Shown: positions 1 through 64,000 of the stretch, one piece after another
How the letters are laid out: every line of letters begins with the position of its first letter
How positions within the stretch are numbered: the first letter of the stretch is position 1
Assembly: GCA_045579705.1 (NCBI GenBank)
Contig: JAZNMP010000028.1
Coordinates: 5,320-69,319 of the forward strand
DNA from: Lachnospiraceae bacterium
GTDB lineage: Bacteria; Bacillota; Clostridia; Lachnospirales; Lachnospiraceae
DNA: 64,000 nucleotides
Direction: 5' to 3'
Position numbers and translations under genes: made by a program
Notes under the pieces: generated by a model
Database searches by the model: none
What the model was told of the DNA's origin: nothing
The model's input: the letters and a program-made list of their open reading frames with translations, nothing else

Positions 1-43
1 CCGGTTCATATGATGGAATTATAATCGGAATTTCTCTACTCAT
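1..43 (-). CDS. 5' fragment of a probable family 2 glycosyltransferase (runs off the window edge)
   Basis: ATG at 43-41 with upstream GAGAGG RBS. Translates MSREIPIIIPSYEP, matching the GT2 N-terminal 'IIIPxYEP/N' strand. Confidence 0.6.
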   Translation of the reverse strand, partial: MSREIPIIIPSYEP

Positions 44-106
44 AATTATCGCCTCTCTTTAAAGCAAATCATATACATTTTACCTTAAAGCAACTTTAAA
101 CTTAAC

Positions 107-145
107 AAAAAAAGATGTATTTTGAAGATTTTTCAAAATACATCC
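107..145 (-). terminator. Intrinsic terminator after the flavin reductase gene
   Basis: GATGTATTTTGAA/TTCAAAATACATC inverted repeat followed by a T run on the minus strand. Confidence 0.85.
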
Positions 146-151
146 TTTGCA

Positions 152-781
152 TTATTTCTTTACACTATATCCAAACTTTCCGAGGATATCTCCCAGGTCG
201 AAATACTGACCATGTGAATACACTACAGGATTTGCATCCTCAAGTCTGAATCGGTTCTTATCATCCATATATTTCGAAGAAACATGTACCGCTAATACCT
301 CGGCCACAAACATCGTATGTGATCCAAGCTCTAGCACTTCCTTTACGCGACATTCTATGCCCACCGGAGATTCTGTAACCAAGGGTGCCTTTACCTCATC
401 AGCCTTTAGTTTTGTAAGCCCAGTCTTTGCCCATTTATCTACGTCTCGACCAGAACATACTCCACAGTAATCCAGTGCTTTAGTCATCTCTTTAGACGCC
501 AGGTTTACAGTGAATTCTCCTGTTTCCTGGATAAACTTATAGGAATATCTGCTAGGTCTCACAGAGATTGACAGCATAGGAGGATTCGTACAAACAGTTC
601 CTGCCCATGCTACAGTGATCAAATTTGATTCTTTCTCACTATCACCTACACCGACGAGCACACAAGGAAGCGGATAAAGCATATTTCCAGCTTTCCACGT
701 TATTTTTTCATCATTACTCGACTTTGGCATCGACTTCACATAGGAAACCTTATGTTTCTTTGTATTAACATTTTTACTCAT
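152..781 (-). CDS. Flavin reductase-like (flavoredoxin) family protein
   Basis: Motifs LYPLPCVLV, NLITVAWAG, PPMLSISVRPSRYS, GEFTVN, ECRV and GSHTMFVAEV. Confidence 0.85.
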   Translation of the reverse strand: MSKNVNTKKHKVSYVKSMPKSSNDEKITWKAGNMLYPLPCVLVGVGDSEKESNLITVAWAGTVCTNPPMLSISVRPSRYSYKFIQETGEFTVNLASKEMTKALDYCGVCSGRDVDKWAKTGLTKLKADEVKAPLVTESPVGIECRVKEVLELGSHTMFVAEVLAVHVSSKYMDDKNRFRLEDANPVVYSHGQYFDLGDILGKFGYSVKK

Positions 782-782
782 A

Positions 783-2459
783 TTATCTTGCTTTCATCTG
801 TTTCTTTCTCAATATAAATACAATGAGAATTATAACCGCAATCATAACCGGCATGCAAATCATAGCAATCTTTGTCTCTGTAATATAACCTATTATACCC
901 GTAAACAAAAATCCTAGTGCAGATACAGATGCTACGAGAATCGCATACGGAAGCTGAGTACTAACATGGTTCACATGCGGACATCCTGCTCCAGCACTGG
1001 ACATAATAGTTGTATCAGAAATCGGTGAACAGTGATCACCACAGATTGATCCAGACAAAACTGCTGCGATAGCTATAGCGAGAATTTCCTGATTTCCAGT
1101 AAACACATCACACACGATTGGAATCAATACTGTAAATGTTCCCCAGCTTGAACCCGTAGCAAATGCCAGAAGCACACTCACGATAAACAGAATAAACGGC
1201 AGGAACATCTTTATCGCCGCTGCCTGGTTTGCAACCATATCATGGATAAAAACATTTGCTCCGAGCAGTGATGTCATAGATGACAAAGTCCAAGCAAGTA
1301 TCAGGATGATAACCGCTCCACACATATTCTTAAATCCTTCCGGAAGTCCATCCATGAACTCTGAGAAAGTAATAATATTTCTGATTCCGTAGAAACAGTA
1401 GATAAATATTATAGATAACAGAGAAGCCATAACCAAAGACTTCGCTGATTCACAACCGCTAAAAGCGGTAATAAAGTCGACGCCTTTAAAGAATCCGCCT
1501 GTATATAACATGAAGAATACTGCGGAAGATATTAGAAATACTATAGGGACTACGAGATCTAGAATATGTCCGTTTTTCCTCTTAACTTTTTCCGTTTCCT
1601 CAATCACATGATCCTTTGTAGTAAAAAGATCACCTCTTAAGGCATTTTCCTCATGCTTCCTCATCTCACCGAATTCGACATTCATAGTGATCATAGAGAC
1701 CATAAATACCAATGTCAAAATCGCATAGAAGTTATAAGGAATCGTATGCAAGAATACGATAAATCCGTTTATATCAGAGTCCTGCGGGACTGAATTCGTA
1801 ACAGCTGCTGCCCAGCTTGAAACAGGTGCGATAATACAGATTGGAGCAGCCGTAGCATCTATCAGATACGAAAGCTTAGCTCGAGAAATCTTGTATTCAT
1901 CCGTTACCGGTTTCATAACAGAGCCAACTGTTAAACAGTTGAAATAATCATCTATAAATATCAATACACCCAAGAGCATAGTTGATAACTGTGCTCCAAC
2001 TCGGGTTTTGATATGTTTTTTCGCAAAATCGCCAAAAGCTCTGGCTGCACCCGATTTATTAATCAGCGCAGTAACCCACGACAACATAACAACAAATACT
2101 AAGATGCTCGCATTTGTCGGTTTAGTAATAGTCGTAACCAAACCTCCTCGCTCACTATAAAGCAAGGTGTTATAGAACAATTCCAGGTTTCCTTCTGAGT
2201 AGAGCATTGCGCCTACACAGATTCCTGTAAACAATGAAGAATACACTTCCTTCGTAATGAGCGCCATTCCTATGGCGATTACTGGCGGCAATAGAGAAAA
2301 TCCGCTTGCATAAAAATCAGATTTAAACCCGTTCTCTACTACTCCGTTTGTGTTTGCGGTACGAACAACTAACAACGCAAAAACGATCGCTATCACAAAG
2401 CTCAGCGCTATGATAACGATCTTTCGTCGCCCGCTAACCCCAATTTTAGAATTTTCCAT
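783..2459 (-). CDS. Na+/H+ antiporter NhaC family membrane transporter
   Basis: Polytopic membrane protein with FIDDYFNCLTVG, DATAAP, FATGSSWGT and GDHCSPISDTT motifs. Start placed at ATG 2459 (AGGAG upstream); the ORF track extends to 2495. Confidence 0.85.
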   Translation of the reverse strand: MENSKIGVSGRRKIVIIALSFVIAIVFALLVVRTANTNGVVENGFKSDFYASGFSLLPPVIAIGMALITKEVYSSLFTGICVGAMLYSEGNLELFYNTLLYSERGGLVTTITKPTNASILVFVVMLSWVTALINKSGAARAFGDFAKKHIKTRVGAQLSTMLLGVLIFIDDYFNCLTVGSVMKPVTDEYKISRAKLSYLIDATAAPICIIAPVSSWAAAVTNSVPQDSDINGFIVFLHTIPYNFYAILTLVFMVSMITMNVEFGEMRKHEENALRGDLFTTKDHVIEETEKVKRKNGHILDLVVPIVFLISSAVFFMLYTGGFFKGVDFITAFSGCESAKSLVMASLLSIIFIYCFYGIRNIITFSEFMDGLPEGFKNMCGAVIILILAWTLSSMTSLLGANVFIHDMVANQAAAIKMFLPFILFIVSVLLAFATGSSWGTFTVLIPIVCDVFTGNQEILAIAIAAVLSGSICGDHCSPISDTTIMSSAGAGCPHVNHVSTQLPYAILVASVSALGFLFTGIIGYITETKIAMICMPVMIAVIILIVFILRKKQMKAR

Positions 2460-2576
2460 ACTAAAAATAAATCTCCTAACATTGTATAAATACACGTTCG
2501 TTTAGTTTATATCAAAAAAAGTTATTTGAAAAGAGCTTAAATTATCTAAACCTATAGATTAAAAAGTTTCAACTAT

Positions 2577-2618
2577 ACAAACAAGGCGATATGAAGCAAC
2601 TACACTTCACACCGCCCT
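2577..2618 (-). terminator. Probable terminator of the malQ-glgP operon
   Basis: AGGGCGGTGTGAAG...CTTCATATCGCCTT hairpin (with G-U pairs) followed by GTTTGT on the minus strand. Confidence 0.65.
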
Positions 2619-2641
2619 ATTCATTAGAGTTTTAGTAATGA

Positions 2642-2770
2642 TATAACTCAGTCGGTGTACAAGCTCCGACTGAGTTATACGCTCCGCGAGGATGCGCACG
2701 GATTCGGACAGGAATTTGTCTGCTGAAGCAGACCCGAATCCGGCGCGCAAGACTCGCGAGCGAGTCTTGA
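2642..2770. repeat. GC-rich multi-hairpin palindromic element (REP/MITE-like or structured ncRNA)
   Basis: 14-bp perfect hairpin 2642-2679; helix GGATTCGG/CCGAATCC enclosing hairpin GTCTGC-TGAA-GCAGAC; hairpin CAAGACTCG-CGAG-CGAGTCTTG 2748-2769. GC content far above the surrounding intergenic DNA. Confidence 0.6.
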
Positions 2771-2778
2771 CATATTAT

Positions 2779-5049
2779 CTATCTAAGCTTCCAGATTTCC
2801 TCATTGTACTGCGCTATAGTTCTATCACTTGAGAAAAAACCTGCCTTTGAAATATTTATTAGTGCCTTCCTATTCCAAGTTTTCTTATCTTCGTAATCAG
2901 CAAAGACTTTTTCCTTTATTTCGATGTATTCTTTGAGATCCAGTAAAGTCATAAAGTAATCTTTAGAGATTAGTTCTTTATACAATCTCTCGAGATGTTC
3001 TTCTTTACCACCAGCCTTCATAATCTCATCCGATACGATGAAATCAACCAGGCGTTTAATCTCTGGTTTTTCATAATACTCCTTTGAAACATATCCTGCA
3101 TCCTGGTAAAGCTTGATGACCTTGTCCTTCTTCTCACCAAAGATATAGATGTTATCCTCGCCAACCAGATCTCTGATTTCTACATTTGCACCATCCTCTG
3201 TACCGAGAGTAAGTGCACCATTCAACATAAACTTCATGTTAGATGTTCCTGAAGCTTCCTTTGAAGCCAGTGAAATCTGCTCGGAGATATCAGCTGCTGG
3301 AATAATTTTTCCTGCATAAGTTACGTTATAGTTTTCAGCCATAACGACTCTAAAATATGGAGCGACTTCCGGATCGTTCTTTGTAAGCTCGGACAAGCAA
3401 AGAATCAGATGAATAATATCTTTTGCAATCGTGTAAGCAGGAGCTGCCTTTGCACCAAAGATCATCGTAATAGGAGTCTTTGGCTTGTTTCCAGCCTTGA
3501 TGTCGAGGTATTTATAGATAGCATACAAACAGTTCATCTGCTGCCTCTTGTACTCATGCAATCTCTTTACCTGAACATCATAAATAGAATCAGTATTAAT
3601 AACTTCGCCCTGAGTCTTCTTCATATAATCAGCCAGCGCTTTCTTGTTCTCATGTTTGATGTTCTCGAGTGCATTCAAAACATCATCCGATTCGGCATAC
3701 TTCATAAGGCCTTCAAGTTTCTCGGCATCTTTAATAAACTCATCGCCGATCAACTCCTTAATCTTTGCTGTCAAAAGCGGATTAGCATGTACCAGCCATC
3801 TTCTAAATGTGATTCCGTTAGTCTTGTTATTAAATTTCTCCGGATAAAGCTTATAGAAGTTTGCAAGCTCTGTATCCTCAAGAATCTGTGTATGTAGAGC
3901 CGCTACTCCATTTACAGAATATCCATAATGGATATCCATATGAGCCATATGTACTCTATCATTATCATCTATAATGCGAACTGACTTATCTTCGTATTTT
4001 TCTCTTACACGGTTATCCAACTCTCGGATGATAGGAAGCAGATGTGGCACTACCTCCTCGAGATAATCAATCGGCCATTTTTCCAAAGCCTCTGCCAAAA
4101 TAGTGTGATTTGTATACGCACAGGTTCTGGAAACCACATCGATAGCTTCGTCCATCTTGAATCCTTCGATCTGAAGCAAACGAATCAACTCAGGGATTAC
4201 CATAGATGGATGTGTATCATTGATTTGAATAGCGACATGCTTATCAAGTTCATGAAGATCAACCCCACGGTCCTTCATCTCTTTCAGGATTAGCTGAGCA
4301 CCATTTGAAACCATGAAATACTGCTGATAAATACGAAGGAGCAGCCCTTCTCGATCACTGTCATCCGGATAAAGGAACAAAGTCAGATTCTTCTTAATAT
4401 CCTTCTTATCAAAATCAATAGAATCTTCGCCAACGATTCCATCGTCTACGCTCTCTAAATCAAATAGATGAAGTTTATTAATAGTTCCAGACTTATAGCC
4501 AGGAATATCAATATCATACATTACAGATTTCACATCGCCGTTTCTAAAAGGTACTACGAAAGATACGCCCTCTCTTTTTTCAAGCCAGCTATCCTTCTCA
4601 ATCCATGGATTCTTAACTTCCTGCTGAAGATTCTCTGAAAAAATCTGTCTAAATAATCCATAGTGGTAATTCAATCCAATTCCATCTCCAGGGAGATTTA
4701 ATGTTGCTATAGAATCCAGAAAACAAGCTGCAAGTCTTCCCAATCCACCATTTCCGAGAGATGGCTCGAGCTCAATCTCTTCGATTTCTTCGAGATTCTT
4801 TCCATGTGCAAACAAAACCTCTTTCACATCATCGTAAAGTCCCAGATTAATCAGGTTGTTCGAAAGCAGTTTACCCATCAGAAACTCTGCTGAGATATAG
4901 TACAATTTCTTCTGACCGCTTACTGCATGATGGCGCTCTAATTCATCCTTTGTCATATTCATCAGTACATCAAACAGTTCGATATCTGTACTTTCGCTGA
5001 TTCCATGTCCATACTTCTGTTTTAATAGGCCTTCTAATCTCTGTTCCAT
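2779..5049 (-). CDS. glgP: Glycogen/maltodextrin phosphorylase
   Basis: [36 protein letters not shown] and the PLP-lysine motif [14 protein letters not shown]. Confidence 0.95.
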
Positions 5050-5063
5050 ATTTTCCCCTTCGT

Positions 5064-6566
5064 CTATCTACGATACAACTTTGTTTCCTTAGCAATCCTC
5101 TCTGAGAGCATGCTATTCATCGCGCTTTCTCTCATACGCCAGATCCAGTTATTACCTAGCGTAGATGGAATATTAATACGTGCGCTATCATCCAATCTCA
5201 AATAATCCTGCAAAGGAATTACAGCCAAATCAGCCGGTGATGACAAGGCACTTCTTACTACACCATCTACTACGCTATTCAGGCTAAACCTGTTAGCGCT
5301 GACGTAATCTGAAACATAACGATAAGTCTCTTTATCTAATGTCTTTAACCAACCCTTTACTGTAGAGTTATCATGCGTTCCTGTATATACCACGCAATTA
5401 TGCGGATACATAAATGGCAGAAAATCATTTATCTCTTCAGAGTCTCTATCATCAAAAGCGAATTCGACAATCTTCATATTCGCAAAGCCTGTATCTCTAA
5501 CCAGCTTTCTGACAGAATCTGTAACAAAACCCAAATCCTCAGCTATGATATCTGTCTTCGTCTCTTCCAACACTGGTTTCAATGCTTCAAAGAGCTTCAT
5601 TCCAGGGCCTTTTCTCCAAATGCCATTTACTGCATCCGGAGCATCGGCATCTATCGAATAGAATTCATCAAATCCTCTAAAATGATCGATTCTGATTACA
5701 TCATACCACTCTGCACACTTTCTGATTCTTTTTTTCCACCAATCAAAATCTGTTTTCTCGTGGTAGTCCCATGCATAGATAGGATTTCCCCACAACTGAC
5801 CTTTCACCGCAAACGCATCTGGTGGACATCCCGCTACATTTATAGCTGCGAGATCTTCATCGACCTCAAATAGCTCTTTTTCAGCCCATACATCCGAACT
5901 ATCTCCAGAAACATAGATAGGAATATCTCCAATAATACGTATTCCTTTCGAATTTGCATAAGCTCTGAGCTTCTTCCACTGCTCATCGAACTTAAACTGA
6001 AGGAACTTAAAGAAACCGATAGTATCAGAAAGTTTCTCTCTGTATTCTTTCATAGCTTCACTCTTACGCTGTCTGATATCTTCGTCCCAAAAGATAAGAC
6101 TCCGATCTCCAAAGCAACCCTTTACAGCCATGAACATACTATAATCATCAAGCCAATACTCATTTTCTCTTTCGAATGCAACATAAGATTTTGGCTTATT
6201 CTTCTTCCAATTATCATAGGCAAGCCTCAGAACCTTAAATCTTTTTTCATACAACTCGCCATAATGAATGAAATCCTCACTATTTCTTACAGCATATTTT
6301 TCGCAGTCTTCTTCAGCCAACAATCCTTCTTTAACCAAAGCCTCTAAATCTATAAAGTATGGATTTCCTGCAAAAGTTGAAAAGGACTGATATGGTGAAT
6401 CTCCATAACTAGTCGGGCCTAATGGCAAAATCTGCCATAGACTTTGTTTAGAATCCGCTAAAAAGTCAACAAATTCATAAGCTTCTTTTGTAAAGCCGCC
6501 TATTCCGTATTTTCCTGGCAAACTAAAGATTGGCATCAGTATGCCAGCCATTCTCTTACTTCCCAT
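5064..6566 (-). CDS. malQ: 4-alpha-glucanotransferase (amylomaltase, GH77)
   Basis: [49 protein letters not shown] and YTGTHDN. Confidence 0.95.
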
Positions 6567-6607
6567 TATCTATCCCTCTGTAAATCTAAACTGCTGTATT
6601 CTGGCCA

Positions 6608-6623
6608 TTGGTATCGTTTCCAA
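6608..6623. promoter_or_regulatory. LacI-family/cre-like operator upstream of malQ
   Basis: TTGGAAACGATACCAA (minus strand) is a CG-centred pseudo-palindrome fitting TGNAANCGNWNNCA. It lies just downstream of the predicted promoter. Confidence 0.6.
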
Positions 6624-6636
6624 TAAAACCATCTGT

Positions 6637-6665
6637 AGAATATCATCCCTATTATTAGATTTCAA
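6637..6665 (-). promoter_or_regulatory. Sigma-A-type promoter of malQ-glgP
   Basis: TTGAAA-N17-TATTCT with a TG extension before the -10 box. Confidence 0.6.
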
Positions 6666-6746
6666 TACCCAATTTATATTTTAGTAATTATTACTTAATT
6701 CAGGTAGTAAATTTTGTAGAAAATGTTCAGAGATTATTTTTAGAAT

Positions 6747-6783
6747 AAAAAAAGATCAGACTGCATAAGCAATCTGACCTTTT
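6747..6783 (-). terminator. Terminator after tRNA-Leu
   Basis: GGTCAGATTGC/GCAGTCTGATC hairpin followed by a T run. Confidence 0.8.
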
Positions 6784-6788
6784 CAGTA

Positions 6789-6872
6789 TGCTGGTGGCGG
6801 GGATCGAACCCGCACGGTGTCGCCACCACAGGATTTTAAGTCCTGCGCGTCTGCCAGTTCCGCCACACCAGC
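6789..6872 (-). tRNA. tRNA-Leu(TAA), CCA not encoded
   Basis: Acceptor stem GCTGGTG/CACCAGC, anticodon arm CAGGA-CTTAAAA-TCCTG, long variable arm, T arm GCGGG-TTCGATC-CCCGC. Confidence 0.97.
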
Positions 6873-6902
6873 ACGTGATAAATATCAATCACACGAGTAG
6901 GT

Positions 6903-6931
6903 ATTATATCATTATAAACATCATATTTCAA
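6903..6931 (-). promoter_or_regulatory. Promoter of tRNA-Leu
   Basis: TTGAAA-N17-TATAAT with TG extension. Confidence 0.75.
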
Positions 6932-6939
6932 GCAAAACT

Positions 6940-8979
6940 CTACATTTCTCTCTTCCACTTAAAGACACAAGCTTCATCCTTTGCCAGATGAACTACAATA
7001 TGTCCATCCTGTACATCTTTATGCTTCGGCATAATAGAATGGCCTCGATAATTCGTCATCATAACCAGCTTCATCTTCGTGTCATCCATAACTCCAGCCT
7101 TCCATACCGGAATCTTTTCTTCCTGATCACTTCCGCTGGTTCCAACCACTACCACGAAAACTTCATCTTTATAGATTCTCGCATAGCTTACGAGATTTTG
7201 ATGACATTCCAGGAACATAAGCGACCCCAGTTTCAATGTATCGCTATTCTTATGTATCAATGTCATATCTCTATGGAAATCGAGGATTCTCCTGTCCTCT
7301 CTTCCCCATGGATAAGTACGTCGATTATCCGGATCTGTAAAACCGCATACACCAGCTTCATCTCCATAATACAAAGTAGGAGCGCCTGGCCAGGTCATAA
7401 GCATCACAACAGCCTGCTTTAAAACTGCAGGATTTACATCTTCCTCAGCAGCTCTACTTCCAAGCTCACTTACTCTTCCGACCTTGTGATTCGTTCTGGT
7501 CAAAAATCTGGAATGATCATGGTTTGAAAGCTGGTTCATAGAGCTATATATAGACGGAGCATTAAGCTCTGCCATCCTATATCTCATCGTATCTTCAAAC
7601 TGTTTTCCATTTCCTAAGGCAGCCTGATGAAACTCGTCACTATGTTTTTCCATTCCCGTCAGGAAGAAAGTCACCGGCTCCATAAACGCATCATAGTTCA
7701 TGATGGTATCCCATTCATCACCCTGTAACCAGGCTTTCGGGTCGCCATAATGCTCTGCAAAGATTACAGCATTCGGATTAGCACTTCTAACTTCTCTTCT
7801 GAAACGCTTCCAGAATTTATGGTTAAACTCTTCGCTATGTCCTAAATCAGCCGCTACATCAAGTCTCCAGCCATCAACATTATATGGAGGAGAGACCCAT
7901 TTCTTTGCGACTTCCATAATCTTGTTCTGAAGCGCCTTCGAATTCTCGTAATTCAGCTTTGGCAGGGTGTCATATCCCCACCAGCCATCATAGCCACCGT
8001 TGTATGGCCAGGCCTTGTCATCATAGAAATGGAAAAAATTATGATAAGGGCTATCCTTATCTATATATGCGCCCTTCGAGAAGCCCTCTATTCCCTCATA
8101 TATCCGTTCTCTGTCCAACCACTTATTAAACGAGCCGCAGTGATTAAAGACGCCGTCTATGATGATTTTAAAGCCTCTCTCATGCGCTTCACTAACGAAA
8201 TCAGCAAAGAACTGATTAGACGCTTCTAAGTTTTCATTGTTACATACTCTGGTCTGATATTTAGATGCCTTTTTGTTATCAAATTCTCCCACAGGAAGGA
8301 CTTCGCCTCCCTCGTTCTTAATCAGCGTCAAATGAGGATCTACGTATTCATAGTCCTGTGTATCATATTTATGATTAGAAGGCGATACGAACAAAGGGTT
8401 AAAGTAGATAACTTCAACTCCTATACTTTTCAAGTAATCAAACTTCTGGCGCACCCCTTCCAAATCTCCGCCATAGAAATTTCCTATATCGAGATTCTTC
8501 GGATCTTCACTCCAATCATCAATATAAGTTGCCAATTGTCCTACATATGAATATTCATTTGTAACTACATCGTTTGAGGGATCGCCATTGTAGAATCTAT
8601 CTACCATGATTTGATATATGATAGCGCCATGCATCCATGTCGGAACATAGAAGCCCGGCACCAGAGAAAAATAGTATTCACTTCGCAGATTATCTGAAAC
8701 ACCCAACTTATCGTAGAACACTTCCTCATCTCCGCAGGTAATACTAAAACAGTATTCAAATTTTTCGTCTGTCAAATAAATAGTAGTCTTATAAAAAGTG
8801 AAATATCCCTCATCTTTAAATTTACGCATAGGAATATTGCCAGTCTTTGTCATAAGAACCGGTGTACAATCATCCTCTTTCGCCACACGAATCTGTATAG
8901 TTACAGAACCGTCCTCCTCCGGCATCCAAGGACTCACATATTCAGTTGTACAATCACTAAATATAGCGTCTCTATTCAT
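6940..8979 (-). CDS. GH13 alpha-amylase family protein (neopullulanase/cyclomaltodextrinase-like)
   Basis: IYQIMVDRFYNGD, FYGGDLEGV, SNHKYDT, DGVFNH, GWRLDVA (catalytic D), AEHY and NHDHSRF; N-terminal beta domain. Confidence 0.9.
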   Translation of the reverse strand: MNRDAIFSDCTTEYVSPWMPEEDGSVTIQIRVAKEDDCTPVLMTKTGNIPMRKFKDEGYFTFYKTTIYLTDEKFEYCFSITCGDEEVFYDKLGVSDNLRSEYYFSLVPGFYVPTWMHGAIIYQIMVDRFYNGDPSNDVVTNEYSYVGQLATYIDDWSEDPKNLDIGNFYGGDLEGVRQKFDYLKSIGVEVIYFNPLFVSPSNHKYDTQDYEYVDPHLTLIKNEGGEVLPVGEFDNKKASKYQTRVCNNENLEASNQFFADFVSEAHERGFKIIIDGVFNHCGSFNKWLDRERIYEGIEGFSKGAYIDKDSPYHNFFHFYDDKAWPYNGGYDGWWGYDTLPKLNYENSKALQNKIMEVAKKWVSPPYNVDGWRLDVAADLGHSEEFNHKFWKRFRREVRSANPNAVIFAEHYGDPKAWLQGDEWDTIMNYDAFMEPVTFFLTGMEKHSDEFHQAALGNGKQFEDTMRYRMAELNAPSIYSSMNQLSNHDHSRFLTRTNHKVGRVSELGSRAAEEDVNPAVLKQAVVMLMTWPGAPTLYYGDEAGVCGFTDPDNRRTYPWGREDRRILDFHRDMTLIHKNSDTLKLGSLMFLECHQNLVSYARIYKDEVFVVVVGTSGSDQEEKIPVWKAGVMDDTKMKLVMMTNYRGHSIMPKHKDVQDGHIVVHLAKDEACVFKWKREM

Positions 8980-9039
8980 CTTGTTCCCCTTTGTTTCGAT
9001 AACCCTATTTTACAACTATAAGAAATCATTTAAAAGCAC

Positions 9040-9070
9040 AAAAAAAGAACAGCCGACGATGGCTGTCCTT
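9040..9070 (-). terminator. Terminator of the candidate sRNA
   Basis: AGGACAGCC-ATCGTC-GGCTGTTCT followed by a T run. Confidence 0.8.
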
Positions 9071-9124
9071 AGGAGAAGGTATTCTTACTATGGGGGTAGT
9101 AAAAATATATGTATTAGGGGTTTA
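9040..9124 (-). ncRNA. Candidate trans-acting small RNA with three C-rich motifs
   Basis: Flanked by the ftsH terminator and its own terminator, with -10 box TATAAT at 9135-9130 and no ATG/GTG. Contains 5' ACCCCU, an 11-bp hairpin with loop CCCCCA, and linker CCUUCUCCU. Confidence 0.6.
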
Positions 9125-9129
9125 CAGTC

Positions 9130-9141
9130 ATTATAATACCA
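9130..9141 (-). promoter_or_regulatory. -10 element of the candidate sRNA
   Basis: TGGTATTATAAT contains TATAAT and an overlapping TG-N-TATTAT extended -10. No clear -35. Confidence 0.55.
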
Positions 9142-9150
9142 CCGGCCTAT

Positions 9151-9200
9151 AAAAAAGTCTGCACAAACATCCATAAATTTCTACGGATTGTTTGTGCAGA
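9151..9200 (-). terminator. ftsH terminator
   Basis: TCTGCACAAACAATCC/GGATGTTTGTGCAGA hairpin followed by a T6 run, 13 bp after the ftsH stop. Confidence 0.85.
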
Positions 9201-9213
9201 TTTACCATGACAC

Positions 9214-11040
9214 TTATTTATCAAACAATGCTTCAAATTCTTCTCTTGTAATCTTCTCTTTTTCAAGAAGGAGATTAGCAGATGCATGAAGCACGTCCAT
9301 ATTATCCATTAAAAGCTTCTTTGCTTTCTCGTAGCAATCATCGATGATAGCCTTTACTTCCTGATCGATTTCTGTAGCTACAGCTTCACCATAAGGTCTC
9401 TGAGTAGCCAAATCCTTGCCCAGGAACACTTCATCATCATCACTACCATATGAAATCAGGCCCATCTTTTCAGACATACCATATCTCATAATCATATCTT
9501 TAGCTGTCTTTGTAGCAACCTTAATATCATTTGAAGCACCAGTAGTAATATCATCAAAGATCAATTCTTCAGCAATTCGTCCACCCAGCGTAACCTGAAT
9601 ATCCTGAAGCATCTCTCCCTTTGTGCTGAACATCTGGTCTCTATCTGGAAGAGGCATAGTATAACCAGCCGCTCCTACACCTGTAGGGATGATAGAAACT
9701 GTGTAAACAGGTCCTACATCCGGAAGGAGATGGAAAAGAATAGCATGTCCACTTTCATGGTATGCTGTAATCTTCTTCTCTTTCTCAGAGATAACACGGC
9801 TTCTCTTCTCAGAGCCGATGCCTGTCTTTACAAAGGCATCTTCGATATCTTTTCTACTGATAAAAGCTCTAGAATCTCTAGCTGCTTCAATCGCAGCTTC
9901 ATTTAACAGATTCTCCAGATCTGCTCCTGTATAACCAGCTGTAGTTCTGGCAACCTTATTCAGATCGACATCATCTCCCAGAGGTTTGTTTGCAGCGTGC
10001 ACTTTGAGAATTTCTTCTCTTTCTCCGATATCAGGTCTACGCACTGCAACCTTTCTATCAAAACGTCCAGGTCTCATAATCGCTGGATCCAGAATATCAA
10101 CTCGGTTTGTCGCTGCCATCACGATGATGCCTTCATTCTCGCTGAAACCGTCCATCTCTACGAGCATCTGATTCAAAGTCTGCTCTCTTTCATCATGGCT
10201 TCCACCCAAACCAGCTCCACGCTTTCTGGCAACAGCATCGATCTCATCGATAAAGACTATACAAGGGGCATTCTTTTTTGCCTCAGCAAACAAATCTCTA
10301 ACTCGGGATGCACCGACACCGACGAACATTTCTACGAAGTCCGAACCGGAAATACTAAAGAATGGAACTCCAGCTTCACCCGCGATTGCCTTTGCCAGCA
10401 AAGTCTTACCTGTACCAGGAGGGCCTACGAGTAACATACCCTTAGGGATTCTAGCACCAACTTTTGTAAATTTCTCAGGTTCCTTCAGGAATTCTACAAC
10501 TTCCTGAAGTTCTTCTTTTTCCTCTTTAAGTCCAGCTACATCCTTAAAACGAATCGTCATCTGATCCGCATTAGTTTTCTGCGCTCTGCTTTTTCCGAAA
10601 TCGGACATCCTACTGCCGCCGGACTGACCGCCCTGCATAGCCATATTCTGTCCATTTATAATAGCCATGAACAGGATAAACATCACAGCTACAACGATAA
10701 TCATAGGCAGAAGTGTCTGCATCCAGCCGTCCTTTGGAACATCCTGAACTACATAGGAAATATCATGATCCTGGAAGAGTTTCTCGATTTTGTTAACATC
10801 CGGAGTAACAGCAATAATCTTTCCCTTATCACTCTTCCCTTTTAACTCGAATTCAACTGAACCAGTAGGCACCTGAGCATTCTGAATGATTTTAACATTC
10901 TTAAGAGTATCGTTCTTTACAGCGTGCTCTAATGTCTGATAATCACAATTTGATGTAGTTCTAGTCGTACTGAGCATCCACATCACGAATACTATCGCAA
11001 CGATTAATAAATATACGCCTAACCCTCTTGACTTCTTCAC
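9214..11040 (-). CDS. ftsH: ATP-dependent zinc metalloprotease FtsH
   Basis: Two N-terminal TM segments, Walker A GPPGTGKT, Walker [19 protein letters not shown] and zinc motif HESGH. GTG start. Confidence 0.97.
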
Positions 11041-11059
11041 CTCTGCCTCCTAACGATTA

Positions 11060-11584
11060 TTAGTCCATTTCTACCACACCGATATATGGAAGGTTTCTGT
11101 ATTTCTGGTCATAATCCAAACCATATCCAACTACAAATTCATCAGGAATAGTAAATCCTGTGTAATCTACGTTTACGTCAACTTCTCTTCTATCCGGTTT
11201 ATCAAGCATAGTACAAAGCTTTACCGAATTAGCCTTTTTCTCAACGAAATACTCCTGAAGGAAATTCAAAGTATTTCCACTATCTATGATGTCTTCTACT
11301 ACGAGCACATCTCTACCAGCCGGATCCATATCCAGTTCCTTTGTAACCTTTACATCACCAGAGGAAACAGTTCCTGCGCCGTAGCTAGATGTAGCCATGA
11401 AATCGATAACTACGTCTGTTGTAATTCTCTTTGCAAGTTCCATAGCAAAGACAGCTGCGCCCTTTAGTATACAAACTAAATATACAGTCTTTCCTGCATA
11501 ATCTTTACTAATCTCTTCTCCGAGTTCTCTAATCCTTTTGTCCAAATCCTCTTCAGGAAGCATAACTCGAATCTTTTCACTCAT
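11060..11584 (-). CDS. hpt: Hypoxanthine phosphoribosyltransferase
   Basis: PRPP-binding VLVVEDIIDSGNTL and FVVGYGLDY. ATG at 11584 overlaps the tilS stop (ATGAGTGA). Confidence 0.95.
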   Translation of the reverse strand: MSEKIRVMLPEEDLDKRIRELGEEISKDYAGKTVYLVCILKGAAVFAMELAKRITTDVVIDFMATSSYGAGTVSSGDVKVTKELDMDPAGRDVLVVEDIIDSGNTLNFLQEYFVEKKANSVKLCTMLDKPDRREVDVNVDYTGFTIPDEFVVGYGLDYDQKYRNLPYIGVVEMD

Positions 11585-12983
11585 TTTCTTTTCTCCTAGC
11601 ACTAATTCTTAATAATTTTGTTGTCCCATCTGTGATCTTTGCCCCGAATCCCGTTCTGTAACCTACCACCCAGTATATTTCTTGGTTATTTGCTACTAAC
11701 AAGGCAGTCGTACGTTCCCCAGCGGGTATTTTTTCATTTATAAAATATCGCCTAAGCAGCTGCGACTTATCATCGGCCAACTGTAGAAAGTCACCTTCCT
11801 GACGGTTTCTCAGGCACAGATTGGTTTCAATTTTATCATAATCAAACCATTTCGTATACTTAGATTCTTGAATTTCAGCTACGGTTTTTCTCTCAACCGC
11901 CTCGACCTCTATTTCATAATCTATAGTATCTATTGTAATCATTTCTCCCAGTTTTGGCTTGAAAAAAATATGATTTTCACATTTTACCGATGCCTCGCCG
12001 ATTTCAGCATCCGGCACAATATAGAGTGCACCGTCTTTTTTCAAAGCTCTAATTCCGTTCGAGAGATTAATCGATTTAGAATCAGCGCCTCGTGTCAGAG
12101 CATCTATCGCCTTAATCTGTTTAGCAGACACATCTTTGCCCCTGGTTGTCGCGCGTCGCACTAGTTCGAGAATAACCTGTGTACGAAGCACATCATCTAG
12201 CTCAAGCAAACGAGAGCACATAATCTTGCCACCCTCGCACTCGTCAATTATAGCATTTGCACATTTAGAGATATAACGCTCTGCCTCATCTATAATTCTA
12301 GCGGAATGCAAGATATGATCATATGCCCGGGCGTTCATCCCCTTTAATTCCGGGAGAATCGTGTGTCGCATTCGATTCCTAAGAATTTCATCATCAAAAT
12401 TCGTCTCATCCGTACGATAGTCCTGTCCCAGGCGCTTCAAATACTCCACCAAATCCCTCTTCTCCAGATTGAGCAACGGACGGATTACATCATCTCTCAC
12501 CGGACGGAGCCCCGAGAGTCCTTTTAAACCAGTTCCTCTAATTAGCTGAAGGAGAAAAGTTTCCACGCTATCTTCCTTATGATGCGCCACCGCTATGTGA
12601 ACCTTCCTGCCCGATGCCTCAATACGCTCTTTAACCTGCCTGAAAGCTCGGTATCTAAGTATACGCGCAGCCTCTTCCTCTGAAAGTCCAAACTCACTGG
12701 AATAAGCTGGAACATCGACATGACATACATCTATCGGAAGTCCTACGCTCTCCACGAGCTCAGATGTAAAAGCAGCATCTCCTATGCTGTCCTCGCCTCG
12801 AATACCATGTTCGACATGAACGACATGAAGCTCGATTTCAAGCTTCTCTCTAATAGCATATAACGCCCGGAACAAAGCGACAGAATCCGCTCCGCCCGAC
12901 ACTCCGATTAACACCACATCTCCGGGGTCTATAGGGATATTATGTTTTATAAACTCCAAAACCTGGATTTCTAATCTATCCAT
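11577..12983 (-). CDS. tilS: tRNA(Ile)-lysidine synthetase
   Basis: PP-loop GVSGGADS, AHHKED, RPLL, DETN and RNRMRH; tilS-hpt-ftsH synteny. Confidence 0.95.
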   Translation of the reverse strand: MDRLEIQVLEFIKHNIPIDPGDVVLIGVSGGADSVALFRALYAIREKLEIELHVVHVEHGIRGEDSIGDAAFTSELVESVGLPIDVCHVDVPAYSSEFGLSEEEAARILRYRAFRQVKERIEASGRKVHIAVAHHKEDSVETFLLQLIRGTGLKGLSGLRPVRDDVIRPLLNLEKRDLVEYLKRLGQDYRTDETNFDDEILRNRMRHTILPELKGMNARAYDHILHSARIIDEAERYISKCANAIIDECEGGKIMCSRLLELDDVLRTQVILELVRRATTRGKDVSAKQIKAIDALTRGADSKSINLSNGIRALKKDGALYIVPDAEIGEASVKCENHIFFKPKLGEMITIDTIDYEIEVEAVERKTVAEIQESKYTKWFDYDKIETNLCLRNRQEGDFLQLADDKSQLLRRYFINEKIPAGERTTALLVANNQEIYWVVGYRTGFGAKITDGTTKLLRISARRKENE

Positions 12984-13041
12984 CTAAAACCTCTAAATAA
13001 AAGCAAGATAAAGTCAAAGCTCATTAGTTCAAGCTCCAACT

Positions 13042-13338
13042 TTATCTTTTTTCTTTAAATATTATCCAGTTACCTTTGATCATTCCGAGTTTCTCCTCGG
13101 CTGTAATCTCAATATATTCATCAGTCTTTGTGTACTGTTCGTATCTGATTAATTCTTCCTGTTCTTTGATGAGTCGGTCTTTCTTCTCTTCAAGCTCAGC
13201 CTCTTTCTGCTTGCTCGCAGTATAGCGGCTGTAAGTATGCCCCATCTGCACAGCAAACACAGTAATAATAAATAAAACGATTATAGCCACACTAATCTTC
13301 TGTGACGTATTGTTATTCTTCTTAACTCGTTTCTTCAT
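13042..13338 (-). CDS. divIC: Septum formation initiator DivIC/FtsB family protein
   Basis: Basic N-terminus, one TM segment, coiled coil and 'YIEITAEEKLGM' C-terminal motif. Start placed at ATG 13338; the ORF track extends to 13368. Confidence 0.75.
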   Translation of the reverse strand: MKKRVKKNNNTSQKISVAIIVLFIITVFAVQMGHTYSRYTASKQKEAELEEKKDRLIKEQEELIRYEQYTKTDEYIEITAEEKLGMIKGNWIIFKEKR

Positions 13339-13339
13339 T

Positions 13340-13579
13340 CTACAAATAGCGGAACATCTTCTCCGCATCTTCTTTCTTTACGATTTCAGGTGTGGCTACA
13401 ACTTCAGCCTTTACAACCTTGTTACCAAATTCAATTTCTATTATATCACCAGCTTTAACATTTGCCGATGGTTTTGCCACTTTTCCATTGACCTGGATAC
13501 GACCAGCCTGACAAGCCTCATTCGCTACAGTTCTTCTCTTTATTATACGTGATAATTTTAAAAATTTGTCTAATCGCAT
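13340..13579 (-). CDS. yabO: S4-domain RNA-binding protein (YabO/Hsp15-like, RqcP family)
   Basis: MRLDKFLKLSRIIKRRTVANEAC...VNGK..KPS...GDII; conserved position after hup. Confidence 0.85.
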   Translation of the reverse strand: MRLDKFLKLSRIIKRRTVANEACQAGRIQVNGKVAKPSANVKAGDIIEIEFGNKVVKAEVVATPEIVKKEDAEKMFRYL

Positions 13580-13596
13580 CGTTTTTCTCTTTCTGA

Positions 13597-13636
13597 TAAA
13601 AAAGAGGCTTAAAAAACGACGTTTTTAAGCCTCTTC
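13597..13636 (-). terminator. Terminator after hup
   Basis: GAGGCTTAAAAA/TTTTTAAGCCTC inverted repeat with a T run on the minus strand. Confidence 0.8.
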
Positions 13637-13660
13637 ATAATTATTCATTCCGTTAAAGGA

Positions 13661-13936
13661 TTATTTGTTTACGATATCCTTTAATGCTTTACCAGCCTTG
13701 AACTTAGGAGCCTTAGAAGCAGGGATTGTGATCTCCTGTTTTGTCTGTGGGTTTCTACCTGTTCTAGCTGCTCTCTCAACAACTTCGAAAGTACCGAAAC
13801 CAACAAGCTGGATCTTCTCACCCTTTACGAGCTCTTCAGCTACAACATCTGTGAATGCCTTAAGTGCTGCTTCTGCATCCTTCTTTGAAAGTTCTGCCTT
13901 TGCAGCGATTGCTGAAACTAATTCTGTCTTATTCAT
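13661..13936 (-). CDS. hup: DNA-binding protein HU
   Basis: MNKTELV..., [18 protein letters not shown] and [10 protein letters not shown]; AGGAGG RBS. Confidence 0.97.
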
Positions 13937-14011
13937 TTTCTTTCCTCCTCTGGAAGTTAAGTCTACCCCGAAATACTCTAAATCCCAACTTTCGGGAACA
14001 ATCTGTATTTA

Positions 14012-14040
14012 CTTATAAAGGTTTTAAAATGCTTTGTCAA
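14012..14040 (-). promoter_or_regulatory. Promoter of hup
   Basis: TTGACA-N17-TATAAG. Confidence 0.7.
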
Positions 14041-14149
14041 GAATATCGCCAAAAAATCCCTAAAACTACGCTTTTTTGACAGTATCTCACAAATTTAGCG
14101 CTCTATTTTTGGTAGTAATTATCCTTGATTTTTTCGTCAAAATTGGCTT

Positions 14150-15412
14150 TTAGTCAGTTTTTAACAAGCTTTGTAACGCATCCTGCATCGTCTGTAGATA
14201 GTCTGTACTATCCGCATTTCTAATATTTGACGAATTTTTCTGCGAAGTGCCTCCATAATTATCTCCAGAATTAGTAGATTTATTAATATTCTGGCTCGAA
14301 TTAGATGATGACTCTTTTGCACTATTCGACGAATTCGATGAAGAATTCTCACTCTTCTGTGTGCTCTGCTCGTTTTTCTTCGAATTCTCATCGGACAAAT
14401 CCAATGAAATATCTGCCTTCGGAGAGTTAACATACAGAGTCTTTTTCCAGGTATCGTAACCTTCCGCCTGAACCATCAGAACGTGCTTACCATACTTTGT
14501 CTTTACAACTTCATTTATAGGCACTTCTGCGCCATCCAGATAGATTTTTGCGCCTTCAACAGCCACATGGAAAGTTATATCGCAGCTCTTTGGACCCTCA
14601 CCCTTGAGTTCATCCAAATCCACAACTGTTGTTTCACCACGTTTTACTTCGATGTCTTTCGTTCCACCATAGCCATCATTTGCGACAGTAAGCGGATATG
14701 TTCCTTCAGGCATCTCGATTTCCATGCCCTCTTCCGTAATCTCCGTAAACATCTGCTTCCCGATAGAAACCATACTGTTCTGGAACAATTCCGTATTCAT
14801 AAGCTTAATAGTTCCATGGCCTGTAGTTATCGAAACACTTAGGATATCTTTGTCCTTTCCGACAACCCTCAGAACATCTTCTCTACCTATGTCTGTAGCC
14901 GAAGCGATTACATCGTTTGAAAAAACAGGCGTCTCCTCGTTGAAATGGTACTTTGTCTTGCCTATAGTCAGCATTCCCTTTTCCATATCCAATTCGTACT
15001 TCTTTACATCTTCCTGTTCCCACACTTCATCGGTCAATGTAACCTTGCTCAACGTCTTATCGCTCAACCTGTCACCGATAGTTACGACTCTGCCTGGATA
15101 GAACGAATTCCAGCTCGTAGAATCACCGAATCTGTTTTCAAACCTGGTAGCCAGCGAATAGGGATAACGAACCACTCTGTCATCACCCGTTATCGCCTGC
15201 AAAGTAATCGTCTCTTCCGCCATGTTCATCTCACGAATGAGATACAGGTTAGAAGACTTCTTTGCACTCACCTGCTTCTCCTGCGGCTCATAAGGAGCTT
15301 TCTTTCCAACGATTACATCATCCTGACTCTTACATCCGCCAAACAGACAGAGAACTAAGACAGCCATACACGCCAGGCTCATTCTCTTCCTTCGAAAAAA
15401 GCTTCCCTTCAT
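14150..15412 (-). CDS. PEGA-domain lipoprotein
   Basis: Lipobox LFGGC; PEGA-like segments (GTYPLTVANDGY; GAKIYLDG...YGKHVLMVQAEGY); Ser/Asn-rich C-terminal linker. Confidence 0.7.
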   Translation of the reverse strand: MKGSFFRRKRMSLACMAVLVLCLFGGCKSQDDVIVGKKAPYEPQEKQVSAKKSSNLYLIREMNMAEETITLQAITGDDRVVRYPYSLATRFENRFGDSTSWNSFYPGRVVTIGDRLSDKTLSKVTLTDEVWEQEDVKKYELDMEKGMLTIGKTKYHFNEETPVFSNDVIASATDIGREDVLRVVGKDKDILSVSITTGHGTIKLMNTELFQNSMVSIGKQMFTEITEEGMEIEMPEGTYPLTVANDGYGGTKDIEVKRGETTVVDLDELKGEGPKSCDITFHVAVEGAKIYLDGAEVPINEVVKTKYGKHVLMVQAEGYDTWKKTLYVNSPKADISLDLSDENSKKNEQSTQKSENSSSNSSNSAKESSSNSSQNINKSTNSGDNYGGTSQKNSSNIRNADSTDYLQTMQDALQSLLKTD

Positions 15413-16764
15413 TCGTTCTCCTCCCTCATTTCATCCAGGTATTCCTGGACCATTTCGATCAGGACAGTTCGGTCATTCAAAGACGGAATCTTCATGACTT
15501 CATCCAGCAAAAAGTTTAGAATCTGGCCCAACATCGGACCAGGTTTTACTCCCATAGAAATCAGATCTCGTCCATCTATCTTTAAATCTTTTACAGAAAG
15601 CGCATCATCTCTCTCGATGACGATCCTAAAGCATTTTTCAGTATCGCGAATAACGCTCAATTTTTCATCTCGCATATATTCACTCTGCGCAAGCACATCC
15701 GCCATCTGAAGAGTAATAAAGTCGTCTGCGTTCTCTCTTCCAATCTTTCGCAAGAGTCTGCGTGCAGCCCTCTCATTATTGCCCGGACGTGCATCATGGT
15801 ATTGAACCATAGTTTTCACGTATTTAATAGTATTATTATCAAATTTGAGACGTCGCATAATATCCCCGGCAACCTCTACTCCGAGGACATTGTGCACCTT
15901 AAAATGATCCCTTCCAGTCTCATCTGTAGTCTTACTGAGAGGTTTTCCTATATCATGGAAAAAAGCTGCCAGCTTCAACCTGTTATTCCCTTCAGGAATA
16001 CTCCTAACAACCTCAATAATATGTCTTCCTACATTATAACAATGGTGAGGCGTATTCTGCTCTGTATTTAAGCACTCGCCCCATTCTTTCATAAACACCT
16101 GAGACAACCCCAGCTCATAGTAATCCACGAGTCTTTCCGGACATTTAGAATAAATAGTCTTCACAAATTCCTCGCGTATTCTCTCCGCACTGACTTTAGC
16201 AAGTGTAGGAGCCAGCTCTTTAATCGCATTAACGGTGTTTTCTTCTATCTCAAAATCAAAACGGGCAGCAAAACGAACCGCCCTCATCATTCTAAGAGCG
16301 TCTTCACTAAAACGTTCTCTAGGATCGCCAACCGAACGGATTAGATGTCTTTCGAGATCGACTATACCTTCATATATATCAACCAAGCCTTCTCTATCGT
16401 TGTAAGCCATAGCATTTATAGTAAAGTCACGTCGTCTTAGATCCTCTCTCAGATCATCCGTAAAGCAAACCTCTTCCGGATGTCTTCCGTCGAGATATTC
16501 GCCATCGATTCTAAAAGTAGTAACTTCATAACCATTATGACCTATCATGATAGTCACTGTTCCATGCTGAATTCCAGTATCGATGGTCTTCTTAAACAGT
16601 CTCTTTACTTCCTCCGGTTTAGCCGAGGTCGTAATATCCCAATCCTTCGGTTTTTGCCCTAAAATAGAGTCACGGACACAGCCGCCTACAGCATAGGCAG
16701 CGTGTCCGTTCTCCTCTAATATCTCTATTATATTTTTTACATCTAAAGGCAACTCGATTTTCAT
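15409..16764 (-). CDS. cca: CCA tRNA nucleotidyltransferase with HD domain
   Basis: VGGCVRD, DWDIT, EVTTFR, RRDFTINA, EDALRMMRA and HDIGKP. Confidence 0.92.
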   Translation of the reverse strand: MKIELPLDVKNIIEILEENGHAAYAVGGCVRDSILGQKPKDWDITTSAKPEEVKRLFKKTIDTGIQHGTVTIMIGHNGYEVTTFRIDGEYLDGRHPEEVCFTDDLREDLRRRDFTINAMAYNDREGLVDIYEGIVDLERHLIRSVGDPRERFSEDALRMMRAVRFAARFDFEIEENTVNAIKELAPTLAKVSAERIREEFVKTIYSKCPERLVDYYELGLSQVFMKEWGECLNTEQNTPHHCYNVGRHIIEVVRSIPEGNNRLKLAAFFHDIGKPLSKTTDETGRDHFKVHNVLGVEVAGDIMRRLKFDNNTIKYVKTMVQYHDARPGNNERAARRLLRKIGRENADDFITLQMADVLAQSEYMRDEKLSVIRDTEKCFRIVIERDDALSVKDLKIDGRDLISMGVKPGPMLGQILNFLLDEVMKIPSLNDRTVLIEMVQEYLDEMREENE

Positions 16765-18203
16765 TAATAAGCCTTACCCCAGAATACTAACTTCTTTGCA
16801 GTTTTTCCGCAGCATACACAAACCTTTGAAATTTCTTCCTGTTCGAAAGGGATGCAACGGCTAGTTGCTGTAGTATCTGCTTTAATCTTCTCTTCACAAG
16901 CTACATCGCCGCACCACATTGCACGAACGAATCCAGGCTTGTTCTCAATAGCATCCTTAAATTCATCATAATCATGAGCGTCAGTAATATGTGTCTCAAG
17001 ATGCACTTTAGCACGAGCAAGCATATCGTCATGCATCTGATCCATAATCTCAGCAGCAACCTTGGTTACATCTTCGATAGCACATACTGTCTTCTCTCTA
17101 GTATCACGACGTACGATTACACAGTTACCGTTCTCGAGATCTCTAGGTCCGATTTCAACACGAAGAGGAATACCTCTGATTTCAGCCTCAGCGAACTTAT
17201 ATCCTGGGCTCTTATCTGTGTCATCCATCTTTGTTCTGATTCCAGCAGCTTTGAGAACATCTCTGATTTCCGCTGCTTTATCCAGGATTCCAGCCTTTTT
17301 CTGCTGAATAGGGATCACCATGACCTGAGTAGGTGCAATTCTAGGTGGAAGAACCAGTCCTGAATCATCACCATGAACCATGATAATCGCACCAATCAAT
17401 CTAGTAGAAGCACCCCAAGATGTCTGATGAACATACTGAAGCTTATTATTCTTATCTGTGTACTGAATTCCAAAAGCCTTCGCAAATCCATCACCAAAGT
17501 TATGGCTAGTACCTGACTGAAGGGCTTTTCCATCGTGCATCAGTGCTTCGATTGTATATGTAGATTTTGCTCCAGCAAATTTTTCTTTATCTGTCTTCTG
17601 ACCCTTTACCATAGGAATAGCCAGGTATTTCTCACAGAAATCAGCATATACATTAAGCATCTGAATAGTTCTGGCCTCAGCTTCTTCTGCTGTTGCATGC
17701 GCTGTATGGCCTTCCTGCCACAGGAATTCTGAAGAACGAAGGAAAGGACGTGTTGTCTTCTCCCAACGTACTACTGAACACCACTGATTATATACTTTAG
17801 GTAAGTCTCTATAAGAATTAATAATATTACTATAGAGATCACAGAATAGAGTCTCTGATGTAGGTCTAACACAAAGTCTCTCAGAAAGCTCATTCAATCC
17901 GCCCTGAGTAACCCAAGCTACTTCAGGCGCAAATCCTTCTACGTGATCCTTTTCCTTATCCAGAAGACTTTCGGGGATAAGCATCGGCATGTAGACATTC
18001 TCTACATCATTCTCCTTAAAAATTTGATCTAAATTTTTCTGGATATTCTCCCAAATTGCATATCCATTGGGTTTGAAGATCATGAAACCTTTCACTGATG
18101 AATATTCCATAAGCTCAGCTTTACGTACAACATCTGTATACCACTGCGCAAAATCTTCATCCATTGGTGTGATCTGCTCTACCAATTTCTTGTCTTCTGC
18201 CAT
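16764..18203 (-). CDS. proS: Proline-tRNA ligase (eukaryotic/archaeal-type subfamily)
   Basis: [34 protein letters not shown] and QSGTSH; C-terminal Zn-like CVCCG and terminal KAY. Confidence 0.95.
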
Positions 18204-18219
18204 TTTAACTATTACTCCT

Positions 18220-18897
18220 TTAATTACTTATTTTTTCTCTAAGAACAGAGAACTCCTGGAAGTCTTCTCCATGAGGATGTATTTTAAACTCCATCTCTTT
18301 TTTAGAAATAGGATGGAGAAACTTCACTTTATACGCACATAGTGCAAGTGTTCTTCCTGTATTTGTTCCACCATATTTTCTGTCACCTAGTATAGGCATA
18401 TTTCTACCGGCTAGCTGACATCTAATCTGATGAAAACGTCCAGTAAACAGTTCTATATCAAGAAGCTTCATGTTGTCAAGTGTATCTGCCACTTCATAGG
18501 ATAAAATCGCCTTTTTCGCTCTAGGATTATTCGAATCCACCACTTTAGCTTTAAAGTTTCTGGTATCCTTAATCAAATAATCTTCTAGTCGTTCCGAAGC
18601 CGGCACATTATCTCTGTCGATAACCGCATAATAGGACTTCTTAACAACGTGATCAACCAGTTCTCTGCTTAAGAGTTCTGCCGCTTTTTTTGTTTTAGCG
18701 CATAACATTATACCCTCAACCGGCTGGTCAAGTCTATTTATAATTCCTACATATGTACTTTCATTTCTTTCACTTCTTAAATTGCGCAAGAAACTAACCA
18801 GGTCAACTTCTAAGGAATTCCTGGTCTCAACCGCCATTCCGGCCGGTTTGTAAAGCACAAACAAGTCCTCATCCTCAAATATGATTTCAGGATTCAT
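18220..18897 (-). CDS. RluA family pseudouridine synthase
   Basis: [14 protein letters not shown] (catalytic D), TGRFHQIR and [12 protein letters not shown] at 18897 follows a GAGG RBS; the ORF track extends to 18912. Confidence 0.85.
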
Positions 18898-18942
18898 ACG
18901 CACCTCTCTCACAAACCTCTCGATATGATATTGTTCTATGGA

Positions 18943-19632
18943 TTAGATTTTGAATCTATAGCCAACACCCCAGATAGTTTCAATGTACTGAGGATTAGCT
19001 TTCTCAACTTCAATCTTCTCTCTAATCTTCTTAATATGTACAGTTACAGTCGCGATATCTCCGATAGATTCCATGTTCCAGATTTCTCTGAACAAATCCT
19101 CTTTAGAGAATACGTGATTAGGGTTCTCTGCAAGAAAATTCAACAACTCAAACTCTTTAGTTGTAAGCTGCTTCTCTTCACCGTTAACCCATACTCTACG
19201 AGCAGTCTTATCAATTCTAAGACCGCGAATATTAACGATCTCGTTATTGATGCTAGGAGCATTTGTAAGACGCTCAAATCTAGAAAGATGAGCTTTTACT
19301 CTAGCTACCAACTCGCTAGGTGAGAAAGGCTTTGTGATGTAATCATCTGCGCCCATTCCTAAACCTCTAATCTTGTCAATATCTTCCTTTTTTGCTGATA
19401 CCAGCAAAATAGGATTATCCTTAATCTCACGAATTCTTTCGCAGATATCGAATCCATCTACGCCTGGGAGCATCAAATCGAGAATAAACATATCGAATTC
19501 TTCATTTAACGCAGTATTTAACCCATCCGTACCATTTGACTCAACCTTAACCTCGAACCCGCTTAATTCCAGATAATCTTTCTCCAGGTTTGCGATTGCT
19601 TCCTCGTCTTCGACTATCAAAATTCTTGACAT
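18943..19632 (-). CDS. OmpR-family response regulator
   Basis: ILIVEDE, phospho-acceptor DLMLP, GADDYITKPF and winged-helix TVWGVGY-type end (TIWGVGY). ATG at 19632 follows GGAGGA. Confidence 0.93.
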   Translation of the reverse strand: MSRILIVEDEEAIANLEKDYLELSGFEVKVESNGTDGLNTALNEEFDMFILDLMLPGVDGFDICERIREIKDNPILLVSAKKEDIDKIRGLGMGADDYITKPFSPSELVARVKAHLSRFERLTNAPSINNEIVNIRGLRIDKTARRVWVNGEEKQLTTKEFELLNFLAENPNHVFSKEDLFREIWNMESIGDIATVTVHIKKIREKIEVEKANPQYIETIWGVGYRFKI

Positions 19633-21121
19633 TTTTCTCCTCCATTTTCTTCCTGAGCAAGAAATACATCGTTGTTCCTGCCCCCTCTGTGCTAGTTGCC
19701 CATATGCTTCCACCATGATCATCTACAATCTTCTTAACAATTGATAGTCCGATACCTGAGCCCCCGGTTGTAGAATTTCTGGATGAATCCGCTCTAAACA
19801 ATCTATCAAAGATATGTGGTAGATCGTTTGGAGCTATTCCAATACCATTGTCTCTGAGTTCGACCTGAACCGAATCCCCTACATCCGAAACTCTCATTTC
19901 AATGCGTCCCGGATCAGCCTCGGTCTTTGGTCCCATATATTTAACACTGTTCGAAACAATGTTATGGATAACTCTCTCTAGCTGCTGCTTATCAGCTATG
20001 ATTCGAACATCATCACTTAAATCTGATTCAAACTCAAACATAATCTTCTGATTCTTCAAATCCATTCCAATTTCATCTGCAGAATCATCAAAGAACTGTC
20101 TGGCCGGAATCATCGTAAAGTTATACGGAATTCTGTTCAAATCTATCTTTGTGTACAACGACAATTCGTTAATCAAAGCGTTCATATCATTTGATTTATG
20201 CACGATTGTCCTTAAATATGAATCTCGTTTTTCCGGATCGGAAGCCACGCCATCGAGAACGCCTTCCGCATATCCTTTAATCGCCGTAATCGGCGTTTTT
20301 AAATCATGAACTATATTACTAATAAACTGTTTCTGCTCTTCCTCGTTCTGCATCTTCTCATCAGCATTCGCGAGCAGACGTTTTCTCATTTCTTCAAAAG
20401 CTACATATAATTTAGCGATTTCATCGTCGCCTTCCGGCACAATCTCATCATTCAGATTGCCTTTTCTAATCTCATCAGTTGCTTTAACGAGAAGTTCGAT
20501 TCTAGGAACTATCTTTCTATAATTCCATAGCACCATAACAACCACTGTCAACAACAGGATTATAAAGGAGGAAATGAAGAAATCTGCAAACATTTTTTCA
20601 ACAACCAGCTTCAAAGTATCTGCTGATGTTACCACAAAAAATGTAGATTTCAATCCACTATGTGACACGAAATCCAGCTGCTTAATCGTGACCGCGCCAC
20701 CGTTTTTGTTCAATACCGCTAGATTAACATCCGACGAATTAGATCCGTATTTCGGAAAAAATTTCTCATTGATATCTTCTTTTGCCTTCTCACAGCCATT
20801 AAAGACAATTTCATCATTAACTCTGTAAACGAGGTAAGAATAATTATCCTTTAACTCGGTGTCAATTTTTTGCACATCACGTAGTGAGAAATCCCTGTCT
20901 TTATACTCATCTATCCATGACTTTACATCACTCCCATTCTCTTCGCTATATCTAGTCAGTAATTGCTGGGAAGCCTGTACGACGTCATGTTCACCTCGGT
21001 TTAGGCTACCAACCCCTTGCCCAGTTACTTTATACATTCCGATAAAGCCGATAGCCGACAGTAAACAAGGCATTAGCATGATTACAAAGAAGGAAATCAA
21101 TAACCTTGTCTTTAACTTCAC
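19547..21121 (-). CDS. HAMP-domain sensor histidine kinase
   Basis: Two TM segments, HAMP (GDDEIAKL..AFEEMR), H-box HDLKTP, N-box NIVSNSVKY, DNGIGI and GGSGIGLSI. GTG start; 3' end overlaps the regulator by 86 nt. Confidence 0.92.
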   Translation of the reverse strand: MKLKTRLLISFFVIMLMPCLLSAIGFIGMYKVTGQGVGSLNRGEHDVVQASQQLLTRYSEENGSDVKSWIDEYKDRDFSLRDVQKIDTELKDNYSYLVYRVNDEIVFNGCEKAKEDINEKFFPKYGSNSSDVNLAVLNKNGGAVTIKQLDFVSHSGLKSTFFVVTSADTLKLVVEKMFADFFISSFIILLLTVVVMVLWNYRKIVPRIELLVKATDEIRKGNLNDEIVPEGDDEIAKLYVAFEEMRKRLLANADEKMQNEEEQKQFISNIVHDLKTPITAIKGYAEGVLDGVASDPEKRDSYLRTIVHKSNDMNALINELSLYTKIDLNRIPYNFTMIPARQFFDDSADEIGMDLKNQKIMFEFESDLSDDVRIIADKQQLERVIHNIVSNSVKYMGPKTEADPGRIEMRVSDVGDSVQVELRDNGIGIAPNDLPHIFDRLFRADSSRNSTTGGSGIGLSIVKKIVDDHGGSIWATSTEGAGTTMYFLLRKKMEEKNVKNFDSRRRGSNRKPGERLSGIKRVRG

Positions 21122-21140
21122 CCTTTTCCCTCCCTAAAAA

Positions 21141-21170
21141 AATAAGATTGTGCAATAGCACAATCTTATT
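21141..21170. terminator. Hairpin terminator after metK
   Basis: AATAAGATTGTGC-AATA-GCACAATCTTATT perfect inverted repeat with a T run on the minus strand. Confidence 0.75.
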
Positions 21171-21222
21171 ATAACACTTAATGATATTAATTTAGAATAC
21201 TGAATATTTAGAATTATAAATT

Positions 21223-22407
21223 TTATAAATATTTCTTTAACTTTTCAACTTTATCCAGTGCTTCCCATGGAAGTGACAGATCATTTCTACCGAAATGTCC
21301 GTATGCAGCAGTTGGTCTGTAGATAGGACGACGTAAGTCGAGCATCTTAATGATTCCAGCTGGACGAAGATCGAAGTTCTCACGAACGATTTCTACAAGC
21401 TTCTCATCAGAAAGCTTTCCTGTCTCAAATGTATCTACATTGATAGATGTAGGCTCAGCAACGCCGATAGCGTATGAAAGCTGAATCTCACATTTGTCTG
21501 CAAGACCTGCAGCAACCAGGTTCTTTGCAACATAACGTGCAGCATAAGCAGCTGATCTATCAACCTTTGTGCAGTCTTTTCCAGAAAAAGCTCCGCCGCC
21601 ATGACGTGCCATTCCACCGTAAGTATCTACGATAATCTTTCTTCCTGTAAGACCAGCATCTCCGTGAGGACCACCGATTACAAATCTACCTGTAGGATTA
21701 ATAAAGAACTTAGTCTTATCGTCGATTAATTCCTGAGGAAGAATTGGGTCAAAGACATATTTTTTTATATCATTGTGAATCTGTTCCTGTGTAACATCTT
21801 CATCATGCTGAGTAGAAAGAACTACAGCCTCCAGTCTAGCTGGTTTTCCATCCTCATCATACTCTACAGATACCTGTGTCTTACCATCTGGACGAAGGTA
21901 CTTAAGAGTACCATTTTTTCTAACATCTGCTAGCTGCTTTGAAAGCTTGTGTGCGAGATCAATAGGATATGGCATATAGTCATCTGTTTCGTTTGTAGCA
22001 TAACCAAACATCATACCCTGATCGCCAGCACCTGTATCAAGGTCATCTTTCAGCGAACCTTCTCTAGCTTCAAGTGCCTTATCAACACCCTGCGCGATAT
22101 CTGCAGACTGCTGATCGAGAGCAACCATTACCGCACAAGTATTTCCATCAAAACCCGTAGCAGCGTTATCATAGCCGATTTCATTTACTGTGTTTCTAAC
22201 GATAGTTGGAATATCGAGAACTGCCTTTGTTGTAATCTCACCTGTAACGAGGATGAAACCTGTACAAGCTGTAGTTTCACAAGCAACACGGCTCATTGGA
22301 TCCTGCGCCATACAAGCATCCAAAATTGCGTCACTTACAGCATCACAGACTTTGTCTGGATGTCCTTCAGTAACTGATTCTGATGTGAAAAGTCTTTTTT
22401 CCATCAT
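21223..22407 (-). CDS. metK: S-adenosylmethionine synthetase
   Basis: [34 protein letters not shown] and GGAFSGKD. Confidence 0.97.
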
Positions 22408-22422
22408 TTACCTCCTAAAAAT

Positions 22423-22453
22423 ACAAAGAAAAAATCCACCTAAAAAGGCGGAT
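22423..22453 (-). terminator. Riboswitch expression-platform terminator in the metK leader
   Basis: ATCCGCCT-TTTT-AGGTGGAT followed by TTTTTCTTTG, between the aptamer and the metK RBS. Confidence 0.8.
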
Positions 22454-22471
22454 CAGCATTAAAGATTAAGA

Positions 22472-22581
22472 ATTCCCTTATTGTTCGATTACTCGCTTAA
22501 GGAAGGCACCTTCCGTCCAATGTCCGGAGGTTGTCGTGGTCTCACTGATCCTATTGTCTCCACCACTCTTAATAAGAGAAA
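22472..22581 (-). promoter_or_regulatory. SAM-I (S-box) riboswitch
   Basis: CTCTTATTAAGAG...GGTGGAG...GTGAGACC...GACAACC...GGTGCC TTCC...AATAAGGG. P1 pairing, kink-turn signature and AGGA/TCCT pseudoknot are visible; lies upstream of metK. Confidence 0.85.
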
Positions 22582-22630
22582 CTTTAAATATATATGGAAT
22601 TTTCAATCTTTTTATCAGATACGTAATAGT

Positions 22631-22659
22631 AGCATACATTCATATACGCTGTTCGTCAA
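22631..22659 (-). promoter_or_regulatory. Promoter of the metK leader
   Basis: TTGACG-N17-TATGCT. Confidence 0.65.
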
Positions 22660-22701
22660 GGACAAAAGCAACATATCCACGTGATTTTATGCATATTTAA
22701 T

Positions 22702-22737
22702 AAAAAAGACTATCTTCCCTTGTGGAAAATAGTCTCT
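22702..22737 (-). terminator. Terminator after the HD-GYP gene
   Basis: AGACTATTTTCC/GGAAGATAGTCT hairpin followed by a T run. Confidence 0.75.
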
Positions 22738-22748
22738 TATATCATCTC

Positions 22749-23897
22749 TTAAAGCGTTCTCACTATTCTACGATTTGGTTCACGAGATAGATCTACCACT
22801 TCGCCATTCTCTTTTTCGATAATAGGCCGTGAAAGTTTGGACTGATTAATATACACAACTCGTCCACTCGTACCATCATCCAGCATAACCATAGTATTGT
22901 GATGCATCCCTGCCAGATGTGAGAGAAATGTAAGTAAATACCTTGTGTTATATTTTTCCAGGCCGATCTTCTCAAACTCCTCAATCACCTCAAATGAGCA
23001 AAGCGGTGCTCTCTGTGGTCTAGGAGAAGTCATCGCATCGTATACATCTATAAGCGCAATCATGCTAGCGAAATCATCGATTTCATCTCCAGTTAGATTT
23101 CTAGGATATCCTGATCCATCACTTCTCTCATGATGCTGCAAAGCTGCATTTCTAATAGACATACCGAAGCCAGCATTCTTAAGAATTCGATTTCCGATGA
23201 TAGTGTGCTTCTTTATCTCATCGAATTCTTCCTGTGTAAGCTTGCCTTTTTTATTAAGCGCCTGAGCGCTCACTTCAGTCTTACCGATATCATGAAGTAA
23301 CGCTGCATTCGTAAGTTCATTCAAAGTCTGATTATCAAGTTTCAACCATCTACCCAGGACGCACGCCTCAAGTGCCACATTCAAACAATGTGAGTAAATA
23401 CTATCTTCTGAGAAGCGCACACATCTAATCATATTAAACAGTTCCAAAGCTGTTCTGTATTTAGAAATGCCCGCCGCATGCATAAGCAATGGTTCACTGC
23501 CAACTTTGAATTCGCCTCTTTTGATTCTTTCAAAGTTTCTCTTCAAATCCTCTAAGCAAAGTGCATAAGACAACTGAAATTCCCTAAATTCATCAGTCAG
23601 ACTTATCTTTTGATTAAATGATACATGGTCTCTAGTAAAACTAGATTCTTTAACTTCTTTAGTATAGCTTTTTACCTTTTCTTTAACTTCAACTGCTGGC
23701 TTAGCAGCTTTTTTCTCATCAACTGTCTCTTCGATATCATCGATAACAACTGATTGAATATGGTAAAAAGTAAATCTCGCAATCAACTGATTTGACAGAG
23801 TTGTATTTGCATCAGCCAGAGTCTGTCCACTCTTTGTCTTAACAGGAGCCCCCGTGACCATACCTGCCTCGACATCTTTTAACAAAATCTCTTTCAT
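22749..23897 (-). CDS. HD-GYP domain protein (putative c-di-GMP phosphodiesterase)
   Basis: HCLNV, LLHDIGK, KKHT, HHERSDGSGYP and DVYDAM..PR. Confidence 0.85.
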   Translation of the reverse strand: MKEILLKDVEAGMVTGAPVKTKSGQTLADANTTLSNQLIARFTFYHIQSVVIDDIEETVDEKKAAKPAVEVKEKVKSYTKEVKESSFTRDHVSFNQKISLTDEFREFQLSYALCLEDLKRNFERIKRGEFKVGSEPLLMHAAGISKYRTALELFNMIRCVRFSEDSIYSHCLNVALEACVLGRWLKLDNQTLNELTNAALLHDIGKTEVSAQALNKKGKLTQEEFDEIKKHTIIGNRILKNAGFGMSIRNAALQHHERSDGSGYPRNLTGDEIDDFASMIALIDVYDAMTSPRPQRAPLCSFEVIEEFEKIGLEKYNTRYLLTFLSHLAGMHHNTMVMLDDGTSGRVVYINQSKLSRPIIEKENGEVVDLSREPNRRIVRTL

Positions 23898-23915
23898 AAT
23901 TCCCCTTTATGCCCC

Positions 23916-25208
23916 TTAAGAAACCTTCAATATAAACTTCTGAATTTCTTTATCAGAAGATGTCTTCTCGATTGTTGCTCCGAGGCCTCTAAGCTTCTCG
24001 TGGAAACGCTCATAACCTCTCTGGATATAATGAATATCATCTACTATTGTAACGCCATCAGCTGCAAGACCAGCAATTACGAGCGCTGCACCAGCTCTCA
24101 AATCAGGAGACTGGACTCTAGCTCCTGTAAAATGATCCACACCTTTGATGATTGCAACATTTCCCTCAACCTGCATAGATGCTCCCATTCTAGTGAGCTC
24201 ATCTACATACTTGAAACGGCTTTCAAAGATAGTCTCTGTAACTGTACTAACGCCATTTGCAAGTGCAAGCACTACAGCCATCTGTGGCTGCATATCTGTT
24301 GGGAATCCTGGATAAGGAAGTGTAGTTACAGATGTAGATGAGTAAGGCTTAGTTGCAATAACTCTAACTGCATCATCAAACTCGATAACCTTGCAACCTG
24401 TTTCCAAAAGCTTTGAAGTAGTAGCTTCCAAATGCTTTGGAATAACATTCTTAACCGTAACATCTCCACCAGTTGCAACACCTGCAAACAGGAATGTTCC
24501 AGCTTCAATCTGATCTGGAATTACAGAGTAATCTGTACCGTGGAGTTTTGAAACTCCGTTGATACGAATAGATTCTGTACCGGCACCACGGATATCCGCT
24601 CCCATACTGTTAAGGAAGTTGGCCACATCTACTACGTGTGGTTCACGCGCTGCATTGTCTATAACTGTCTTTCCTTCAGCCAAGACTGCAGCCATCAAAA
24701 TATTGATTGTTGCACCTACTGAAACTTTATCCAAATAGATATGATTTCCAACTAATCTATCTGCTTTTGCAGAAATCAAGCCATAGCTGATATCTACTTC
24801 TGCACCGAGGGCCTTGAATCCCTTAATATGCAAATCGATAGGACGAGATCCTATATCACAACCACCTGGAAGTGCAACTTCTGCATTTCTGAATCTGCCG
24901 AGCATAGAGCCAAGCAAATAGTATGATGCACGAATCTTGTTCACATAATCGTAGTCTACGCTATAAGTATGAATGCCTGCACCGTTGATGATTACTGTAT
25001 TCTTATCTTCTCTTTCAACTGTGGCTCCGATATCCTGAATTGCGCCCAAGAGGACATTTGTATCTCTAACATCTGGTACATTAGAAATTCTAACTGTATC
25101 CTCTGTCATAATAGCTGCTGCTAGAATAGCCAAAGCCGCATTCTTTGCTCCACCAATCTCAACCTCACCTTTGAGTGGTGTACCACCTTTAATAACGTAC
25201 TGTTCCAT
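23916..25208 (-). CDS. murA: UDP-N-acetylglucosamine 1-carboxyvinyltransferase
   Basis: GAKNAAL, RASYY, LPGGCDIGSRPID (active-site Cys), FPTDMQ and DLRAGAAL. Confidence 0.95.
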   Translation of the reverse strand: MEQYVIKGGTPLKGEVEIGGAKNAALAILAAAIMTEDTVRISNVPDVRDTNVLLGAIQDIGATVEREDKNTVIINGAGIHTYSVDYDYVNKIRASYYLLGSMLGRFRNAEVALPGGCDIGSRPIDLHIKGFKALGAEVDISYGLISAKADRLVGNHIYLDKVSVGATINILMAAVLAEGKTVIDNAAREPHVVDVANFLNSMGADIRGAGTESIRINGVSKLHGTDYSVIPDQIEAGTFLFAGVATGGDVTVKNVIPKHLEATTSKLLETGCKVIEFDDAVRVIATKPYSSTSVTTLPYPGFPTDMQPQMAVVLALANGVSTVTETIFESRFKYVDELTRMGASMQVEGNVAIIKGVDHFTGARVQSPDLRAGAALVIAGLAADGVTIVDDIHYIQRGYERFHEKLRGLGATIEKTSSDKEIQKFILKVS

Positions 25209-25226
25209 GTTACTCCTTAAACCAAA

Positions 25227-26300
25227 TTATTTAGTCTTTGAATCTGTAGAATTCAAAGATCCTTTAAATGTATCTATAAATCTGATTCTATTCCAAAGAA
25301 CACCATTTAGCTTCCATGCAATCTTTGCTTGGAATTTAGCTACCTGATTCTGATAATAATCAGTTTTCTTCTTCTGAATCATATTTGCTTTTGCAGTTTC
25401 AGTGGCTTCTTTATCACTCAATGAATCCATATGAATCACGAAGAATCCCTGATCCTTTTCAATAACTTTTGAAGTCTCACCTTCTGCAAGTTTGTCTACG
25501 TCCTGAAGTACATCGTAAGGAATAGACTGACTTAGAGAGTCAGAGATAGAATTGCTCTTCTTTGCACTCTTCATCTCTTCCTTACCATATGTGAGTGTTC
25601 CGACATTCAGTTCTAACTCCTTCGCTGTAGCGCTAAAGTCTGCTGCCTGTGAAAGTTTTTCTGCCTGTTCCTTGAACTTCGCAGTATCTTCACTAGTTAC
25701 AGCAACATTATTACCATTAGCATCTGTCTTTGAAATATTATTGAAAAAAACAACCGAAGCTTTCTTCTGGTTTGCCTCAGCATCTGTTACATTCGCCTTA
25801 GCTTTTTCTTCAATCTTATCTCTCACTTTGTCTGAGATGGCTTTATCGGAAAGATATTTGATTGTGTATTCTTCAGTTGCGCCAAGTTCCTTGATAGCCT
25901 TCTTTGAGTTGGCTTTCATAAACTTCTTTGCAGCCTTTTCAATCTTCTGTTTATCTTTCTTTGAAAGCTTAACATCATAATCAGAAGCATGTTTCACCAG
26001 AACATACTGCTCCTTCATATTTGAAAGGATAGTCTTTTTTACAGACTCTTCCATAGTAGTACCCATATTTGATGGATCTGACTGCCACATATCATCGCCC
26101 ATGTAACCCTGATAAGTCACATCATAAAGCGCCTGTGTCAACCTTGCATTAAACTTACCATATCCATAAGTAACTTTATCTACGTCACCGTTGTCATTAA
26201 TCTTTAACAAGGTAAGATTGTCTGTTGCAGCACAGCCTGTTAGCACTGGAGCCGTTAAACATAAGCACATTAATAGGCTTACTACTTTTCTTCTGTTCAT
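25227..26300 (-). CDS. PrsA/SurA-like foldase lipoprotein
   Basis: Lipobox LTGC, helical SurA-like N-domain, parvulin-like remnant 'GETSKVIEKDQGFFVIH'; conserved position after mfd. Confidence 0.6.
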   Translation of the reverse strand: MNRRKVVSLLMCLCLTAPVLTGCAATDNLTLLKINDNGDVDKVTYGYGKFNARLTQALYDVTYQGYMGDDMWQSDPSNMGTTMEESVKKTILSNMKEQYVLVKHASDYDVKLSKKDKQKIEKAAKKFMKANSKKAIKELGATEEYTIKYLSDKAISDKVRDKIEEKAKANVTDAEANQKKASVVFFNNISKTDANGNNVAVTSEDTAKFKEQAEKLSQAADFSATAKELELNVGTLTYGKEEMKSAKKSNSISDSLSQSIPYDVLQDVDKLAEGETSKVIEKDQGFFVIHMDSLSDKEATETAKANMIQKKKTDYYQNQVAKFQAKIAWKLNGVLWNRIRFIDTFKGSLNSTDSKTK

Positions 26301-26357
26301 GATGCCTCCCTATTTAACCTTCACATAATCCAAAATATTATAGCCTCTTTTTTCAGT

Positions 26358-29300
26358 TTATTCAACTACATCAATTGCCAATTCAATAATTGTTTCTGCC
26401 ATCGACCTCATAATATCTAAAGTCTTCAGTTTCTTTATTCTCGAATCGCGCTTTGTATCTATAAAGAATTCCGCTCCTTCCGCCAGCGGCTGGAACGAAA
26501 CATAAGGAGCCAATTTGTCCAGAATAGCCGGAATCTTTGTCACATCTATCTTTGCTTCCTTGTACATCTTTACTCGAACTCCATTATCACGCTCACGTAT
26601 TTCTTCTATATAAGCTCTATGGCAAAGCGCTCTAAGGTATGAAACCTCGCACAAATTCTGTACAGAACGAGTCGGCTCTCCAAATCTATCCAATAGCTCA
26701 TCTAACATTTCTTCTTTTTCTTCTTCCGTCGAAATATCAGCTATTCTCTTATAGATATTTAACTTCTCCGCCTCATCCGGAATATAACTCTGCGGAATAA
26801 ACGAATCGAGATTAATCTCAACCACAGTATCGAAATCCACACTCTCTACCGCTTCTCCTTTTTCTACGAGAACGGCCTCATTCAACATCTTGCAATACAA
26901 ATCATATCCAACTGAAGCCATGTGACCATGCTGTTCCTTGCCCAGCATATTTCCAGCTCCACGGATTTCGAGATCTCGCATCGCGATCTTGAATCCCGAA
27001 CCGAGTTCAGTAAATTCTCGAATCGCAGACAGTCTTTTTTCCGCATCTTCCTTTAACATCTTATCTTTACGATACAGGAAAAAAGCATACGCCGTACGAT
27101 TTCCTCTTCCAACACGGCCTCTAAGCTGATACAACTGAGAAAGTCCCATTCTGTCAGCATCATGTATGATAATCGTATTTACATTCGAAATATCTATTCC
27201 GGTTTCAATAATAGTAGTCGCTACAAGGATATCAATTTCATGGTTTATAAACTGATACATAATATCTTCTAATTCAGAAGTTTGCATCCTACCATGAGCA
27301 TAAGCTACTGTCGCATCCGGCATCAACGCCTGAATATGGTCTGCCACCTCGGCGATAGTCTTGATCTGATTTATGACATAATAAACCTGGCCACCTCTCG
27401 CCATCTCACGCGCGATAGCTTCACGAATCAATTCATCATTATATTCAAAGACAAAAGTCTGAATCGGCTGTCTGTCCCTAGGCGGTTCGTCTAGTACTGA
27501 CATATCTCTGATTCCAGTCAAACTCATATGAAGAGTTCTAGGAATAGGTGTCGCAGACATAGAAAGTACATCTACATTTTTCTTTAACTGCTTTATCTTT
27601 TCCTTATGTCCGACTCCGAATCGCTGTTCCTCATCTATAATCAGCAGTCCCAGGTCTTTAAAATGAACATCCTTCGAAAGCAGTCTATGTGTTCCGATAG
27701 CGATATCCGCCTCTCCTGTCTCCAGTTTCTTTACCGCCTTCTTCACTTCGCCCGGCGTTCTAAACCTGCTCAAGAGTACGACATTTACCGGAAAGTCCTT
27801 TAATCTCTGCACGAAATTATTATAGTGCTGTTCTGCGAGAATCGTAGTCGGCACGAGGTAAGCAACCTGTTTATTCTCCTGAACCGCCTTAAAAGCAGCT
27901 CGAATCGCAACTTCCGTTTTTCCAAAGCCTACGTCACCACAAATCAATCGGTCCATAATCTTCGGACTTTCCATATCGCGTTTTACATCTCTGATAGCTT
28001 CCAACTGACCATCTGTCTCTTCATACGGAAAAGCTTCTTCAAATTCCTTCTGCCACTCTGTATCTTCATCAAACACATAGCCGCTATCCTGCTGCCTCAA
28101 AGCATACAAATTCACGAGTTCTTTCGCGATAATTCCGACAGCAGTCTTTACTCTGGCTTTTGTCTTTGACCACTCGAGCGAACCTAGTGATGAAAGCTTA
28201 GGCTTCTTATCAGAGGCATTTCCATACTTCTGAATCGAAGAAAGCTGCGTAGCCAGAACATACAGATTACTTCCGCCAGAGTATTCCAGTTTCAGGTAAT
28301 CCTTTAAGACACCATCCACCTCTATTTTTTCCATTCCTCGATATATTCCGAGGCCATGGTTCTCATGAACTACATAATCTCCCGACTTTAGATCTCTAAA
28401 TCCGGAAATATGCTCACCTTCATAGCGAACCTTCTTCTTGCGCTTCTTCTTTTTAGCGCCAAAGATATCTCCCTCAGATATAAACACAAAATTACTATCA
28501 CTAAACTCATATCCCTTTTGGATACGCCCAAAAGTGACCATAACCTCGCCCGGTTTTGGCTCATAATCTTCTCTGTCTGAGTAGAAAGCAGGTACTCCTA
28601 TATCAAACAAATCCTTCGCAATTCGTTTTCCTGCCAAATGCGATGGTGAGACGATTACTATAGTAAACTTCTTTGCGCGGTATTTTTTTATATCCTCACA
28701 CAGCATCTCAAAGCTTCCATTGAAACTTGACCCCTGCTGCATTCTAATATGAAATCTATCGGCTATCTTTAGCCATTTACCTGTTGAATCGAGCAGAGAC
28801 ATAACAACCCCGCCGAAACGGGTTAAAGCCTGCTTCAAAACCTTTTCATCGAGAAGCAGTTCCCTCTGTCTCGGCAAGATATATCCCGCTTCAAGTCTAT
28901 GCATCATAGACTCTGCAAACTCAGCAGCCACCTGCTTTGCAGTTTCCTCTATATGTCTCGGTTCATCGATAAAGCAAACCGCATCTTCAGGCAGGTAGTC
29001 TAACAGACTTCCCGCCTCTCTCAGAAAGTACGGAAGATAAACCTCACCTTCCTGTCTGATCCATCCGCTCTCCATCTTCTCAATAGCCGCTTCTACGGTA
29101 CTCTTTAGATGATAAGCTTCTTCCGTCTTCATCTCCTTGCGATATTTCGCATGGATTTCCTTCATCTCAGCTTTCATCGCTTCGATTCCACGGTCGATAT
29201 CTTCTTCCTCCAGCACAAACTCGCATGCCGGATAGTATTTCACTGACTCAACCTGATCTGTCGACTTCTGATCCGAAGCATTAAAGCGCTTTATTAAATC

Positions 29301-29897
29301 GACCTCATCGCCCCAAAGCTCAATTCTAAACGGATCCGTATCTGTCAGCGAAAAAATATCCAAAATGCCTCCACGGATTGCATATTCTCCGGGCTGTTCT
29401 ACCTGCGTAACACGTTCATATCCTTCCGCTGAAAGTTCTCTTGCAAAAGACTTCGTATCAATCTCATCGCCAACCTTTAATTCATGAATTCCCTTTGCCC
29501 ACTCATCAGGTTTCTGCAAAACATTCAGCATGGAATCAATAGTTGCTATTACAACAAACGATTCACCTGAAACCATTCTAGCGAGAACATTTACACGTGG
29601 AATTGTAAGAGCATTTCCTCTGATATCAGACTGAAAGAAGAGCATATCTTTCCCTGGGAAGATGTACACATCATCCCTATAAAAAGACAGCTCTTCATAT
29701 AATTCTTTCGCTTTCAAATCATCCGAAACGACAACGAGACTATGCTCACTTACCCCTGAGATACCATAGATAACCTGAGCTTTTCCAGAACTCGTCACTC
29801 CGGACAATTCAAAATACTCTCTATTATGTTTCTGCAATCTATCCTTTAGTTCATTGATATCCTGCAGTTCATCAAACGGTTTTAAAAATGCTTTCAT
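26358..29897 (-). CDS. mfd: Transcription-repair coupling factor
   Basis: UvrB-like N-terminus (RGGILDIF), RID (VVHENHGLG), GDVGFGKT, DEEQRFG, SATPIPRT and QLRGRVGR; TRCF C-terminus. Confidence 0.97.
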   Translation of the reverse strand: MKAFLKPFDELQDINELKDRLQKHNREYFELSGVTSSGKAQVIYGISGVSEHSLVVVSDDLKAKELYEELSFYRDDVYIFPGKDMLFFQSDIRGNALTIPRVNVLARMVSGESFVVIATIDSMLNVLQKPDEWAKGIHELKVGDEIDTKSFARELSAEGYERVTQVEQPGEYAIRGGILDIFSLTDTDPFRIELWGDEVDLIKRFNASDQKSTDQVESVKYYPACEFVLEEEDIDRGIEAMKAEMKEIHAKYRKEMKTEEAYHLKSTVEAAIEKMESGWIRQEGEVYLPYFLREAGSLLDYLPEDAVCFIDEPRHIEETAKQVAAEFAESMMHRLEAGYILPRQRELLLDEKVLKQALTRFGGVVMSLLDSTGKWLKIADRFHIRMQQGSSFNGSFEMLCEDIKKYRAKKFTIVIVSPSHLAGKRIAKDLFDIGVPAFYSDREDYEPKPGEVMVTFGRIQKGYEFSDSNFVFISEGDIFGAKKKKRKKKVRYEGEHISGFRDLKSGDYVVHENHGLGIYRGMEKIEVDGVLKDYLKLEYSGGSNLYVLATQLSSIQKYGNASDKKPKLSSLGSLEWSKTKARVKTAVGIIAKELVNLYALRQQDSGYVFDEDTEWQKEFEEAFPYEETDGQLEAIRDVKRDMESPKIMDRLICGDVGFGKTEVAIRAAFKAVQENKQVAYLVPTTILAEQHYNNFVQRLKDFPVNVVLLSRFRTPGEVKKAVKKLETGEADIAIGTHRLLSKDVHFKDLGLLIIDEEQRFGVGHKEKIKQLKKNVDVLSMSATPIPRTLHMSLTGIRDMSVLDEPPRDRQPIQTFVFEYNDELIREAIAREMARGGQVYYVINQIKTIAEVADHIQALMPDATVAYAHGRMQTSELEDIMYQFINHEIDILVATTIIETGIDISNVNTIIIHDADRMGLSQLYQLRGRVGRGNRTAYAFFLYRKDKMLKEDAEKRLSAIREFTELGSGFKIAMRDLEIRGAGNMLGKEQHGHMASVGYDLYCKMLNEAVLVEKGEAVESVDFDTVVEINLDSFIPQSYIPDEAEKLNIYKRIADISTEEEKEEMLDELLDRFGEPTRSVQNLCEVSYLRALCHRAYIEEIRERDNGVRVKMYKEAKIDVTKIPAILDKLAPYVSFQPLAEGAEFFIDTKRDSRIKKLKTLDIMRSMAETIIELAIDVVE

Positions 29898-29909
29898 CTT
29901 ACATTCGCT

Positions 29910-30482
29910 CTAAAAAACATGATTATTAAATGCATTCATCGCACCATCCACATCACGTTTTATCAAATAATCCATCACTTCTGGTAATGAAGAAAGAGTG
30001 TTCTCCATCTTCTTTCTATCATCCTTTGGAAGCCTACCGAGTACATAACGAACCATATCATCTCCATCCTGGAATTTACCAACTCCAACGCGAAGTCTAA
30101 CAAACTCATCTGTTCCGACATTTGCAATGATACTCTTTAGGCCATTATGCCCGCCCGCGCTTCCTTTTTTTCTGATACGAACTCTACCTGGCTCAATCAT
30201 AACATCATCAGAGATTACTACCAAATCCTTCCTAGGATCTGCATGATAATAGTCCATCAGAGGTTTGATACACTCTCCGCTCAGATTCATAAAAGTCTGT
30301 GGCTTTACGAGGACTATTTTTTCCCCGTTTACATTTCCCTCACCAAACTTTCCTTTAAAATCTGTCTTCTTCACAGATATGCCGTAAGCCTTTGCTAAAG
30401 CATCAATAGCATCGAAGCCTGCATTGTGTCTGGTGTGTCTATATTTCAAAGTCGGATTTCCCAATCCAGCAACTATTAACAT
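29910..30482 (-). CDS. pth: Peptidyl-tRNA hydrolase
   Basis: GLGNP, TRHNAGF, KPQTFMNLSG and GGHNGLKSI. Confidence 0.96.
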   Translation of the reverse strand: MLIVAGLGNPTLKYRHTRHNAGFDAIDALAKAYGISVKKTDFKGKFGEGNVNGEKIVLVKPQTFMNLSGECIKPLMDYYHADPRKDLVVISDDVMIEPGRVRIRKKGSAGGHNGLKSIIANVGTDEFVRLRVGVGKFQDGDDMVRYVLGRLPKDDRKKMENTLSSLPEVMDYLIKRDVDGAMNAFNNHVF

Positions 30483-30507
30483 CTCTATCTCCTTAGATTA
30501 AACATTT

Positions 30508-30542
30508 AAAAAGAGAGTATGGATTACCACGCTCTCTTTTTT
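30508..30542 (-). terminator. Terminator after spoVG
   Basis: AAAGAGAG...CTCTCTTT hairpin with T runs on both strands. Confidence 0.65.
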
Positions 30543-30589
30543 ACATTCTAGCTATGCTATTATGAACCGCTTTAATCTATTTTGCAATA

Positions 30590-30856
30590 CTACTCTCCAA
30601 GGATTTCTGTCTTGTATTTCTCCAAAATCTTGTCCTGAAGTAATGCTCTAGTTTCTGAACGAATAGGGTGAGCGATATCCTTGTACTCACCGTCTGTAGC
30701 CTTTCTACTCGGCATTGCAATAAAAAGGCCTTTCTCACCTTCGATAACCTTAATGTCGTGAACGACAAACTCATCATCAATCGTAATTGATGCAACCGCC
30801 TTCATCTTTCCCTCTTTTTCGATCTTACGCATTCTAATGTCTGTAATATTCAACAT
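30590..30856 (-). CDS. spoVG: SpoVG nucleic-acid-binding regulator
   Basis: [35 protein letters not shown] and DIAHPI. Confidence 0.95.
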
Positions 30857-30877
30857 ATTGCCCCCTTCTTTCTTTCT

Positions 30878-31993
30878 CTAGACGCTATATCGGTTGTTCT
30901 TTTCAGCAACAACTTTTATTTCTTCTTTGCCCACATAACTGGTGTTACTCAGTAAAGTCTCGTTTTTTTCAACGATGCAATTCTCAACATATACGTTGTC
31001 ACCGATATATGCGCCATCAAGTATGATGGAGTTTTTGATCGTGCATCCATTACCTACAAATACACCTTTGAAAATAACAGAATTCTCGACCTTACTATTA
31101 ATAATGCTACCACTGGTAACCAAGCTGTTCTTTACTTCGCTTCCAGCGTTGTACTTTGCAGGAGCTCGATCCTGCTCCTTTGAATAAATGTGCGGTTCAT
31201 CCCTAAAATATTTACGAACATCCGGATTCAGGAAATCCATGTTTGTTTGGTAGTACGAATCAATCGATGCGATATTTCTCCAATATCCTTCCATCATATA
31301 TCCGTACACCTTCTTCATTCCAAGATAACGAATCAGGATGTCTGTAACGAAATTATAACGGCCTTCTCTGTTGCTCTGTTCGAGGAGTTCTATCAAAACC
31401 CTGCGACGCATAATATAGATTCCTGTCGAAACGATATTTGAATGAGCCACCATCGGTTTCTCTTCAAACTCGACTATCTGATCGTCCTGGTCCATCTTAA
31501 CCACGCCAAATCGACTTAAGTCTTCACCTTCAGCAGCTCTAGCGCATACTACAGTGATATTCGACTGTTTCTCAATGTGGTAATCCAGCAACTTTGTGAA
31601 ATCAAGCTTATAAATAGAATCTCCACCCGAAATGATTACATAAGGTTCATGCCTCTTCTTAAGGAAATCGATATTCTGCCACATCGCATCAGCAGTTCCT
31701 CGATACCACCAGCTATTGTCCGCTGTAACTGTTGGTGTAAATAAGAAGAGACCTCCCTGTTTACGTCCAAAATTCCACCACTTCGAAGAGTTCAAATGTT
31801 CATTTAAAGAACGGGCATTATACTGACTTAACACGGCAACCGTCTGAATTCCCGAATTCGTCATATTGCTGAGCGCAAAGTCAATCGCTCTATAGCTTCC
31901 AGCCATCGGCATCGCCGCTATCGCGCGATTCTTTGTCAGCTCTCCCATTCTCGAACTGTTTCCACCTGCTAGTATGATTCCTAATGCTTTCAT
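30878..31993 (-). CDS. glgD: Glucose-1-phosphate adenylyltransferase subunit GlgD
   Basis: NTP-transferase fold with degenerate GGNSSRM motif; [10 protein letters not shown]; translationally coupled to glgC (ATGA overlap). Confidence 0.9.
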
Positions 31994-33264
31994 GCCAATT
32001 CACCTGCCTTAATAATGTAGTCACCGCTTTCAAGTTCTTTGTTCGGATAGTCTTCAGCTACCGTAACGCCCTTAATGGCAGTATTTTTTCCTATAGTTAC
32101 ATTATCAGGTATGACGGAATTAGATCCGACCGTAGCCAATCCAAAAGAATAAATCTTTGTACTGAGTTTACTCTCAGCCTCTTCTCCAACTCCAATCTTG
32201 ACATTCTCACCTACCTCGCTTCGATCAGCGATGATAGCTTTTTCAACGTAAGCGCCTTTCTTAATATGCACCCGTCTCATCAATATCGAATCCTTTACAA
32301 CGGCACCTTCATCTACAACCACTTCAGGGCCGAGTACGGAATTCTCTACAGAGCCATATATCTCGTCTCCTGCACCAATTATAGATTTCTGAACATGTGC
32401 ATTCTCTCCTATATAATGTGGATCGATAGATTTCTGCTGTGTGTAAATCTTCCAGAACTCTTCGTACAGATTAAACTCCGGAATCAAATCCACAAGCTCC
32501 ATATTTGCTTCCCAATAAGCTCCGAGAGTTCCTACATCTTTCCAATACCCATTAAATTCATAGGCAAATATCTGCATTCCTTTATCATGACAATAAGGAA
32601 TTACATGTTTACCAAAATCACAATTCGACTGTTCTTTCAGCGCTGTGAGCGCCTGTTTCAAAACCGGCCAGCTAAAGATATAAATTCCCATAGATGCGAG
32701 ATTACTCTTTGGATGCTCTGGCTTCTCTTCGAATTCAATTATGCGATTATTCTCGTCGGTAACAACCACTCCAAATCTACTCGCTTCCTCAATAGGAACC
32801 GGTAAAGCTGCGATAGTTATATCCGCGCCGTTTTGTTTATGGAAATCGAGCATAGCCTCATAATCCATCTTATATATATGATCTCCTGAGAGAATCAATA
32901 CATATTCCGGATCATATTGTTCCATATACCTAATATTCTGATAAATGGCATTTGCTGTTCCACTGTACCAGTCAGCATTCTCATTTCCTTCATACGGCGG
33001 AAGTACAGTGACGCCTCCATTATTTCTATCTAAGTCCCAGGGAATTCCGATACCGATATGAGAATTTAGAACGAGCGGCTGATACTGTGTCAGCACACCT
33101 ACGGTATCTATTCCAGAATTAATGCAATTACTTAGCGGAAAGTCGATAATACGATACTTACCTCCAAACGCAACCGCCGGTTTGGCTACATCCGAGGTCA
33201 GTACACCCAGTCTACTCCCCTGTCCACCTGCAAGCAGCATGGCAATCATTTCTTTTCTGCCCAT
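31990..33264 (-). CDS. glgC: Glucose-1-phosphate adenylyltransferase GlgC
   Basis: [52 protein letters not shown] and YWKDVGT. Confidence 0.96.
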
Positions 33265-33366
33265 TATTAAGTCCCCTTTTTAGTTTTCCCTTTACAAGTT
33301 GATAGTTTGCCATGAAAACATTCTCGTTTTCGTAATTACTTAATAGAATTTCGAATTTGTACATAA

Positions 33367-33375
33367 AGTATACCA
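33367..33375 (-). promoter_or_regulatory. Extended -10 promoter of glgC-glgD-spoVG
   Basis: TG-G-TATACT on the minus strand. Confidence 0.5.
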
Positions 33376-33495
33376 TAATGCGCGAAAATTAAACAACTTT
33401 GTTTGCATGTTTAGCGAAATTTTATGCAATTTTAATTATTTTAAACCACTTTTTTAGACTTTTTTATTGCAATGATATATATTTGGATCTCGCAA

Positions 33496-33523
33496 TTGAT
33501 TTTCTAAAAACAGAATGTATAAT
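33496..33523 (+). promoter_or_regulatory. Promoter of murC
   Basis: TTGATT-N16-TATAAT. Confidence 0.6.
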
Positions 33524-33563
33524 AGTTCTGTTAAAGATTTTTAAGATAAAATAAGAGGTCGTT

Positions 33564-34946
33564 ATGTATACTATTAATTTTGAAAAAAAATTATCCGTAC
33601 ATTTTATCGGTATCGGTGGAATCAGCATGAGTGGACTTGCTGAGATATTATTAAAGAAGGGATTTTCTGTTTCAGGTTCTGATAGAAGCGAATCTGACCT
33701 TACAAATCACCTCGTTTCCCTCGGAGCAAAGATTAGCTATCCACAGCAGAAAGAAAACATAACAAACGACACAGACTTCTTTGTTTATACAGCAGCTATC
33801 CATCCTGATAATCCAGAATTCAAAGCTGCCTCAGAAACAGGCAAGCCTATGCTTACTAGAGCCGAACTCCTCGGCCAGATTATGGATCATTTCAAGCAGT
33901 CTATTGCCGTTGCAGGTACACACGGAAAAACAACAACTACATCTATGATCAGTCAGGTTCTCCTCGAGTGTGAGGCAGACCCAACGATTTCTGTAGGTGC
34001 TATTTTTTCAGCAATTAAATCAAACGTAAGATATGGTGAATCCGACATCTTCGTTACAGAAGCCTGCGAGTACACAGATAGTTTCCTTTCATTCTATCCC
34101 AAGTACAACATCATCTTAAATATTGACGCTGAACACTTGGATTACTTTAAGACTCTCGATAACGAGAGACTCTCATATCATAAGTTTGCTACTAACACAA
34201 AGGAAGACGGTGTTCTCTATATTAATGGAGCTATTCCAAACCTTGAAGAGATTACACATGATTTAAAATGTAAGATCACTACCTTCGGTTTAGATGATTC
34301 ATTCGATTACCATGCAACTAACATTACATATGATGAGTTAGGACATGCTACATTCACCCCAGTAGCTTACGGCAAAGAACTTCCAGAGATTTCTCTTCAC
34401 GTTCCTGGAAAGCATAATGTTTCAAACTCTCTTTCTGTTATTGCTACATTAATAGATATGAACATTCCATATGAAATGATTCAGCGTGGTTTGAAGGCTT
34501 TTACTGGTGCTGACCGTAGATTCCAGTACAAAGGCAGATTAAAGAACGGTGCTGTAGTTGTAGATGACTATGCTCATCACCCTACTGAAATCAAAGCGTC
34601 CCTCGATGCCGCTCTTCATACACCACACAACAGAATCATTGTAGCTTTCCAGCCACACACATACACTAGAACAAAAGCATTCCTTCAGGACTTCGCTGAT
34701 GCTCTATCTATGGCTGATATTGTCGTTCTTGCAAAGATTTATGCTGCCAGAGAGCAAGATATCTATGGTGTAAGTTCTGCAGACATTCAGAAGCTCATTC
34801 AGGAAAAAGGCAAAGAATGTCACTACTTTGAAACATTTGAAGAAATTGAAAACTTTTTAGAAAAAAATTCTATGAACCAAGACCTGTTGATAACTATGGG
34901 CGCCGGAAACATTATAGAAGTCGGCGAAAGCCTAATCGGACGATAG
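33564..34946 (+). CDS. murC: UDP-N-acetylmuramate--L-alanine ligase
   Basis: HFIGIGGISMSGLA, P-loop AGTHGKTTTT, EACEY, DAEHLDY and DDYAHHPTEI. Confidence 0.96.
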   Translation: MYTINFEKKLSVHFIGIGGISMSGLAEILLKKGFSVSGSDRSESDLTNHLVSLGAKISYPQQKENITNDTDFFVYTAAIHPDNPEFKAASETGKPMLTRAELLGQIMDHFKQSIAVAGTHGKTTTTSMISQVLLECEADPTISVGAIFSAIKSNVRYGESDIFVTEACEYTDSFLSFYPKYNIILNIDAEHLDYFKTLDNERLSYHKFATNTKEDGVLYINGAIPNLEEITHDLKCKITTFGLDDSFDYHATNITYDELGHATFTPVAYGKELPEISLHVPGKHNVSNSLSVIATLIDMNIPYEMIQRGLKAFTGADRRFQYKGRLKNGAVVVDDYAHHPTEIKASLDAALHTPHNRIIVAFQPHTYTRTKAFLQDFADALSMADIVVLAKIYAAREQDIYGVSSADIQKLIQEKGKECHYFETFEEIENFLEKNSMNQDLLITMGAGNIIEVGESLIGR

Positions 34947-35051
34947 TTATCCACATTATCAACAATTTACTGGGGATAACTTATCCCCAGTTTTTTTATG
35001 TCAAAAATGGCTATTTTGATAGGTTTTCAAAAAGTTATTAACATATCCACA
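34947..35051 (+). promoter_or_regulatory. Cluster of six DnaA boxes
   Basis: TTATCCACA 34947-34955 (perfect). TTATCAACA 34956-34964, TTATCCCCA 34971-34979 (minus) and 34981-34989, TTATTAACA 35035-35043 and ATATCCACA 35043-35051 each have one mismatch to TTWTNCACA. Confidence 0.75.
34969..34997 (+). terminator. murC terminator formed by two inverted DnaA-like boxes
   Basis: ACTGGGGATAA-C-TTATCCCCAGT followed by a T run. Confidence 0.75.
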
Positions 35052-35097
35052 AAGTCTCAAAACCCTTTGTTTACAAGGCTTTCGCGGCTATCTCCCC

Positions 35098-35125
35098 TTG
35101 AAGAAACAAGATAATATGTTATAAT
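35098..35125 (+). promoter_or_regulatory. Promoter of the dnaD-like operon
   Basis: TTGAAG-N16-TATAAT with TG extension. Confidence 0.65.
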
Positions 35126-35157
35126 TTTTCTCGAGTATTTTTGGGAGGAAATTCTTT

Positions 35158-36198
35158 ATGCCAGATGAGATTATTTTACATTCTTCATGTGTTAGCCAGG
35201 TCACATGTGTTAGTAACGACTTTATAGATATTTTTATGCCTGAATCAAGTGGAGAGTTTGTAAAAACATATCTCTATCTACTACGATCTTTAAGCTCAAA
35301 CCAGATGAGCTTTTCTATAAAAAGAGCAGCTGATACACTTCATCATACAGAAGCTGATATCAGACGTGCACTTCAGTATTGGGAGGAGAAAGGACTAATC
35401 CGCCTAGAATATGACGCTTCTGGTGTCGTAGTCGGAATCTGCGTCCTTAACAAATCTGATTCCAAATCAAACATGACATGTATTACTACAGAAGAAACTG
35501 CAGAACCTGAAGTAAGCGAAGCTGAACCTTCGGCTCCAGAGGCCAAGGCTGTCCCAGAGAAGATTCTATTTGATGAATCTACACTGGAAGAAGTCGTTAA
35601 TATGGCAGAGATGCTTAACGGCAAGCCACTATCAAGCCGCGATATGCAGTTCATTCTTTCTTGGAATAGTGACCTCGGTTTGTCACCTGACTTAATCGAG
35701 TACCTAATCGAGCTCTGCATGAACAACAACCACAATAGCTTCTATTACATGAACACTATCGCTATTAAGTGGAAAGAACAAGGCATCCTTACAGAGGAAG
35801 CTGCACGCGCAGCAAATAACGTTCACTCAAAGGCTTACTACGCTGTTGTAAAAGCCTTTGGTATCAGCCAAAGGAACTTGAATTCCAGAGAAGAAAAATA
35901 TCTGGCACAGTGGACAAACGAGTATCATTTTTCCGATGATTTATTATCAGAAGCTTGCGAAAGAGCTTTGTCAAACACCGGAAAGATTAGTTTCGCGTAT
36001 GCTGACAAGATTCTAAAAGACTGGCACCAGAACCAGATTAGAACTATCGGCGAAGTAAAACGTCGTGACTCTAACAGAAGCATGAACTCAAAGAAGCCTA
36101 GAGCTACTGCAACTAAAACTACTAACTTCCAGAGCTTCTCAGAACGCTCTACTAACACTGAAAACATTATCGAACTCGAAAGGAAGTTGCTACAATAA
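35158..36198 (+). CDS. DnaD/DnaB-domain replication protein
   Basis: N-terminal SNDFIDIFMP/VKTYLYLLR winged helix; two DnaB_2-type domains (YMNTIAIKWKEQGI; YADKILKDWHQNQI). Confidence 0.8.
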   Translation: MPDEIILHSSCVSQVTCVSNDFIDIFMPESSGEFVKTYLYLLRSLSSNQMSFSIKRAADTLHHTEADIRRALQYWEEKGLIRLEYDASGVVVGICVLNKSDSKSNMTCITTEETAEPEVSEAEPSAPEAKAVPEKILFDESTLEEVVNMAEMLNGKPLSSRDMQFILSWNSDLGLSPDLIEYLIELCMNNNHNSFYYMNTIAIKWKEQGILTEEAARAANNVHSKAYYAVVKAFGISQRNLNSREEKYLAQWTNEYHFSDDLLSEACERALSNTGKISFAYADKILKDWHQNQIRTIGEVKRRDSNRSMNSKKPRATATKTTNFQSFSERSTNTENIIELERKLLQ

Positions 36199-37190
36199 TG
36201 GGAATCAGCAACGAACAGTATTCTGAAATAATGCGCGACTATGAACGCACACAAAGATATAACAGAGACTTGGACCTCGCCAACCGTGACGAGGTCTATA
36301 GTGCTATCCCTGAACTTTCCGAAATTGATAATGCTATTTCAGATATCAGCACATCTGCTGTTATTAAATCTTTAAACTCTACTTACGATATACACGAGGC
36401 CAATGATAGAATACAGAAGTTAATCCAGAAAAAAAAAGATTTGATCATTTCACATGGATTTCCAGCTGACTATCTCGAGCCTCATTTTTCATGCCCTGAT
36501 TGCAAGGACACAGGTTATATCGACCGAGAACCTTGCCACTGTTTAAAACAGAAGATTATTGATATAACTTTTAATCAATTTTCACTTACTGAGCATATTG
36601 GGGCTTGCGATTTTAAGAATTTTTCATTAGATTATTATAGTGCGACTGTAATCGATCCAGGTTCTCAGAAATCAGAACTGGAACTTGCAAAGAACGCTTT
36701 TCGCACTTCAAAGAAATTTGTCAGCGATATGTTAAACGGTGACACGCCAAACTCCATCCTATTCTATGGAAATGTCGGCACTGGAAAAACTTTCCTATCA
36801 AATTGTATCGCTAAAGAACTACTTACAAACGGTCATTCCGTGATATACTTTAGCGCGACAAAACTTTTTGATACTTTACGTGAATCACGTTTTGCACGAG
36901 ATAATGCAAAAGGCGATTATAATAAAATCTTCAACTCCGACGTACTAATCATCGATGACTTAGGCACTGAGAACTTAACTGATTTTAATCTGTCGCAGTT
37001 CTTCTATTGCTTAAATGAACGTTTACTCAAGAACAAGCCTATGATCATCTCAACTAATCTCAATGTGATAGAGCTGAAGGAACACTATTCTGAAAGAATA
37101 TCTTCCAGAATCTATAGTAACTTTAATCTTTTGAAATTCTGCGGAGACGACATTCGCCTACGCCAGAAGATAAACTCAACCAAGATTTAA
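36198..37190 (+). CDS. DnaC/DnaI-like helicase-loader AAA+ ATPase
   Basis: Zn-binding CPDCKDTGYI..PCHC, Walker A GNVGTGKT, Walker B LIIDDLG, ISTNL and RISSR. Confidence 0.85.
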   Translation: MGISNEQYSEIMRDYERTQRYNRDLDLANRDEVYSAIPELSEIDNAISDISTSAVIKSLNSTYDIHEANDRIQKLIQKKKDLIISHGFPADYLEPHFSCPDCKDTGYIDREPCHCLKQKIIDITFNQFSLTEHIGACDFKNFSLDYYSATVIDPGSQKSELELAKNAFRTSKKFVSDMLNGDTPNSILFYGNVGTGKTFLSNCIAKELLTNGHSVIYFSATKLFDTLRESRFARDNAKGDYNKIFNSDVLIIDDLGTENLTDFNLSQFFYCLNERLLKNKPMIISTNLNVIELKEHYSERISSRIYSNFNLLKFCGDDIRLRQKINSTKI

Positions 37191-37213
37191 TTGTTTTAGG
37201 AGGAATCAAAAAA

Positions 37214-38395
37214 ATGTCTAATGACAACGAACTGACAAGCTACAATCCTATAGCTCCACTCGGACTAGTTCCATTAAAAAGCTGTAGTGCGCTCGGTCAG
37301 AAAGCAAATGATTATCTACTCAGATGGAGAACAGAGCGTTCACTTGATAAGTCTGTAGATACTGCAAACTCATCTTACAAGGATCACTCATTCATCATCA
37401 AATCATCTGCTCCGCGCTTTGGATCAGGAGAAGGAAAAGGACTCATCGAACAGTCTATCAGAGGTATGGACCTCTACTTCATGGTTGATGTAATGAACTA
37501 CTCACTTACATACAATCTCTGCGGACACGAGAACCACTATTCACCTGACGATCACTTTAACGATCTTAAGAGACTAATCGCTGCTACTAACGGAAAAGCA
37601 AAGCGTATCAACGTAATTCTTCCTTTCCTTTATGAAAGCAGACAGCATAGAAGAAGCGCCAGAGAATCCCTCGACTGTGCACTCGCACTTCAGGATTTGG
37701 AGTCAATGGGTGTAGACAACATCATCACATTTGATGCTCACGACCCTCGCGTACAGAACGCTATTCCACTTCACGGATTTGAATCTGTACCAGCTTCTTA
37801 CCAGTTCATCAAATCAATTTGCAAGAACGTAGATGATCTTCAGATTGATAACGATCACCTTATGATCATCTCACCAGACGAAGGTGCTACAAAGAGAGCG
37901 GTTTATCTCGCATCTGTACTCGGTGTTGATATGGGTATGTTCTACAAGAGACGTGACTATTCAAGGATTGTAGACGGACGTAACCCAATCATCGCCCACG
38001 AATTCCTCGGCTCTTCAGTAGAAGGCAAGGACGTATTTATCGTAGATGATATGATTTCTTCTGGCGAATCTATGATTGATGTTGCTACTGAGCTTAAGAA
38101 AAGAAAGGCTAGACGTATCTTCGTAATCGCTACATTTGGACTCTTCACAAATGGACTTGCTTCATTTGATAAGGCTGTTGAAGATGGTGTAATCTACAAA
38201 GTAGTTACAACAAACCTGACATACCAGACTCCAGATCTTCTTTCTAGAGACTATTACATCAACTGCGACATGAGCAAATACATCGCATACATCATTGATA
38301 CACTTAACCATGACGCATCTATGTCTAAGCTCCTCGATCCATATGATCGTATCGCTGCAGTTGTTCAGAACTACAAAGACAATCAGAAACTTTAA
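37214..38395 (+). CDS. prs: Ribose-phosphate pyrophosphokinase
   Basis: FGSGEGK, PFLYESRQH, TFDAH, SPDEG and IVDDMISSGES. Confidence 0.93.
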   Translation: MSNDNELTSYNPIAPLGLVPLKSCSALGQKANDYLLRWRTERSLDKSVDTANSSYKDHSFIIKSSAPRFGSGEGKGLIEQSIRGMDLYFMVDVMNYSLTYNLCGHENHYSPDDHFNDLKRLIAATNGKAKRINVILPFLYESRQHRRSARESLDCALALQDLESMGVDNIITFDAHDPRVQNAIPLHGFESVPASYQFIKSICKNVDDLQIDNDHLMIISPDEGATKRAVYLASVLGVDMGMFYKRRDYSRIVDGRNPIIAHEFLGSSVEGKDVFIVDDMISSGESMIDVATELKKRKARRIFVIATFGLFTNGLASFDKAVEDGVIYKVVTTNLTYQTPDLLSRDYYINCDMSKYIAYIIDTLNHDASMSKLLDPYDRIAAVVQNYKDNQKL

Positions 38396-38411
38396 TCAGT
38401 TTCTCCTTTCT

Positions 38412-38452
38412 AAAAAAACGGTTGTGAGATTTAAATCTCACAACCGTTTTTT
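38412..38452. terminator. Bidirectional terminator
   Basis: Palindrome AAAAAACGGTTGTGAGATTTAAATCTCACAACCGTTTTTT between convergent genes. Confidence 0.9.
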
Positions 38453-38453
38453 A

Positions 38454-40853
38454 TTAATCAATATTTACTTTAAATACGTTTCCATTCTCACTGGCTTTGA
38501 AACCAAATGCTGTCTGCATTACTGTCTCATAAACTCCAGTTGTTGGATTATAAATATTTACTCCCAATGTATCATATCCTACGATCAGATATTCTCCATC
38601 AGATGTTTCAGCATAGACCGGATGCCCCTCAGCAACAAAATACAGTACATTCTGAAGCTCTAAACCATTCAGTTTTACATATGTGCCTTTGCCGCTTTCC
38701 TCTTTAATCTCTTTCAAGTCATTTGCAGTAACCTCGAGATTACGAGTTCTATCTTTACGTGTAGAAGACCAAACGAGTTTGTTCTCAGAAATCACAGAAC
38801 CATTGTACTCATCTGCGCTCTGAATCATACGCGTAATCTTATCACCTTCAGCCATAATATGGCCACCAACAACTACGTAATAATCTCCCTTCAAATCTGG
38901 AGTAGGAAGCTTGATAACATCTCCCAGCTCTCTCATTCGAATATTTGAAACTGCAATACTCTTCTTTGGAATATCAAGGTTTTCAGACATCGTGAGATTT
39001 GTAAGTCGTCCCTTTGTTTCATTTACGCTATATGTAATAGACGCACCGCTGTTATCAGCTACAAAAGTATTCTTAATAACATCTTCTCCACTAGTCTTGT
39101 AAACGCCATCCTCCAGATTTGATTTCTTCAGATATAGTGTAGAATCTCGCTCTGTAACTTCCGTAACCACATATCCATTCTGCGGATATTTCTTCTCAAT
39201 CTTTAGCTTGCCCTGAGTAACATCTGCTATATCAATCTCATGCATAGGATAAACTTCATTACCTTCTTCATCGATTCCAGATGTGCCATCCTGAACACGT
39301 CCAAATATGAAATCCTGGCCTATATAAAGCAAAGGAACTATTTTTTCGCCATCACCAGCTTTGAAGTCAAAGCTTTTTCCATTCTCCAAATCCACTGTAT
39401 GAACTACTGAAGAAGGCTCGTCCTTATCAGTCCATGAAATGAATCGACCATTTGAAGACTCTTTATACTGAGACGCCTGCAATCCGGAAAGCTTCTTCTC
39501 GATGTTCTTTCCTGACGCTGAAATTTCAAACAGCGAACCATTTGACATGACATTGTAGCTTCCGGTTCTACTACGATACATCGTATCTGAGTATTCGATC
39601 TTCAAGAACTCAAAAGGCATATCCGATCTGGAAAATACCTGCTCCGTAGTAGTATCAGTTGAACTATCATATTTGAAAAATGAAATTCCGGATCTGCCTT
39701 CATGTGTTCCAGAATTCATATAACCATAAACAGCAAAATCGAGAGAACCGCCCTCTCCTATCGACAGGATTCTAATATCGTGCTGCCAATAATCAGATCT
39801 CGAGTCTTTCTGGCCATTTCCAAAATCAAATACTTTTACAATCTTTCCAGTAGTCTGGTTATACTCGAACAATCGACCATTGTTTACGAAAGCAACGATT
39901 CGTCCTGTACGATTAGACGCATATGAAGTATCATCTGACACGATTCCAAGGCTTATACCATCATCCTTCAATCTCGCGCCAGTTCCCTTAAATACTTCTT
40001 CTGTGAATCTCTGATAGTCCAGCAAATACAGCTTGTCAGCATTTTTTACCTTCATATATTCTCTTACATTGTAAGAATGAGTTTCATCAGAAACGGTATA
40101 TCTATATGTAATTTCTGCAGTGTTGTTGTAGTAGGAATTTACATTTAAAACCGGAGTACCTACCAGCTTAATCTTCATATTCTTCCACGTAACCTGAGGA
40201 AGTGATGAATGAATATTTACTGTTGCAAGTGAATCCGTATACTTGTCTTCCTGTGGTTCCATCATCGAAAGTGAGGTCTGATCCTTTGACAAAATCGCCT
40301 TCTGAATACTTTCCGCATAATCCACGCACTCTTTAAACTTTGTCAAATCCGCTTCATATATCTTTGTGTAAAAATAAAGTGGTCGATCTTCTACTTCCAT
40401 AGAAAGCTTTATCATATAATAATGATCTTTTTTCACCGCATCTTTGATATCGACCAGAATATCTTTTCCATCGTTTGAAGTCTTTGCTTCGCCCTTCTTA
40501 TATACTTTCTTTCCCGCTTCATCACAGAGCTCGTAACGTATATCCTTTATATCATTTCCATATTTTTCCAGATTGAATTTAACTTCATTACCAGAAACCG
40601 GAATCAGATTAGAATTTACGATTCCTGTGTCCATCTTGTCACGGTAACCGTGCATCTCATTGATTCGTACGCCATTTACAGTAGCGGACAGAATCGGAAG
40701 GGTTCCCTTTGCGTTAATCTCTTTACCGACTTTTCCATGAAAATTCAAAGTAATCGAGAAGAACACCAACGCTCCTACAAAGATACTACCAAATGTAATC
40801 ACATTCTTCTTTATTCGTTCTGATTTTGTATTATCTCTAAATTTAAGTGCCAT
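38454..40853 (-). CDS. Large membrane-anchored extracellular protein of unknown function (799 aa)
   Basis: One N-terminal TM segment, then a beta-rich region with TolB-like 'SxxGRxxxF/W' motifs. No recognisable catalytic signature. Confidence 0.7.
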   Translation of the reverse strand: MALKFRDNTKSERIKKNVITFGSIFVGALVFFSITLNFHGKVGKEINAKGTLPILSATVNGVRINEMHGYRDKMDTGIVNSNLIPVSGNEVKFNLEKYGNDIKDIRYELCDEAGKKVYKKGEAKTSNDGKDILVDIKDAVKKDHYYMIKLSMEVEDRPLYFYTKIYEADLTKFKECVDYAESIQKAILSKDQTSLSMMEPQEDKYTDSLATVNIHSSLPQVTWKNMKIKLVGTPVLNVNSYYNNTAEITYRYTVSDETHSYNVREYMKVKNADKLYLLDYQRFTEEVFKGTGARLKDDGISLGIVSDDTSYASNRTGRIVAFVNNGRLFEYNQTTGKIVKVFDFGNGQKDSRSDYWQHDIRILSIGEGGSLDFAVYGYMNSGTHEGRSGISFFKYDSSTDTTTEQVFSRSDMPFEFLKIEYSDTMYRSRTGSYNVMSNGSLFEISASGKNIEKKLSGLQASQYKESSNGRFISWTDKDEPSSVVHTVDLENGKSFDFKAGDGEKIVPLLYIGQDFIFGRVQDGTSGIDEEGNEVYPMHEIDIADVTQGKLKIEKKYPQNGYVVTEVTERDSTLYLKKSNLEDGVYKTSGEDVIKNTFVADNSGASITYSVNETKGRLTNLTMSENLDIPKKSIAVSNIRMRELGDVIKLPTPDLKGDYYVVVGGHIMAEGDKITRMIQSADEYNGSVISENKLVWSSTRKDRTRNLEVTANDLKEIKEESGKGTYVKLNGLELQNVLYFVAEGHPVYAETSDGEYLIVGYDTLGVNIYNPTTGVYETVMQTAFGFKASENGNVFKVNID

Positions 40854-40866
40854 ATTTCTACTCTTC

Positions 40867-41736
40867 TTACAGTATTATCCAATAATTTGCCACCAGGATC
40901 AGTATTACAGCGATCCATTTCTTTGCATTCATTTTTTCATTTAACAATGCCATCGAAAGAATCACAGCAACAGGAAGTGCCAGTTTGGAAATTGATAACG
41001 CTATCGTTCCATCTCCATTTTGGCTTGCCAGTTTCGTCATAACATTCCCGAGTACCAGAATCACTCCTGATATTGCGAGGAAAAATGCGTTAAATACCGT
41101 TATACGCTTTAAAGACTTGCCTTCCTTCTTTATCAAAAAGATTGCCCAAACTAATACTGCCGTTATAACCTGAGCAAACATATCCACTCTAGAATTATTC
41201 AGCTTTGCTGGAAGATATACATGATAGATACTGATTCCTGAAATCGCGATTGCGGCCAGAATCATAAATAGAACCCATTTTTTATCAGTACTCTCTGACC
41301 AAACGATTAAACCAACCGCAACAAGAATGATCGCAATATGCACTATTTCCTCGTTTTCAAGGATTCTCTTTGAATAGATAGCGCCAAAGATTGTACTCAC
41401 GACATCCATAAGCTGCAGCCCGATTATAGTCTGAATCACTGTCGCTTTATTCAAGGTGTTCAGGAAAAAATAAAGCGCCAGACACATTAATGCCCCCAGT
41501 CCCAAAATCCACAGATAGTCTATAGGTTCAAGGTTTAAATCAAATCTAAACCCTGTATTCATTTTTTCTATTATAAAGGTCATCACCAAATATGCTGTAG
41601 CAAAGATTGCAGCCGAAACTCTTATGTTAGATTTCTGCAAGCCCATCTTTAACAATCCAGGTGTAAGTGCGATAAACAAAGTGCCTATCAACACCATCCA
41701 TATCCAGTTAATCTGTAGTAAAAACATCAAATCCAC
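40867..41736 (-). CDS. EamA/DMT family transporter
   Basis: About 10 TM segments in two homologous halves, ending LSMALLNEKMNAKKWIAVILI. GTG start after AAGGA. Confidence 0.75.
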   Translation of the reverse strand: MDLMFLLQINWIWMVLIGTLFIALTPGLLKMGLQKSNIRVSAAIFATAYLVMTFIIEKMNTGFRFDLNLEPIDYLWILGLGALMCLALYFFLNTLNKATVIQTIIGLQLMDVVSTIFGAIYSKRILENEEIVHIAIILVAVGLIVWSESTDKKWVLFMILAAIAISGISIYHVYLPAKLNNSRVDMFAQVITAVLVWAIFLIKKEGKSLKRITVFNAFFLAISGVILVLGNVMTKLASQNGDGTIALSISKLALPVAVILSMALLNEKMNAKKWIAVILILVANYWIIL

Positions 41737-41835
41737 TTCCTTTGCCTATTTGCACTTCAATATTTCTCGTGCTATAATTTCGGTTTGTATTATAACTTAT
41801 TGGGTTCTAATAGGCAATTTGACCGAGGTAATTTA

Positions 41836-44064
41836 ATGAATTCAAAGAAAAACTTAAAACAGAAAATCGGGTTGATTTTTACACCCTTTATTAAATTAAA
41901 AAATAAAATTTCATCGGCTATAGAAGCTCATAACCAAAAACCGCCGACAAAGTTCGGATTGTTTATGAACAAATTCTCCGAAGTCTTTGAAAAATACGCA
42001 GTTTTTACTCATATAGCAGTCGGCCTGATTATGGTATTCGTACTCGAATGGATGTCCCGACATTCCTTCGTACAGGCTTGTCTCTTCGTCAAAGATCATA
42101 CCATAGCTTACATATACAACTCCTTTATAGTATATGTAGGTTTCTCACTGGTATTTATCGTAAAGAGACGCCGATTCGTAAGATTAGTCGTAGGTGGTGT
42201 ATTCATCGTCTTAGGATTGATAAATTGCATCCTCTTGTTAAACCGAGTTTCACCTTTTGGTTTTACAGATTTTTACATGGTAACCGATCTGCTCACTATG
42301 CAGGGAAGTAACTATTTCTCAACATTTGAGGAAATACTGGTATTCGTCGGAAGTATCATCTTTATCGCAATTCTGATATTCGTGTTTATTCACGGAAAGA
42401 AATATGAAGATACAAAACCATTCTTCCTACGATTGCTATTCGTAATCATAATATTTGTTTCTCTTCCCCTCTCAACTATCGGGCTTAGAAAAACGAATAA
42501 ACTGGCTTCATATTTTGGTAATCTATCTGAAGGTTACAGAAACTACGGATACCTATACGGTTTCGGTACTTCCATCTTCAGCCGCGGAATGTCGAAGCCA
42601 CTTAACTACAGCGAAAACACAGTCTCAAGTATCGTAAAGCAGGACACTGCATCAGTCGGAAAGACTACTCTTTCTGAAAGCGACCAGCCAAACGTAGTTG
42701 TCGTACTACTCGAATCCTTCTTCGATCCTTATGACTGCAAGTTCCTCTCCTTCTCCGAGGACCCTACACCTTTCTTCCATTCATTGCAGAAGAAATACTC
42801 AACAGGTCACTTTATTTCACCTGTAGTAGGAGCCGGAACATGTAATCCGGAGTTCGAAGTACTGACCAGTATGTCTGTTAACTTCTTCGGACCTGGAGAA
42901 TATCCACAGAAGACGGTTATGAAAAAAATCGACTCCTGCGAAAGCTCCGCCGATACATTAAAGAAGCTAGGATACAAATCTCACGTAGTACACAACAACG
43001 GCGCGAACTTCTACAGCAGAAAGAACGCCTTCTCTCTGATGGGATTTGATACCTTTACAGCAAAGGAAAACCTGGATATCACCGACTATACACCTTTGGG
43101 TTCATGGCCTACAGACGATATCCTGATTGATTCAACAAAAGATAGTATGGATACTTCCAAAGGTCCTGACTTCGTTTATACGATTACAGTAAGTACTCAC
43201 GGAAACTATCCTACATATAAAGTATTAGACAATCCTGCAATCAAAGTTAAAGCCGAGGGTAAATCTGAAAGTGAACAGTATGCTTGGGAATACTACATTA
43301 ATCAGATTCACGCTATGGATCAATGGATGGAAAACTATGTAAAGAGTTTTGAAGAACGCGGCGAGAAAACACTTCTCCTGATGTTTGGTGATCATCTTCC
43401 TTCACTGAATCTGTTAGACAGTGATATGAAGACCGGTTCTATCTTTAAGACTAACTATGTAACATGGAACAACTTTGGAATGGAGAAGAAGGACAAAGAC
43501 CTTACAGCCTACCAGTTGCTTCCAGAATACTTCAACCGCCTCGGAATACACGGCGGAACGATGCTCGACTACAACCAGCGTATGCTAAAGGAAGGCGAAA
43601 GCTACAATTCCTTGAAATACCAGAGCGGACTACAAACGCTCCAGTACGACCTGTTATACGGAAAGCATTACGCATATAACCAGAAGGAAATGTATCCAGC
43701 AACACATATCCTAATGGGCGTGCATGACATAAAAATAAACAAAGCATACACCTTTGATAAGAAAGTTCACCTCTATGGAGACAACTTTACAAAGTGGAGT
43801 TATGTATATGTTAATGGAAAGAAAGTTTCAACTCATTATGAAAGCGGACAGGTATTAACCTTTAACGCTGAAGATATTAAAGATGGCGATACTATTGAGG
43901 TATGCCACGTTGGTTCAGGAGAGGATGTGCTCCGTAAGTCCAATAAAATAGTCTATAACGACCCTGAGATGGTTCGACAGAGAAGTATCGAAGAGAATAA
44001 CGAAGAGGTCAAATTAGACCAGCCAGACGACTCTGAGCCAAATCAGAGTACTGTAGAGAACTAA
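41836..44064 (+). CDS. LTA synthase family protein (alkaline phosphatase/sulfatase superfamily)
   Basis: Five N-terminal TM segments, PNVVVVLLESF, catalytic Thr region GAGTCNPEFE, VSTHGNY and FGDHLP. ATG 41836 follows GAGGT; the ORF track starts at 41785. Confidence 0.88.
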   Translation: MNSKKNLKQKIGLIFTPFIKLKNKISSAIEAHNQKPPTKFGLFMNKFSEVFEKYAVFTHIAVGLIMVFVLEWMSRHSFVQACLFVKDHTIAYIYNSFIVYVGFSLVFIVKRRRFVRLVVGGVFIVLGLINCILLLNRVSPFGFTDFYMVTDLLTMQGSNYFSTFEEILVFVGSIIFIAILIFVFIHGKKYEDTKPFFLRLLFVIIIFVSLPLSTIGLRKTNKLASYFGNLSEGYRNYGYLYGFGTSIFSRGMSKPLNYSENTVSSIVKQDTASVGKTTLSESDQPNVVVVLLESFFDPYDCKFLSFSEDPTPFFHSLQKKYSTGHFISPVVGAGTCNPEFEVLTSMSVNFFGPGEYPQKTVMKKIDSCESSADTLKKLGYKSHVVHNNGANFYSRKNAFSLMGFDTFTAKENLDITDYTPLGSWPTDDILIDSTKDSMDTSKGPDFVYTITVSTHGNYPTYKVLDNPAIKVKAEGKSESEQYAWEYYINQIHAMDQWMENYVKSFEERGEKTLLLMFGDHLPSLNLLDSDMKTGSIFKTNYVTWNNFGMEKKDKDLTAYQLLPEYFNRLGIHGGTMLDYNQRMLKEGESYNSLKYQSGLQTLQYDLLYGKHYAYNQKEMYPATHILMGVHDIKINKAYTFDKKVHLYGDNFTKWSYVYVNGKKVSTHYESGQVLTFNAEDIKDGDTIEVCHVGSGEDVLRKSNKIVYNDPEMVRQRSIEENNEEVKLDQPDDSEPNQSTVEN

Positions 44065-44065
44065 T

Positions 44066-44110
44066 AAAAAAGTGACTGTCACACTAATTAGTGCGACAGT
44101 CACTTTTTTT
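44066..44110. terminator. Bidirectional terminator
   Basis: AAAAAGTGACTGTC...GACAGTCACTTTTT between convergent genes. Confidence 0.88.
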
Positions 44111-44116
44111 ACTCAT

Positions 44117-45670
44117 TTATCTTTTGTTCTTTGCAACATATTCCAGTTTACTATGTCTGCTGTAAAGCAATACTGAAACACCTGCTAAGAAGATAGCCAA
44201 TACTAAGAAGTATCTAGCATCTATAGGGCCTGCTGTCTTTGGTGTGACATCTTTAGTATGTCCACCGTTTCCGCCGCCTTTAACGCCTGAGCCTGTACCG
44301 CTATTATTTCCCGTACCACGGCTTACAGTGCCTGATTCATTGTTTCTATACCAAGCAGTAAGTGTCAGATTAGACTGAACTGTATCACTATCGAAGTTCC
44401 AAACAGCTTCACCATTGTACCATCCTAAGAATGTATATCCATCTCTAGATGGTGTACCAGGATTAGTAACCTTTTCTCCTGCTGCAACTGTCTGTTCTTT
44501 GTATTTAGGTTTTCCACCGTTTACATCAAAAGCAACAACAAATTTACCTTCTTCTACCGGGTTCTTTACCCATGTAGCTGTAAAAGTAACATCCGCATTA
44601 ATAGGATCGTCTACACCTACTGTTGAAATACTGCTAGTCCATCCTGCAAAAGTATATCCTTCTTTAACTGGTGTAGGTACTGGAGAAACATCACCAGCTA
44701 CTACACTGAAACTAGCAACTGCATCGCTGCCGTTAATAGTTCCACCGTTAGGATCAAACTTTACTGTATAAGTAGAAGTATTATCATCTCCGAGAACAAC
44801 AAATTCGATATCGTTATTCAAGCAGAAGTTCTGCGCTGTAGAGCCCTGATGTCCATAAACTGTAACACCGTCGCCCCAGTTAGCCTGATCACCTATGCTA
44901 ACATCATCTGAAAGAATAGTTAGTTTCTTTATCGCTGAACGGTTAAATGCGTTCTCGCCGATACTTTTTACTGAAGAAGGAACTGTAAACTCTGTCATAG
45001 TAGAACGCTCGAGAGCATTTGCTCCGATACTGGATGTTCCATCTTTAATCTTATGACTAGTGATTCCAATCGGAACCATCTTAAGAGTTCCTGACTTAGT
45101 ATATAACGCACCATTTACTGATTCAAATGTAGAATTAGATGCATCTACATTAATCGCTGACAAATTCTGATTATCACTGAACGCGTTATTTGCTATCGTT
45201 GAAACATTTGCCGGAATCGTAATAGATGTAAGCTCTGTATTTGCAAAAGCAAGCGCTCCAATAGTATTTACATTAGACGGAATAGAAATAGTTGTGATTC
45301 CTGTCTCCTGAAATGCACTAGTCGGAATCTCAGTAATAGCATTTGAAAGAGTAACCTGTGTCAGAGACTGAGAATTTGCGAAAGCGCCACCCTCAATCTT
45401 GGTAACTGAATCTCCCATATTTACTCTTGCAGTATTCTTCATATTACTGAAAGCATTTCTACCGATAACAGTAACCTCACTCGGTATTTCAACTGTATAC
45501 GGGCCCGTGCCTGTCATCTTTGATTCGTCGTACTTTGTAAGCACTCCATTTGAAATACTAAATGCCTCGTTATCTGCAGCGCTACTATGCTTGAATACCA
45601 CGATCCAAAGCAAGAGTAAGATTGAGGCTGCAACTAACAACCATCCTATTTTCGTTCCTTTTTTTATCAT
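44117..45670 (-). CDS. Cell-surface protein with BspA-type leucine-rich repeats, two InlB-B/Flg_new repeats and a sortase sorting signal
   Basis: Signal peptide; TpLRR units (IPSNVNTIGALAFANT); repeats FDPNGG...PVKEGYTFAGW and FDVNGG...PSRDGYTFLGWY; Gly-rich linker; TPKTA + hydrophobic segment + basic tail. Confidence 0.85.
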   Translation of the reverse strand: MIKKGTKIGWLLVAASILLLLWIVVFKHSSAADNEAFSISNGVLTKYDESKMTGTGPYTVEIPSEVTVIGRNAFSNMKNTARVNMGDSVTKIEGGAFANSQSLTQVTLSNAITEIPTSAFQETGITTISIPSNVNTIGALAFANTELTSITIPANVSTIANNAFSDNQNLSAINVDASNSTFESVNGALYTKSGTLKMVPIGITSHKIKDGTSSIGANALERSTMTEFTVPSSVKSIGENAFNRSAIKKLTILSDDVSIGDQANWGDGVTVYGHQGSTAQNFCLNNDIEFVVLGDDNTSTYTVKFDPNGGTINGSDAVASFSVVAGDVSPVPTPVKEGYTFAGWTSSISTVGVDDPINADVTFTATWVKNPVEEGKFVVAFDVNGGKPKYKEQTVAAGEKVTNPGTPSRDGYTFLGWYNGEAVWNFDSDTVQSNLTLTAWYRNNESGTVSRGTGNNSGTGSGVKGGGNGGHTKDVTPKTAGPIDARYFLVLAIFLAGVSVLLYSRHSKLEYVAKNKR

Positions 45671-45816
45671 CGAATTATCTCCTAGATTTAAAAAGCTATA
45701 AATCCTTTTGATTTGCCGGAGTCCATTCCTCGCAGTCTACTATATATAGTAAATTATACAACAAACACTAATATAAAACCACTATTTACGCTTTTTCTCT
45801 GCGAAAAATTAAAGAT

Positions 45817-47043
45817 TTAATTAGTTTTTGCCTTATCGACTCTCTTTGCAACGATAAACAACCGTCCGTCTGTCATATACTTATTACAAGTAGAAAGAGT
45901 CAACAACTGATCATACTCCTTCATATCAACTGTAGTTCCGTACACATTTCTACTCTGAACATCATTATAGAATTCATCCCATTCCGACTTAGTCTTTGCC
46001 TGGATGAAATTATAGTAACGATACTGATCCTCGTCCTGATAAGCTACATTTGAAAGGCAAACAGCCACTATCTCGTACTGTCTTTTTTCATATAATGTAT
46101 CAAAGGATATAGTCTTATGATCTCTAAAAAAAGATTCATCCAGATAATTCTTCAGGCTGCCAAACATCATTCCACTACTCATGTTATGTCCATAGATAAT
46201 CGTATTCGTAGTAGGATTTACAATATCAGAACGGTAATCCATAAAAATACTACCATTCTTATCATCGGCTTTTTCAAAGGAATGATTTAGATAGTATTCA
46301 TTATCTTTGTCCTTACACAGAACCGGATAATCGATAGAAGTACCATCTATCTTTATCCATCCAACGAGATCTTTATTCTTCGAATAGGCCTCATTGTATT
46401 CTGGTAGAATTACGAGTGGCTTACCATCAGTGCCTTTCTTTCCAGAAACCACATTTTTCTCGCTCTTTACTGAAGCACTAGGAGCATTCTTCATCTCTGC
46501 AACCTGCTGAATACGTCTAGTCTCAATGATATCTTTAATTTCTGAATACGCAAAAATAGAAAAAGAAGCGATAGCCAGAGCCAATACCCCTATAGCAAGG
46601 TATTTCTGCTTTCTAGAAGCGCCTTCAGCCTCTTCAACCACTTTCTTGTCCTCAAGCAAGTCGACAGATTTATCCGCAACAACATCAGCGATATAGTCAA
46701 AGAATTTCTCTCCGATAGGGCTCTTAAACTCTATTCTGCCATCTCTAATCATATTGTAGAGACGTACTGCTGCCTCAGGATCAGAAATGTCTATATTTTT
46801 CTTGATGATTTCAATACGTTTGATATCTTCCTCGGCGTTTCTGTATTCATAATATGTTTTGAATGTATAACCGCCCACACGATATTCACGAACCTTTTCG
46901 TCATCAGCCTCCGTACGGCCCGTTTTCTGCTCTATTGCGCGCGCAATATCAGTACTGACAATATCTGCAAAGTCAGCATCTTTTTCCTCAAAGGATGAAA
47001 TAATATCCTTTTCAAATTTTTCCATAGATTCTTTTTCACTCAT
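45817..47043 (-). CDS. srtB: Class B sortase with an N-terminal extension
   Basis: NKDLVGWIKIDGTSIDYPV, GSIFMD, IIYGHNM (His), TLSTC (Cys) and GRLFIVA (Arg). TM segment only after about 145 aa. Confidence 0.9.
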   Translation of the reverse strand: MSEKESMEKFEKDIISSFEEKDADFADIVSTDIARAIEQKTGRTEADDEKVREYRVGGYTFKTYYEYRNAEEDIKRIEIIKKNIDISDPEAAVRLYNMIRDGRIEFKSPIGEKFFDYIADVVADKSVDLLEDKKVVEEAEGASRKQKYLAIGVLALAIASFSIFAYSEIKDIIETRRIQQVAEMKNAPSASVKSEKNVVSGKKGTDGKPLVILPEYNEAYSKNKDLVGWIKIDGTSIDYPVLCKDKDNEYYLNHSFEKADDKNGSIFMDYRSDIVNPTTNTIIYGHNMSSGMMFGSLKNYLDESFFRDHKTISFDTLYEKRQYEIVAVCLSNVAYQDEDQYRYYNFIQAKTKSEWDEFYNDVQSRNVYGTTVDMKEYDQLLTLSTCNKYMTDGRLFIVAKRVDKAKTN

Positions 47044-47050
47044 AGAATTT

Positions 47051-47079
47051 ATTTTAAACTAATGGGATTTACCTTGCAA
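47051..47079 (-). promoter_or_regulatory. Promoter directly abutting the srtB start codon (leaderless candidate)
   Basis: TTGCAA-N17-TAAAAT-N7-ATG, with no SD sequence. Confidence 0.6.
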
Positions 47080-47081
47080 TT

Positions 47082-47131
47082 AAAAAAGCGGAAGCCATGC
47101 GTTCTTACGTCGCATGACCACCGCCTTTTTT
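47082..47131 (-). terminator. Terminator after the giant surface-protein gene
   Basis: GGCGG..CATGCG/CGCATG..CCGC interrupted hairpin with T runs on both sides. Confidence 0.7.
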
Positions 47132-47140
47132 GTTTTATCA

Positions 47141-50100
47141 TTATGGAGCTTTTGCTTCCACAATTTGTGAATATGAACTATACTCTACTGTTCCATTTGC
47201 TTCTTTCTTATAAGATCTCAGTCTATAGTAATAAACCTTGCCTGATGTAACCTGTGTATCTGTATAACTTGCGTAAGCAATTGGAACTACTGCAGCAAGT
47301 GAATATGTTCCGTTTATAGTACTGCTTCTATAAACCTCATATCCATCGATATCTACAGCATTTGGATTCCAGGTAATAGTAACCTTACCGTGCTGTGTCT
47401 CATCTTTTGTGACATTTGAAGGTGAAAGAATCTTCGTTCTCTGTTCTAATGTTCTAGGTGTTCCATAGTAGTAATTTCCATCGTCACGATTATATACGTA
47501 TGGTTTTACTTCCAGGATGTACTTGGTTCCGCCTTCCAAATCTGTAAATGTGTAATTTGTTGAAGAAGTTGTAAATGAAACCTTGTCATCCGTTCCCTTC
47601 TTTGTAGCGCTTACAACATAACCATTTACATCGTTTGAAGCATTCCATTCCAGATAAATCTGGTGATTTGAAACGCTTGTCACCTTCATAGCATGAGCTC
47701 TATCAGGCTCAATAGATACAGCCTCTGGATTCTCTCTAGCCAGGAAGTTAACTTCTGAGCCTTCGAAATCGCCCTTCCCTCTGATTAAGAGATAGTAATC
47801 TCCACACTCAACAGGTTCAACCGGATTACCATCCTTATCCAGAACCGTTATAGTGTAGTCTTTGCCTTCTTCCAGGCAATTGCTTCCCTTATAGATAGCT
47901 ACAGTAAACTTCTGCTCATCTCCATTGTATACATATGACTTCTTCATGTTGATATCCGAAGCATTAATCATAGGATTTGTGATATTAAAGTTTACTTCGA
48001 GGCTTCTAGTCTGATCATCCGTCTTAAAAAGAGGGATCTCAGCTTTATAATTGCCTTTATCTACCAAATCTGTAGTAGCGATATCGCCACCCGCTGTTAC
48101 TCGATAATACTTAATATTATCTTTGTCATAGCTGATTTCTGAGCCATCCGGCTGTGTAACTACGAAATTTGGTTTAATCTGTGATCCAGTGTATTCATAG
48201 TTAGGGAAGTTCTCGTTTGTAGGATCATTTACCTTCAAAGCAGAAAGGTCGCTCGTAATATCGTATTCCTTTGTCGCTACCTTTGAGAGGTATAATGCCA
48301 TACTTCCATCCGTACTAGGCACGATTGTGAGACTTCCTGAAGTCTGATAGTTATTATCAGATGATTCAGTAACTATATAATCACTTGGATCTAGTGTTAC
48401 TCCACCAACTTTGACCGACTTGATTTTTTCAGCGCCAGCTGGTGTAGGTACTATTCCGTAGCCTAAGTAATAGTATTTATCAGCTTTAAGTGTAACCTTT
48501 GCATTTTCAAGTGATGCGTAGATTACGAATTCTTTCTCAAGCTCTCCTGCGTAGTTTCCTTTACCAGTAAGCTTAACGGTAGCTGTTCCTATAGTCTCAT
48601 TGTTTTCATAAGAAATAGTGTAATCTCTACCTTCTACCAAGCCTAAAGTATTCGAACCATCATGTACTAATACTTCTGGTCTGATTGGTTTCTCATGTGT
48701 CCAATCATAAGGATATCTATCTGCATTTACATCTTTAACAGCATTTGGAGCATCTCTAAGTTCGAGGTTTAGTCCTTCGAGAGATTTGCCCTTAATATAG
48801 AACTTCTGATTCAATGTATCTGTACCTGTGTCATAGTCGCCCTTCATAGTGATTGCAACCATTGCAGGATTGTCTGATGCAGAAACATTTGTGTTGTTCT
48901 TATATCCGTTGCCGTTCTCGTATTCGCCCTTCTTATAGAGTTCCCAATTTGTTACATCGATAGGATTATCCTTATCAATATCCAAATCGTAAATCTCGAT
49001 TTCAGAAGTTGCAGGTTCGCCATTGTAAACTGTCTCGTACTCTCCATCAACTGATTCAAAATCTTTCAGAACTATCTTTATAGCCTTTGAATCCTTACTT
49101 ACGGTCTTTGCTTTAATATGGTAATCAAATTTCAGCTCACCATAGAAAGCTCCTGTACCGATCAGAGTAACTGTCTTCGTTCCAGCGTGGATGACATCTT
49201 CCTCTTTGTAATGAACATCATCCTTTCCAGTGTCTACAACCTTTCCAACTGTGTAGTCCACATTCTTCTCGAGTGTAGAATTCTTATACTTAACAGAGTA
49301 GTTAAAATCATTTACATCATGAACTTTTCCGTTATAAGTAAAGTTTGGATCATTGTAATCTACTGTAGCTTTCGCTCCGAGATCACTTCCAATATTAAAC
49401 GTTACATTTCTAGTACCTGTATAGTTACCCTTACCTGTAAGAATAACCGTAGGTGCATTCTCACCATCTTTTGATGCTGAAACAGTATTATTTGCATAAG
49501 ATACGTCATAATCTGTTCCAGTCACCATATCGATAGGATCTAACGTATTTCCAGCGTCGTTCTTTCCTCTAGTGTTATAAACTGCAGTAATATCAGCCGG
49601 AGCCACTTCATTACCGGTATAATCATACGAATCCTTTGAAAGTGATGCATCGATTTCTGGATCCGCAATATTCTTCGGAACTATAGATACCGTCTTAGTA
49701 ATCTGTCCTGTAAAATGGCTACCTTCTTTTGCAGTAATGACAAACGTATAGGAACCTACATTTGCGCTTAGACCAGCCGCATCAATCGGAGCGACTGTAT
49801 ATTCTGTCCCCTGGGTCAGAGTAGAATATACTTCATTACCATCTGTATCCTTATATCCTAGGTCTACCTTTAATACAACATCCTTCGTGCTGATTTTAGC
49901 TCCGTCGTAGATTTTTTCATCTTCGATGGTTACAGCGCCATTCTGACTTATATCTCGATCCAACAGCTGAATATTTCTTCTATATTCATCCTTAAAGTTG
50001 CCTTTACCCTTAATCGATATAGTCTCTTTTGCATCTGCACTTACCGCAAATACCTCAACCGAGTAATCCTTATCGAGAACTAAATCATAATTTCCGTATT

Positions 50101-53100
50101 TAATCGTAATCTGAGGTAGTACCTTAATTCCAATTCCTGAATAATAAGCATCCGCAATCAAAATATCACAATCATTTAAAGAAATCTGATTAATAGAGAA
50201 CTTCTCCGTTACAGAACCACTATACTGTCCGATTCCTTTAATTGTAACAGTTCCGACATTTGTTCCCGCATTTACGTTATCACCATAAGTTAATGTGTAA
50301 TCAACACCTTCAGTCAAAACTTTTGCTGTTGATCCGTATTTAACAGTAACCATAGGTGTCAACTGTGCACCAGTAAAGTCATGATCATACGCTCCTTCTG
50401 CCGCACCATCTAACGAAATGTCTGTATTTGCATTTGTAAGCACTTTTCCAGTCAGGTTGTAGCTCACTTTTTTCTCATTATATGAACGCCCGCTTATAGG
50501 CTTCAACTCAACGCCAACATTTCCTATAGCCGTGTCGTTTGTATATACAACATCAAAATCTACGCCGCTCTTCAATGTTACAGTCTGTCCATCAGCTAGC
50601 GTTAGCACAGCCTTAACATATGACGGATGGTTTGCAGCAGCATCTGAAGTGATTTCTTTTGAATAATCATCACTATTAACCCAAGGTCCATTAGCAGAAT
50701 CAGCAAACTGAACGATTACATTCTTTAGGTTATATGCCACATGATAGAACTGATTTGAAGTCTGACCTACGAAATCATTCTTACCAAACAGGTAATAATC
50801 ATACTTTGAAACCGCTGTCGTTGTCTGTGAATCCTGAACATCAGCATCCAGATATCTGATTTCAAAATCAGTTCCAGCTCTAAGTTCCTGACCATAATAT
50901 GTAACTGTCAGGTTTGGCTTAATATTTGTTCCATTAAATGAATAAATATTGCCATTTGATTCCTGAGCATCTTTCACTACTGCATCAGCGAGATTTCCCT
51001 TCATCTTGTTAGCAATCTTTCTGGAGCCGATAAAGTAGAAATCATCATTTACTGTCTCAGCATTTCCCTTAACAGTAACCTCACCTGTTCCGATGCCCTT
51101 CCACTCTGCTGCCGTTACAGTGTAATTCGTAGCAGGTACTGTCTGCTCAACATTATTTGAATCCTTGTATTTAACAGCTACAGTTCCTAAAACCGCATTC
51201 AGATTCTCTGGTGAATACGTTCCAGTGATATTATCAGGAGTTACTGTAAAAATATTGTCCTTCGAAATATCACCTACTACCTTAAACTTACGAGTAAGGA
51301 TTCCCGTGTACTTATTCTTTCCAGTAAATACAACTGTATAAAGGCCGATTTCCTTTGGAGCAACCTCTGTAAGAGAAGAAAAATCTGTTACAGTTGTCTG
51401 ATCGCCTTTATAAATAGCAACATCATATCCAGCATCAGGAGTTAATGTAATCTTTCCTTCCTTTATCGTAAAGCCTGTAGATATATTACTTCCTGTATAG
51501 TAATACATATCTGAGCCTTCGATAGAATAACCACTATTATTAAACTCTCTAGCTGTTACCTTAAATTCAATAGTTTTTGTTCCATAGTAGTTTCCCACTA
51601 CCGGATTAACTTGATTATCTCCAGTACCACTATAAGTAATCTTATAATAACCCGGAGCCATTACATTTGACTCAGCCACGTCAGTTTCAGTTCCACCCTT
51701 TACCTGTGTATATTTAATTGATGAAACCGTATAGTCTGTGCCTGATTTAAGCGCAGCACCATATTCTCTCAAAGCAAACTTTGAAATATCTATAGGATTT
51801 CCTGTAAAGCCAGTATAGAAAATGCCATTATCATCCCTAGCAGTAAACTGGTCAAAACCAGAAACTGTAGCATTCTGTAAATCTGTCTGTGATACAGCAT
51901 ATCCCGGCTCAACTGTATCTGCATAGTTACCATTACCTGTAATACTAACCTTAGCAGTTCTATTTGTAGGCAATCCATTTACATCGATATTGACCGGACT
52001 AACCGATACATCTGAAGCAGACAAAACGATTGGATCATTATTCTTTCCTAGAGCATAATATTCGAGCTTCGGGTTAGGAGTAAGTGGATCATATCCTCCT
52101 ACTTGCCCCTGATGTGCATAGAAATATGTGAAAGGAGCCGAATAATCAAGTCTGGAATCCTTTGTATTTCCATCAGATAAAGCTACTATACCCTGATCGC
52201 CACAAAAATATGAGCTAGCATCAGTAAGTTTATTCTTCTCAATTACGGCATTTGTACTACCGTTTACTGCCACAAAACTCAGTCTGCGAATCGTGTACTT
52301 GAATGTTGTGCTTCCATAGTAAGATTCACTGCCAGATTTCGCATTCACTGTAACCGTGATAGTCTCGCCGGCATTATAATTATCTGAATCGTAACTAAGC
52401 TCGTAGTCTGTACCTTCTTTGAGGACCTTTGTCTCAGTTCCAACCAGCATCGTGATATATGCCTTAGGACGATTATTTCCGATATATGGAATTCCGAATG
52501 CTCCGGAACTTAACAACGAATAACCGATGCTCGTATCGCCAGGATTCTTAAGAGCGATATCAGCGTTAGACATCGCCTTACCTCTCTCGTATTCCATCAC
52601 ATCAGTTTCGCCCGTGTAGTTACCGATACCTACCACCTTCATGTGGTGGATACCTGCAGCACTGGACCACTCAGAAACCTCTTTGCCATCTGCATCAACA
52701 GGCTGTACTTTGTAGTCCTTATCAACTTTAAGCGTAGTAGCCAGTCCTGAAGTTTTGTCTACAACTTCAAATACCGGTTTCGCAGTATCAGTTGTCTCAA
52801 ATCCCTTTTGCGTAATCGAAATATCTTTGTCTACGATGTTTCTAGGCTTAATCTTGTAAGAAATCATCGCCATAGAACCAGCATAGCTTCCAACACCGAA
52901 GACATTTATTACCGCATTATCACTAGCATTTCTATTTACCACAGAAACTGTATAATCAGTTCCTCTTGAAAGTGTATTTCCTGTTCCGTTATCTACGATT
53001 ACGATTTCAGGTAGAGCAGCTGAAGCATATGTATATGTATCCTCATAATCAGATGTAAATCTTACTGTTCCACCTGAAAGTGAGCTTTCATCTACAGATG

Positions 53101-55888
53101 CAGCCTTTCCAGCAACTGTAACTGAAAGATTATCAAACTTTCTCTTTGTGACACTAAACTTAACATTTAATGTTCCTTCGAGATTCTTTGCGCCTACAAT
53201 CTTTAGGTTCGCACCATTGTTTGAGACCTTTACATTATTTGAAGCAGTTACTGTTGCATTGTCTTTCAACTTTGAGTCAGTTGAATCAAATACTTTTTCA
53301 CCATTATTGTAAATAACTACATCCGGAACTATAGGATTTCCTGTATATGCGTATTCAGTCTGATATCTAACCACAACTCCAGTATTTACATCAGAAGCTG
53401 GATTTACATTTGCTGATGCGATGCTCAGTTTCAAAATATCAAATGTAGTTTTAAGAGTTCCGGTATAGTTTCCTTTTCCGGCAATTGTCACTTTTGCCTG
53501 ACCAGCATTTTTGTTATCGCTGTATTTAACTGTATAATCAACATCTTTAACCAGGTCATCACCTGCAGAAGTTGCCTTAACAGAGATTGCGCCATCATCT
53601 GGAACGATTTCTTTACCGTTGTTGTAAATATATGTTCCAGAAACTGAAGCTGTACCATCTGAGAGATCCAATGGATTAATCTTGTAAGTTACTGTAACTT
53701 CTTTGCCGGCGTAATCTCCCAAACCTTTGATATGCGCCGTAGCTGTACCTGCATCCGTGTTGTTATCATAAACAGTCAATTCGTAATCTGTATCTTTAAC
53801 CAGATTTTCACCGTTCAATAATACTGTTGGATTAATCGTCTTTGCAGTTCCATCATATTTAACGCTGTAATCCGTACTGATAGAACTACTATTTCCGTCA
53901 GCACTTACATTAGCTGCCGGAACAGTATATAGTTTACCATTTAAGTTTATAGAAAGCTGCCTTACGAAATCAGGAATAATATAGTATGAAAAAACGAGCT
54001 TTCCTGAATAATTTCCCTTTCCTACGATTTCAAGCTTCGCAGAAGGAGAATCTAAATCAATATCTGCGTTATTTTTATATGTAACTGTGTAATCGTCTCC
54101 TGCAGCCAAAGTTGTTTTACCGCCGCCAGCTGCTCTCTGAAGTTTAAGCGCCAAATCACTAAATGTAATCTCACGACCTGTATATACATACTTTTTATTG
54201 AGAACATACTTACCAGTTGTAGCGCTTGTTGCTGTTACATCTCCGATACCATCAATAGTCAACTGAGAAAAAGCTGTTCCAGCGCTATACTTTGCATCAT
54301 ATCCATTCTTGAATGTAGCTGTCAGATTTTCTTTATCAATTACAAATTCAGTTGTAAGTGTTCCCGCGTATTTATTTCCACGACCTGTCAATGTAACTGT
54401 CGCAGTTCCCGCTTTTGTATTATTGGAATACTTAACGTCGATATCTGAAAAAACATTCGCAGGACTCGCATCACTTTTTTCAATAAGTACACCTGCTTTA
54501 TTATACAGAGAAACAACAGGCTCCAAGGCTTCACCTGTATACTTCTGAGTTGTCTCTACTCTAGCTTCAAATACTGATGAAAGCTGAACTGCATTTCCTG
54601 CACTGTAACTGCTAGTTACAGTTCCAGCATCTACTGTTCCCTTATAATTATTAATACCTGTTACAGTTACGGTATATGTAACTTCGTCATTTCCATATAC
54701 CGGATTAGAACATACAGCATTAAAGTCTGTTCCCTGCTTCAGAGTTCTTCCACCCACAACGAGGTCATTAATAGTAACTGTTCCATCTGCTGTAACTACC
54801 TTAGTAGCTGCATTTACTTCATCTGAAGTAATCTCTGTCGCTGAGATTGTAAACGGAAGTGTAGTTTCAAAACCAGCATAATTACCTGTTCCTCGAACAG
54901 TTACTGAACCTGTACCTACATTTGTGTTATTGGAAAAAGTTGTTGTATATCCATTCTCTGCACCTTCAGTCAAGGCACTGTCTGCAACAACTTCCAATCC
55001 CAAATCAGTTCCTGAAATAGCTGTTCCCTTATAATCCACTGTTGAATTTGCAAGAGAAGCACTAACTATATAAATCGTAATCTTATTGGATTTAACAGTA
55101 TTATATGTAGCTTCTATTTCAACTTTTCCAGCGGCATTACCGGTAACTACACCATCCGAGCTAACTGTTGCACCACTTCCAGACTTTGAATAATTCAAAG
55201 TTCTCTTTCTTCCTTCAGCCTGTTCATTAAGCTCAGTTGACAAATCTATAGTTTCACCAACCGCTATAGTAGTCTTTGGAGCAGAAAGAGTTATGGACGT
55301 AACATCACTAGGAAGGGAAGGCGCGTTATCCGCCAATACTGTCATAGCAACACCACTAATCGGAGTGTTATTTATATATCCGCCAGCCTTAAAGTTGTCT
55401 GCAGGATTTGGAGCATCCTGATCTGTAACAGCCAAAGCCGAGCTGGACATGTTAACTATTTCCACAGCAAAATATTCCCCATAGCCAACTTCATATTGCT
55501 TTGGGAATGTAACTGTTGCTTTACCGCCGCTAATCTCTGCTGTTGCATCTCCACTATCTGATGCGACCGCAGTTGCAGTATCTGCTGTATATAAATTTCC
55601 TTCTTCACGAGGCTCTGTGTTGAAATAAATATTGTAATGAATCGCAAATGATGTTTCTGTCATCGCGCTTTCCTCTACGTTAAATTCAACACCTCTAACG
55701 ACCATCTTGCCGTTATTTGGCGCAGTGCTAGCAAATACCTGCTGCATAGTCGCTCCATGTACGACAGACTTTACTTCTCCTGCCGCAAAAACTCCTGGAT
55801 TGATGCCTGTAGTCGCTAGTATCGTAGTAACCGCAAGTAACAGCGCCAATCCTCTTTTAAACCAACTTCTCTTAATTGAATCACCCAT
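47141..55888 (-). CDS. Giant secreted repeat protein (2915 aa): Ig-like domain, about two dozen MBG-like beta repeats, two C-terminal fibronectin type III domains
   Basis: Signal peptide; Big_2-like segment (VSSDGVVTGNAAGKVEIEATY); recurring 'Yx(V)xYxNNxxxGTATVTxxGxGNYxG'; FN3 signatures (IYLEWNAS...LEGGTKYILEVKPY; VTITWNP...YYYRLRSY). Confidence 0.85.
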   Translation of the reverse strand: MGDSIKRSWFKRGLALLLAVTTILATTGINPGVFAAGEVKSVVHGATMQQVFASTAPNNGKMVVRGVEFNVEESAMTETSFAIHYNIYFNTEPREEGNLYTADTATAVASDSGDATAEISGGKATVTFPKQYEVGYGEYFAVEIVNMSSSALAVTDQDAPNPADNFKAGGYINNTPISGVAMTVLADNAPSLPSDVTSITLSAPKTTIAVGETIDLSTELNEQAEGRKRTLNYSKSGSGATVSSDGVVTGNAAGKVEIEATYNTVKSNKITIYIVSASLANSTVDYKGTAISGTDLGLEVVADSALTEGAENGYTTTFSNNTNVGTGSVTVRGTGNYAGFETTLPFTISATEITSDEVNAATKVVTADGTVTINDLVVGGRTLKQGTDFNAVCSNPVYGNDEVTYTVTVTGINNYKGTVDAGTVTSSYSAGNAVQLSSVFEARVETTQKYTGEALEPVVSLYNKAGVLIEKSDASPANVFSDIDVKYSNNTKAGTATVTLTGRGNKYAGTLTTEFVIDKENLTATFKNGYDAKYSAGTAFSQLTIDGIGDVTATSATTGKYVLNKKYVYTGREITFSDLALKLQRAAGGGKTTLAAGDDYTVTYKNNADIDLDSPSAKLEIVGKGNYSGKLVFSYYIIPDFVRQLSINLNGKLYTVPAANVSADGNSSSISTDYSVKYDGTAKTINPTVLLNGENLVKDTDYELTVYDNNTDAGTATAHIKGLGDYAGKEVTVTYKINPLDLSDGTASVSGTYIYNNGKEIVPDDGAISVKATSAGDDLVKDVDYTVKYSDNKNAGQAKVTIAGKGNYTGTLKTTFDILKLSIASANVNPASDVNTGVVVRYQTEYAYTGNPIVPDVVIYNNGEKVFDSTDSKLKDNATVTASNNVKVSNNGANLKIVGAKNLEGTLNVKFSVTKRKFDNLSVTVAGKAASVDESSLSGGTVRFTSDYEDTYTYASAALPEIVIVDNGTGNTLSRGTDYTVSVVNRNASDNAVINVFGVGSYAGSMAMISYKIKPRNIVDKDISITQKGFETTDTAKPVFEVVDKTSGLATTLKVDKDYKVQPVDADGKEVSEWSSAAGIHHMKVVGIGNYTGETDVMEYERGKAMSNADIALKNPGDTSIGYSLLSSGAFGIPYIGNNRPKAYITMLVGTETKVLKEGTDYELSYDSDNYNAGETITVTVNAKSGSESYYGSTTFKYTIRRLSFVAVNGSTNAVIEKNKLTDASSYFCGDQGIVALSDGNTKDSRLDYSAPFTYFYAHQGQVGGYDPLTPNPKLEYYALGKNNDPIVLSASDVSVSPVNIDVNGLPTNRTAKVSITGNGNYADTVEPGYAVSQTDLQNATVSGFDQFTARDDNGIFYTGFTGNPIDISKFALREYGAALKSGTDYTVSSIKYTQVKGGTETDVAESNVMAPGYYKITYSGTGDNQVNPVVGNYYGTKTIEFKVTAREFNNSGYSIEGSDMYYYTGSNISTGFTIKEGKITLTPDAGYDVAIYKGDQTTVTDFSSLTEVAPKEIGLYTVVFTGKNKYTGILTRKFKVVGDISKDNIFTVTPDNITGTYSPENLNAVLGTVAVKYKDSNNVEQTVPATNYTVTAAEWKGIGTGEVTVKGNAETVNDDFYFIGSRKIANKMKGNLADAVVKDAQESNGNIYSFNGTNIKPNLTVTYYGQELRAGTDFEIRYLDADVQDSQTTTAVSKYDYYLFGKNDFVGQTSNQFYHVAYNLKNVIVQFADSANGPWVNSDDYSKEITSDAAANHPSYVKAVLTLADGQTVTLKSGVDFDVVYTNDTAIGNVGVELKPISGRSYNEKKVSYNLTGKVLTNANTDISLDGAAEGAYDHDFTGAQLTPMVTVKYGSTAKVLTEGVDYTLTYGDNVNAGTNVGTVTIKGIGQYSGSVTEKFSINQISLNDCDILIADAYYSGIGIKVLPQITIKYGNYDLVLDKDYSVEVFAVSADAKETISIKGKGNFKDEYRRNIQLLDRDISQNGAVTIEDEKIYDGAKISTKDVVLKVDLGYKDTDGNEVYSTLTQGTEYTVAPIDAAGLSANVGSYTFVITAKEGSHFTGQITKTVSIVPKNIADPEIDASLSKDSYDYTGNEVAPADITAVYNTRGKNDAGNTLDPIDMVTGTDYDVSYANNTVSASKDGENAPTVILTGKGNYTGTRNVTFNIGSDLGAKATVDYNDPNFTYNGKVHDVNDFNYSVKYKNSTLEKNVDYTVGKVVDTGKDDVHYKEEDVIHAGTKTVTLIGTGAFYGELKFDYHIKAKTVSKDSKAIKIVLKDFESVDGEYETVYNGEPATSEIEIYDLDIDKDNPIDVTNWELYKKGEYENGNGYKNNTNVSASDNPAMVAITMKGDYDTGTDTLNQKFYIKGKSLEGLNLELRDAPNAVKDVNADRYPYDWTHEKPIRPEVLVHDGSNTLGLVEGRDYTISYENNETIGTATVKLTGKGNYAGELEKEFVIYASLENAKVTLKADKYYYLGYGIVPTPAGAEKIKSVKVGGVTLDPSDYIVTESSDNNYQTSGSLTIVPSTDGSMALYLSKVATKEYDITSDLSALKVNDPTNENFPNYEYTGSQIKPNFVVTQPDGSEISYDKDNIKYYRVTAGGDIATTDLVDKGNYKAEIPLFKTDDQTRSLEVNFNITNPMINASDINMKKSYVYNGDEQKFTVAIYKGSNCLEEGKDYTITVLDKDGNPVEPVECGDYYLLIRGKGDFEGSEVNFLARENPEAVSIEPDRAHAMKVTSVSNHQIYLEWNASNDVNGYVVSATKKGTDDKVSFTTSSTNYTFTDLEGGTKYILEVKPYVYNRDDGNYYYGTPRTLEQRTKILSPSNVTKDETQHGKVTITWNPNAVDIDGYEVYRSSTINGTYSLAAVVPIAYASYTDTQVTSGKVYYYRLRSYKKEANGTVEYSSYSQIVEAKAP

Positions 55889-55968
55889 ACCGTGGTACCC
55901 CTTCCTGTAAAGTTATACGGTATCAAAAACACACTAGTGTATTAATATTTTTGCTTTTGGATTCACGT

Positions 55969-56022
55969 AAAAAATCACAGAATCCGCCTATTCAAACAAT
56001 TTATCGGCAGAATTCTGTGATT
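55969..56022 (-). terminator. Terminator after the ABC exporter genes
   Basis: AATCACAGAATTCTGCC/GGCGGATTCTGTGATT hairpin followed by a T run. Confidence 0.75.
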
Positions 56023-56058
56023 AATTAAGATTACAAATATAACTTTTTACTAAAGAAC

Positions 56059-57960
56059 TTAGGCATTCTCAAGCTTTCCAGTATAGAGCTGGTAATACTT
56101 TCCTTTATCTTTAAGCAGTTCTTCGTGATTGCCTCGTTCGATAATGCGTCCATGCTCTAAAACCATGATACAATCTGAGTTCTTGATAGTAGATAATCTG
56201 TGGGCAATAACAAAAGTAGTTCTGCCGTGCATCAATTTATCCATACCTTCCTGAACCAATTTCTCAGTTCTAGTATCAATCGAACTAGTAGCTTCATCTA
56301 GAATCAAAACAGGTGGATTTGCGATAGCTGCTCTCGCAATTGAAAGTAGCTGTCTCTGGCCCATTGATAGATTCTGTCCATCGCCTTCAAGTATAGTATC
56401 ATAGCCATCTGGAAGTCTTCTTATAAATCCATCTGCATTTGCAAGCTTCGCAGCTTGTACGACTTCCTCGTCTGTTGCATCTAGTTTACCATATCTGATG
56501 TTATCCGCAACAGTTCCAGTAAACAAATGAGTATCCTGTAGTACGATTCCGAGCGAACGTCTCAAATCGTCCTTTTTAATCTTATTAATATTGATTCCAT
56601 CATATCGAATTTTACCATCTGCCATATCATAGAATCTATTAATTAAGTTTGTAATAGTTGTTTTTCCTGCACCAGTAGGTCCTACAAAAGCAATCTTCTG
56701 TCCCGGTGTAGCAAAAAGCTTAATATTATGAAGTACCAGCTTGTCTTCTGAGTATCCAAAGTCAACATCATCAAATACTACATCGCCTTCCAGCTTTGTA
56801 TATGTAGTAGTCTGAGTTGATTCATGATAATGTTTCCAAGCCCACATATTTGTGCGCTCTTCTGTTTCGACTATTTTTCCGTTTTCAAGCTTTGCATTAA
56901 CTAGCGTTACATATCCTTCGTCTAACTCAGGTTCCTGATCCAGGAGAGCGTATACTCTCTTCGCACCAGCCATAGCCATTACGATAAAGTTAAGCTGCTG
57001 ACTGACCTGATTAATCGGCATATTAAACGATTTATTGAATGTAAGGAATGAAGCAAGTTTACCAAGTGTAAATCCGCCTACATTTCCCAATGCTAACGCA
57101 CCGCCAACCATGGCAACCAATACATAACTTACATTTCCAATCTGCGCATTTGCAGGCATCAGAATATTAGCATACTTATTTGCATTGTTTGCACTGTTAA
57201 AAAGCTCGTCATTTAATTTATCAAATTCACGAATCGCTTCCTCTTCATGGTTAAATACTTTTACAACCTTCTGACCATGAATCATCTCTTCGATATTACC
57301 ATTTACAATACCGATATCTTTCTGCTGCAATCCAAAATACTTACCTGACTGAGCAGCTATCTTTCCAGTAACAAATAGCATTACACCAACCATTGCCAAT
57401 GTCAGAATTGTTAATGGTACATTTAATATAATCATAGACACCAGAACACTGACGAGTGTTACAGATGAATTAATCATCTGAGGAAAACTCTGTGCGATAA
57501 CCTGACGAAGTGTATCTACGTCATTTGTATATACACTCATTACATCTCCGATTGCGTTCTGGTCGAAGTATCTAATAGGAAGTCGCTCCATTTTTTCAAA
57601 GAGCTGATTTCTAATATTCTTCATAAATGACTGAGTAACAACAGCCATAATCATAGTATAGAGATAAGAAGCGAGAATTCCGCAGCCATAGAAGATAGCT
57701 ACTCTCGTAATTGCTTTTAACAGTGGTCCAAAATCTGTACTATGATTTTTTACCATCGGTACTATGTATGAATCAATCAGAGTCTGCATAAACATAGTAC
57801 CCTGAACATTCGCAAGTACACTGATAAAGATACAAATTACAACAAAGATAAGCTGGAGAGGATATGTAGTGAACAATCCACCAAACAATCTACCTAAAGT
57901 CTTGCTTTCCGCTTTAATATCCTTTGCAGAAAGTTTCTTACGATTAACATTTCTAGGCAT
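56059..57960 (-). CDS. ABC exporter, fused permease/ATPase subunit (consensus site)
   Basis: Six-TM domain, Walker A GPTGAGKT, signature LSMGQRQ, Walker B ILDEATS and H-loop IAHRL. Confidence 0.92.
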   Translation of the reverse strand: MPRNVNRKKLSAKDIKAESKTLGRLFGGLFTTYPLQLIFVVICIFISVLANVQGTMFMQTLIDSYIVPMVKNHSTDFGPLLKAITRVAIFYGCGILASYLYTMIMAVVTQSFMKNIRNQLFEKMERLPIRYFDQNAIGDVMSVYTNDVDTLRQVIAQSFPQMINSSVTLVSVLVSMIILNVPLTILTLAMVGVMLFVTGKIAAQSGKYFGLQQKDIGIVNGNIEEMIHGQKVVKVFNHEEEAIREFDKLNDELFNSANNANKYANILMPANAQIGNVSYVLVAMVGGALALGNVGGFTLGKLASFLTFNKSFNMPINQVSQQLNFIVMAMAGAKRVYALLDQEPELDEGYVTLVNAKLENGKIVETEERTNMWAWKHYHESTQTTTYTKLEGDVVFDDVDFGYSEDKLVLHNIKLFATPGQKIAFVGPTGAGKTTITNLINRFYDMADGKIRYDGININKIKKDDLRRSLGIVLQDTHLFTGTVADNIRYGKLDATDEEVVQAAKLANADGFIRRLPDGYDTILEGDGQNLSMGQRQLLSIARAAIANPPVLILDEATSSIDTRTEKLVQEGMDKLMHGRTTFVIAHRLSTIKNSDCIMVLEHGRIIERGNHEELLKDKGKYYQLYTGKLENA

Positions 57961-59744
57961 TAGTCTTCATCTCCTTTCTCATCAAAATCACCATAACCAC
58001 CTTCGGTCTGGGCTTTATAAATATCCTGATAAATCTGATTATTTTTAAGGAGATTTTCCGGAGTATCAAAACCGTTTACTGTTCCATCATCTAAGATGAG
58101 GATTCTGTCGGCATCCATTACAGATGTGACACGCTGAGAGATAATAATCTTCGTCGTATCTGGAATATCTTCTCTAAACGCCTTTCTGATCTTTGCATCA
58201 GTAGCCGTATCAACAGCAGAAGTTGAGTCGTCGAGGATCAAAATCTTTGGCTTCTTAAGCAAAGCTCGAGCTATACAAAGTCGCTGTCTCTGTCCACCGG
58301 ATACATTTGTACCGCCCTGATCGATATAGGTATCATATCCATCCGGGAATCTTTCGATAAATTCATCTGCACAAGCAGACTCACACGCCTTCTTAATCTC
58401 TGCTTCAGTAGCATCAGCTTTACCCCATCTCAAGTTATCAGCAATAGTTCCTGAAAAAAGAACGTTCTGCTGAAGAACTACCGAAACCTCATCACGAAGA
58501 GCCTTTAAATCATATTCCTTAACATTTTTATTTCCAACTCGTACTTCACCTTCTGTAGCATCGTACAATCTAGAAATCAAGCTTACAAATGTACTCTTTG
58601 CGCTACCAGTTCCACCCATAACTCCAATCGTTTCACCTGACTTGATAGCTAGTGAAATATCTTTGAGAACCGACTCTTTTGCATCTTTATTATATCCAAA
58701 ATTAACATTTTTAAATTCAATTGAACCATCTTCTATTTCATATACAGGCTGTTCTGGATTCTTAATATCAGGAACTTCTAGCAAAACCTCTGTAACTCTT
58801 CGAAGCGGCGCAGATGACATCATAATCATTACAAATACAAATGAAAGCATCATCAAGCTCATCAGAATATTTAAGCAATATGTCAACAAGCTCATAAGCT
58901 GACCAGTCATAAGTTCGCCTCCGACGATCAGCTTAGCACCACGCCAACTGATTAGCAGAATAGAACCGTAAACCATAAGCATCATTACAGGCATCATCGC
59001 AGCCATCATTGACTCGACCTGTACACCTATCTTAAAGATATCCTGAGAAGTCTTCTTAAACTTCTGCTCTTCATGATCTTCTCGAACATAAGCTTTTACA
59101 ACGCGAATACCATTTATATTTTCCTGTACTGTATTATTCAACTTATCGTATTTCTTAAACATTCTGTCAAAGAACTTTCTAGCAACTCCTGCTAGCAATA
59201 CGACGAAAACTGCCAAAATTAAAACAGCAATTAAGTAAACAGATGCAAGTTTTGGACTAATTGTAAATGATAATACCATTGCGATAAGCATACTCATAGG
59301 TGCTCTAACGCCCATACGCAATATCATCTGATATGCGTTCTGAATATTAGTTACATCTGTCGTCATACGAGTTACCAAACTAGCTGTTGAGAACTTATCT
59401 ATATTTCCGAATGAATAAGTATTAACTTTCCTAAACATCGCAGCACGTAGATTTCGCGCTAATCCTGTGGAAGCAAGGGCACCATATTTACCGCCCATAA
59501 TACCTGCAAATAATCCGACAAAAGCAACGACGATCATGCCGGCTCCTACCAGAATGATATGCTTCATATCGCCTTTGTTTACACCATCATCGATAATAGA
59601 AGCCATAAGCAACGGAATGACCATTTCCATAGCTACTTCCAGAAGCATAAACGCAGGTGTCAAAAAAGAAGCCACTTTAAATTCTTTAACTTGGCCTAAG
59701 ATTGTCTTAAGAATAGGAAGATTCTTTTTCGTCTTTCTTTCCAT
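57960..59744 (-). CDS. ABC exporter, fused permease/ATPase subunit (degenerate site); heterodimer with the downstream gene
   Basis: Walker A GGTGSAKS, SGGQRQR, Walker B with D replacing E (ILDDSTS) and Q replacing H (ISQR). ATG 59744 follows AAGGAG; the ORF track extends to 59795. Confidence 0.92.
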   Translation of the reverse strand: MERKTKKNLPILKTILGQVKEFKVASFLTPAFMLLEVAMEMVIPLLMASIIDDGVNKGDMKHIILVGAGMIVVAFVGLFAGIMGGKYGALASTGLARNLRAAMFRKVNTYSFGNIDKFSTASLVTRMTTDVTNIQNAYQMILRMGVRAPMSMLIAMVLSFTISPKLASVYLIAVLILAVFVVLLAGVARKFFDRMFKKYDKLNNTVQENINGIRVVKAYVREDHEEQKFKKTSQDIFKIGVQVESMMAAMMPVMMLMVYGSILLISWRGAKLIVGGELMTGQLMSLLTYCLNILMSLMMLSFVFVMIMMSSAPLRRVTEVLLEVPDIKNPEQPVYEIEDGSIEFKNVNFGYNKDAKESVLKDISLAIKSGETIGVMGGTGSAKSTFVSLISRLYDATEGEVRVGNKNVKEYDLKALRDEVSVVLQQNVLFSGTIADNLRWGKADATEAEIKKACESACADEFIERFPDGYDTYIDQGGTNVSGGQRQRLCIARALLKKPKILILDDSTSAVDTATDAKIRKAFREDIPDTTKIIISQRVTSVMDADRILILDDGTVNGFDTPENLLKNNQIYQDIYKAQTEGGYGDFDEKGDED

Positions 59745-59834
59745 GTCTTCACTCCTTTCTACTTGTAACCTAACTATTTTAAATATATTGCACACAATTT
59801 ATCAACAACATTTTGGTGAATTTTTTGTGAACAT

Positions 59835-59860
59835 AAGAAAGGGCGCCTAATGGCGCCCTT
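59835..59860 (-). terminator. Terminator after tRNA-Pro
   Basis: AAGGGCGCC-ATTA-GGCGCCCTT followed by TCTT. Confidence 0.75.
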
Positions 59861-59868
59861 GTCTCGTA

Positions 59869-59942
59869 TCGATGCGACAGGATTCGAACCTGCGGCCTCT
59901 GCGTCCCGAACGCAGCGCTCTACCAAACTGAGCCACGCATCG
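59869..59942 (-). tRNA. tRNA-Pro(CGG), CCA not encoded
   Basis: Acceptor stem CGATGCG/CGCATCG with A73, anticodon arm CTGCG-TTCGGGA-CGCAG, T loop GGTTCGAATCC. Confidence 0.97.
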
Positions 59943-60000
59943 AAATTTGTAAATACGCTTTACACAAGCGTATTTACTTTATCAGAACATCCTCGAGTTT

Positions 60001-62001
60001 TCAAGGGTTATTCTGTGATGGTATGAAATCTAAAGGCGTTAAATTCTTATGTATTTCTGTCATATATTTATTCCAAATACGAAGCGGAATAGAATCACCT
60101 CGTATACTATCCAAACCTTTAGGCTGATCATATCCTACCCAAACACTAGTCGTATAATATCTCGTATATCCTACAAACCACCCATCTTTATGATCATTTG
60201 TAGTTCCGGTTTTGCCAGCGCTAGGCATGTTAGGAACCGCTCCTCCCTTTGCAGTTCCTTCTGTCAAAACTCCCTGAAGTATATTTGTCATATTTCTGGC
60301 AGCATCTGTCTCATAGATTTTCACCTCTTCCTGCTTAGCCTGATAGAGAACTTTTCCTTCTGAATCCGTAATCTTCAAGACACAAGTCGGCTCTCTCATA
60401 TTGCCATCATTTTCAAGTGTCGCATAACCTTTCGCCATATCGAGCGGCGATACACCATTTGTAAATCCACCGATAGATGCTGCTGGGACCTCGTCCTTTG
60501 ATGTTACTTTTTCGAAATTCATATTATATAAGTAGCCCATCAAAACTCGTGGTGTAAACTCTTCAAAGATTTTCCAGGCCACAGTATTTCTAGACTGTTC
60601 TACAGCCTGTCTTAAAGTAATCTTTCCTAAATATGCTTTATCTGCATTTTCAGGTCCATCAGGTATTTCTTCATCTATCACTTCGCTATCTGCAGTATAA
60701 CCTCTTTCCAAAGCAGGTGTATATACTAGCAGCGGTTTTATAGAACTTCCTGGCTGTCTGTAGCTCTGAAAAGCTCTATTTAAAGTATAGCCCGCTACAT
60801 CCTGGCTTCTGCCGCCTACGATTGCCTTTACCATCCCCGTCGTATTATCAATACAAACAGCGGCACCCTGTAACTGATAGATTCCTTCGGCATTTTTTTC
60901 CTGACTAACAGATAGTTCTTCATCCAGATTTGTTTGTAGCTGATTCTGTAAATCCGTATCAAAAGAAGTATAAATCCTATAGCCGCCTATATATAGTTTC
61001 TTATTACATTCATTGTATTTCTCTTTGTAAGAAGCTTTATAACGCTGGGCTTCGTCTTCAGAACTAAATGTATTTTTAACTTTAAAGCCTTCCACTTCCA
61101 TCAACGCTTTAGTGGCACAAACTCTCAAATATGTTTCTAAATAGTTGTTGTAAACTATAGAAGCTTCCTTTATTTTAATCTCTTCGTTCTTTGCCTTAAT
61201 ATACTCAGCTTCTTTAATCACCCCATCCGTATACATATTCTTCAAAACACGATTTCGTCTAGAAATCGTATTTTCCAAAAACAGTCTCGGATTATAACTT
61301 TCCGGTCTATTGGGAATCGAAACCAGGAAAGCTGTCTGCGATAAAGTCAAATCTTCTACTCCACATCCAAAATATCCCATTGAAGCAGCTTCTATTCCAT
61401 AGTATCCGTTTGCAAAATAGATATTATTTAAGTAAAACTCCAATAATTGTTCTTTGGAATACTTTTTCTCTAATTCGACCGCGATATAGATTTCTTCAAT
61501 CTTTCTCTCCCAAGTTTTATCTTGGTTTAAGAAAACATTTCTTGCAAGCTGCTGAGTAATTGTAGACGCTCCCTGCGTAATTGATCGATTACGAACCATC
61601 GCCCAAACCGCTCTAATAATCGCCTTGTAATCTACTCCTTTATGCTTGTAAAACTTTTTATCCTCTATGCTAACTATTGAGAGCTTAACATTTTCTGGGA
61701 TTTCGTCATACGGAAGATAATAAGTATCCTTATCACCTTTCATTACAGAAAGAGTTTTACCATTTACATCATAAGCGATGCTAGTCTGGTTTTTCTTAAA
61801 AGTTTCTTCATCCGAATCAGCAACTAACCGAATCGCCTCATTGTGTAATTTTGAAATCTTCTTAGCATATCCGCCCGCATAATAATAAGCCAATCCTCCA
61901 AGCACCAGGAGAATTAGCAGAATCTGCAGCTTTATAAACATCCATAAAAATCTATGTTTTTTTCGTTTTCGATTATTTCTCATCTTTGTCATCTTCATCA
62001 C
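60001..62001 (-). CDS. Class A penicillin-binding protein (PBP1A-like transglycosylase/transpeptidase)
   Basis: GT51 motifs EDKKFYKH.GVD and GASTITQQLARN; transpeptidase SSIK, SRN and KTGT. Confidence 0.93.
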   Translation of the reverse strand: MMKMTKMRNNRKRKKHRFLWMFIKLQILLILLVLGGLAYYYAGGYAKKISKLHNEAIRLVADSDEETFKKNQTSIAYDVNGKTLSVMKGDKDTYYLPYDEIPENVKLSIVSIEDKKFYKHKGVDYKAIIRAVWAMVRNRSITQGASTITQQLARNVFLNQDKTWERKIEEIYIAVELEKKYSKEQLLEFYLNNIYFANGYYGIEAASMGYFGCGVEDLTLSQTAFLVSIPNRPESYNPRLFLENTISRRNRVLKNMYTDGVIKEAEYIKAKNEEIKIKEASIVYNNYLETYLRVCATKALMEVEGFKVKNTFSSEDEAQRYKASYKEKYNECNKKLYIGGYRIYTSFDTDLQNQLQTNLDEELSVSQEKNAEGIYQLQGAAVCIDNTTGMVKAIVGGRSQDVAGYTLNRAFQSYRQPGSSIKPLLVYTPALERGYTADSEVIDEEIPDGPENADKAYLGKITLRQAVEQSRNTVAWKIFEEFTPRVLMGYLYNMNFEKVTSKDEVPAASIGGFTNGVSPLDMAKGYATLENDGNMREPTCVLKITDSEGKVLYQAKQEEVKIYETDAARNMTNILQGVLTEGTAKGGAVPNMPSAGKTGTTNDHKDGWFVGYTRYYTTSVWVGYDQPKGLDSIRGDSIPLRIWNKYMTEIHKNLTPLDFIPSQNNP

Positions 62002-62011
62002 CTTTAGTCTA

Positions 62012-62020
62012 TGTTATAAT
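62012..62020 (+). promoter_or_regulatory. Extended -10 promoter of galM
   Basis: TG-T-TATAAT about 40 bp upstream of the ATG. Confidence 0.55.
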
Positions 62021-62060
62021 GGCATAAATTGACAAATTTATAAAGCAGAAAGGGGAAATT

Positions 62061-63125
62061 ATGGAAAAAAATTTATGGGGCAAAACTCCAAACGGAGAGC
62101 AAGTCTTTCGCTACTCTATAACAAACAAACTCGGCATGCATGCCACTGTAATGAACTACGGGGCAAATTTACTAGAATTATTTGTTCCATCACGTGACAA
62201 TTCCTTTGAGGACGTAGTTTTAGGATTTAAGGATTTAGATTCCTATTTCGAAAACCTTCCTTATTTTGGAGCATCTGTAGTTCCCTTTGCAAACCGAATC
62301 AAGAACGCATCTTTTTCCTTAAATGGAGAAACTTACCATGTAGATGCAAACGAAGGTACAAATTCACTCCATGGTGGGTCAAAAATTCCACCATTTCAGA
62401 AGCGAATCTGGGAGGTTTCTAGCCAAACCGAAGACAGCATTACCTTTCACATTAAATCTGAAGATCTCGAATTCGGTTTTCCAGGTAATCTAAAAGTAGA
62501 TTTAACTTACACGATAAACGATGACAACATGCTTCTCATCGAATATCATGCCGTTTCAGACAAAGATACTGTATTTAATCCTACTAATCACAGTTATTTT
62601 AACCTTAGCGGATTTAATGCAGGATCCAGAAAACTTCTCGAATCATCACTCTGGGTTGATGCAGATTATTTCACACCTACAGACGCAAACTCTGTTCCAA
62701 CAGGCGAGTTAGCTGAAGTCAAAGGAACTCCTATGGATTTCCGTGAACCACAGGCTCTGATCAAAAATGTTGATAACTTCGATTTCGAGCCTATCAAATT
62801 TGGAAAAGGATATGATCACAACTTCGTTATTAATAATTGGAATCATACCTTTAAGAAAGTCGCATCTCTGTACGATCCTAGTTCCTTCAAGACTATGGAA
62901 GTCTTTACAGATATGCCAGGAATTCAGGTTTACACAGGAAACTATATAGAGCCTTCCCCTATCGGAAAAAATAACACAACATTCCATCCTAGAGATGGTA
63001 TCGCTCTAGAAACCCAGTTTTTCCCAAACGCTGTAAACATTCCGTCTTTCCCACAGCCTCTTTTAAAGAAAGACGAAGAATTCATTTCAAAAACCGGTTA
63101 CAGATTTTCTGTATTAGATTTTTAA
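62061..63125 (+). CDS. galM: Aldose 1-epimerase (galactose mutarotase)
   Basis: ANRIKNA, NSLHGG, NPTNHSYFNL, GYDHNF and IALETQFFP. Confidence 0.93.
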   Translation: MEKNLWGKTPNGEQVFRYSITNKLGMHATVMNYGANLLELFVPSRDNSFEDVVLGFKDLDSYFENLPYFGASVVPFANRIKNASFSLNGETYHVDANEGTNSLHGGSKIPPFQKRIWEVSSQTEDSITFHIKSEDLEFGFPGNLKVDLTYTINDDNMLLIEYHAVSDKDTVFNPTNHSYFNLSGFNAGSRKLLESSLWVDADYFTPTDANSVPTGELAEVKGTPMDFREPQALIKNVDNFDFEPIKFGKGYDHNFVINNWNHTFKKVASLYDPSSFKTMEVFTDMPGIQVYTGNYIEPSPIGKNNTTFHPRDGIALETQFFPNAVNIPSFPQPLLKKDEEFISKTGYRFSVLDF

Positions 63126-63138
63126 TTCTACATTTAAC

Positions 63139-63171
63139 AAAAAGGTCATCTCTCGAAGAGATGACCTTTTT
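63139..63171. terminator. Bidirectional terminator
   Basis: AAAAAGGTCATCTCT-CGA-AGAGATGACCTTTTT. Confidence 0.9.
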
Positions 63172-63172
63172 A

Positions 63173-64000
63173 TTACTTTTCTTTTGCTTCTTTAATTACA
63201 GTATTTAAATCAACTAAGATAATATTTTTAATCGCAGATGCCACCGTGAGAGCATGCTCGCTAAAACCTGCAGCCGAAAATACCATATAGAAATTATCGC
63301 CCATTCTGCGTACTTTCTTTGTAAGTTCAATAAGCTCTTTCAGTTCCTGAATTTCAACCTGCTTCTTTGAATAATAGCACTTGCAGAAGACACTGGCGTC
63401 TTCGTTATCATTTTTTCCTAAACCAACGATATCAAAGCCTACAGTAGTATGTTCTTCATCATTATTCTCCCACCAATTTCCAACTTCATCAAGAACAAAT
63501 GGAAGACTGCCCGCTTTAGATTTCTCCATTAAATACTCTTTACATACCTCTGTGAAGACTTCACACTCAAACGCTTCCATCGCATTCTCATCGATATCCG
63601 GAAGTTCATCTGTCATTTCATAAAAAGGAAGTGCAGGTACAATAAACTTATACCAGAAAATATCTGCTGTGTTACACAAAGAGTAGCGAGTCTTTCTCCG
63701 ATTATTCTTCTCAGTAATCGGAGTCTCTTTCTTAACCAAAGAAAGTTTCATCAAACTCTTCAGATATGGAACAACTATATCCTTAGGTTTATTAACTATA
63801 GCGGATATCTCGTTTACTCTCTGTACTCCATCCGCCAAAACCTGCATCATTCTGTTATAGTATGCCGGCTCTCTCAGATCCTTTTTCATCGTCTCCTCAG
63901 GATTCGAATCTGTAGCCTTATCTAAATAAAGTTTTTTCACGGCTTCCTGGCGACTCAGAGGTTCATCGCCCAACTTGTCTACCAATACAGGCAGGCCTCC
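63173..64000 (-). CDS. 3' part of an archaeal-type ATPase/DUF234 family protein (runs off the window edge)
   Basis: Frame is open to 64000 (GGLP, matching the family's GGxP motif); winged helix with EISAIV...YLKSL..LSLVKKETP; FWYKFI; GNWW; C-terminal VFSAAGFS. Confidence 0.75.
   Translation of the reverse strand, partial: GGLPVLVDKLGDEPLSRQEAVKKLYLDKATDSNPEETMKKDLREPAYYNRMMQVLADGVQRVNEISAIVNKPKDIVVPYLKSLMKLSLVKKETPITEKNNRRKTRYSLCNTADIFWYKFIVPALPFYEMTDELPDIDENAMEAFECEVFTEVCKEYLMEKSKAGSLPFVLDEVGNWWENNDEEHTTVGFDIVGLGKNDNEDASVFCKCYYSKKQVEIQELKELIELTKKVRRMGDNFYMVFSAAGFSEHALTVASAIKNIILVDLNTVIKEAKEK

Follow-up and report, generated by a model that had tools for sequence, protein, structure and literature searches.

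Organization of the Locus and Predicted Structure of the RNA

The window, which is the whole 64-kb stretch of DNA that was analyzed, carries one copy of a short element between a gene for the AAA protease FtsH and a gene for a GH13 alpha-amylase/neopullulanase-like enzyme. On the minus strand, a promoter, two unpaired C-runs, a CU-rich linker, and an intrinsic terminator follow each other within or directly before a segment of about 86 nt (Table 1). Judged from the comparative data, the segment is a gene, namely, a strongly conserved gene for a non-coding small RNA (sRNA) with its own promoter and terminator. An earlier note on this DNA had proposed a stand-alone sRNA gene at this position, and every sequence feature that it described was found on the minus strand where the note had placed it. 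Its main proposal agrees with the conserved promoter, the covarying terminator, the non-coding pattern of indels, the independence from genomic context, and the tandem copies, all described below. As also claimed there, no ATG, GTG, or TTG is present in the transcript body of the window copy.

Table 1. Positions of the sRNA, its promoter elements, and its neighboring genes in the window
Feature	Position	Strand	Sequence, consensus, or basis
ftsH (AAA protease), usual left neighbor	9214..11040	-	Pfam Peptidase_M41, AAA, FtsH_ext
Distal box TCTGCACAAACA	9189..9200	-	consensus TGCACAAAAA; 5' arm of inverted repeat; 21 nt from proximal box
Proximal box TGTTTGTGCAGAC	9157..9169	-	consensus TTTGTGCACACTT; overlaps -35 region; 3' arm of inverted repeat
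Extended -10, TGgTATTAT	9133..9141	-	overlaps TATAAT (9135-9130) of the earlier note
Predicted small RNA	9040..9125	-	inferred start G9125 to end of U-tract; ends from sequence
5' single-stranded motif AAACCCCUAAUACAU (C-rich region 1)	9109..9123	-	family consensus CCCC(C)AAUACAUUAUAUAG
AU-rich 11-bp hairpin with CCCCCA loop (C-rich region 2)	9080..9107	-	minimum-free-energy fold; arms UAUUUUUACUA (9107-9097) and UAGUAAGAAUA (9090-9080), loop 9096-9091
Linker CCUUCUCCU	9071..9079	-	inside family-invariant AUACCUUCUCC
Intrinsic terminator	9040..9070	-	terminator scan; stem 9070-9061 with 9054-9045, loop AUCGUC, U-tract 9046-9040
Promoter-like site TTTAAA-16-TAAAAT between terminator and amylase gene	9034-9007	-	promoter scan
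GH13 alpha-amylase/neopullulanase-like gene, usual right neighbor	6940..8979	-	Pfam Alpha-amylase, Alpha-amylase_N

The minimum-free-energy (MFE) fold of the window copy has -22.8 kcal/mol, as compared with -9.7 +/- 2.7 kcal/mol for dinucleotide shuffles (z = -4.86), and is exactly the structure that had been described in the earlier note. Runs of four or more C are rare on the minus strand, as had been remarked, with 11 observed in 64 kb versus about 34 expected from the composition, and two of these 11 runs sit in the element, 25 nt apart from each other. The first is part of AAACCCCU (9123-9116), which had been singled out as a 5' single-stranded motif. This sequence is present, but the conserved motif is longer, CCCC(C)AAUACAU(UAUAUAG), and near-invariant across the 159 unique variants of the family. 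The second lies in the loop of the middle hairpin, for which the family consensus is ACCCCAUA. The 11-bp hairpin with the CCCCCA loop, also part of the earlier description, is found in the MFE fold of the window copy, but is clade-specific and not a feature of the family; only 94 of 157 predicted homolog folds enclose the C-loop in a hairpin. The linker, complementary to the Shine-Dalgarno-like sequence GGAGAAGG, is invariant or nearly so in all the aligned homologs, and this third, CU-rich motif is also given as CCUUCUCC. The mean unpaired probabilities, which are predictions over 157 homologs with which the fold of the window copy agrees, were 0.90 for the 5' motif, 0.98 for the C-run of the loop, and 0.72 for the linker.

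Among 92 homologs, compensatory changes were identified in all 10 pairs of the terminator stem and 96-99% of the cells were paired, in an alignment that was fitted to the covariance model and favors its structure; slid controls gave 37-49% pairing. For the middle hairpin in the model-fitted alignment, 88-99% of the cells were paired and both sides change in five of 11 pairs. With RNAalifold applied to a MAFFT alignment, neither a consensus structure nor any pair was obtained, owing to misaligned terminators and the weakness of the middle hairpin.

Distribution and Conservation of the sRNA Family

A covariance model (R1), against which the window copy scored 115 bits, identified homologs in 52 of 85 Lachnospiraceae loci, where the amylases are only 51-60% identical, and then in 92 more loci. 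By using a consensus pattern learned from the model matches, at least 120 loci were found; a first degenerate pattern, made from the variant of the window itself, had given mostly chance matches in GC-rich genomes and one new homolog. The family is present in more than 170 genomes of Lachnospiraceae from rumen and gut, with at least 167 distinct instances, as distinguished by their upstream flanks, and at least 159 unique RNA sequences. The carriers span Pseudobutyrivibrio, Blautia, Butyrivibrio, Roseburia, Coprococcus catus, and Kineothrix, and the cultured taxa among carriers are Pseudobutyrivibrio (P. ruminis DSM 9787 and P. xylanivorans), Coprococcus catus, Blautia (B. celeris), Kineothrix (K. 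alysoides), and Fusicatenibacter.

By cmscan against Rfam 15, no match reached the gathering threshold in the window, positions 8900 to 9300 gave none at E <= 10, and seven homolog loci gave none at E <= 5, with RsaE, LhrC, and the riboswitches included in the search. The novelty that the earlier note had left dependent on Rfam was upheld, and the family is a previously uncatalogued one across Lachnospiraceae, absent from Rfam. Neither a publication on this sRNA nor a characterized trans-acting sRNA of Lachnospiraceae was found in the literature searched.

About 60 nt of the RNA are nearly invariant, although the identity of the neighboring FtsH and amylase proteins is only 51-70% for most of the carriers and reaches no more than 89% in the closest genome. 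For instance, L001 and L002 have an sRNA core with 100% identity, as compared with about 70% identity for the FtsH protein and about 59% for the amylase. The C-rich motifs to which the earlier note had drawn attention belong to the near-invariant part in the 159 variants, and the terminator in relatives is supported by its 10 covarying pairs. The predicted length of the RNA in relatives ranges from 80 to 105 nt. No ATG precedes the terminator in 152 of 158 variants, and the lengths between the motifs show no preference for any of the three classes modulo 3. Small open reading frames, including one over the upstream repeat (ATGCACAAAAA...), were rejected by eye, as their frames and lengths are not conserved and a stop follows after four codons in L035.

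Tandem arrays were identified with two copies each in L183 and L178 and three copies in L230, and every copy in these three loci is equipped with its own promoter and terminator. Two pattern matches were found in L225, which comes from the same MAG as L178. The sRNA is also present in six IMG/VR contigs, and a phage origin was considered but rejected. In most of these contigs the sRNA is located at the contig edge, and the L230 array, beside a prophage end (integrase and amidase), adjoins chromosomal-looking genes for an ECF sigma factor and a beta-galactosidase.

Promoter and Upstream Boxes

In 148 of 167 instances, the distance from the -10 hexamer to a conserved G downstream is exactly 7 nt, and 130 of the 167 have a TG that is separated from the hexamer by one base (TGn). 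Based on this family-wide spacing, TGgTATTAT should be the functional -10, with transcription starting at G9125. The TATAAT that the earlier note had taken for the -10 box is present, but it only overlaps this functional element.

Two boxes are located further upstream. Of the 104 instances having the proximal box, 88 have its end 18 nt ahead of the -10, and the proximal box accompanies the sRNA into loci without ftsH; the distal box is found again in different genera, in its sequence as well as in its 21-nt spacing. Within the window, the only exact match to the proximal-box pattern was the 11-mer TTTGTGCAGAC at the element, and a regulon search with the promoter box across the window gave five matches versus about two expected, none of them convincing outside the element.

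The boxes form the arms of an inverted repeat (9200-9189 and 9169-9158), which in the window is followed by T6 at 9156-9151 and had been assigned as the ftsH terminator. Given this T-run, the repeat may also terminate ftsH transcription in the window. In most relatives, however, no T-run follows the inverted repeat, and the arms are conserved together with the sRNA promoter both there and in loci without ftsH. As judged from these comparisons, the upstream hairpin is more than an ftsH terminator; it is an inverted repeat that is conserved and linked to the promoter, and the earlier assignment had to be replaced. The boxes contain TTGTG/CACAA half-sites, with a spacing of N7 in the distal palindrome, and the arrangement TGCACAAAAA-N21-TTTGTGCACAC is probably bound by a transcription factor controlling the sRNA. 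The transcription of RsaE/RoxS is controlled by ResD/SrrA and Rex, and half-sites of the TTGTG type recall the sites of Rex and ResD. In Rex sites, TTGTG and CACAA are separated by 8 nt, to which the N7 of the distal palindrome does not fit. Readings as cre, RAT, ANTAR, or T-box were rejected by eye as a poor fit.

Genomic Context and Transcription

Synteny was examined in about 200 loci. The setting of the window, between ftsH and the GH13 amylase gene, is the commonest one, and in most genomes the element is located directly upstream of the amylase gene on the same strand. In L038, L030, L035, L091, and L053, only about 20-45 nt separate the terminator from the start codon of the amylase gene, and the gap in these genera leaves no room for another promoter. 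The U-tracts in the family are often short or interrupted (UUUUACU). Such an arrangement would suit a cis-acting leader or attenuator of the amylase gene, in which the promoter at 9141-9133 drives the amylase/maltodextrin genes through regulated read-through of the terminator, a role that could coexist with a role in trans.

The element was also found in RNA runs. In rumen metatranscriptome assemblies on Pseudobutyrivibrio ruminis L038 (X64), the unitig word depth was 82 at the sRNA, 23 upstream, and 8.5 beyond the terminator, but these runs are assembled Logan contigs, for which depth is a poor proxy for expression, k-mers are shared between species, and DNA may be included. The contig breaks likewise reflect k-mers shared between species and not transcript ends. 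RNA-derived contigs continuous from the sRNA into the amylase gene are in line with a leader, and in one isolate transcriptome a single contig extends across ftsH, the sRNA, and the amylase gene, indicating that either read-through takes place or DNA was present.

The context as a whole, however, makes a leader role unlikely. The amylase neighbor is not obligatory: in at least about 20 loci, the full unit including the promoter boxes is followed by unrelated or convergent genes, and the downstream alternatives include genes for an SBP_bac_5 transporter protein, an OmpR-type regulator, a MoxR ATPase, a GH127 enzyme, a phosphopantetheinyl transferase (ACPS), and TrkA. Genomes without the element keep the amylase gene about 20-200 nt (mostly less than 110 nt) after ftsH; Mediterraneibacter, Dorea, Coprococcus comes, and Sellimonas are among those having no copy at ftsH. 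In the window a promoter-like site is located between the terminator and the amylase gene. No riboswitch family of Rfam 15 matched, and neither antiterminator pairing nor a competing helix was present in the folds of 157 homologs. Since the terminator arms vary freely and the upstream motifs are invariant, a conserved anti-terminator complementarity is impossible. The diverse and convergent neighbors, the loci away from both genes, and the tandem arrays altogether indicate that the sRNA is not an amylase leader; as the sole function, a leader or attenuator is ruled out by the context diversity and the arrays, and the mere read-through leader, which the earlier note had named among the findings that would refute its proposal, is discarded.

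Search for Targets

The C- and CU-rich motifs are exact complements of the Shine-Dalgarno-like sequences GGGG and GGAGAAGG. In target searches of low power, covering one 64-kb window and two neighboring genes, the contiguous complementarity to translation start regions in the window reached a top score of 11, as compared with a mean of 10 and a maximum of 12.5 after shuffling, and pairing of the sRNA with the amylase start region did not differ from that with the ftsH start region among 75 genomes (p = 0.35). Application of RNAduplex to whole start regions gave unrealistic long-range duplexes.

That a convincing mRNA target was not seen in the window and the two neighboring genes would fit an RNA that binds protein or acts as a sponge, by titrating an RNA-binding protein (KH-domain or S1-like) or by mimicking the 16S anti-Shine-Dalgarno region. 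The family-wide near-invariance beside diverged FtsH and amylase proteins, the predicted single-stranded state of the conserved sequence, and the gene dosage provided by tandem arrays in some genomes point in the same direction. This explanation is nonetheless improbable, as no candidate protein linked to the locus was found, exact complementarity to Shine-Dalgarno sequences is characteristic of the sRNAs of Bacillota that act by pairing (PMC4409812), and the target searches were of the low power noted above.

Relation to the ftsH Transcript

In the great majority of loci, the element follows ftsH, and in most species no good terminator intervenes, so that the sRNA terminator probably also ends ftsH transcripts; in the metatranscriptome, the upstream unitig continues from ftsH into the element. 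The element might mainly form the 3'-terminal part of the transcript of the ftsH operon, serving as a 3'-UTR element or terminator module for the termination or stability of ftsH mRNA. This is very unlikely, however, because a conserved and correctly spaced promoter precedes the element, about 10 loci carry the sRNA without ftsH, arrays exist, and a terminator module would not need 60 invariant nucleotides upstream. A DNA-level regulatory region only (operator or recombination site), as the palindromic, repeated TTGTG/CACAA boxes and the conservation at the sequence level might suggest, or a small protein-coding gene is scarcely credible, given that the boxes lie upstream of the -10 with the 60 invariant nucleotides downstream of it ending in a covarying hairpin and U-tract, that the logic is strand-specific with C-runs on a C-poor strand, and that the window copy has no start codon and the family no reading-frame conservation; in the sequence comparison, the covarying terminator and the missing frame largely refute both.

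Discussion

The best explanation of the locus is a new family of trans-acting sRNAs with C-rich seeds, to which we assign a probability of roughly 55%. Transcription would start from the conserved G, 7 nt past the TG-extended -10, and generate an RNA of about 86 nt ending at the intrinsic terminator. Three near-invariant single-stranded motifs would be displayed by its largely unstructured body, with CCCC(C)AAUACAU as the 5' motif, ACCCCAUA in the middle and in many cases within a hairpin loop, and AUACCUUCUCC as the third, and a transcription factor on the TTGTG/CACAA boxes would control its synthesis. The C- and CU-rich motifs may pair in trans with G-rich Shine-Dalgarno regions of several mRNAs, and the pairing would block translation initiation and/or alter mRNA stability, as in the case of RsaE/RoxS and LhrC in Bacilli. 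The exact RNA ends, the pairing in trans, the targets, and the regulator are what we infer from these features.

The stretch of about 60 near-invariant, unstructured nucleotides exceeds the usual need of a seed-pairing sRNA, and a protein or some other conserved partner would be compatible with this. The motif AUACCUUCUCC resembles the anti-Shine-Dalgarno sequence, and the invariant nucleotides might bind a dedicated protein, or the ribosome or its mRNA-binding platform. Instead of an ordinary seed-pairing sRNA, the RNA could be a subunit or a decoy belonging to some conserved cellular machinery of Lachnospiraceae. This is rather improbable; if true, the RNA would switch translation or metabolism globally in fermenters that dominate the gut and rumen, under the control of the family-wide TTGTG-box factor.

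Lachnospiraceae are among the most abundant fermenters of the rumen and the human colon, including major butyrate producers. The sRNA is family-wide, more conserved than the adjoining essential gene, and equipped with a promoter-operator module, indicating a core regulator and not a strain-specific curiosity. For RNA biologists, a gene of about 90 nt in cultured species, with three seed motifs and an upstream operator, offers an entry point. If the preferred reading as a trans-acting sRNA is correct and the RNA is RsaE/RoxS-like, the principle of C-rich seeds would reach beyond Bacilli to Clostridia, by way of an RNA that evolved independently.

Comparison with Known Systems

The likeness to attenuator-derived sRNAs such as rnTrpL (Sinorhizobium) and SreA (Listeria) is in the short terminated transcript, with a metabolic gene following directly in the same orientation. 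The gene downstream of the sRNA seemingly lacks its own promoter in several genera, as with attenuator-derived sRNAs. The present sRNA is different from rnTrpL and SreA with respect to the lack of a ligand-binding or antiterminator architecture and of a leader peptide, and by its occurrence in amylase-free loci and arrays.

LhrC1-5 of Listeria monocytogenes are short sRNAs encoded by multiple copies in tandem, of which the C-rich motifs in loops and single strands occlude ribosome-binding sites. The sRNA described here is similar in carrying C-rich motifs in loops and single strands and in forming arrays of two to three copies in some genomes, but its motifs are CCCC instead of UCCC, no similarity to LhrC was detected by sequence or covariance model, and the window carries a single copy.

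The closest parallels are with RsaE/RoxS (RF01820) of Staphylococcus and Bacillus, which, like this sRNA, is a stand-alone RNA of about 90-115 nt in Bacillota. Both are preceded by an extended -10 and conserved upstream regulator sites and end in an intrinsic terminator (PMC4409812, PMC5419742), and both are conserved to a degree unusually high for an sRNA (PMC4409812, PMC5419742). The C-rich regions of RsaE/RoxS pair with Shine-Dalgarno sequences (PMC4409812), and several unpaired C-rich regions with this ability are also predicted for the present sRNA. The motifs themselves differ, being CCCC(C)AAUACAU, ACCCCAUA, and AUACCUUCUCC here and the duplicated CCCCUUUGUU (CRR1-4) in RsaE/RoxS (PMC4409812), and the sRNA of this study is set apart from RsaE/RoxS by its occurrence in Clostridia (Lachnospiraceae) and its synteny downstream of ftsH.

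Anatomy of the predicted sRNA

All the parts of the predicted small RNA that the earlier note had laid out on the minus strand are present as described, and the structure proposed there agrees exactly with the predicted fold of the window copy, which has an energy of -22.8 kcal/mol as against -9.7 +/- 2.7 kcal/mol for dinucleotide shuffles (z = -4.86). The claimed rarity of C runs also holds: the minus strand, with a C content of 15.9%, carries 11 runs of at least four C over the 64 kb, where about 34 would be expected, and two of the 11 lie inside the element. The plus strand carries 54 such runs, a strong asymmetry between the strands. A covariance-model search of the 64 kb detected no second copy of the sRNA.

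Features of the window copy and its flanking genes
Feature	Position	Strand	Source
ftsH	9214-11040	minus	
ftsH stop codon	9216-9214	minus	
Inverted repeat TCTGCACAAACA / TGTTTGTGCAGA	9200-9189 / 9169-9158	minus	
T6	9156-9151	minus	
TGgTATTATAAT (-10 region)	9141-9130	minus	
sRNA body, about 86 nt, no ATG/GTG/TTG	9125-9040	minus	
AAACCCCU	9123-9116	minus	
AU-rich 11-bp hairpin	9107-9097 / 9090-9080	minus	
Loop CCCCCA	9096-9091	minus	
CCUUCUCCU	9079-9071	minus	
Terminator hairpin, G+C-rich	9070-9045	minus	pattern scanner
U-tract	ends 9040	minus	
GH13 amylase gene	6940-8979	minus	

Beyond the amylase gene lie tRNA-Leu, malQ, and the glycogen/maltodextrin phosphorylase gene in this order. The tRNA-Leu(UAA) (6788-6873, minus), on the same strand as amylase and malQ, interrupts an apparent maltodextrin-utilisation string (amylase, tRNA, malQ, glucan phosphorylase). 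The window also contains a further tRNA (59869-59942, minus) and a SAM riboswitch (S-box) at 22475-22578 (minus), of which the score, 53.5 bits, exceeds the Rfam gathering score.

Conservation within Lachnospiraceae

Searching one genome per species for an exact 28-mer gave matches in three rumen MAGs. In two of these the flanks have diverged (protein identity of about 70% for ftsH and about 59% for amylase), and the core from the -10 through the terminator is 100% identical to the window copy. With a covariance model built from five copies, the element was found in 52 of the 85 loci gathered via amylase homologs, which are only 51-60% identical; all 52 copies lie between ftsH and amylase, on the coding strand. 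As judged from sequence identity, the element is conserved more strongly than its ftsH and amylase neighbours. Scanning with the consensus pattern of the covariance-model matches, CCCCAATACAT-N(25-45)-ATACCTTCTC, identified at least 120 loci in Lachnospiraceae genomes, the carriers including Pseudobutyrivibrio, Butyrivibrio, Blautia, Fusicatenibacter, Roseburia, Coprococcus catus, Kineothrix, Lacrimispora, Enterocloster, Eisenbergiella, Acetatifactor, and Hungatella. Conservation in relatives, on which the earlier note had made its proposal depend, was thus found in a total of 167 distinct instances (that is, with distinct upstream flanks) representing 159 unique RNA sequences. The family consensus reads G(+1)UAA(A/C)CCCC(CC)AAUACAUUAUAUAG-UUUUUGCUA(C/U)-ACCCCAUA, followed by a variable A-rich stretch and then AAAUACCUUCUC(C/U)-A-rich-terminator.

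Promoter and upstream boxes

A -10 hexamer (TATTAT, TATAAT or TATACT) is located exactly 7 nt before the conserved G in 148 of the 167 instances, and a TG extension precedes it in 130; the box TTTGTG(C/A/T)ACAC ends 18 nt 5' of the -10 in 88 of the 104 instances having it. By this family spacing, the window copy has its -10, TATTAT, at 9138-9133, TG at 9141-9140, and its predicted start at G9125, within the previously estimated range of 9123-9125.

Both arms of the inverted repeat are kept in sequence, TGCACAAAAA ... TTTGTGCACAC, with the spacer fixed at 21 nt; the repeat stays at a constant distance to the -10, travels with the sRNA to loci without ftsH, and in most species is not followed by a T-run. 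For these reasons the repeat, once read as the ftsH terminator, belongs to the conserved promoter region of the sRNA and is not merely a terminator; most likely it is a transcription-factor site. With its T6, the window repeat may double as the ftsH terminator; the ftsH transcripts of many relatives probably end at the sRNA terminator. The proximal box, the 3' arm of the repeat, overlaps a weak -35, TGCACA, the position of which is occupied by TTGACA in one species (L200). A middle TTTGTGAA repeat is common among the upstream regions. Of the 167 instances, 29 carry a distal palindrome of 17 bp, TTGTG-N7-CACAA, where chance would give 0.15. The TTGTG/CACAA half-site module, at 9157-9200 (minus) in the window and within the upstream 110 nt of the 167 homologs, is reminiscent of Rex, CRP or ResD sites, from which it differs in spacing.

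In the ftsH 3' UTR of Pseudobutyrivibrio loci (L029, L036-L041, L043), GGGGAG is followed at a distance of about 10 nt by the ATGCACAAAAA box, the two mimicking a ribosome-binding site plus start codon. The corresponding ORF is not conserved: in L035 and L036 it runs into a stop after 4 codons.

Expression

Assembled contigs of public RNA runs contain the element, both in metatranscriptomes from rumen, sheep gut, and mouse gut and in transcriptomes of isolates. On the Pseudobutyrivibrio ruminis locus L038, rumen run X64 has a unitig at 2364-2484 that begins in the -10 region, takes in the sRNA, and stops shortly after the terminator. Its word depth is 82, compared with 23 for the upstream unitig and 8.5 for that beyond the terminator, values to be read knowing that unitig depth is flat, that different species have k-mers of the conserved core in common, and that contig breaks follow strain variation. 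The pattern of a second run, X67, is similar, and the depths of both fit, as weak evidence, a promoter and a working terminator. In one isolate run, a single contig covers ftsH, the sRNA, and the amylase.

Structure and coding potential

When 92 homologs were aligned by fitting to the model, compensatory changes were seen at all 10 terminator pairs, with 96-99% of cells paired; sliding the 3' partners by 1-3 columns lowered this to 37-49%. ATG is absent before the terminator in 152 of 158 variants, and the distance from the first to the third motif, 26-40 nt, is equally spread over the three classes modulo 3; on such sequence grounds the element is non-coding.

The mean predicted unpaired probabilities of the three motifs in 157 homologs are 0.90, 0.98, and 0.72, and the predictions point to three conserved single-stranded motifs plus the terminator as the robust structural features. 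The 11-bp hairpin of the earlier note is present in the window copy but turned out to be a clade feature: the C-run is hairpin-enclosed in 94 of the 157 predicted folds, with stems that vary among them. RNAalifold on a MAFFT alignment of homologs gave no consensus structure; in the model-fitted alignment the middle hairpin showed 88-99% pairing and some compensatory changes, its inner pairs having 25-30 unpaired cells. An uncultured Eubacterium sp. MAG (L199) keeps the 5' C-motif and AUACCUUCUC and carries an unrelated hairpin, UAAGCAGAAAUGCUUA, in place of the middle hairpin and CCCC loop, which suggests that the second C-run is dispensable.

Genomic context

The commonest order is ftsH - element - amylase, with exceptions: no amylase follows in about 14 loci with ftsH, neither gene is present in about 10, and one locus is rearranged. 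Alternative downstream genes encode a family-5 solute-binding protein, OmpR-type regulator, MoxR ATPase, GH127 arabinofuranosidase, phosphopantetheinyl transferase, C_GCAxxG_C_C protein, and TrkA, and several neighbours are convergent. Tandem arrays consist of two copies in L183 (1307-1738) and in L178 and L225, which belong to a single MAG, and of three in L230 (5650-6340); every copy in L178, L183, and L230 has its own promoter boxes and terminator. On its IMG/VR contig, the L230 array adjoins a prophage end with integrase, amidase, and HicB, and is also next to chromosomal-looking genes (ECF sigma factor, beta-galactosidase).

In genomes without the element, the amylase gene lies about 20-200 nt, mostly <110 nt, after ftsH, and the order tilS-hpt-ftsH-amylase is kept across much of Lachnospiraceae (loci L026-L105, e.g. 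L033, L047, L071), suggesting that without the sRNA the starch-degrading amylase is co-transcribed with the ftsH operon. Own promoter and terminator, non-coding nature, varied context, arrays, and element-free genomes together rule out a gene-specific amylase leader as the raison d'être of the element. Nor is a read-through leader as the sole reading, a possibility raised at the outset, borne out by the diverse contexts and tandem arrays.

Possible mode of action

CCCC is complementary to GGGG, and CCUUCUCC to GGAGAAGG, both G-rich ribosome-binding sequences; Shine-Dalgarno sequences of the AAGGGGAA type occur in many start regions of the window, for instance those of the genes at 22749-23897, 2779-5049, and 62061-63125 and of the amylase. 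The C-rich unpaired motifs would base-pair with such G-rich regions of mRNAs. This complementarity, together with the precedent of RsaE/RoxS and LhrC, favours a trans-acting, base-pairing riboregulator, to which we assign a probability of 0.55. In LhrC, C-rich unpaired regions occlude Shine-Dalgarno sites. For RsaE/RoxS, such occlusion by unpaired C-rich regions is an established mode (PMC4409812). The best contiguous complementarity to start regions within the 64-kb window, a weak test, scored 11 and did not surpass that of shuffled sRNA (mean 10, maximum 12.5); by a similarly weak test over 75 genomes, pairing with the start region of the amylase was not stronger than with that of ftsH (p = 0.35).

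An attenuator acting on the downstream gene is unlikely as the main role in view of the varied genes found there, but plausible as an add-on in some genera, in which 20-45 nt separate the terminator from the start codon of the amylase. A protein-binding or sponge RNA, for which the unusually long invariant unstructured stretch speaks, is given the same low standing beside the motif complementarity. A module of the ftsH 3' end, to be weighed with both the probable ending of ftsH transcripts at the sRNA terminator and the loci devoid of ftsH, is quite improbable, and DNA-only or coding readings are hardly credible.

Comparison with known systems

A search of Rfam 15, as the earlier note had proposed, matched no family to the window copy or to seven other homolog loci even under permissive thresholds, and membership in RsaE/RoxS, LhrC or any riboswitch family is therefore excluded. 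A literature search, motif strings included, found no publication on this sRNA, which is rated as a new family within a known kind of regulator; its interest lies in its breadth across Lachnospiraceae, a key gut and rumen family. The motifs differ from those of RsaE/RoxS, to which CCCCUUUGUU belongs, but the design is alike with respect to the extended -10, the conserved upstream operator, the several C-rich regions, and the high conservation.
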